NCBI GenBank assembly: GCA_964106915.2 | Contig: OZ066923.1 | DNA from: Podarcis gaigeae | Lineage: Eukaryota | DNA: 64,000 bases | Direction: 5' to 3' (one strand) | Shown here: in pieces, positions 1 through 64,000 of the stretch | Numbering within the stretch: the first letter of the stretch is position 1 | How the letters are laid out: every line of letters begins with the position of its first letter | Made by a program: the position numbers and the translations under genes | Notes under the pieces: model-generated | What the model was told of the DNA's origin: nothing | Seen by the model: the letters and a program-made list of their open reading frames with translations, nothing else | The model's database searches: none

Positions 1-2843
1 TCTTGATATGTAATGTTCTACACCCCCTCCATTGAAAGATACAGGTTGTAGACATAGGTAAATGAACCATATCTCATGAACACACTAGCCTCCATTGTGT
101 TTTAATTTTCTGAAGGAAACACAAATCTGGGTTAAGTGCCAAGACCCCTTGAATCTTGTGCTCTGCTCGGCAGAGACTGGGGTGGCCCATAACAATACTT
201 AGGGAAGTAGACACCTACTGTTCCAGCTGACTCTAAATGAAAGACTTAAGCTCCCTTATTGTGCAGTTAAGAATGGTGCAAAAGCAAAGCAAGGGTCACT
301 GGCATAACAGGTGCAGAGCATGGCCAGGCAAGCCAAGATATAGATCCTGCAGTTGACCCTGAGCTGCTATAAGGAGACGCTCTAGAAAGCCCAGCCCAGT
401 CCATTTGTAAAGAACGCGGGAAGGGAGCATGTACTGTTGCTCTTCATTTCTACCCACAGACTCTTTGCACTGCGTTCCCTACCTACAAGGACCTCTCCAT
501 TCATTTGAAGGGGAAAACCATGGTTTATTTGTTTCAGGCACCTAGTCCCCACCCTTTAGCCAAAAAGGCTCTTAGAGCAGCTTTCTAAAATCAGTACTAA
601 GATGGTCCTCTCCCTTGTTATCACCCTCTGAGTCTCAGGGCTCCAGAAAAGGGCCTCAGATGAGGATCTAAGAGTCCTAGTGAATTCATATTTTGCTCAC
701 AAGCCATTTGGATCTGAACTTTGCGACATGAAGTCGCCCTCTGCAAGCACCCCCAGGTACTAGCTTTATTGTTTTTGCAAGAATACCAGAAAAGTAGTGT
801 TTCCTGCACTGTGAAAATGTACCAGTGCCTCTGTGTGTGTAATCCTGACCTTTGTAGTGTTCTATAACATGATCAGTAACAGAGTCACAAACCCACAGGG
901 AACAGGTGTCACGTGGTTCCAATCAGACCAAGCGCACCAAAAAGGTCACTGTCATTTCTAGAATCTTTTGCAAAATGTGTTAGGATTAACCTTTTGAATC
1001 TCAGTTCCATTCTTCTGCCGAGATGCCTGTGCTAAACTGATTGCTATATATCTGAGAGATCTGCCAGATGAGCTAACTCCAATGAATAGTGTTGGGAAAA
1101 TGTTGGGTGTACCAGCCATGACATAACATCTGTCAGATCTCTTTAGCCATGTCAGTCATCACTTGAAGCTGCAATTATCAGGTGATGAGTATGCAGCTGT
1201 GGAACTAGAGGGACTGACAGTTAAAGCACTCTAGTAGTCTAGAATTCCCAGAATGGTTTAACAAACAATCCTTCACAGAGAATTCTGGGAGCTGTAGTTG
1301 GGAATAGGCGTCTCCTAACAACTCTGAGTGCCCTTAACAAACTACAGCTCCTAGAATTCTGTGGAGCAGGCCATGACTGTTTAAAGTGGTATCATGGAGC
1401 TTTAAATGGTATGAATATAGCCTTTGACTCATTTTCAACCATCCTCTTTTAACCCTCTTTTCTTCCCCACTTCTATCAGCATTTTCATACTTTTCTTCTT
1501 GCATTGCTCCAGGCCTCTTGGAACCATCTCCTTTTAAAACTTTCCCATCACTTTCTTCCTCCACTGCAGAATGCTCTCTCCTCTTGTGTGTTCATTTCTC
1601 TTGAAACCATGACTGTCATCTCTTCCTAACACCACAAACTTGGATTACTGACTCAGCCATCTTCCTGAAGCCAGATCTCCCAGTCACTCCATCTTAGAGC
1701 CCTCCCTTCTCCTTGTTCCACCACAGGTCTCTCTGTCCCCATATCTGTTACCGGTATATCCCTTTCCTCTTCCTTCCACATCTCTCTGCATCCCTGTACT
1801 CTCTCAGCCATTCCTCTTTCTTTCCCTCTGCCAGATCTTTCTCTGCTTCAATCTCTCTGTAACCCACTTCAATCCATTTCCCCACTCTGCATCACACACT
1901 TTCTCTTCTCTCTGTAGCACCACAGGCCCTTCTGCAGCTCCATCTCTGTTACTTCCCATGTTTTTACTTTGTCCCTCATCTCCCTGCTGTTCCCTTTTCT
2001 TCCTCCAGCCTGTAGCTTGGTTCTGCTTCTGTCCACCTCTGCATTAACCCAATTCTTCATCATAGACTGCAGCAGGAACATTATACAGGCCATGAATTCC
2101 CCCAGCAGCTCACACTGATGAAGGGATATCAGAACTATCTGAGCTGTGCAGCAGAAGAGTGGCTGGCAACAGCAGACTGGAGAAACTGGCTTTACCATGC
2201 ACATCTGATCCAGAGGAGTGCAGATGCAGAAATCCTTTCATTTATAGTTCCATTTTGAATGGACTTGAGCCGTCTCTGCATATTTCCAGAAAGGCCTGCA
2301 AACAATGGGTGTTTTTCACCCAAAGAACTGCCAATCTAGAAGAACTTGCAATCAACCAATGGACATTATGTTTTTCCACCGAAGGGCCTTTCTAAGTCCT
2401 GTTCTGTCACTGGTGGAAGATGCACCAGCATCATTTAGAAGTGTGCATAGGACACTAGAGGCTGAAAAGGATCCCTCCCTAAGGCTGCAATCCAACCCCA
2501 CTTTCCTGGTAGTAAGCTCCATTGAATTCAACAGAGCTTTGGGTTCAATAGCATTTACTTCTCAGTAGACATGGTTAGGATTGCACTGTAGAATACTAAT
2601 TTAGACCTGCAGACAATTCACTGTAAGAATTCAGCCAAAATTATCATCAACTGCTATGACCCAAAGTGAGCCTTAATGTTAATTCTTACTGCGCTCTAGG
2701 AATGCAGAAGCACCTGAATTCTTCATATAAAAACTAAAAAGCCAGTTGCCAAATATCCAGCCAAATGCTGCACATCATTTAAGTACGTAGGCGGACACAG
2801 AGGTTCAAGCCCATGAATGCAACAGATAAAAACAGGTTTATTA

Positions 2844-2992
2844 TTAGCTCAGTTGATTAGAGCATGGTGCTGATAATGGCAAGGTTGCAGGTTCAATCCC
2901 TGTATAGAATAGCTGCATATTCCTGCATTGCAGGGGATTGGAGTAGATTATTTTCATGGTCCCTTCCAACTCTACCATTCTGTAATTCTATG
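2844..2992 (+). mobile_element. SINE with tRNA-Ile-like head and CR1-type 3' tail
   Basis: TTAGCTCAGTTGATTAGAGCATGGTGCTGATAA...GGTTCAATCC (A/B boxes) followed by GGTCCCTTCCAACTC and an ATTCT(G/A)T tail. Confidence 0.8.
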
Positions 2993-5802
2993 TCCTCCAT
3001 CTAGCTTGCTGCCCTGTTTACCTGGTCTGATTTGCATTGTTGCTGGACCATGAACTCTGACATTATAGCCTTAAAAGTAACAGTGCTAAAACTTGATGCA
3101 TAAGAAACAAGGGAAAAGTCAGGAACGTAATCCTATCATATACATGTCTCCAAATCACACCTCTAATTATCCTTCCTAGATGGCTCATACTACTTTAATC
3201 ATGTCTAAAAGCACTGCTATAGCATAGACTGCAGTTGCTGGAGGTTCTTGGCAAGAATCCATCATAATCACTGCTGGATAAGGTTTTGCCACCTCTCTCT
3301 ATTTTAACATAATTCAGACATAACTTTGATTATTATTATTTAAAAGGCTGGATTTTTGTGATTAACTTCATTTCAGTATTCTGAAGGAGTCTCATCAATG
3401 AAACTGTTGCACACAACTGATGGATGAACGAAAAGTCTTTGCTCAGCAAGAGTCTTAGGAATTAATTATACTGTTGGCAGTGTTTTATGCTTTTAGGCTG
3501 CTTATTAATATTCATGTCTTGTTTCTTTTCATTCCCAGCACCTAAGATATTTGTGCACCTTTAAATTTCTGTTAACCATTTTTAAAGCAACAAATCCCTC
3601 TGTCTTTTGTTTACTTGCTGTGAGGAACACACTCATCCATGCTTGAGATAAAGGGGGAATTGGCATGTGTTACAATTTCATTTGGACTCTGTTCTGGAGT
3701 TCAAATGTTAATTCAAGGCACAGTAAAAGAAAAGAAAAAAATAAACCAATTTATTTTTACAAATTTTGTTTTTCCTTTCTAAAAGCTGCTTTTAAACTGT
3801 CCAACTTCACATCTCATTCAAATTCTGTGGCCTGGTTCTGGCATTTTTTAAGGCAGGCTGGCAAGAGTCTTCATATATATGAAGGACTTTCCCATGCACC
3901 ACACATGCACATAACATCACAGATGATGTTAGCATTCCACATGAATGCCCAATCACACAGATGCTTAATTTCATCAAAAATGGAGGGGAGATTACATTAA
4001 AGAAGGGAAGAGGGTGAACCTGATCTTCCACCATTCAAGGACTGTAAATATTTGATCTGCTCCTCCAGGAATAGGGTGGCAGTAGCTTCAATTAGGAGCT
4101 GCTTTCTTGCTGCAACAAGTTTCCTGCCCATTATGTTTGTACATTGATCAAACTAACAGATCAGGGCTAATGGCATGTTAATAATTAAGGGGAGGTTGCA
4201 TCTGTTTCCCCAGACTAATCATCTCTTGACAGCCGGTGCACAGGAATAAATTAGAGATGATCTCAAATTCTATGGAAAAGAAATATTCCAAAGCGACAGC
4301 AGATTCTCTGTTTCATAAAGTTGCTGGCCTCTTATGATTCAGTCGTTGATTAGCACTGGCAAGAAAGCCAGTTATTCTGCATGTTATTCCATTGACATTG
4401 ATAAAGACCAAATGACTCCTCCCACCACCAGCACGTGGTCCCATTACTGTAAAATGTGTTGTGCATGTGTCATTTGCACATATCCATTGACTTCTGTAAA
4501 AGCTTTTGCTTCTTTGCCCCTCTAATCTAGTATATTGTGAAAAGAAGCAGTAAAGTGCTGCCATAATACTGGGGTGTATTTTCGTTGCTTAGATGATACA
4601 GAAGCCACAGTGAATATAGAGTGACTCCCATTTAATGGATAATGGACGACTCCCATTATCTATAGATTAAGCCTTTATTTCCTAGTGTCTTTCTCTTCCC
4701 AATTGTATCCTGTCATATTGAATAGAGAAGACTCATGTCAAAGTTTGGCTGAAATTCAAGCATCGCATTAAATTCCAGAGAATGGCTTCTGTTGCTTCTC
4801 TCAATGTCTATAATCAGTTACCCCATGTAATTTTGAGACTGTGTTATTCAAAGGAGTTTTTACAATAATATTTCCTTATTGTGGGATTAATGTTACTAAT
4901 TGTGGTTGGAAATCTCCCCTTTTCTTGCTTAGGGTTGTCCCAGCCCTAGATAGGGCTTTGTGTTGAATGTCTGCTCTGACTTCCCTCTCCTGAAACTAAT
5001 TAAAAGGTGACTCTTTCCAGTTGAGCTGCTGTTAACGTTTTGCTCCAGCTGCCCCACACAGGATCCTCTACAATTGCATCCCAAAACTCAAACAAGACAA
5101 GCTTTAGCCATTTGCCATGAGTCATTCTTTATTAAGCTCTTGGTTTTTGTGCCCTTATCTTGTATTCTAGTCAGCCTTGGCTTTAGTTATTTAAGAAGTC
5201 TCAGAATAGCATCTCTTAAAGTCAGGGCATATTTAGACCCAAACCATGTTTATTCCTTTTTAATGTGTCATTCTACGTAGCCAATCCCAGCAGATTCCTT
5301 GTAGCCAAGCTTTCTTTTAATAGGCTAAAGCAGAGATGCAGAATAAATGTGACTATAATAATGTTCCCCTCCCCCAAAAAATATTGGAAACAATTCCTGA
5401 CTGGACCAGGCAATGAAAACAATGACCTCTCCGAATTGGATGCCGCCCCCACAACAATCTGGGGAAATGTTATAAAAATGCTACTGCGGCTGCACTGGGC
5501 TCTCTACACCCCCCCCAAACCCCAGTAACAACTTGGGAACAATAAAGTGTGTGGACGGGGTGGCGATTCTGATAATGCTGTGCTCAGCACCCCCACCCCG
5601 CCCCACCCTCACCTCTCCACGCACACACTTTCCCAAAGCCCCTCCCTGGCCAGAGCAGCTTCCCATTGCTTCCTCTAGGAGGCCAATGGGCACAGTCAAT
5701 CTCAGTCTCCCTTCTCCTTTCAGAAAGCTATTCTATGAGCATCCAAAGCAGAGGAGGTGTAACAGAATCAGCATGTTTCCCGCCCCAAACCCCAAGGGGT
5801 GG

Positions 5803-6172
5803 TGTTATGTAAGGTAAGGTAAAGGGACCCCTGACCATTAGGTCCAGTCGTGACCGACTCTAGGGTTGTGGCGCTCATCTTGCTTTATTGGCCTTCTGAT
5901 CAGCAAGTCCTAGGCTCTGTGGTTTAACCCACAGCGTACTGAGCTTTAATCCAAGAACAATATGCAGGTAGGATCCTAGAATGCAACAACCTGATTGGCC
6001 GGCAGGAGCAGGCCAATTAGGCCCCAGGAGGAAGTGAATCAGCCAATCACACGGGATCCATTATGATAATAATTTATATTAAGCCAAAGGTTTTTTGGGG
6101 GGGTTTCAATGACTGTTCCTATGAGCTGAAATAAAGAGCGTGAAATCACTACTTGACTCTGAGTATATTTCA
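5803..6172 (+). mobile_element. Short solo LTR with nested SINE
   Basis: TGTTATGT...TATATTTCA ends; 5-bp TSD GGTGG (5798-5802, 6173-6177); CCAAT boxes, TATA-like tract, AATAAA 6130-6135. Confidence 0.75.
5812..5936 (-). mobile_element. Sauria SINE, internally deleted (head fused to tail)
   Basis: ACCTT-type tail and 3' stem-loop joined at ~5893 directly to the 5' head sequence. Confidence 0.85.
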
Positions 6173-7401
6173 GGTGGCAAAACTTGGGCAAAAAATTCTT
6201 GCATTGTAGGAGGGTCAGACTACATGGGAATAACAGTACATGGAAGAGCGAGTTCTAGCCAAGCCTGGGTGCCATTCTCTAATGAGCCAGTGGGACAACT
6301 CACATGCTTAATGTTCAGTAGATGCTGAGCCGAGGCTTTAGCCTCAGAAGGCCAATAATTTCCTTTCTCCTTTCTCCTTCAGTGAGCTTAGGTCATGGGT
6401 AGCTGACATGTCACGCTCCAGATGTTGGGGCTGCAATTTCCATCATCTCTGACCACTGGCTGGAGCTGCTGGGAATGGGAGTCTACAACATCTGGAGGGC
6501 ATGGCTTTGGGTGCCCATGGCTTAGGCATGAAATCTAGCGACAGGTAAGTCAAGTCTCTCAAAACTGAGACAGGTGCTACACATTGCCGCAGCAAGTATG
6601 AGTTCCACAAACCATATTTGCCAGGGTAACATGAGTATGGTTTATAAATACTTATAAATAAATGCTGGAATTGAGTAGGGGCGGAGTGAGAGAGCATCTG
6701 CACAGAGAATCAGTGGGTGTGAGGTATAGGTGATTTTGGTAATATTTGATTGGCCTTGTGGGAAATACGATGCTAAACTAAGTAGGCCCTTGGTCTGATC
6801 CTGCGGAACTCTCCTTATATTCTCAATTCTTCACCATTCTCTCTGTTTCTCTTCCACACAGGCTTCCTCCATAACCAGCCTTATTTCTATTCTTGGGGTC
6901 TGGCTGTGGAGAAAATGAAACATGTTCTCCACTAAAACTGCTTTCCCAAACTCACACTAGTGCTAGAAGGCAAACATTCCTCATAAAGTGTGGTTCCGGC
7001 CTAAAGCTTCCCTCACATTTTTGCTAGTTAATAAATGCTATTATCCTGTCCACCACCACCCGCCCCCGTTCTGTGTCTTTTCCAGAAAAGCTTTTTCTGC
7101 AAAGAAGAGCCTGGCTGTTTGCCTTCGACAAAGCCAGAAGAAAATGGAGGAGGGGGAGAGAGAAGAGATGACAAAGCAAGGGCTTTTAAGAAGAAAAATA
7201 GCTACAGCGAGCAATTCCATATGCGTGTGTGTGTGTGTTGCACTTGCAATTTGTTTCAGGTTTCCAAATTATGCTTAGATTGGATCATATTTCAAATCAA
7301 ACATGCAAAATAACAGCTTGTGTGTGTACATGCATGTGAGACTATTAGTACAATGTATGAATGCTCTTATGGGGGTAAAGCTAGTGTTGTTGTTCTTGTT
7401 G

Positions 7402-7402
<1 letters not shown>

Positions 7403-7474
<72 letters not shown>
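7403..7474. repeat. Compound (TA)n(CA)n microsatellite
   Basis: Directly visible. Confidence 0.95.
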
Positions 7475-7477
<3 letters not shown>

Positions 7478-7876
7478 TAGTTATATAAATAGAATCCTGA
7501 AAGACAACAAGGAAACGCCTGCAAAAACACTCATCCTTAAATGTCAACATGCAGTGGAAAAAGTGAAGTCATTTTAAAAGTCAGATGCCCAGGTAGTACA
7601 GTGAAGGCACTGAAAAGAAAACTCAAAAGGCCAAAGTTCAAATCCTGATGGGAAGAAAAAGATTCATGGATGGAGAGCATTTGAAAACTGCCATCTTGTT
7701 GATTCAGTTTGGCATTGGATTTGGCAAATTTCCCCCTCCCTCAAAAAAACGCACACACAAAAAACCACCACAATGCATTAGCACCTTCTCCTTTTATATG
7801 AAATTTGAAACCTGTTGTATTTCTGCTGATACTAGAAGCATGTTAAGATCCCAAGACCTCCCCCAATACCTTTGCA

Positions 7877-9050
7877 TGTTAAGATCCCAAGACCTCCCCC
7901 AATAAATAAAGACACAATTGACACGGAATTTAGTTTAAGGTTATTGGCATAATTTTGGCCACAACTTTATTGATTACAGATCGTGAGTGGTTTGCTTAGG
8001 CATTGGTTCCCGACTAGCTGCACCTGAGCTCAGCAGGACACCATTGACACCTGGACTCCAGCAGACGTCAGTGAGGGAAAACATCCTGGGGGAGCATTGG
8101 ACCAGGTTCAGACTCAAGATCACTCCAGATGCTCCCAGAGACTCTGGCGTGGCCCTAACCCCTGGAAGAGGATCGGACAAAAGGAAGGCGAGGCCCGGAA
8201 TTCCTTTAACAGAATACCCTTTTGCGCATTGGGAGGGGCAGGTGTGACAACCTCCCCTCCCCTCCACCTTGAACCAATGCCTAACCGCCAAACCTTACAA
8301 AGTTGTGACGATTTGCTATGCAGCAGGCGAAGCCAAGTGGCACCAACCAATCAGCCAAGTGGGAAAATTCCTACCAGGCCCCTGTCCCAAGAACAGATGA
8401 CTCACGACGGCATAGCAAGGTCATAAAGGTAAAGGTACCCCTGCCCGTACGGGCCAGTCGTGTCCGACTCTGGGGTTGTGCGCCCATCTCACTTAAGAGG
8501 CCGGGGGCCAGCGCTGTCCGAAGACACTTCCGGGTCACGTGGCCAGCGTGACGAAGCTGCTCTGGCGAGCCGGCACCAGCGCAGCACACGGAAACGCCGT
8601 TTACCTTCCCGCTAGAAAGCGGTACCTATTTATCAATTTGCACTTTAGGGGTGCTTTCGAACTGCTAAGTGGGCAGGAGCTGAGACCGAACGACGGGAGC
8701 TCACGGGGGATTCGAACCGCTGACCATGCGATCGACAAGCCCTAGGTGCTGAGCATTTACCCACAGCGCCACCTGCGTCCCTATAGCAAGGTCATAATGA
8801 ACCCTAAATGTAGGGAGGGTGGGCGGGTGATCCGGTGCATGAGGGGAAAAGAGGAAGCTCAATGCAATGTGCAGCGGTATATATGGGTCCCTCAGTTAAT
8901 GCATGAAACCCATTGGCCAGAAATACCCCAGCAACCGAGGGACCACCAATCGGGTTGTTGTGGCTATCCAATCGCTCCCACCCACAACAGCAGTGCGGTC
9001 AGTCTTGATTATCTCACCGCAATGCGTGCGGGGATCCTCCCCAATTTACA
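7877..9050 (-). mobile_element. LTR-like element copy A (structured-R family), interrupted by a Sauria SINE
   Basis: Minus strand reads TGTAAA...TTAACA; TATA near 8878-8884; AATAAA 7966-7971; homologous to 12490-12937, 13575-14195 and 47553-48330; no TSD found. Confidence 0.6.
8427..8782 (-). mobile_element. Sauria SINE, full length
   Basis: Head and (ACCTTT)n tail present; 15-bp TSD ATAGCAAGGTCATAA (8412-8426, 8783-8797). Confidence 0.93.
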
Positions 9051-12000
9051 CAATTTGTGATCCTCCCCAATTTACAAATTTATGAACCTTGCCTGCTTTC
9101 CTTCCTCTTTACCTAGCAGTGCAGGTAGCCAGGCTGGAGACCTCTCTGTTCCTCCCTCCCTCCTTGATACTTTGAATACATCAAAGGCAGCATTCAAGGC
9201 AGTAGGTGCTTCGGGGGATGCAGTTTCCAGGGCACCTGAAGTCTATATTTAAGGACTCAGTCGCCTTTAAGAACTACATTTCCTGGGCAGTGCTCAAGCT
9301 GAAGGGCCTTTTCCCTTCATTGGGAAAGGCCCTTCAAAGCCACCATATTATCTGGGCAGTCTGTTTAATGCAGAGCTTGGACCTTGGGGGCAAATGCCAC
9401 TATCTTCCCAGCATTACAGGCTAGACTAGTTTGTATTCTGAGCTAGGCCTTGGGTATCATTGCAGCTTGGGGTATCAGATTTAATCTAAACAACCCCCTG
9501 CCTTTGAATCCGGGGTAGTGGGAAAACTAATACGAGAATTCTGTTGAATATGAAAAGTATTTTGACTATCTGTATCAGCACTAGTTAGTATATACATATT
9601 TTACAATTGTGATTTAAAAAACCGTTTCTGCAAGTTGCTTTGCCATAAAAAAGTGTAAAAAGATGGCTCTGTTTGGGAAAGGCTTATTTCCAGAGTATTA
9701 TATGCTCTCGTAAACTATGCCCTGTGATATACTGTGGGCCCTTTCTGTTTATTAGATCTACACAAAGCCTCATACTTCAAAATGGCAACAATAAACTTTA
9801 TGGAGATGATTAAATTGCATCTAATTCCACCAAACCGTTTTTGACCAGCCTTCACCTTTGGCTGACAGTGCTCTAAAATATTTATATGGGCCGGGATTTA
9901 TACCTTAACTGCATGCAAGTACAAAACCAGCTTAGCTTAGGGGATGAGTTATTTAGGAAATAGGTCCTTTAATCCTCAAAAGAACACCGAAATCAGCAGC
10001 CTGTCATGAATAGCTGTCACTACTCTACTGCTTAGACCTCATATCTTTGAAAAGGATCTAACTACCAAGATTAGGTTTGACAACTCTCGTGCAAGGATCC
10101 TCAAGCGCTTTTTTCAATCTTGAGAAACTTAAGGTTGTTCAAAAGTCTGCAGACATGCAGTTCAACAGGTATGATTCTGCATCCCTATGAAAAGACACTC
10201 AGTGTTAGTCTTTACGGTGCCACAAGACTCCTTCGTGAATTCAAGGACAGGTCTATTCAAATTAGCACACTGTCATTTTTATAAACTGCGGAAATGTCTC
10301 CTGTGGTCCACAGTCCTCACAATAACTCAGACATCGAGGGATGTGTGAAATGGGCCATCACAGATGCAACGCGACAGGCAAAACATTTCCGCATCACCTC
10401 AAACACAATGCCTTACAATGTTGTTGGTTCATGCATTCAGCTGACTGACATCAATCGTACAATTACCAAGGTGTGACGCCCCATTTGCATTGTAAGGTCT
10501 GAAAGACCCTCTGTTTCAGCAGCTGGTCATGTGGAGGGAGGGCTCTCTCCATCTGAGAAGGAACTCTGCTTTTGCCGACTGCATAGTTTTAAGAGCTCCC
10601 AATACTAAATGCAAGGAAGTCAGGGTACGCCACACACACCAAACAAACATACAGGGCCAGATTTTAAAAAATTAAGGGATGTGCATGCAACATGCGAAGA
10701 ACTCAATAACTTCTTTCTTCTCTGTAAAATGGTGAAAGATGCTTTTCTTAGTGCATGGATTTTTATTTGAAAATCCTCAAGAAACGCAGTATCATTGAAG
10801 CGACAGATGTTATTCCTTGCATACAGCAAACTGACTTTGTTTATAAGTCCTCACCTTTCTTTCTTTTTACTAAAGCAGACAACTCTGTTGAGTTCTAGAA
10901 AGGTGACAGCACTGTCTAAAACAGGAAGATTGCAGAAAAGGATATCCCAGGCTGTGTAGCAAGAAGTGCTGACTTGATATGTTGAAATCGCTCCGAAATC
11001 CCTGCTATTAGGCTTGAATGATTTGGGGTGTCATGGAAAGGCAGCAAGTAGTTCTTTATACGGGGTTGTTGTTTTCCATTTTTCCTGCCTATGCAGGAGA
11101 GAAGTGATGGTGGGAATTTTCTGCCTGGAGAGTCAAAATGACTTCACCAGCCTTGGGTACCAAGGTTGGAGAAAGCATTTGCTCCTCTGGCTTGGGCTGC
11201 AAAGTGTCTTGCACTGACTTTGCACTACGCAGTTCATATTACTTTGAAAAGTCGTGGGCTCCTTCACTGGCAGCTGTAGTTTGTTACAGGTGCTGAGAGT
11301 GGCTAGAAGACACCTAGTTCCTTCACAGAGCTACAGTTCTCAGAGTGCTTTAACAAATACCTCTTCACAGAGAATTCTGGGAATTGTAGTTCTCTGAGGA
11401 TATTAGAATAATAGAAGCATAGAACTGTTGATTGGGTAGGGAACCAGAGGGCTATCTAGCCCATCCTGCAAGGCACCGTCCCCCATCCAATTTAAAATAT
11501 TTTTGGACTCTGATTAACTTTGCAAATATTCTAGCAGTTTTATTGCTGCACAACTCTCAGCACACCTAGCAAACTACAGATCCCAGAATTATTTGGGGGA
11601 AGCCGCAACTGTTTAAAGTGGTATTATATTTTTTTTAAAAATGTATAATGTAGCTGGAACCTTGGTAAGAGATTTCACTCAGCCAAAATTCTCTAGTGTT
11701 TTTAAAGTGGTAAGTGGAAGGAAGACACTGCACCACTCTTTAAAAAAAATAAATCTTCCAAACCCAATAAAGAAGCACAGGATTAGCAGAAAAAGAATTC
11801 CTTAATAAACAGATGGTGATACTGCAAGTCATTTCAAGATACTAACAAACATACTTGTATATTTATTTTTATTTTCTATCTAGCTTGAGGCAATGATACA
11901 TTTGGCTTTTCATTTGACATTCATAAGATCACTTTATGGACATTATCATTCCTTGTTCTCAGTTTGAGTGAGAAAGTGCCCTCAGGACAAGCATATTTTC

Positions 12001-12489
12001 ATGCCAGAATTCTTAAAGGAATATGCCCTGCCTTTCTTAGATAAAAGAAGTGCCCCAGATCCTGACACTAGACCTCTGGGTTCACTATGGAATTATTGCA
12101 TTCTGCTCTTTCAACGCAGGCTGGTGAATGGACTGAACAACCTTGCGAATTTGGGACTGAATGACAAGGGGACATTGGTCTGCAACATGTTCACAATGCA
12201 GGTATCTGCAATGTTCTGTGCAATTAACAAAATCAGCGAAGCTTTCATGATGAAATGGCCAAGAGGAAACAAGTTGGAAGGGGAAGCAAATCACATGAGA
12301 GGCTTGGATTTCACTGTATACTTGATTTTCAGAGGGATTTGGGCATGCCTATTTTCTTGATATGGCACTAGGAAATCTACGAAAAAAACCATCCATTTTA
12401 TCCGGTGTGCACAAAGTGGTGAGTGACAAAAGAGTTTTGCAGACATTGGTTAATTTGCATAGTTAATGTGCTAATGTGGCAGTTGAGTC

Positions 12490-12937
12490 CCTGGATTCCT
12501 TTAATGGAATACCCTTCACGTAGGGATGGCGAGAGCATTCTCCCATCCCTATCACCTGAACCAGCGCCTATCCGCAACCTTACAAGTTGTGATGAATTGC
12601 TACGTGGCAGGCGAAACCCAAATGGCAACAGCCAATCACCCAAGTGGGGAAATTCCTGCCATGCCCCTGTCTCAACGATAGACGACGGCATAGCAAGGTC
12701 AAGCACAAAGCCCTAAAAGTGGGGAGAGGTGGGCAGGTGTTCTGAATGCATGCACCGAAAGAGGAAGCTCTGGGTCACGTGCCTAGGTATATATAGGTCC
12801 CTCGGTCCATTTAGACTGCACCCCACTGGCCAGATTAATCCCAGCAACAAGGGACCTACCAATCGGGTGTTGTGGCTAACCGATCTATCCACCCACAACA
12901 CAGGGTGTCAGTCTCCAGGTTTCACCGCAACACGTGC
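12490..12937 (-). mobile_element. LTR-like element copy B (truncated)
   Basis: Colinear with 8195-9030 once the SINE is removed; TATATATA near 12789. Confidence 0.65.
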
Positions 12938-13574
12938 CCTCTTTGAGGGAGGATATGATTTCTCTTTCCAAATGAAGGATTTTAAACAGTTTTGAATCTG
13001 ACAGCCTCCCTTGTAACCCATCTGTAGGCAATTATTTTGCTCTTCAGAACACATTTCCTCATTCTTGAATAGGTGGCATTATAGAATCAGTATTGCTAGT
13101 AATGGAGATGATGCATAATCTTTATTATCATGGGCTGTGTGCTCCTGGCACTCTGAAGACAATCATGCTCTGGGGATAATGTGTACAAAATGTTTAGGGG
13201 TATTCTTATTTTCCTACTCATATTGAAATACTACTCCTTAATGAGGCCAAACCTAGATTCACAAAATGTTTAGGAGTATGCCCCCCCCCCCGAAAAAGCA
13301 CTGCATATATGTGTGTATACAACTTAAAAACAACTAGCAATCCATCTGCTTTCTTTCTGACTTAATGTTTTCTGTTCCTTGAAAAAACACCTTAGTAATT
13401 TTATCAAGATATTAAAACAAGCATATCAAAGTTCCAATTGTACTTTTTTAAAAAAACCCAAACCCTTTCTTTGACACAGTTATGTTCTATTTGCAGTGTA
13501 GTTGTGGAAGTTAAGAAGTGCTGTGCTTAAATTTCTAGAAAGTTGCAATCAGTGGCTCAGTCAAATTGTAATTG

Positions 13575-14195
13575 TGAGTGACAGGAGCCTTGTGGGCACC
13601 TGAACCAAGTGTGAGTAAATAACACTCAGGACAGGTGTTGGTGAAGACAGGCCACGTTTTATTGGCTACAGTGGTACCTCAAGTTACAAACGCTTCAGGC
13701 TACAAACTCCGCTAACCTGGAAGAGTTACCTCGAGTTGAGAACTTTGCCCCAGGATGAGAACGGAAATCGTGTGCCAGCTGTGCAGCGGCAGCAAGAGGC
13801 CCCATTAGCGAAGGCACGCCTCTAGTGAAGAACAGTTTCAGGTTAAGAATGGACCTCCAGAATGAATTAAGTTTGTAACTAGAGGTACCACTGTACTGTG
13901 AAGAAGAAGGGCTGGCATGGCACTGGGTCAGAATCTGTAAGACTTCTGATCTGAAACCCAATAGACCATCCCAGCATGGCTCCTGGGGAATGCCATAGGA
14001 GTGGACCAGCCTAGATGGACCCACCATGGTACATGTCATGTGACTAGAATCTGCCTGGTAACCTGAAATGAGGGGCATCAGGTTCGGCCCACGGGAGCTC
14101 AAGCCTGGAACCAGGACACCTTCTCAAGACCCCTTATGAGGACACCCCTTATGTTTTGATCCTACCAAATGCCATTCCCATCCAAGTTGTGACAA
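13575..14195 (-). mobile_element. LTR-like element copy C (diverged), interrupted by a MITE
   Basis: Shares GGCCAC..TTTATTG (AATAAA on minus, 13658-13663) and AAGTTGTGAC (14184-14193) with copy A; ends approximate. Confidence 0.5.
13669..13893. mobile_element. Tc1/mariner (Tigger-like) MITE
   Basis: CAGTGGTACCTC...GAGGTACCACTG TIRs, TA TSD. Confidence 0.88.
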
Positions 14196-15746
14196 ACGGA
14201 TATGCAGAATGCTGTGTGGCTCTGGAATAGAGCAGCCATGCATTCTGCTTTTCAGAGGACATCCTGTGTTTGAAAAAGTGCTCTGTTTTAAGGGCTGTCT
14301 GGTCCAAACCTGGTTTAAAATGGCAAATCTTCAGGTGGCTTTAGAAGAGGATTAGACAAATAAGGCTGTCAACAGCTGCTAGCCATGCACTGTGTTCCAT
14401 CTCTACTGACAGGATACCTATGAAGTCATTGCTGGGAATCACAGCTACTCCTATTTTCCTACATGTTCTGGAGACGCCTTCTCTGAGCCTGGGCAGTTCT
14501 ACCTCGTTTATGATGGATATTCTAGCGACTGAACATTCCAGTCACTCGAATGCTGCAGAGATGGAATAATTTACATTATCCCTATCACAGGCTGATTGGG
14601 TGGAGGCAAAGCTTGGGCAGTAAATCACAGAGAGCTGCACCAGGCAGCTTATTTTCCGGGGGAGTCCAGTGGTCTCCCAGGAGCCATTCATTGATGAAAT
14701 CATTTCTCACTGCGCATTAGCTGTTCCCTGTTAGCACACAGCTCGGGCATTAATCTCCTGTGTGTTTAGGTCTCTGTCTAGACTTGCAGTTTCTAATTTC
14801 TTTCACGGTCAAACTTCATTAATGTAGGCAGCCAGGAGGACATCTAAAATATGCCGATAATGAAAAGTTCCGATAAACAAGATGGATTAAACTGCAATAT
14901 TACATGTAAAACAAAGACAACATTGTAGTTGGTTTCTAGGAGTTTGGGGTAACTGATATTCAGTATCTAAGAGTTAAACTAAAATCTAAACATCAACCTT
15001 AAACTAATCCTCATAATTCATCAGTGTAGTGCAAATTCCGTATAATATACATATTTTTATACAGTTTTGGGCAATATACACATTTTCCCAAGCACTTTCC
15101 CATAATGAGATGCATATTTGCTTGTTTTTTAAAAAATAAATATGTGTATATCTACACACACTTCCCCCCAATATGTGCACTTCTGCAGACATTGGCTGAA
15201 GAACTCCCAAAGCTTGTAGAAAGATAGCTGCACTTTGTAGAAAGATAGCTGCACTGGTTCACGAAGTGCAAAGGAGATAATTTCTGATTAAAATGCAAGC
15301 AGTTCTAAAGTTCTCCCCCATCTCAGCCTTACCATGTTGCCTTACACTGATATGTTCCGTGAATAGGGATATAGTTCTGCAAGCAGAGATATGGCAGGCA
15401 TCCACTATCTTCACTTTCCAGAAACAGTTGAATACATTTTTGTTCTGGCCAGATTTTGCAGCTCTTGGTCATGAGTATCTATTTTGTACTGTCTTAACAG
15501 CATCAGCTGCCTGTTTGTGTTTTAACTGCTTTTTTACAGCTGTTATTGCACATCATCTTGAAATGATTGTGTAGAAGGTGATTAATTAAATAATAATAAT
15601 AATAATAGTAATAATGGTCCTTCCACTCAAAACACTCAAAATTTACTGCAACAGCATTTTTGGAATGCAGGACTCTAACCCTTCTCTTCATTCTATGATA
15701 AAAAGAGCCATCACCTGCAATTCTCAGGGGAATTTACTGGATGAAA

Positions 15747-15908
15747 GAATCATAGAACCTTAGAGTTGGAATGGACTTTGAAGGTGTTCTAGTCCCAGCT
15801 CCCTGCAATGCAGGAATCTCAGCGAAAGCATCCATGACAAATGGCCATCCAACCTCTGCTTAAAAACCTCCAAGGAAGGAGATTCAACCATCTCTTGTGG
15901 TCGTCTGT
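15747..15908 (-). mobile_element. CR1 LINE 3' end
   Basis: Minus strand encodes VESPSLEVFKQRLD, followed by CCTTCCAAC-like motif and TTCTATGATTCT tail; a smaller CR1 tail lies at ~11405-11470. Confidence 0.85.
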
Positions 15909-16261
15909 AAAGCAACCTCTCAAGTATCTGTAGAGGACAAAATATACTTGAGACACTCAAGTGTCAAAAACATCCTTTGTATGCTATGAAAATATTTTTC
16001 AGCAATGCTTTTTTAAAGCCCTAATTGGTTCTCATTAAGGCTAAGAAGTGTAACCAAACATGTGCCTCTTACAGGCACTTTTAATACACCCTGTTTGTTC
16101 ATAGCAAGAACACTGGCAATCCTCTGTAATTAGGTTGAACCATTTATAATTAGTGTATTCTGTCTGAAGACCTTCTGGCATGTACTTATAAAATCTATCA
16201 TGGAATTTAAAAAAAGAAAGAAAGCTGAATCATAAGATGCCTTAATTAAATGGGATGCAGA

Positions 16262-16291
16262 GGGAGAGGGAGAGGGAGGGAGGGAGGGAGG

Positions 16292-16344
<53 letters not shown>
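16262..16344. repeat. (GGGA)n(GA)n microsatellite
   Basis: Directly visible. Confidence 0.95.
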
Positions 16345-16347
<3 letters not shown>

Positions 16348-17647
16348 TTTAAATGAAATTCAGCCATGACGGACACAGGCCAAATATAGCCTTTAGAAAT
16401 GTTGTGGCCTGAACACAAAGGCATTTCCAAAATAGCACCAAGGACATATTTTAAGTGCTAATGGGGGGGGATTGTGATGACGAAAATGTACAACTGATAT
16501 ATTAAAAGTATTATTTCATTGCTGATGGCATGTTCATAAACCTTGCTGTGTAAGGATCTAATGCTCATGTGAGCTCTGTTTCCAGGGGAATGCAGCTGTT
16601 TCTCATGGTTTGTTTTCAGCAGAATGATGGGGCGATGACTTGCATGCAGATCTTCTACTGAACATGCAGAGGTGTGTGTGTGTGTGTCTGTGTGTGTGTG
16701 TGTGTGTTTTGCAGGTGTGTGGAGTTGGCTTTGGGTTAGAGAGAGGAGGGAAACTCCTATTAGAGCAGCAGTGAAGACAAGCGATGGGCTTGTGAGAGAG
16801 CCCGTGGGTGAGTGCATTAAAGATCTTCTTCATCTTGGATTAAAATCTGAGCAAGAGAGCAGCTTCCAGGCCCATCATGCTAGCCCTGCAAGCAACAAGG
16901 CTGCAAAGCTACTAGAGTGAACGTGGCGCCACACCCTCAAGTTCCTTTGTTCTTAATCTTCTGACAGAAATGGAGCCAGTTGTATTCAAAATCCGTCAAT
17001 CATCCTAAATTTCATGTGGGATTGGAAAACATCAGTCGGGGTGCCAACTTTTTAATTTTTTTAAAATTATTTTTTACATCCCCTTCAGCTATAGCTACAT
17101 TCACAATTGCTGCAATGTTGCTCATCTCTATGCCATGAGAAAGTTTGGCTCCTGGTTTCTTCAGATGAAGAGCCTACTAAAGAGTCAAGAGCAGGCCAGG
17201 CTGGCTTTTTCTGGTCAGCTGGCAACCCTAAAGATAAATATAGATTAACCAGTGGAGAGACCCATTTCTAATACTCAATAAGAAGCAGACCCCTGTCGTA
17301 GCAAACAAGAAGGAAGAATCTTGGCTTAAACCGAACTGCCTGTCCATGATTCTTGGTTTTGCCAGGCATTCTAACACAGTTCCAGGCTCTACCTCCTAGA
17401 TAATGACAGAAAAATGTACTACCTTCTGCAGTGCAAACAGAGGAATCTTCAAGATATAAAATCAACTGGAGAGATGAACTCTGGGTGAGTCACAAAGATT
17501 ACCTCAAAGCAATAAACAAAGCACTCTGAAAGGTCTTCTTTGCCCCGGCACAGCGATCAAGCCTCTTGTCAGAAATAGCAGAGAAAAGAAAGCAAAAGTT
17601 GCATGCTAGGGTTAAAAAAAGAATTAGTGGGGAGAATGATCTCAAGA

Positions 17648-17872
17648 AGTGGTACCTCAGGTTACAGGTTCTTCAGGTTACAGATGCTTCAGGTTACAGA
17701 CTCCGCTAACCCAGAAATAGTACCTCGGGTTAAGAACTTTGCTTCAAGATGAGAACAGAAATCGTGCGGTGGCAGCGGGATGCCCCATTAGCTCAAGTGG
17801 TACCTCAGGTTAAGAACAGTTTCAGGTTAAGAACGGACCTCCAGAATGAATTCTTAACCCGAGGTACCACTG
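17648..17872. mobile_element. Tc1/mariner (Tigger-like) MITE
   Basis: Same family as 13669-13893; TIRs present, right TA intact. Confidence 0.85.
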
Positions 17873-20378
17873 TACAAGCAGTCACAACTCAGAAATTAGC
17901 AAACACATTTTCCCTGCACAGGCTTGAAGGAGCAGGGAGAGAGATCTCATAACAAACTACAGTTCCCATGATCCTTTGTGGGAAGCCATGACTGTTAAAG
18001 TAGTATAAGCTTTAACGGCTGTGGGTATCCACCTGTCTTAAGAAACAATGGAGTGGGCCTCTGGGGGTGAAGTCAAACAAGGAGGAAGAAGAAAGCTGCC
18101 ATCTACACAAATAGACATGTTCCCTCACAAAGGCCAGGGAACATTACATTTCAGTACCCATCCCCATAGCAATACAAAAGCAACTGCCAACTGCAAACCA
18201 AGGTGATGACTTGGGGAGGCCATATCAGGGCCAATTGCTTGCTAATGCACCAAGTCTTCCAGGAGGACATGCAAACCAGATCTTCCTGATGGTGATGGGA
18301 CAGGTAAAGGGGCCAAGAAGGACAGGAGAGTGTTGGAGAAGGATTATCAGGAGCACAAGGGGATGCACTTTTGCATGGTCACAGCACACCTGTGGAAAGT
18401 GAGTAGGATTGTCCACCAGGTCAGTCCCACCTCTGCGATCCAAGTGTAGCCCATTGGTGGCCTCCACATATTTGTTGGACTACAGTTCCCATCATCCTTG
18501 ACCACTGGCCACGTTGGCTGAGACTGGTAGTCCAATAACATCTTTGAGGGTACCATTGCTGCCTATCTCTAGTTTAGCACAACGCCTGAAATGGAAGACT
18601 ATGCATGCACAGCTGAAAAGGCACAGGCTCTCCACACAATCAGGAGACATGATCTCCCTCAAAGTCCTCCAGATCTCTGTCCCTCACCCTGCCGTTGAAA
18701 GTCCAACTATCATTTACCTGCTCTAAGGTCAGCCAGTTAGACTTCCTCATTCGCTCTGAACCAGCTGCACCTTGCATTTATTTCCCTTATCTCAGTCAGC
18801 TGGGAAGAACAGAGAGAACTATGCAACAGTAAAAGGAAATCTAAATTGCACCTAGTGCTTAAGGCTCTGAGAGGAACATTTAGAAGAGAAATATCAGCAA
18901 TTTCATAGGAAATATTACATCTATTCCCACTTTCGTTCTCTGGGGAGAACTTCTAGCAGGGGTGAGGAACTGGATCCTGAAGGAGTGCTAGGCCCAGAAC
19001 TGGACCACCTTCCATGGGTGGCCTGGGTGCCCCACACAGGGTCAAGGAGGGTGCTTGCAACTCCTGGAATCGTGAATGTATTTATTTATTTTAATAACAC
19101 CCAGGTGTGAAATTCAGCCTTAGGAGTTTTAAATGTTGTTTGGAGACCTACTATATTGTTGTTCAATGGACAGATTGAGGCTGTCCTCCATCCCTACCCT
19201 GTACATCACTCCATTGTTTTTAAATGGACAAATAAAGCAATATTTGAGAAGTTAGATCTGAAATGTACAGCCCTGTACAATACAGTAAATCACCAACAGG
19301 CGCAGCCCACCACTGTTCCTTGTTGCTTCTCTTTGGCACAGTGTAATGGTGTGTGAGGTTCAGTCGCAAAAAGACTGCACTTGGTCAACAGCCTGTCCTT
19401 ACCAGTCATAGACTTTGCTTCCCACCCCCCTAATCATTTCTGCTGACACCCATGGTGTGTGTGTGGGGGGGGGGGGGCTCAGGCAATTCAAATGTTGAGC
19501 CTTCTGCCCTAGCCAGAATGTGTATGTGGTGGTGGCATCTCCGCTGCTCCCGTCCTCGGCAGCCCTTATCTAGGATTACTCTGCTCACCAGTAAATTGGC
19601 CCATTTTAGGGCATGCATTTACTTGGTTGTAAGGTCCATTGGAGTCAATGCAATATACTTCTTCTGAAGCATGCATAGGACTGGGCTGCATGCTTCCGAG
19701 CTATGCAAGACAAGAGACCTAAATAGAATGTTATAAAGTAAATCAACAGCTCTGTTCCTCTGGAAGCCCACTCTGCAATTTGAGAACATAAAGCTGGGCT
19801 CTATATTATAGGGTAAGGGAGACGAGAAAAACCCCTTAGCTATATTTAAGACGAATCTTCAAAATATTTTGCGTCCAGAGCTGCACATCGTGCATGTTTC
19901 TGGGCTAGCAGCTTCCAGCTGCACATACTATAATTTTTGTGGCTACAGCAAATGATACGTTATACTTAACGAATGAGTTGGGGACAAAAGATCTATTGCA
20001 GATGGTTTGTGTTTTTCCTTAGTGACTCAGCAGGGAAAGCAAACCTATGCCTGTAGGATACCAACTGCATTTGCTTGTTTGTGCATGTGGTGAGCGAGAG
20101 AGAGAGAGAGAGAGAGGCTCCCAGAATATAATGCTCACAGGTGATGGAGTTTACAAGTGCGTCTACATATTGGCCCATCCAGCAGTGCTGACAGTCATAG
20201 AGGAAGTGGAGCAGGAAACTCTTCGCAGAAGGACTTCCTGTGGTGGGTGATTTAGCTCTGATTACTTTTGGGGCACAACAATACTTTGCTCCCCTGTGCT
20301 CTTTTTTCTTTTCTATCAGGATCTTGGCCCAGGGAGCACTTTTCTGATTTGGTGGGTTACAATGGACCAATTCAGTTC

Positions 20379-20742
20379 GGGACGCGGGTGGCGCTGTGGG
20401 TAAAACCTCAGCGCCTAGGACTTGCTGATCGTATGGTCGGCGGTTCGAATCCCTGCGGCGGGGTGAGCTCCCGCCGTTTGGTCCCAGCTCCTGCCCACCT
20501 AGCAGTTCGAAAGCACCCCTAAGTGCAAGTAGATAAATAGGTACCGCTTTATAGCGGGAAGGTAAACGGCGTTTCCGTGTGCTGCTATGGTGCTGGTTCG
20601 CCGGAGCAGCTTCGTCACACTGGCCACGTGACCCGGAAGTGTCTCCGGACAGCGCTGGCTCCCGGCCTCTAGAGTGAGATGAGCGCACAACCCTAGAATC
20701 TGTCAAGACTGGCCCGTACGGGCAGGGGTACCTTTACCTTTT
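20379..20742 (+). mobile_element. Sauria SINE, full length, CpG-rich
   Basis: GGGACGCGGGTGGCGCTGTGGG head; TSD AATGGACCAAT (20361-20371, 20743-20753). Confidence 0.93.
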
Positions 20743-21607
20743 AATGGACCAATATACTCATTCAAAGTACTGATCACCAGCAAACACATTTGGTTACAAG
20801 TCCCCCCACTCCCAGTCTTGGCTTTTGCCTGTGAACAATTAAGGGAAGTGGTGATGTTCTTGCAATACTCAGATAAACTTCAGATAACACACCCAGGTGC
20901 CTTTTATTAAACACATTTACTAGGCAGTAGCCAAAGCAGTTTCTCAGTCACTAGAGATCAGAGAGAAATTCAGTTCACATTTAAAGGCAAACTTACCTAA
21001 TACATGAGCCAAACACAACTATCCTTCAAAATCTGCACTACTCTCACGGCAATGTCAGGCAAGAAATGTCCAGCGTGAGGAATAAACTCTTTGCTGTCAA
21101 AAGTACACTTACAAGTTAGGAAAAGGCATGTCCACCAGCCCTTCGTCTCTCAGCTACTCCCAGGTGTACACCCAGTTGCAGCAACAGAGAGGCCCCTCCC
21201 TGCCCTCAGTTTATGTATCCCCCATTCAAGGGTTAACACACATCTATAAGAAGTGCAAATTATAACTCCAGCAAAAGATCCTAAACCTCTCAGCATATGA
21301 ACAGACATGAGTGCTGACTGCGCACATGTGAGTCCAGCAACATGACAACTTCACTGAATTTTGAAATACATTTCTCCAGCAATGTAATGTGTAGGAAAAT
21401 GCATACACTTGGGTTACATGAGCATGTAAATGCATACATTAGTGAAAATAACATACACTAATGCATCGAATGAGAGGGAATTGCTTTGCAAAAATGTGTA
21501 TAGTAGGCAAAATTGCATACAAAAATGTGTCTATTAGATGAAATGCACATAAAATGCTGATGAACAAGGACTTTAAAAACTGACAAACTGAAGTGGAAAT
21601 GTGAATA

Positions 21608-22250
21608 CAGTGGTACCTTGATTCTCAAACGCCTTGGTTCTCAAATGCTTTGGTTCTCAAACTACAGAAGCCTGGAAGTAAGTGTTCTGGTTTTCGAATG
21701 TTTTCGAACATCCGGTGCGGCTGTCGGCTATTGTTTCCGGGGCGCCTGCACCAATCAGAAGCTGCGCCTTGGTTCTGAACATTTCGGAAGTCAAATGGAC
21801 TTCCAGAACTGATTCAGTTTGGTACTTTTGTTTTTGCTATGTTTTTGAGGCTTTTCCAATTAATTTGTTTTTGTGACTGTGTGGAACCCAGTTCAGCTAC
21901 TGATTGATTGATTGATTGATTGATTGTGTGACTGCAGAAATGGATAAAAGCCCCCCATCCAAACAATGACTATCATCAGTATAGGTAAGAAAGAAAGTTA
22001 ATTTTAATTTTTATCACCTACAACACTGTCTTATTTATTTTATAGTACAGTACATTGATTATTGCTTTCATTTTATGGATCAGTGGTCTCGTTAGATAGT
22101 AAAATTCATGTTAAATTGCCGTCTTAGGGGTTGTTTTTAAAAGTCTGGAAGGGATTAATCCGATTTGGATTACTTTCTATGGTTTTGGAACGCTTTGGTT
22201 TTGGAACAGACTTCCGGAACGGATTAAGTTTGAGAACCAAGGTACCACTG
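21608..22250. mobile_element. Longer Tc1/mariner (Tigger-like) non-autonomous element
   Basis: CAGTGGTACCTTG...CAAGGTACCACTG TIRs, TA TSD, internal (TGAT)n. Confidence 0.85.
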
Positions 22251-22288
22251 TAACTGAACGTAAGATGGGGAAAATGAGAAATGGCCAG

Positions 22289-22616
22289 CAGGGCCTGCCC
22301 AAGACATTTTGGCACCTGAAGTGCCCCCACCCCCGTGCCAAGGAAGAAGGGGTGAGATCTATATCAGGAACATGGAGGGAATAAAGATCTACACTGGGAA
22401 CCAGGCTGGTGCCTTCTAGTCACCAAGAGGCTGTTGTAGAAGCAACACGGGGGAAGGGTGCCAAGGAGGCCCCCAAGGAATGTGCCGCAGCTGTCACTGT
22501 CACCATGGCAACGGCAGCAGAAGGTGATGCATTCCTTGGAAGCCAAATCTGCTGTCCCTGTGGATCCTGCCACCTGAGGCAGTGCCCCACCTTGCCTTGT
22601 GGGTGGACTGGCCCTG
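22289..22616. mobile_element. hAT-like non-autonomous element
   Basis: CAGGGCC...GGCCCTG termini; TSD degenerate. Confidence 0.5.
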
Positions 22617-23985
22617 GTGGAGAGAAACCCAAACTGATTGACAGATTCAGCCATCCTTAGTCACTGCTGTGACTGCATGGGACTCAGACTGGTGCATCGC
22701 ATTGTTGAGACTGGGGAGTGATTCTGAATTCAATCAGCAGCATTGTTCAAAGAGAAACAATAAAAACACAGAAGCTAGATTTGCAGTAGCTTATGCAATG
22801 CTGTCCTTGAATGCAAAGGCAAATAAATTCATTTCACTTTATGGTCTGCAGACCATAAACATCTAATACAGTGTAGTGTTTTCAAGGCAGCTATTGGAGG
22901 AGGAGGAGGGGGAGAATATGCACACACACTATTGGTGTCTTTTAAAATGAGAGCATAGCAAAATCCATAAATAATCCACAAATAATATATATTTAAAATG
23001 ACTCAAAAATCTTCCCTTTAAGAATTGTGACCTGGTCTTGATGGCTACTGTGAGGAATGTTGCTATATTTCCTGTGATCAGTAATGGTTGGACTCTCTCA
23101 TTAAAATGGAGACATAAACTTCATATGAGTTCCCTAAGTATAGTGAAAGTCAATGAGATATAAAATGGGATATTATATCCCTATAAAAATCACAGTATAG
23201 GAGAACACTGGCTAAAGTTGAAAGCGACCCACTTTTTCGAGGGCAAACTCTCAGGTGCCAACTTGGTCTGGGAAAAACCTTATGTAACTACTGGTGGCAA
23301 AGCACTGAAGCTAGCCTTTGAAAACGCTTTTCTGTATCAAGGGCCATTTGATGTTTCCGAACACCTAGCAGGTGGGTGTTCGCTGCTAAGTCTGTGGACT
23401 AAGATACACTGGTAACAGTCAACATGCTAAGGCAAACTTTGGCTTGGCTTGGCTTAGCTTAATGCAGCTGCAGCAGCAGGAAAGACCAGAGAGGAGCAAA
23501 GTGCCTGTCAGTTCCTCTCTGGGAGCTCCCAGGTATCAGGCCAACAGGCCCATCTAGTCAAGCATCCTGTTCTCTCAGTGGCCAACCAGGTGCCTATGGG
23601 AGGCCCACAAGCAGGGCTTGAGTGCAACAGCAGCACTCTCCCTAAACGTTGCATATAGGACACAATTATAGCTACCATAATCATAGCAGAAATAACTTTT
23701 GAATCAAAGGTGCACGCATATGCATTGATTTTTTGGATGGCCTGGCAGGGACGTTGCTGATCTTCTTTTATCACACTATAGCTGGTTCAATGGTGCAATG
23801 ATGGGATGCCTAATATTGCTGCTTCACCATTATCTCTCTTGGAGCTGAAGGCACTAGCATGGAAACAAACCACTTTGCTTCTGCTCCCCATTCTGCTTGA
23901 TTAAATCTGTGCCACCTTTTCTGATGTCAACACTGTTGCTGCAGAAGAGAAAAAACCATCCCAGGGTCTGGGGATCCATCTTCTT

Positions 23986-24123
23986 CAGGGATAGGAAGCC
24001 TGTGGCCCTCCAAGCATTGTAGGATTTCAACTCCCATCAGTCCCAGCCAGCATGGTCAATGGTCAGAGATGATGGGAATTGTAGTTCAACAACACCTGGA
24101 AGGCCAATAAGTTCCCCACTTCA
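23986..24123. mobile_element. Short palindromic MITE (abundant squamate family); other copies at ~6393-6519, 18452-18572, 32459-32843, 36392-36515, 42610-42735, 44889-45012
   Basis: Recurrent CCTCCAGATGTTG..AACTCCCATCA ... TGATGGGA.TTGTAGT.CAACA.CATCTGGAGG inverted arms. Confidence 0.7.
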
Positions 24124-25022
24124 ATCTACTTCCTAAGCAGAAACACCACCAACCATCCTGTGATCTTGCATGAAGGGTGGTATAGAAATTTAATGAATAA
24201 AATAAGCACCTCACATGAAACTGAGCTGTGCTCCCCTGCCAGCCCATACTGCTCTGCTGCAGCACCTTTTCAATAAACAGGTACTTGCTTGGAAAAAGGG
24301 TAGTCCTTTGGTGGGTTTTTGGTACTGTTTGGTTATAATATTTTATATATTTTATATATAGTCAACAATCTAATGTTCATAGTGTCATTTACGTTCATTT
24401 GGTCTCTTTTATCAAATCATTTGATTTACTTAGATTGTGAGGCCCTGGGCAAGCGATTGTTCCAAGAGAACTGGCTTCTCTGCCACGCAGGTAACACTCT
24501 TACTTTATCAGATTTGTACCTAACATTTTGTTCACAGCAGCTCAGGATCTCTTGAACAGGTTTTCACATTTTGTGCTCAAAACTGCCTGGGGTGGGATGG
24601 GGACAGATGGGGATGTTGGGCTGAGAGATTGTGAGTGGCTGAAGGACGCTCAATAATCTTTAGGATTTAGCGAGTTTCTCTGGTCCAAACCCAACTCTCC
24701 ATCCACCATAACTTGCTAGCATCATTCATGAGTCAATGGGGACATCTGTAGCATAAATTTAAAGCGCATCAAATGCCCATTTAAAGTTCATGGCTCTCTC
24801 CAAAGAATTGTGGGAACTGTAGTTTGTGAAAGGTGCTGGGGAGGGAGTGCTGTGAGGGAGAAGTTTTTCTCAGGATTCTTGGGGGGTGGGGTCAGGGCCA
24901 GATTTAGGGTTGATGAGGCCCTAAGCTACTGAAGGTAGTGGGGCTCTTTATATGTCCAGCTGTCCTTTGTCAATAACAAATTGTCACTGTTTTTTGTGTT
25001 GGATATATGCTATATGGTAATT

Positions 25023-25119
25023 CAAATTCAAAATCCTTTATTAGGCATAGCACACCACACATAAATAACATAATACAATATAATATAAAATAATAATACA
25101 ACGCAACATCATCACCTAT
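25023..25119 (-). mobile_element. Extreme 3' tip of a LINE with (TTTGAA)n-type tail
   Basis: 12-bp TSD TATATGGTAATT (25011-25022, 25120-25131); minus strand ends AATAAAGGATTTTGAATTTG. Confidence 0.7.
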
Positions 25120-25211
25120 TATATGGTAATTTATGGACCTAATAGGTTTCTAAAGCCATTTGCACATGTTGCCATGCAATCAGCCCATGCAGAATGTAGG
25201 CACCCAAATAT

Positions 25212-25552
25212 AGGTAAAGGTAAAGGGACCCTGACCATTAGGTCCAGTCGTGACCGACTCTGAGGTTGCAGCGCTCATCTCGCTTTACTGGCCGAGGGAG
25301 CCGGCGTACAGCTTCTGGGTCATGTGGCCAGCATGACTAAGCTGCTTCTGGCAAACCAGAGCAGCACACGGAAACACCATTTACCTTCCTGCCAGAGCGG
25401 TACTTATTTATCTACTTGCACTTTGACGTGCTTTCAAACTGCTAGGTGGGCAGGAGCTGGGACCAAGCAACAGGAGCTCACCCCATTGCGGGGATTTTAA
25501 CTGCCGACCTTCTGATTGGCAAGTCCTAGGCTCTGTGGTTTAACCCACAGTG
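25212..25552 (-). mobile_element. Sauria SINE
   Basis: Tail and body match the other copies; first ~12 nt of the head are missing. Confidence 0.9.
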
Positions 25553-26327
25553 AGCAGGGTGGCAGGCGGGGCCCATTTCTTACATCATAGGAGCCTACAC
25601 AACACAAAACACTGTTGCTGTATGTAGGTTTTATTTTATTTGTTTTTTATCTTATATTTTGGAAATGTACATCCAGGTCTTTTTTTCTTTAATTATTTGG
25701 GGGAGGGGGCAAGAGAGCCCTAAGCTATAGTTTGTTTAGCTTATACATAAATCCAGCACTGGGCGTGTGTGTGTGTGTGTGTGTGTTAAATGAAAGTTGT
25801 AGATCTGCCCTTCAGGTTGTCAGAGCTGCTCAGGAGAAAGCTGGAAGAATTGGCACAGTCTTTCGCTTGAACTTACAAAACAGGCCTGCTGTTCTGACGC
25901 TGGTAAAAAAGAAGGTTATTATTTAATCTCCCCAGCTGAGTTCACAATGACTCTCCACAAAACCCTGATCTTGTATCTGATGCAGGAGGTAACCCCCTGC
26001 TTACCCCACCATGAAAAAGAATCTGATTGCCTGAGTGTTCTGCTTGATACTAAAGAGGAGTATTAAGGTTCTCGTCTCCATGGTGACCGATGTCAACACT
26101 GAAGCCTTGTCAGGGAGGGAGAATTCAGAACCTGAGGAAATGATGTATGAATGTAGTGGGATCAGAAGAGTTTCCCCATTGTTGTGACATTTTACATGGG
26201 ACCTGTCAAGTCCACTTCTCATGAACATACACGCTGGGGGGAGATCTAGCCATGGACAGATGAAATTCAGGATTCAGCTTACACAGGCAAGCGAGCAAGA
26301 GCACCGTGAGGGACGGACAATTTGCAT

Positions 26328-26579
26328 TAGGGGTTAGCAAACTTTTTCAGCAGGGGGCCGGTCCACTGACCCTCAGACCTGGGGGGGGGGGGGCGGACTA
26401 TATTTTGAAAAAAAGGTGAATGAATTCCTATGCCCCACAAATAACCCAGAGGTGCATTTTAAATAAAAGGACACATTCTACTCATGTAAAAGCATGTTGA
26501 TTCCCGGACTGCCCGCAGGGTGGATTTAGAGGGCGATTGGGTCAGATCTGGCCCCCGGGCCTTAGTTTGCCTACCCATG
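26328..26579. mobile_element. hAT-like MITE
   Basis: AGGGGTTAGCAAACT...AGTTTGCCTACCCATG; homologous to 32543-32780. Confidence 0.8.
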
Positions 26580-27014
26580 CATTCGGCAGACCCCAGTTGA
26601 GAAGAGGTGGAGATGCTTCCTCTGGGAACTTTACAACAAAACAGAACAAAGCCATGCTTTTCAGGGCCGGCCCAATTCTCGTTGGCACCTGGGGAAACCG
26701 CAAAATGCCTCCCCACCAACAAAAAGGGGGGGGTGTAAAGCTCTACATTGGGACCTGCTGTCCTTGTGGATCTTCACATTGCCTCCTGTGTGGACTAGCG
26801 TGGACTCTTTGGGGCAACAGGTTGGAGCAAGAGTTTAAGGAGCAGTACTTTGGGGATAGAAATGAACCTGTATCCCAAAGAAAACGATCAGACCTAAGCA
26901 TTTAAGGATAGAGTGAAGTCTCACTGACTTCCATGCAACAGTCCTGCGCATACATGGATGGGAATAATGCCCATTCAGCATAGTAGGGCTTATTTCAAAC
27001 AAAGTGTTATACGT

Positions 27015-27470
27015 AGGGTCGCCTCTGGAGATAGTTCGGAAACTTCAGCTGATGCAGAATTCAGCAGCCAGGCTGCTCACGGGAGCAAGACAGCATGGTC
27101 ACATGACATCAATCCTGGTCTGACTGCACTGGCTACCAGTTAGTTTCCGGGCCCAATTCAAAGTGCTGGTTTGGACCTATGAAGCCTTAGAAGGCTGAGG
27201 ACCGCGATACCTCAAGGAACGCCTCTCCCCACATGAACCGACCCAGACCCTGCGGTAATCATCTGAGGCCATTCTTCATGTGCCTCCTCCACAAGAGGTC
27301 TGGAGGGGGGCAACAGCAGAAAGGGCCTTTTCTATAGTGGCTGCCCATTTGTGGGATGCTCTCCCCAGGGAAGTTTCCTTTGTTATATATTTTTAGGCTC
27401 CAGGCGAAAATGTTCATAACAGTGTACTGTATGTCCTTTTAAATGTGATTGTGAAAGGGGACAATTTCCT
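27015..27470 (+). mobile_element. L2 LINE ORF2 3' fragment (decayed)
   Basis: Translates to LQLMQNSAARLL...LHWLPVSFRAQFKVLV, typical of the L2 ORF2 C-terminus. Confidence 0.8.
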
Positions 27471-27601
27471 TTCCTTTCCTTTTTTTTATTGTGTCTGCGG
27501 TTTCATCTCTACACATTAAAAAGCTTCCTTATACAGGGCTGGCTTCAGATGTCTTCTAAACAACAACAATAAAGTTCTAGATCTTTGGCTGAAGTATACA
27601 A

Positions 27602-27602
<1 letters not shown>

Positions 27603-27637
<35 letters not shown>
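27603..27637. repeat. (TAA)n microsatellite
   Basis: Directly visible. Confidence 0.95.
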
Positions 27638-28295
27638 GGCTGATCATTTTGCTAGAATGTAATACATAAGCTAGTATACAATGTATATTTCTTATTAAAC
27701 TAGGGCCATGATCTGTTTTTCTAGAATGACAAAAGGGGGCGAGGGAGCTTTCAGCCAACTGTTGATTGGCTTATTTTTTTGTGATCTTTTTCACTGCATG
27801 GTTCCTCGAATAACTGCTGGTGTTACCAAAACAATTGAGAAATCCAAGGGAGAGTGTGCAACATGGATGATGCCAGCTCGCCCTCCTGTGGCTGAAGCAT
27901 GTATCTTCATCCATACTGATAAAGAATCTTGTCTTATAATTTCGCTTTCTGTCTTTTGCCCTTTGTACAGGCTCCTGTTCTTCCCCCATCTATGATATGC
28001 AGGACATGTTTTGGATGTGTTTTCCTGCAAGTAATAACTTGAAATGATGTGCTCTTAGAGGTTTCTGTGTGCTTGGTACCCCTCCTGGAGTTTCCTAGCA
28101 TGTACCAATTCACCAAATTGTGGCCTGAACTTGGCCCAGACCTCCTGGACAAATACTAGACTCATATATTGGTTCTGTGTAGGGATGTATGAACCTGTTG
28201 ATTTTGGATCTCTACATTTCTCATTTTTCCAAATTTTAATTCAGGTTTCCACATTTCCTTTGCAATTTGCAATTGTGTATGCTTCTGCATAAAAA

Positions 28296-28679
28296 GGGAC
28301 GTGGGTGGCGCTGTGGTCTAAACTACTGAGCCTTTGGTTTGCCGATTGGAAGGTTGGTGGTTCGAATCCCCACAACAGGGTGAGCTCCTGTTGCTCACTC
28401 CCTGCTCCTGTCAACCTAGCAGTTCGAAAGCACACCAAAAAGTGCAAGTAGATTAATAGGTACCGCTCTGGCGGGAAGGTGAACAGTGTTTCTGTGCGCT
28501 GCTCTGCTTTTCATGTTCTGTTGCACCAGAAGCGGCTTAGTCATGCTGGCCACATGACTCGGAAAAAGTGTCTGCAGATGAAGGCTTGCTCCCTCAGCCT
28601 GTAAAGCGAGATGAGCTCTACAACCCCAGAGTCGTTTGCGACTGGACTTAACTGTCAGGGGTCCCTTTACCTTTACCTT
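28296..28679 (+). mobile_element. Sauria SINE (third tail variant)
   Basis: Head to (ACCTTT)n tail; imperfect TSD TATGCTTCTGCATAA / TATGTTCCTGCATAA. Confidence 0.9.
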
Positions 28680-30957
28680 TATGTTCCTGCATAAGGGCTG
28701 GCTCAAAGACCAGTGCTTGACCACAGTGACAACAGATAATATATGTGTATATGAATGAGATATCACAGATATTACACTACAGACACTTCATTATCCTAAA
28801 ATGTAATGCTTTCCAAAGGAGTACCCTAACACATTCAGCTGCTTGTCATTATTATTTTAGTAATCAAGTGCAGAAAAGTAAATTGATGTACATTAGTGTG
28901 TGAATAGGTCAAAGTATTTATGGATAACTAATTAAAGTATTAAACTCAGCTCTTCCTGCCTAGTTCATTACATACAGGGGCGGAGCTACCTGCCCAGGCA
29001 CCCAGAGTGGCGCGGGGGCGGGGCTAGCCATCCGCACGGCAAGCGTGGGGGGGGGCACTGCTAGCTGCCTGCACGGCGAGCATACCTAGCTGCTTGCCAC
29101 CTGCACGGAGAGCAGGGGGGGCGCTGCTAGCCACCCGGGACAGCAATATCCCTAGCGGTCCACCACCCGCGCAATGAGCGTGGGGTGGGGTGGCGTGGCG
29201 ATGTCCCCCGCCCTCACGGCTGACACCCACTGTGCACCACACCCTCTACACCTTCCTCTGTCAGTGATTACACCTCGCCATTGTTGACTGTTCTCTAATC
29301 GAAGGTTTTGAACTCATTATCCAGAAAATGCATTTCACAATATCAGTGTTCTGTACTAATAAAGAGCTTATATGAGGTTTCCCTCTTCTCTGAAAACCCA
29401 ACTTTTCTGCAGCCTTCTGATGCCATTTCAAATTAAATTTAAATAGTACAGCAAACACACTATTTCTAGTTTTATTTAACAGAGTATGAGGAGCTCTTCT
29501 TCTCAGTTGGCCTCACCTAGAAGGTGGGAAGACATCTTCACCTTCAGAGTCTATCTCCCATGGGATAGCCCAACACATGAGGAATTAGCAGGATGGCACA
29601 GATTAGCCCCACCCCCTGTGCCAGCAGGCTTACTAGCCAAGGTCCTGCCAGCTGCTCCTATAAGGGCTGAGTGAAGAGTTCCTGTGCACACATGGACTGA
29701 TCCCTCACATGGAGAAGTTCCAGAAACATAGCTTGGTACGTGCATAGGGTCCTTTCTCACAGTTGACCAATATGCATATGGTTTAGGAGGGGTGTTTAAT
29801 GGGGGGCCCCGGAAGCCCCATGGTCCTCTCCTGCCTGCTTTTAATACTTTAAGGACATTGTCTGAACATCCTCATAGCTTCTGGTGGGTCAATGGGGAGG
29901 ATCTGCCCTCACCTATGCCCCCTTCTGGAGCTTCGGTGGAAAAAACTGGCATGATTATGAACACTACTAAAGACAACAAGCAAAGGAATCTCCAAACTGG
30001 GTGAGACCCACTGGTCAGCTGTCTAAAATTTCACAGAGCAGTAGCGGATGGTGCGGTCCTGCAGTGATTCTCACTTGACCTCCAGTTGGTCCTGTTGCTC
30101 CTGCTGCTTACTGAGAAGTAGGGGTGAGGGTGAGCTGATGGCTTGGTCAGCACAGTACCATGCATTGCTGGAGCCAACCCACTGCTCTTGGCATGCATTT
30201 GCAGCACACCAACCTCACGGCCACCTTGCCCATCTCTCTCCTAGTAAGCACCAGTGAAGCAACCAGCCAGAGCTCAAGTGACTACTGCAGTCCTGTCATG
30301 CTTTGCACTCCTGGCAAACAGGATTATAATGTGCTTTCCATAACAAGGCAGATACTTATTCTGGGCATCTGCTTATCTTTGACAAAATGTGGTAATAATT
30401 TGAATAAGGCTGCTGTTCATTTCTTTCTTTCCCTTTTAAAATAGCTATTTTAATAAAGATTTACTTGAGTGCAGTTTGCTGCACAATGATGAAAAGAATA
30501 GATGGAACCCGACCATCATTCTTTTGCATTAAGAGCATTGCGGTAGGAAGTCGAAATGTTGGGTTTTGCAGTTCCTTTTCCACGCTGTTGAGCTATGCTA
30601 CTGTGGTATTCAAATATTTATACTGGGAGGCTTTTTAAGGAAACTTCCTATTGACAGTATTTACTTTAGAAATAATTCATCGAACAACAGCATTCAGCAA
30701 TGCAGATAATAAATCAGTGAAAGTGCTGGATTTCAAAAGCTCATAGGTGTGCATATTGCGGATGTGGCAGAGGTCACTTGGGTCAGCATATACCATGTCC
30801 TTTCACTATTGATTCACCACTGTTGTGCATGTGTCAGCACCAGAGCTTCCGCTGGGTCTTGGACTAGAGACTGAAAGAATGGCAGGGTTTCTGCCTCTGC
30901 ATCACCACCTCAGCAAGGAATGAAAGGCTAACTAGCCACATGGCCCTTGTTTGTGTC

Positions 30958-31243
30958 CAGGGCCGGATTTCGGTTTGATGAGGCTCTAAGCTACTGAAGG
31001 TAATGGGGCCTTTTATTTGTCCAGCTGTCCTTTGTCAACAACAAATTGTCACTGTTTTGTGTGTTGAATATATGCTATATGGTAATTTGTGGACCTAATA
31101 GGTATCTAAAGCCAATTGCACATAACAAAATATGTATTTTATCAAAGTAAATCCAGTTTTTTCCCTTTAATTTTTTTGGGAGCCCCCAAGAGAGTGGAGC
31201 CGTAAGCTATAGCTTGTTTAGCTTATACGTAAACCCGGCACTG
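30958..31243. mobile_element. hAT MITE
   Basis: CAGGGCCGGATTT...AAACCCGGCACTG TIRs; 8-bp TSD TTTGTGTC/TTTGTGTT. Confidence 0.85.
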
Positions 31244-32542
31244 TTTGTGTTGTCCACAGCTGGTCAGGTAACACTACGGCTGAGCTTAAGTTTCTACAGG
31301 AGTGAAACGGGCACCAGGGGTCTCAGAAATGCCCCCCAAAGCACCTGAACTGCCTTTAAACTTGCTTCTTCTAGGAATGTTCACAAACTCTTCAGCCACC
31401 AAAGAAGAAGAGGAGACAGGCAGCACAGCACTGAAAGAGACAAGGGGCCACCCAATTGCTAGGCAACCAGGCAACTCACACTGTGCTGTACCAGATGAAT
31501 GGGAGAGCTCTCTGTCCAGTCAGCTGAATAACTCTCCCGTCGTTGTGTTACAAACTGCAGAAGAACATAAAGAGAGAGAGACTTGCCCTGGCATTGCCTC
31601 CACGTGCCCCGAACTCTTCCTGCGCCAGACCGTGAGACTGCAGCACAGTGCAGGAAGAGAAGGAAGTGCCCCCTGGTTGTGAAGACAGAGCTCCTTTCCT
31701 CCAAGCTATGCCCATCTTCAAAGCTCCTTCAGCACTAATGAAAGCTTGTAAATGGGACTACTGATTTCATAAAGAAAATCTGCTTCTGTTGACCAGCTTT
31801 ACCTTGTCACAATCCCAACAGCTCATCGGCTGGATCTGGTAGAGGGACTTGTTCTGTCCAATTGAAATTCCCACGTAAGTGTCATGACCTCGGTGCTGAT
31901 GGGATTGATTCCTTCTTGAAAGGGGCGTGTCTTTCCTCCCCCCTCCCCTGGCTGGAGGTGGCTTATGCATGTGGTGGAAGAAGAGCAGAAGTTCATCCCA
32001 CAGAGCCTCTCCAGGGCAAACTGACAATATCAACTATTTTCTACCAGCCTGGAAGACATGAAGAGTGTTATGCTATCACCTCTGTCACAGACATTAGAGT
32101 CCCCTCTATGCATTCATGGGGTAAATGACCAGTCACAATGGTCCACCTCTCAGAGATGGAGAGATCTGATTGGTTTTTAGAACTCTTCTGGGGATTTTTA
32201 CGTTAATGCTGATGGCTGCTCTGCAGGTGGTCTGGTCCTCCTCGAGAGCCAAAGGACCATACATGCAGTTGCTTTGCAATATGTTGCTGTGCAACATTAT
32301 GTTCTACAGGTTGTCATCTATATCCATTGCTGCCTCTATCTATATGAAGCTGCTGCAAGAGATATGCTGAAGTTTTGGAGTGAGCTGACATTTCCATGCT
32401 GATGACAACCAGTTCTACTCTTTTTGGTTCCATAGCACCATCCTAAACTTGTATATGGCAGGGCCAGGGAACCTGTGGCTTCCTTGATGTTGCTGGGCTA
32501 CAGTTTCTGTTGGCTTCAGCCCCCATGGCCAATGGTTTGGGA

Positions 32543-32780
32543 CAGGGGTCAGCAAACTTTTCCAGCAGGGGGCCAGTCCACGGTCCCTCAGATCTTGTGG
32601 GGGGTGGGACTATATTTTTGGGGGGGAAATGAACGAATTCCTATGCCCCAGAGATGCATTTTAAATAAAAGGACACACTCTACTCATGTAAAAACATGCT
32701 GATTCCCGGACCGTCCATGGGCCGGATTTAGAAGGCAGTTGGGCCAGATATGCCCCCCAGGCCTTAGTTTGCCTACCATG
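32543..32780. mobile_element. hAT MITE nested in a palindromic MITE
   Basis: 8-bp TSD GTTTGGGA/GTCTGGGA. Confidence 0.85.
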
Positions 32781-33144
32781 GTCTGGGATAATGGATGTTG
32801 TATCCCAACAATAGCTTGTGGGCCATGGATTTCCCCATCTCTGGTGTGGTTACTAATAGACTGGATAGGAAAAAACAGCCTTGAGTTCAATATAGTCAAG
32901 AATTATGGAACTTCTAGGATCTTTAGACTTAGGAAGAAAAAACCTCATAGATCAAAATTATGTCTCCTATGGCGCATCAGGTGATCCGAGTTTTGGTGTG
33001 TGGCAGCAGTTGCTGTGGCAGCAGTAGCTCCAAGTGCCGTTTGCCAATTATACATCATCTTACATCTTCAACCTTTACTACAAGATGAGGGCCTGGCCAC
33101 TGTTGTCCATGCATCTGTAACCTCAGTAACAGACTACTGTGATA

Positions 33145-33385
33145 CAGTGGTACCTCGGTTTACGAACGTAATCCATTCTGGGAGTCCGTTCTTAAACCGA
33201 AAGTGTTCTTAATCCGAGGCGCGCTTTCCCTAATGAGGCCTCCTGCTGTCAGTGCCCTTCCACCGTTCAGCTTCCGTTCTTAGACCGAGGTAAAGTTCAC
33301 AATCCGGGACACTGCTTCCTGTTTTGCGGAGTTTGTAAACTGAATAGTTCATAAACAGGGCTGTTCTTAAACTGAGGTACCACTG
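33145..33385. mobile_element. Tc1/mariner (Tigger-like) MITE
   Basis: CAGTGGTACCTC...GAGGTACCACTG TIRs. Confidence 0.85.
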
Positions 33386-34542
33386 TTTATGTTATGTCAG
33401 GCTGTCCTTCAAGAGGGGTCAGAAACTGCAATAAGTGAAGAATGAAGCAATCTGTCTCTTGATGTGAATCAACAGCAAGTCGTGTTGACTTCCTATGAGC
33501 TTCTGCACTCCATTTAACTTTTTGAAGCCTTAAACCAGCCTAATACTTGCACAGCTTAGTGCTGACGTCTCCATAGAGGGACCCCCTGCTTGTTTCAGAT
33601 TGAGCCAATGAGTTTTTGTAAGTTCAGCAAAACCAGGAAGCACAACATTATCTATCATGCTCCCACTCTGGCATTACAGAGTTTATGTAGGCAAATTAAA
33701 ACCTACTTAACCAAACAAGCTTTTGGTGATATAGCAACATTTGCATACATTTTATTGACAAAAACTGCTTTGGTTTTCTATTAAGAGAGACCATACTATG
33801 AAATTTAACCCAACAGATAGACAAATGTGTCAGAAGACTTGCCACTTAAGACTTGGGGGGGGGGGGTTAGGGGGAGAAGACAGCTGCCCTCTTATCCAGA
33901 TGATGCTATCACAAACAGTAAGAATTTCTTTTATTTATCATTTTTCTATTAATCCTGCTGATGTGATAGCAAGGGCATTTTTATTTCAGCATGTGCAAGG
34001 AAAAAAATTAGGACATGATCCAGTCAACATGATCCAATGGATTTCACCAGTTAATCCACAGGCTTCATTGTCTTCCACTGTGATCAACTGAACTTAACAG
34101 TGCTTAACTTTGGCAGAATTGTGTTCTTTATATATTTTGCTTCCCCACAACTTATCATGAAGCTTGTAGCACCAGTTAATCGACACCCATGAAGCAATGC
34201 CAATCACAACTCCGTGTCAACATTTTAGATAGAGATTTGTGGCACTGTAAGCAAATTTGCCAATGGAAAAGTTTAGAATTTCAGATTGCAGTAGGGTACA
34301 GGCAAACAAAAATTCTCAGTAAGATCGAAAGAATTGTGGGAAATTAAATTAGAAGGGAGGGAGAACATTGTGCCTCCAATGAAGTTACTCTACCCAATTT
34401 GGCTGTGTTAAATTGTGGTTTGACACAAACATTTTAGCAAGTCAAAAAGGACTAGTATTTACAATATTGTGTCTACTCCTCTCTTTTTGCTTTTGCAACT
34501 CAGACCAATGCATGTTTACTTCACAGTAGGGATGGAGGAAGT

Positions 34543-34908
34543 GGGATGCGGGTGGTGTTGTGGTCTAAACCACATAGCCTAGGGCTTGCCGATCAGAAGG
34601 TCAGTGGTTTGAATCCCCGCGACAGGGTGAGCTCCAGTTGCTCGGTCCCTGCTCCTGCCAACCTAGCAGTTTGAAAACACATCAAAGTCCAAGTAGAGAA
34701 ATAGGTACCACTCCGGCAGGAAGGTAAATGGTGTTTCCGTGCGCTGCTCTGGTTTGCCACAAGCGACTTAGTCATGCTGGCCACATGACCCGGAAGCTGT
34801 CTACGGACAAACGCCGGCTCCTATGGCCTATAGAGCAGGATGAGCGTGCAACCCTAGAGTCGTCCACAACTGGACCTAACGGTCAGGGGTACCTTTACCA
34901 TTACCTTT
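34543..34908 (+). mobile_element. Sauria SINE downstream of the GNAT3 stop
   Basis: TSD TAGGGATGGAGGAA / TAGGGATGGAAGAA. Confidence 0.9.
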
Positions 34909-35366
34909 TAGGGATGGAAGAAAAAAATTCTAGCTCACATATTTGAGCAAATCAACCTACCTTCCAGATTAATCCATAGATCACAATGTAAATATCCTTC
35001 AGAGTTCTCAGTTCTCTGAGTTTTGCTAGGTCAGCTGAAAAATGCTCAAAGAGCATATTTTAGGATTATATGTGATTAGAAAGGTGTGCATTTGAGATAG
35101 ATGATGTATTTAAATATGTATCTTGTTCAAATACATATTTTTGAACTTTCAATTTTTTTAAAAAAAGCACTTTTTTTGAGAAATGGGATAAAAGAGACTT
35201 ATGAACACACACGGGGAACTGACACAAACTAGTAGCAGACTGATCCATCCATCCCTACTCAAAAGTAAGCCCAAGAGGTTGCAATGAAAGCTTACTTTGA
35301 GGAATGTATGGCATCCTTAACCAGAAAGAGAGAAAGAGCAGGATGAAGGTGGCCCAGGGGGAAGAG

Positions 35367-51504
<16,138 letters not shown>

Positions 51505-52189
51505 AACTGTGGAGCTAAATTATTAGCTTATTGTCCAAGCAAGCTGGCAATGTCTAATCACAAGGAGCCTAGTGCAGAAGTCTTACAATGGAGCTTAGTT
51601 ATTCCCTAGTCAGCCTTCTTTCTGCTGCCTGCCTTCACTCCAAAGAGCAGCTTCTGGTCTGTCACATGTCTCAGAGGACAGGACAGAAGGGATTTTGTAG
51701 ATGCCCATGAAGTCAGCTTGCTATGATGTCAGACATGTAAATGTACCACATTGCTGCTTTACCTTTGGAAAAACATGTGTAAAAAGCACAGCAATGAAGG
51801 CGACGACTCTGTGTTTGTGACACCAGCGGTGCTTGTAGCGCAGAGCAATTTCATAGGGGAGGGGGGATATGTGGTGCAACCAAAGTAAAGCAGTATGTTT
51901 TATTCCCATTGATCAAAACAGTTAGGCACATGCTTAATAGAATGAGAAAATCAGGGACCATGTCAGATGCTGCTGTTGCTGCTGATTTATCTACCCATCA
52001 CCTTGTGGTCCCAGGGCAGCTTATAACATTAAAACACAGAAGTTTTAAAAAACTTACATGTTGTGTTCACCTCCATGCCTTTTTATCCTTAGCCCCCCTT
52101 TTTTGGCTTCATAACCCCCCACATTGTTTGCTTTTTATTCAGCTGTGTTTTTATTCCATGACACAGAAGGCTTACCTTTTCCAAATGTA

Positions 52190-52340
52190 CTCTTCACAAC
52201 AACCCCGTGAGGTAGGTTTGACTGAGCAGGAATAATATCTGGCTGAAAATCGCGCCAATGCAATTCATAATTGAGCTGAGATTTGAACCTGGGCCACCCC
52301 CACCGAAGTCGAACGCTAGAGCTACTGCACCATACTGGTT
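52190..52340 (-). mobile_element. Old MIR/Ther1-related SINE fragment
   Basis: TCACAACAACCCCGTGAGGTAGG...GATTTGAACCTGGG core. Confidence 0.6.
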
Positions 52341-52784
52341 CTTTATTGTAAGCTCTTTGGGGCAGGGATTTGTGTTTTGGGGGATTTAATGTCATATACA
52401 TACTTGGATGGTTCACTAATGACAACAACAACTGTCAGACCACAAAAGTCAGTGGGACCTTTAAAGTGATTGGAGTGTCTGTTTGTCTGGTTGTGTCCTT
52501 TGCTATTGAGGGGGGAATAGCACTCTCTGTCAGCAGGCAAACCAACTCCATTGGTGTCTCCCTGTTCAATGAGGCCAGTTCATTAAACTTCACAGCTATG
52601 GCAGAAGGCTACGTAACAACAGGGTGGGAGCTCTGTCTTCCCCCAAAACTCTTCCTTCCCATGCTGCTCTGCATGCATGTGGCAAATGAGGCAGTTGCTT
52701 CTCTTGCAACTCTCATCCAGAAGGAGAAAAGGTGGTATTCATGTGGGAAAGGGACAACGTAATTGATCCAACACCTATACATGA

Positions 52785-53095
52785 CGTTGTTGGCATTCCA
52801 CTGTCTCAAGAAGCAATGGAGTGTGCCTCTGGGGTGAGGTCAAACCACTGCGTCAGTAGCACTGAAGTGACCTCCCTGGGGCATAAGCCTGGGCAGTATG
52901 TATGGAGGTCCTGGGCTGCCCAGACAACATGACCCCCCTCTTGCCTCACTGAAGTGATCCAAAGGAAAGCAGAGCAATCCGTTTGGCACCAGCTTGGCTG
53001 CAGGAGTTGCCAGAAGGAGGCGTACAATGCGTCTTGCATTTGTGTAGGGTTTACTCCTTAGCCTTTTCTTCTCCTGAAGACGTCCCACAAGGCAG
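52785..53095 (-). mobile_element. Non-autonomous RTE-type retroposon with (CAA)n tail
   Basis: Inverted homolog of 58605-58912; another fragment at ~18030-18080; clade assignment from recall. Confidence 0.6.
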
Positions 53096-54349
53096 GAGAG
53101 GTTTAGGATCAGAGTGACCCTCTTAGCCACTGCTGTCAATGGAAGGCAATATTCAGTGCACAAGAGCAGGAGCTGGGCCTTTGCACAGGAATGGAGACCT
53201 GGAACCCCAGCAGCATACAAGCAGCCTGCTCTGTGAGTGCCAATTGCCCCTGCCTTGCCTGCCTTGCTTCCAGTCATCCTATGCTGCTGAGGTTTTGCAT
53301 CCTTTTTTGCATTGTTTGAAAGCCCAATGCAGTGATAAGCATATCTGGGGGCCTCATTTATTTTTCAAAATTACAAACAGACCACAAGATTTGGTTTGGA
53401 CCTCACTTCTTCAGAAAACAGCCAATTTGGTCTGGTGCGTCAGAAGCTGCCTGGTTTGGTTTCACTCCACACCCAAATCCTAGTTTCGAAAAGCAAAGTT
53501 TGGTGACTTCCCAATGCACTATAGGGAAATCTAGAATCAACTATACCCCTCCCCCCTTTAAAGTGTTAGGTAGACTTTGCAGGCACAGTAGCCTTTCCAT
53601 CCATCCAAATGTCCGAGAAATAGGTCCAGGGTTTTTTCTTCCATGAATTGTCTATACTTTTATTATTTATTATTCTTTCATTTTTGGCAAAAACTAATAA
53701 AATTTGCCTCTTTGGAGGAGATGGATCCTGTCAAATTTCAGAAAGATAACCGTAGCGATTTTTCTCACACGGCCTTTACAGTTTGGAGATGGTTAAAAAA
53801 TGACTCACTTAATCTTCCCTATTGTTTGTTAGCAATATATACATCCAGTAGTAATATACATCCAAGAAGTGTAAAAAAAAATCCTGCCAAAGAGATGAAA
53901 GGGGGCTGTGGTGGGTGCTTTAAAGTGGATTTTGGGGGTATCCCTTCTCTCCCTGGGTTTTTGGGAGAGCAAAAGGTTTTCTGTGATGAACATGGCATTC
54001 AATGAAGAGATGCGCCAGAAGAGTAACCTGCAATATTTCAGAAAGAGGAGTGCAGGGACCAGAGAGTTAAGATGAGTGGAACAAAACAGCTTCAGGACTG
54101 TGTTCTGCTCAGCTGGCACCAAAAATCACATAAACTAAATTGCAGATTTGACAGGAGCAGAAATGTGAGCCTGTGGCACCCAGGCAGGAGGACTGGAAAG
54201 CCCAGTGCTACCCAAACCATGAGCAGAACTAGCAAAGAGCACAAAACAGACAAGAACAAGGCTGGATTTAGACCACGTCAAAGTAACAATTCAGTTAAAC
54301 GCGTTGTAAACTCACACAGGGAAATCCAGTAGGGAAAGACGGGACTCCA

Positions 54350-54368
54350 CAGTGCCACCTGGTGTCAC
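54350..54368. promoter_or_regulatory. Candidate CTCF site ~2.85 kb upstream of the GNAT3 ATG
   Basis: CAGTGCCACCTGGTGTCAC matches YAGYGCCMYCTRSTGG except at one position. Confidence 0.5.
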
Positions 54369-54526
54369 AGTGTTATATCGCACATAAAATGCTTTTTCTT
54401 TATCAATCTAGCTGAGTCCAAAGTGATACATTGCTTCAACCACCATGCCCCAAACTTCTGCAGTTGAAGAGCCTTGGTAAAATTATTTCCTCTGTTTAGA
54501 AGTTAAACCTGTCAGTCACAAAAGAG

Positions 54527-54531
54527 CTCTC

Positions 54532-54565
<34 letters not shown>

Positions 54566-54581
54566 CCCCCCCCCCCCCCCC
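54527..54581. repeat. (CT)n plus poly-C tract
   Basis: Directly visible. Confidence 0.93.
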
Positions 54582-55801
54582 GCTACTCTCAGTCACCCTG
54601 TCATTTCACATGTCAAACTTTGGGAACAAATGTTTCTGGTTTTTTTGCAGACATGGTGCCTTATCAGAAATGCCGGTGTATTATCTGGATACCATTTACA
54701 AAACAACAACATTTATCATCTTTGAAACATGCAAATCTAAAACACCATACAACCCTGCCCCCCTCAAACCCTACACAACAAATGGCATTTTGAAATGATG
54801 GCTCTATTCTCTTCCATGTAGTGGCTGGTGCACCAAAAGCCATTTTGAGCCACAGGTGAGAACTCAGTTGTTTTCACTGAAAGCAGAACACTGGAAAATC
54901 TTTCCATGGCTTCACTTTAAGCAAATTGAAATGACAGTATGGGCCTGGAGATCCTGGGATGTCATCATTTAGGATAGAGTGTCTGTGAGATGGCATGTCA
55001 CGGCCCATCCCAGATAAAGAAGAAGCACACGCCTGATATTTTACTGTCTATTAGCAAGAGAAACCTTTGCAGCAGCTTCCGTGGTGCTCCAGATACACAC
55101 GACGCATGCCTGCTTCTCGCCTGTAGACAGTGGTCCACCGGTCTGGGCCTTATGAAGCAGTTGCAGCAACAGTGGGGCCCCTCTGCTCCTTTGGCTTATA
55201 TACCCTCCTCCGATGGGCTGCGTGCCCACCACCTGAGACGTTTCCTGCATGGAAGTCATTGCTGCTCTGCCTTTTTCATGCCCCTCCTGGTTCCAGGAGA
55301 CTCTGGGGTGGGGGGAGGTGGGGGATCTACTGACCCATCCATTGCCTGAACTGCCCCTTCTTCCTCAGCTACATCCTGCACATCTTCCTCTGCCTTTGAC
55401 TGCCCTGACTCTCCCTCCTCCCCTAGCTCCTGCCTTGTGGGTGGCACGACTGGTCCCCTCTCCTGGGTCACTCCCCTGGTCTCCTGCCTTCACCACATTC
55501 TTTTCAGGAGCCCTGCAAGGCTCTGACATGGCAGATTTGGCCCAACAGCTTTCTTCAAGCCTAATTTTGGGAGAGGCGAGAGAGTGGGAATGTGTGGTTG
55601 CAGAGTGAGCACAATGCCCACAACATGCTCTCTGGTTTGCAAATGTGCCCACGAGCCCCAAGTGTTGGAAGCCCCCGAGACTGTGTTTTTCTATGTTGCT
55701 TTCTCTCAAAATACACATTTTCAAATGCATTTTGAGAGCTCATTTGGGTCAAGAACTGGGTTGGAACAGTATGTAACAAAGTTCTGGTATGCACATTTGT
55801 C

Positions 55802-55949
55802 CAGGGTTGCCCTCCTGCAATAAGTGAAAATCCGGACACATATTCCAAAAAGTGAAAACCCGGACATTTGAGCAATTTACGGCCGGACATTGTTTCCGAC
55901 GACTGAATCCCAGCTGTGTCCAGGAAATTCCAGGCGCATAGCAACCCTA
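55802..55949. mobile_element. Small hAT-like MITE
   Basis: CAGGGTTGC...GCAACCCTA termini, internal CCGGACA repeats, imperfect 8-bp TSD CATTTGTC/CCTTTGCC. Confidence 0.65.
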
Positions 55950-56687
55950 CCTTTGCCCATCAATCTGGATGAGAATTCACAAAGATTAAATTTGCCAAGC
56001 ATCCTCCACAGTCCTGGATGACTTTACTGATGGCTTACCTCAGTTTTAAAGCAGCTTCCTATTTTTACTGTGGCCTTGCTTAAAAGAAGAGTCTTTTTTA
56101 AAAAAAGAATTAGAGACACTCCTGATCTCCCTGAAAAACAAAGTCGGAGCTCTTCCAGGTTTAGTCAGCCTTCATCCTGATTTGTTTGTACTGCAGTTAT
56201 ACAGCCTCACCATCATTCCCACTTTCCCAGCTATTTTCTTACCACATTCATCCATGTTTCATTTAATTAGTTGGCCTGTTACACAAGTGCACCAATCCCA
56301 ACTTAATTGTACTGTATAACTTAAATCTGTCATTAAATGATCTGAAGATCTGATACAAAATACTGCTGTTGTGCACTAGATGGCAGGATAAACACCTGCA
56401 GATAATTGCTGCGGAAACTGACACACTGTTCATACTGTTTTTTGAAACAAGAACAGCAGGCAACCCACACAACTATATCGAACTTGGAATGTGGAAAACC
56501 TCCACACCATTTGGTCTGCCGTGTCTTTTCATTTGAGCCACCTGGTATCAGGTGCAGAGCACGTCAAGGTAGGGAACGCTCGTGCAAAGTTCTGCCCTTC
56601 CCAAGCACTGAGCACAGGGTTTGCACAGCCTTTGAGCAGTGCTGGGTGCCAGGCGTTTGGGAATTGCTGTCAATTACCTGATGCCTT

Positions 56688-57027
56688 GGGACACGGGTGG
56701 CGCTGTGGGTTAAACCACAGAGCCTAGGACTTGCTGATCAGAAGGTCGGCGGTTCAAATCCCCGTGATGGGCGAGCTCCCGTTGCTCGGTCCCAGCTCCT
56801 GCCAACCTAGCAGTTCGAAAGCATGAAGTGCAAGTAGATAAATAGGTCCGGCGGGATGGTAAACGGCGTTTCCGTGCACTGCTCTGGTTCGCCAGAAGCG
56901 ACTTAGTCATGCTGGACACATGACCTGGAAGCTGTACGCCGGCTCCCTCGGCCAATAAAGCAAGATGAGTGCTGCAACCCCAGAGTCGGTCACGACTGGA
57001 CCTAATGGTCAGGGGTCCCTTTACCCT
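56688..57027 (+). mobile_element. Sauria SINE
   Basis: 14-bp TSD TTACCTGATGCCTT (56674-56687, 57028-57041). Confidence 0.92.
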
Positions 57028-57243
57028 TTACCTGATGCCTTTATGATGTCAGATGACTGCCAGGTGGGTTGTCCCGCCCACCTGCCAAAGTTGGTGCTTG
57101 TCAGTGAGAGAAGTAAGGATCTGGCCCTCTGTTTTCTACCTGAGCTGTTGGAGGTAAAGGGTGAAGATTGCAATCCAACTTGGGAGTAAGTCCCATTGAA
57201 TTCTAAAGTATTTATTTCAGAGTAGACAGAGGGGCGTGCACTC

Positions 57244-57991
57244 TGTCCTGCTAATTCCAGTGAAAATCTGGAGTATTCCTCCCAGTGCAAATGATTCTCC
57301 TCATTTCTAGCTAAGCCCTAAGGCTGCAACTACATAAGGTACACAGGAAAAGCTAATGGGTGCGCCAGGCCTGGGGTTAAACCAAGCAACACGGTCCAGG
57401 AACGGTCCCAAATCCAAGGGTTCCATGAGGAGTCAGTCCGATAGGGCCAAGGCAGGACACAAGGCAGAAAACCAGGCAAGGTCAGGCACAAGGTCACAGG
57501 CAGGGTCTGGCAGACAGCAATGTTGCTCCCGTAACCTGGGGTGGAGTCCAACAGCCTTTTATCTTTGTCGGGGTAACGACTGGTCCTGATCTCTCGGTGA
57601 CTCACCTCCCTGTTTCTCCCGAAGGCGAGCACTCCTCCTGTGAGTACTCAGGTCTCTCCTTCTCTCAGACCTGAGTCTCTGCAGCTTGGGAGACGTAGGT
57701 GGGTTACTAGACCCAGGGGCCGTCTCAGCCTCCCCTGACCCAACCGGTACTGGAGCAGGTGTAAGTGATTGGCCAGCTGGAGGCAATGAAGTAATCCCCG
57801 CATCTGGAGCCAGGGCTGGCTCAGGCCCCTGACTCAGCCCAGCTGGTGCTTGTTGCAGGGGAACCTGTGCAGACTGGGGCTCTTCAGAATCTGGCCCGAG
57901 ACTAGGTTCAGCTGCCGCCTGAGGCAAAGGATCCGGTGCGGACTGAGACTCCTCTGGCTCTGAGTCTGAGCCTGGGTCCCAGGCCATCACA
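57244..57991 (-). mobile_element. Gypsy-like solo LTR with a U3 ORF
   Basis: Minus strand reads TGTGATGG...GCAGGACA; TATA-like GATAAAAGG at 57555-57563; repeated CCTTG motifs downstream; no TSD found. Confidence 0.6.
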
Positions 57992-58604
57992 ATGGGTGGC
58001 AAACAGTGCGAAGTTTCCATTTTGAAGGAAATGTTAATAGTGATCAGCATCTGGGGCAATGCAACATGCTCTTTCCAAGAATCACTGCGTGGGTAGATGG
58101 GGCAATGCCTGATACAGAATGTTCCATAAATTTGTTCCTCAATCCATTAGGTGATTGAACTGAATATCGATGCGTGCAAGTTGCAACAGGATATGCTTTC
58201 CACAGTCTTTTAAACAGGAAGATTGCACACTTATAGTAAAACAACAGTGCAGAATATATGTGTGTGTGTGCATGCGCACATGCGCGCACTACTTAAAGCT
58301 ATTTTGTACCTATAATTTTCAGGGACCACAGTGCCAACAACATTTACATTCCAAGGCTAGAATGTATTTCTGGGCCTCTAGGGGTACATTTTCTGCTGAT
58401 GGTGTATGTTGTCACCCAGAATCTAAGGACAGCAAAAGAAGATGAACAGAATACAGCACAGACTTCTTTAAGAATGTCTGAACTGCATATTTCCATTCAG
58501 AAGGGTATGGGCCCAGCTCAACCCGGTGTCAGACTTTTTGAATTCAGAACGTTCACATCATGAGTTCCCCTCACTGTGAATATACCCCATCCCTATCTCT
58601 CTGA

Positions 58605-58912
58605 TGCCTTGAGGAAATCTTTGGGAAAAGAAAAGGCCATGGAGTAAACCCTACACAAATCTGGAGTGGAGGTCCTAAGACGGTTGGTACACCTGCTACA
58701 GGCAAGCTGGTGCCAAACAGATTACTCTGCTTTCCTTTGGACCACATCAGTGAGACTGAGAAGGGAGTCTTGCTGTCTGGGCAGCCTAGGACCTCCATAC
58801 CCGCTGCCCAGGCTTGTGCCCCTGGGAAGTCACTTTGGTTTCTGGTTTGACTTCACCCCCAGAGGCACACTCCATTGTCTCTCAAGACAGAGGGATGCTA
58901 ACAGCAACAACT
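58605..58912 (+). mobile_element. Non-autonomous RTE-type retroposon with (CAA)n tail
   Basis: GGAGTAAACCCTACACAAAT...CACTCCATTGTCTCTCAAGAC...AACAGCAACAAC. Confidence 0.6.
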
Positions 58913-59224
58913 GGTAGTGGCTTTCAAGGATTTCAGGCTGGGTTTGAACCTAGGACCTTCTGATTGCAAAACAGATGCTGTCCTATTGCCCTTCCTCCTT
59001 GCACCACAACATTCCTGCTCTAATAAAGCAAAGGGATTTATGTGTGGTTATGTGTTTACCATAGAGAAGCTTGCAGAAACTCTCCTCTGTGCAACTCTCA
59101 CCTGATCCCTACTTCCTACGCTAATGCAAAAACAATGCAGCTAACCATTAGATGCTGCCCGGCTCCAAATCTTGCAACATTATCTGTGGGCTCAGCTCTA
59201 GGCAGGAACATTGTCCTGAGAGGA

Positions 59225-59456
59225 GAAGAAGAAGGGGAGTTTGGATTTAATATCCCGCCTTTCACTCTCCTTAAGGAGTCTCAAAGCGGCTAACATTCTC
59301 CTTTCCCTTCCTCTGTGAGGTGAGTGGGGCTGAGAGACTTCAGAGAAGTGTGAGTAGCCCAAGGTCACCCAGCAGCTGCATGTGGAGGAGCGGGGAAGCG
59401 AACCCGGTTCACCAGGTTACGAGTCCACCGCTCTTAACCACTACACCACACTGGCT
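59225..59456 (-). mobile_element. Squam3-like (Ther1/MIR-derived) SINE
   Basis: tRNA-like head GCCAGTGTGGTGTAGTGGTTAAGAGC..GGTTCGCTTCCC, CORE-like body, (CTT)n tail. Confidence 0.8.
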
Positions 59457-59599
59457 TAAAAGACGCTGATACAAAAGACCTTCATCCTAAAAGAGTTTTG
59501 CCTTTTACCAGGTGCAACTCGTTTTCAGTGCGGAAGCTTCAGTTAGTGCAGAATGCAGCAGCACAATTGCTGACAGGAGTGAGGCCTTGTGAGTGAGTA

Positions 59600-60072
59600 A
59601 CACGTGTTCTCAGAGAGCTGCACTGGTTGCCAATTTGCTACAGGGCCAATTTCACGGTGTTACTATTAGCATACAAAGCCCTTAGCTTACCTACAAGATC
59701 GCCTTACTCTGCATGTGCCCAGTTGACTGCTTCAATCCGCAGAACAGGCACGACTGCAGATGCCACAGAATACCCTTTCTGCATTTGTAAGAACTGGATC
59801 ATTTAGTGTGGCTGTGCATCAACTTTGGAACTCCCTCCCTATTAAGATCTAGCTGGTGCCTTCACTGTACTCTTTTTGCTGCCTGCTAAAATCAGTCCTG
59901 TTTGGACAGGCCTACCCAGGTGCTTAGAAAGCTGAGGTAATTTTCATTTGTTTTAGTATTTTGACTTTTGTATGTCTTAAAGCATGGTTGTGATTTTTTT
60001 CTTGATCTTGCTGTTTCATCCCTGGTATGCCGCTTTGAGGTTTTTGTGTGTGCAAATTTATGAAATAAATAA
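59600..60072 (+). mobile_element. L2 LINE 3' end (decayed)
   Basis: LHWLPI...LWNSLP motifs followed by an (AAAT)n tail. Confidence 0.7.
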
Positions 60073-61454
60073 ATTATATTGGTGAGAATTGCTTGCGAAG
60101 ATGTGTATATTAAAAGAAATATGCACAAGATTCTTATAATTATTACTGAGGACTTCCTTTTGTAAATAAAAAAAACACCATGAATTGATGTGGAATGTGG
60201 AGAAGTGAATTTAGTAATTGCGGGGGGGCGGGGCGGGGGAACAACATTAATCCCTTGTTGCTCCTTTGTTTTCCTTTGTGGCTCTTTTGAGAGCTCAAAA
60301 AATCTGACTTGTGGGTTTGAGGAGAGGAGGAAGAGCTGCCCCATCTCTCTGGGGTATGAGTAGGAAAACTGGCAACTGAAGCTCTTCGTGAAATGAGGAC
60401 TCAGGAAGCTGAACGAAGTCTTAGAGAGGCCCCGCCTTTCTCAATTGCTTGACATGAATTTCCTGTCAAAGGAACATTTTGTGTCCTGCGACAAAACACC
60501 TCCACCCTAAAAGAGTTTTGGCCCCTTTAACCTTTTTCTTTAAAAACTTAATTTTAATCCCCACATCAATTCACATTTTAATCAACAGTGCGTTGCAATC
60601 ATAAATCATGCCTACTCTGAAAAGCAAACCTCATTGAGTTCAGGGGGGCTTACTCCCAAGTAAGTGTGTGTTGGATTGCAGGCTATGCAGTTATATAACT
60701 TTTAAAGTACTCCACACCTATTAAGCCCTTTTTAATGATAACCCTGTGGCTCAAATTTAACACCACCTTATAAAAGGGAAAGGTTGAAGAATATGCTTCG
60801 GCCAGAGCCATTAAGCGCCTAAGCATCTGTAACTGTATATTATGGGACTAGCAAACATGTTACTGGTCTTCTAAAAATTGAATATCAGGTTTGTGGATGT
60901 GTGTGCGCGCACACACACACAAGATATTCATCAGGTTGCCCCCAAGATTGAGGAGGCCCAGCACATGTAGTACATGTATGACATCATATGTGCGAAATGC
61001 ATCACATGACATCACACGTGTCTCCCAACTTCGTGTAGGCTGGTGCCGCCTTCTGCTAAGCTCTGCTGGTTTCTGCAGCATCCCCTGCCACCATGCAGGC
61101 CAGGGCAGCTTTCTGTGACATTCAAACAAATATTGAGGGGGGCCAAGTCTCTTGCAAACATATTATATAAAATTGTTGAATAATACAAATAAAATCATTG
61201 ACTGCCTTTTCATTACCTCAACCCACACGGTTCCAGGAAAGAACAGCAAGACCTTTCTTGATATTTACTAATCAGTTATGTTATCTTAAAGGACAGCCGA
61301 AGGCATAATAATTTGCTTTTCTATAAATACCCCTAGGCCTGGGCATTTGTTAATGGATAATCCCTTTGATTTCTGGAAAATAAATTGCTAGCAGGGTAGG
61401 AGTGTAGGGCTTCTAACCTGGGCATACTTCTTCCAAAACTTGCATTTGGATCAA

Positions 61455-64000
61455 TATAACAAATGGCAGAAAGTAACATCTAGATTTATCTGGTAGAGGA
61501 AGACACCAAGAATAAAATATAAATTACTAATTGATTCTAAAGAAAGAGGGGGCTGAATATAATCTGAAGTTATATTATGAAGCGTCCTGCCTCTGCTGGT
61601 TGCGGGAATGGATTTTGTTAAAAAATACAGATTTACTAGACCTGGAAGGTCATGATAATAGATTTGGGTGGCACGCATATTTGTGGTGTAATAAAACAAA
61701 AGTACATAAAGGATTCCTGCACCTTTGATACAAGGTATGGGATAGGTATAAGAATTTATTAGAATGGAGAACACCATAGTGGCTCTCTCCATTGGAAGCA
61801 ATTTCGGTAAAAAAAGTAAACATGAGAGGCCAGTGGGCCACCTATAGAGATTTGTTAAAAGAGGCAGGAAACCAATTAAAATTGGGGGGGGGGGGAATTG
61901 AAGATATTAGAGAATTGTTAATGGACTGGCCTCAGTATCACCAATTAAATGATGTGTTTAAGGTTGGACTTCCGGGTTGGCGCCATCGCCGAATGGCGGA
62001 CTCCCTCCGAGCTCCGGAGGGAGCCTGCTCGGCAGGGGCTGGGTCCTACCGCGCCGGCAACGCGGGGACCCTCAAAAACCATGGGCGCTGAAACCCATGG
62101 GCATGGTGACTCGGCGGGCACCGTTTGCGCCCCCCCGACCCGCGAAGGAGCCTTTTTAAAGGCTACGGAGTGGGTGACAGGGGGTGGTGGTGCTATGAGT
62201 CCTCTGCTTTCCCTGCCGAGCGAGCGGGGGAGGTGCAAAAAGGAAGTCAGCCCCCCCCGTTGTAGAGGAGTTAAAGCAAAGGATTTGACAACTAAGATCG
62301 AGTGCAACCTTATTTTGATAAAGTTATTAATTTCGCGATGGAAAATTACAAGACTGGGCTGGAGGAGAAAAGTGGAATGTGAATTAAAATGCAACCCCCC
62401 CCCCGGAAACCCCGGGAGCGATCCGTGAGAGTGCCGGGAGAGGAGAAATAGAGGTTTTGACAGCTGTCAAAGGAGCTGTCAAAGCGGAAGAACAAAAAGA
62501 GAACTTTGTTACGAGGACTTTGCTGGTTACATTTGTTACAAATTGGATATAAATTGTTTAAAACAAGGAATAATAAGTTACTTTGACTGTTGGGTGTGAT
62601 CGGGAAGGAAACTGAGTTATTATAATCCCTCTAGAGGAGCTGTGGGACACTACAAGTATTGTTGGCATGGAATTTGAATAAGACTTTTTATCTCCTGGGA
62701 AACTGCAGAAATGGAACACTATTTTGTCTACAGAGGTCTACACACTAAAGGAGACAATAGATTTATCTATTGATGAATGGAAGGGACTTGACGTAATGTT
62801 TCGTTCCTGAATAACAAAGCCTCTGCAGAGGAATTAGAAGCTTTTGGAATTAGAACATTTGTGCAGGAGAGCAGGGGGGAAAAAAAAGGAGGAGAGAGAT
62901 CAACAAGAACAACAAGAATAACAAGAACTGGACAAAGTTGGAATTGGGAACATTTGGGACATCCAGATCTGAAAGGTCTAAAGAAATAAAATTGGAGTTT
63001 CTACTCTTAAAATACAAAGATCTGGATGGAAAGAATGGACCTTTTTGAGACAGACTCCTTCCAAGATTGGACATTCGAAACTAAAGATGACTAAAAGACG
63101 GCAAAGACTATTAAAAAGATGGCAAAGCGGACTGCTGAAAGTCTATGGCTTAGATGCGGGAGCTCCAGGAGGACAGTAGACATTGATGGACATTGGGAAC
63201 ACAACTGGGAAAGGGGGGAGGGAAATTTGGAATCCAAAGGGTGTTAAATTACATTTTATTCTTTTTTCTATTTTTTTTTTATTCTAATCTGTATTGCATA
63301 TCAAAGAGGGGAATTCGTGGAAGGGAACAGGTCGATTTTAGGGGATGGGAAAATATTTTTAAATTGGGACAATGGTAATAATTTTAAAATTTGGGGTAAG
63401 AATTTGTTGAATTTATTTGAAAGAATTGGAATACAAGAGGGGGAGGGGAGGGGAAGTCCTGGAAAGATGCCAATGAAAATATGGTTTTAAATTTGGATGT
63501 TTTTCTTTTTCTGTTATATTTGAAAATCTTTAATAAATATTATTATAAAAAAAATGATGTGTTTAAGGTTGATAAAAATGGTTTTGATACAATGAGATTG
63601 AGGTTTGAAATAGATCTGTTGGAAAATAATGTCAAAGTGTTATCAAAAATGTACAAATTACTTTTAGAATGGCATACAAAGGATGAAGAAGGCAAGGCAG
63701 TGATGATACATTGGGCTAGAGATTTTGGGTATAATATCCAACTTTCATCTTGGGAAAAGCTATGGAAAGAAGAAATAAAGTTTACTGCATCCTGTTCATT
63801 GAAAGAAAACTATGTGAAAAATGACATATCACTGGTAAAATTGCTGAAATGTACAAAACAAGTTCAAAATTGTGTTGGAAATGTAAAGAGAAGAAGGTTA
63901 CTTTTTACCATATGTGGTGGACATGTACTTTCTGGCAAATGTTATATAATGAACTAAAGAAAATGTTTAAAAATACATTTGTTAAAAAACCAGAAGCCTT
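61455..64000 (+). mobile_element. L1 LINE ORF2 C-terminal part (decayed), split by a nested insertion; runs off the window
   Basis: SRFIW..PRIKYKLL..KERG..LKLYYEASCLCWL; resumes after 63571 with KMYKLLL..WEKLW and CWKC..HMWWTC zinc knuckle at ~63874-63927. Confidence 0.85.
61967..63551 (+). mobile_element. Non-autonomous L1-derived retroposon (5'UTR, short decayed middle, 3'UTR/polyA)
   Basis: 20-bp TSD AAATGATGTGTTTAAGGTTG (61947-61966, 63552-63571); CpG-rich start GACTTCCGGGTTGGCGCCATC; AATAAA then A-tail. Confidence 0.8.

Follow-up and report, generated by a model that had tools for sequence, protein, structure and literature searches.

The 64-kb stretch of Podarcis gaigeae DNA analysed here, referred to below as the window, carries on its minus strand a G-alpha gene at 35390-51550 that is presumably transducin-like, a name taken from sequence motifs. 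Its exons lie at about 51.4, 43.8, 42.5, 37.0, 36.6, and 35.4 kb, and the Pfam G-alpha domain was recognized in 3 of the 121 open frames scanned (129 frames were listed). Interspersed repeats of several kinds are also found. A tRNA-headed SINE of roughly 360 nt recurs across the window, and the example within one of the copies described below is presumably Squam1-like. The length of Squam1 in lacertids matches this ~360 nt (PMC10058329, in part), a comparison made by length and not by letters. An Rfam tRNA match at 2838-2911 (39.5 bits), with partial similarity to 15746-15817, is perhaps a SINE head or a tRNA pseudogene. The window also contains four copies of a MITE family whose inverted ends are 25 nt long and flanked by TA (13667-13895, 17648-17876, 33136-33385, and 37196-37444), and palindromic repeats occur at 41556-41634 and 44908-45010, the latter with partial copies at 6398, 18455, 24005, 36411, and 42616.

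Four copies of another repeat, A to D, form one diverged non-coding family on the minus strand, judged from their sequences (Table 1). A and B are 74-78% identical across both their R and U3 parts, and A and D align with E=1e-15 over 47555-48000. C is weakly aligned (E=0.01 against a profile of A and D), with two collinear diagnostic motifs present in order. The pattern TCACAACTT-N5-25-GGCRYTKG occurs four times in the window, in A-D only (0.00 by chance), and AATAAA-N1-4-GTGGCC occurs twice, in A and C only (0.03 by chance). Profile searches of the window returned no fifth copy, the best other match being 38491-38594 at E=0.012. An original prediction, made from the letters of this DNA, had proposed that these copies conserve a covarying RNA structure between a TATA box and a poly(A) signal; every sequence it quoted was located at the coordinates given, and of the copy spans it drew, that of A includes the SINE and that of C includes the MITE.

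Table 1. Coordinates of the four repeat copies and of the elements recognized within them
Feature	Position	Strand	Remarks
Copy A	7877..9050	-	TG...CA ends; ~800 nt excluding the SINE; in four organisms, contigs from the flank break at 7895-7901
AATAAA and P0 3' arm of A	7958..7971	-	AATAAA 7971-7966, P0 3' arm 7970-7958; 5 of 6 hexamer bases predicted paired
3' arms of A	7989..8009	-	P1 arm 8009-7996, 6-bp helix arm 7994-7989
Hairpin H3 of A	8197..8219	-	Loop ends in UAAA
Hairpin H2 of A	8231..8261	-	8 bp, one bulge, 4 bp
5' arms of A	8271..8294	-	6-bp helix arm 8294-8289, P1 arm 8284-8271
Invariant motif of A	8297..8309	-	5' arm of P0; the linker of the original prediction
Domain 2 of A	8313..8418	-	Closing stem P2, 9 Watson-Crick pairs in A
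SINE in A	8427..8782	-	tRNA-headed; 15-nt target-site duplication 8412-8426 / 8783-8797
TATA box of A	8878..8883	-	CCAAT boxes at 8916-9045
Copy B	12473..12960	-	U3, TATA 12795, domain 2, motif, P1 5' arm, H2 12521-12551, H3 12492-12514; ends approximate
Copy C	13575..14250	-	Motif 14192-14184, P1 14175-14158 / 13935-13917, AATAAA 13663; 5' end not found
MITE in C	13667..13895	.	25-nt terminal inverted repeats, TA at outer ends; between P1 and AATAAA
Copy D	47544..48318	-	Full length; motif 47925-47917, P1 47908-47895 / 47646-47633, H3 47836-47814; candidate ends, 4-nt repeat at chance level

The copies are likely solo long terminal repeats (LTRs) of a lizard retro-element, a unit of about 800 nt. 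On the minus strand, A runs from a TG end through CCAAT boxes, a TATA box at 8883, some 540 nt, and AATAAA at 7971 to a T-rich U5 and a CA end. Its termini, TGTAAAT...CTTAACA, are short inverted repeats, as solo LTRs have; the 3' end matches YNYAACA and the 5' end agrees with TGTTRNR at five of seven positions (motifs from PMC3601003, in part). From spacing, transcription of A would start near 8856, and the distance from TATA to AATAAA, about 540 nt with the SINE discounted, suggests an R region of that length. The statement that the minus strand carries both signals is borne out in A; of the two, B has TATA alone and C only AATAAA, at the position homologous to that of A, and D has neither there. 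D, which is sense-oriented within intron 1 of the G-alpha gene, does carry an AATAAA elsewhere, at 47684, which weakens the idea, now set aside, that this sense-oriented copy lost its poly(A) signal.

The boundaries of the copies are less regular. D offers only a candidate pair of ends, and those of B and C were not found; no target-site duplication accompanies A or C, and the two 4-nt candidates of D are as expected by chance. At the right end of A, a tandem duplication of ~26 nt (9033-9084) spans terminus and flank and may have erased the target-site duplication. The left end bears a 31-nt direct duplication (7838-7868 / 7874-7904) that looks private to this assembly or allele, as a template switch or artefact. 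Further information comes from contigs of 20 runs, from eight organisms, with parts of 7700-13100, depths being taken from four runs of related organisms (X1, X5, X10, and X17). The outer copy of the 31-nt duplication differs at seven letters in X1 and otherwise in the remaining three, and a SINE-free joint (8411>8783, 371 nt skipped) occurs in contigs of all four. B stops after H3, its 3' part missing; as contigs of X10 and X17 exit the window at 12472, this loss would fit a later deletion. Just inside the U3 end, A (9030-9042) and B (12937-12949) have a 5-bp hairpin with a 3-nt loop before a common GCACG, all five pairs differing; at the candidate end of D the hairpin is longer, and those of A and B are only doubtfully homologous.

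Searches for the remainder of an element gave negative results. No retro-element domain was found in 121 of the 129 open frames of at least 85 aa, and neither a coding remnant nor an internal region in the window or in the further loci examined. The 24 loose contig ends listed, of 5,745, are dominated by SINEs and MITEs and include no primer-binding site (PBS) or polypurine tract (PPT). Pattern scans of viral contigs for relatives gave four chance matches lacking similarity beyond the pattern and, in a second scan, none, as did metagenome contigs. The length class (rGmr1 mean 695, Sushi 572), the AATAAA near the 3' end, and the TG...CA ends resemble those of vertebrate Gypsy (Sushi, rGmr1) and ERV LTRs (PMC3601003, in part), but the ends of A fit neither Gypsy motif exactly and there is no coding region by which to place the family. 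Missing target-site duplications in A and C would also suit the remnant of a split repeat from a tyrosine-recombinase (Ngaro-like) element, rather than an integrase-type LTR, with the same role for the RNA. Elements of that type carry A and B repeats (PMC9210276, in part), recombination between which could leave a solo unit; yet the TG...CA ends of A, the fit of its 3' end to YNYAACA (PMC3601003, in part), and the size of the unit (388 bp for A+B of one Xenopus Ngaro versus ~800 here) make such an origin very improbable.

Within this framework, the sequences of A, C, and D establish a real, covarying long-range stem, P1. All 14 pairs are Watson-Crick (WC) in A, with 12 WC, one G-U, and one mismatch in D, and 15 WC, two G-U, one mismatch, and one bulge in C, as the original prediction had described for these three copies; B has the 5' arm only, the 3' arm being absent. 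That the pairings are common to all four copies, as more widely claimed, fails for P1 in B, and likewise for H2, which is largely broken in D, and H3, which is not seen in C. Only 1, 27, and 19 of 20,000 random partners score as well as the true ones in A, C, and D, respectively, and by duplex energy 1, 8, and 87 of about 31,900 windows do so. A 3x3 table of pairing scores is diagonal-dominant, every P1 arm scoring best with its own partner in both directions; in terms of duplex energy, 5' arms of other copies suit the 3' arm of C equally well, which counts against the specificity of the arms. Between A and D, two double changes, one change to G-U, and one broken pair are seen among 13 pairs, and between A and C, three, one, and one among 12, the covariation evidence here and below coming from three to four sequences only. 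C and D have a common U-G pair where A has U-A, and P1 scores higher on the minus than on the plus strand in both (12 versus 9 in C, 12 versus 10 in D). The whole-domain folds of C and D are no better than those of shuffled sequences, and P1 is not formed in them.

In A, perfect 14-bp arms enclose 261 nt, much as in a MITE, and the stem might be what is left of the terminal inverted repeats of a defunct DNA transposon lying inside the LTR, an outcome that the original prediction had itself named as fatal to its case. A search for direct repeats of 4-9 nt within 3 nt outside the P1 arms of A, C, and D found none. Moreover, pairing continues outward in A and the arms covary between subfamilies, which leaves such an origin extremely improbable.

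Covariation is also seen in hairpin H2 of A and B. Its arms had been described as swapped between the two copies; the hairpin is confirmed in both, and the arms differ by compensatory substitutions rather than by a swap. In the least-change register there are two double changes and one broken pair among 12 (P about 0.01-0.03 under independent substitution), and in a register anchored on the bulge, which is conserved, eight double changes. H2 is largely broken on the minus strand in D. Hairpin H3 is found as predicted in A, B, and D, with no double changes and hence no covariation; single changes lead to G-U in A and D and to one C-A in D. Its loop ends in UAAA in A (8205-8210), B (12500-12505), and D (47822-47827), B reading AUUAAA, a variant of the poly(A) signal.

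Domain 2, originally described as closed by a stem in A and B, has that stem, P2, in both, its six common pairs being identical and offering no covariation; two of the six are broken in D. In C a different hairpin of unrelated sequence occupies the place of domain 2 (14204-14248; z -4.7 plus, -3.4 minus). The 5' arm of P2 has two possible partners in A (8313-8418) and B (12597-12696), a possible switch or trace of duplication. Taken from A to B, 32 pairs of H2, P2, P2a, and H3 include one broken against eight expected (P=0.001), the helices having been chosen after both copies were seen, and from A to D, 37 pairs include seven broken and two doubly changed, which is not significant given the pairs that changed. 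RNAalifold on A and B gave strand-dependent structures with H2 misaligned, and helix registers were set by hand. A pairing specific to D (48121-48092 / 47589-47652), absent from A and B, is not told apart from chance. The original proposal, a family resembling LTRs in which the long stretch from TATA to AATAAA is structured, is supported in P1 and H2, which covary, and was too broad in its remaining helices. The search of Rfam that it had called for gave no match to the structure: in the whole window Rfam 15 reports only the tRNA at 2838, with nothing under E=0.18 in the regions of A-C and D. If they hold, P1 and H2 alone would amount to an uncatalogued structured RNA in a common repeat.

Which strand is folded is a further issue. 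Mismatches had been said to become G-U wobbles only on the minus strand; in fixed registers, G-U to A-C oppositions on that strand number 7:1 in A, 1:1 in B, 3:2 in C, and 4:7 in D, so that the statement is upheld for A, and for P1 in C and D, and not for the total of 15:11 (p=0.56). Pairings equally good on both strands had been named as evidence against the proposal, and here the result is adverse, the whole fold of A (7950-8425) having z of -2.88 on the minus versus -3.26 on the plus strand. Whole-domain z is significant only for domain 1 of A on the plus strand, the hairpins of B, and the hairpin of C. What favours the minus strand is the ratio in A together with the outer helix P0 of that copy, P1 in C and D, the wobble pairs that copies have in common, and the promoter and poly(A) motifs.

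These strand comparisons are what an explanation at the level of DNA would lead one to expect, in which the pairings have no RNA function and descend from an old inverted duplication whose arms are kept alike by template switching or conversion during replication. The plus strand folds as well as the minus, the overall ratio is 15:11, P1 in A is WC at 14 of 14 positions, and some of the edge pairs occur in copy A alone. If conversion were at work, perfect arms would be expected; instead, the U-G pair in P1 is common to C and D, and A, C, and D have another in the outer helix P0 described below. Several separate helices are kept, the bulge of H2 is conserved, and the arms lie 260 nt apart, all of which makes this explanation unlikely.

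The wider family was viewed through contigs matched at 80% likeness, for which summed depth is not a copy number and the arms are not phased. In X1, summed depth reaches ~200,000 at 8299 and 45,000 at 7991, compared with 1,400-4,100 in the enclosed loop (8041, 8124, and 8197), 1,600 at 8908 and 6,000 at 8996 in U3, and 46-48 in the unique flanks. The block of the 5' arm (8299) is 20- to 276-fold deeper than the loop (8041) in all four runs, and the 3' arm (7991) stands far above both loop and U3, X5, X10, and X17 giving the same order as X1. The two paired blocks are thus the most widely shared, recurring in many more contigs than the loop they enclose. A one-base gap at 7991, found in 13-25% of the depth, mirrors the shorter 5' arm of B, with the two arms unphased. 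At five places in A, 86-100% of the multi-copy depth reads another letter; with the effect on pairing read by eye, one of these gives a better pair, one gives G-U on the minus strand only, and three lose edge pairs.

Next to P1 lies the linker that had been called near-invariant in all four copies. This is confirmed, as its 9-mer occurs exactly four times in the window, once in each of A-D (0.96 by chance). TATA lies 203 nt from the motif in A and B alike, and the position of the hexamer is 337, 300, and 319 nt from the motif in A, C, and D, the order in A being TATA, motif, stem, AATAAA. The original prediction had missed that, in A, the motif is complementary to the segment containing the poly(A) signal. 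The two form helix P0 (8309-8297 / 7970-7958) with 13 bp, of which 11 are WC and two G-U, at a predicted pair probability of 0.96; random partners reach its score in 4 of 20,000 cases, and the energy is -17.3 kcal/mol on the minus versus -11.1 on the plus strand. With P0 outermost, then the 6-bp helix, then P1, the predicted duplex of A has 33 bp in all, and positions 2-6 of AAUAAA have a predicted unpaired probability of at most 0.09. Removing the motif leaves the hexamer still mostly paired in the prediction, and burial by itself is therefore no specific feature.

P0 is complete only in A. In C and D it is at chance level (14,091 and 2,249 of 20,000), with 6 of 9 and 7 of 11 WC in its register and two A-C oppositions common to both, and B is without the poly(A) segment. 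No double changes are found, and one U-G pair is common to A, C, and D. The motif is constant in C and D although its partner segment is not. The words GTTGTGG and CCACAAC of the P0 arms also build a U3 hairpin in A (8956-8989) and B (12868-12900). A switch between 5' and 3' LTRs by capture in U3 was considered and not found, as the motif of B does not pair with U3, and repression of the U1 type was dismissed for want of a common donor-like site of at least 7/9 in R.

Where AAUAAA lies in R, the signal in the 5' LTR has to be repressed, which HIV-1 does by a stem-loop among other means, while in HTLV and BLV the signal lies upstream in U3 and a fold brings it to the cleavage site (PMC12789967, in part). 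The original prediction had compared the structure with the deltaretroviral Rex-response element (RRE). Like it, the family has a long R (>200 nt there) and a long-range stem bearing on 3'-end formation; in the deltaretroviruses AAUAAA is upstream in U3, whereas in this family it falls at the 3' end of the folded part, and no Rex-like protein is known here. On the minus strand A has a single AATAAA, at 7971 and within the structure's 3' arm, and U3 of A and B has none. With AAUAAA in the presumed R and in the 3' arm, control of the poly(A) site in the manner of the HIV-1 poly(A) hairpin is to be favoured over the RRE analogy. In that hairpin, too, AAUAAA lies within R, is predicted to be base-paired, and this pairing is proposed to repress the 5' LTR site (PMC12789967, PMC2664473, both in part); it differs in that the partner in the lizard family, ~330 nt upstream, closes a domain of several hairpins, that R would be ~540 nt, and that the whole arrangement is predicted and found only in A.

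The reading preferred here, to which a probability of roughly two in five may be given, is that the long-range stem and the motif would weaken the poly(A) signal in R of the first LTR, a geometry like that of HIV-1 at long range. P1 would be the conserved core, looping out ~260 nt between its complementary arms and, once folded in the cell, setting the invariant 9-base motif beside the poly(A) signal ~300-340 nt downstream. In elements of the A type, the motif would pair fully with the poly(A) segment and cover AAUAAA. The covered signal would be weakened, so that the first LTR would be read through and the RNA of the element would escape premature cutting; selection for this would have acted in the active elements. 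That a remote, invariant anti-signal strand controls the poly(A) site in this manner is a tentative model, which accounts for the first LTR and not for release of the second from the same block. A stronger form, also doubtful, would make this a superfamily of lizard LTRs with an R of ~540 nt, more than twice the deltaretroviral length, whose distal 350 nt are one domain clamped by the 33-bp duplex that buries AAUAAA.

The constancy of the motif where its partner is not conserved is better explained by another interpretation, in which R is selected as RNA for a structure that serves as a protein-binding scaffold in export, packaging, or dimerisation. The motif would then bind its partner as a single strand, and its match in A would be secondary. 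The motif is invariant in 4/4 copies, P1 and H2 covary, the H3 loop ends alike in A, B, and D, and stem-loops of the R region act in RNA processing of MLV (PMC2664473, in part). The 13-bp match in A is, however, improbable as a chance event (4 of 20,000) and in register with P1, the enclosed loop is the least shared part in the contigs, and the element has no known internal region or protein; a scaffold is rather unlikely on this balance. Alternatively, the stem could serve reverse transcription by shortening a very long R and aiding first-strand transfer. An R of ~540 nt would probably give an unusually long strong-stop DNA, and the stem spans most of distal R; this proposal leaves unaccounted the outer arm that covers the hexamer in A, and it appears quite improbable.

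Control of the poly(A) site, as preferred above, would have both precedent and novelty. The residual conservation of long R regions in HML (HERV-K) elements and MLV is tied to stems (PMC3601003, PMC2664473, both in part), and thus structured R regions are of a known kind; unlike the lizard stem, these are short local hairpins, and that of HML4 is downstream of AATAAA. The predicted long-range form, with AAUAAA under the outer helix of a 33-bp duplex, appears to be new here. The ENE of retrotransposons (Evade) is similarly a structured element near the RNA 3' end, but no U-run of at least four occupies a common position among A-D and Rfam gives no match, so that reading was rejected, as was a hammerhead, the core motifs of which are not in workable order when inspected by eye. 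The literature consulted contained no paper on the family or its structure, Dfam, Repbase, and most subscription papers being outside its scope, so that the family may already be catalogued; nor did it describe a solution to poly(A) repression in reptile elements, solutions being known for few retroviruses.

If the interpretation is true, a covarying long-range clamp in a high-copy family would represent a new form of repression of the 5' signal. Thousands of natural variants would then serve as a mutational library for cleavage and polyadenylation tuned by structure, and the finding would bear on the behaviour of solo copies within host introns.
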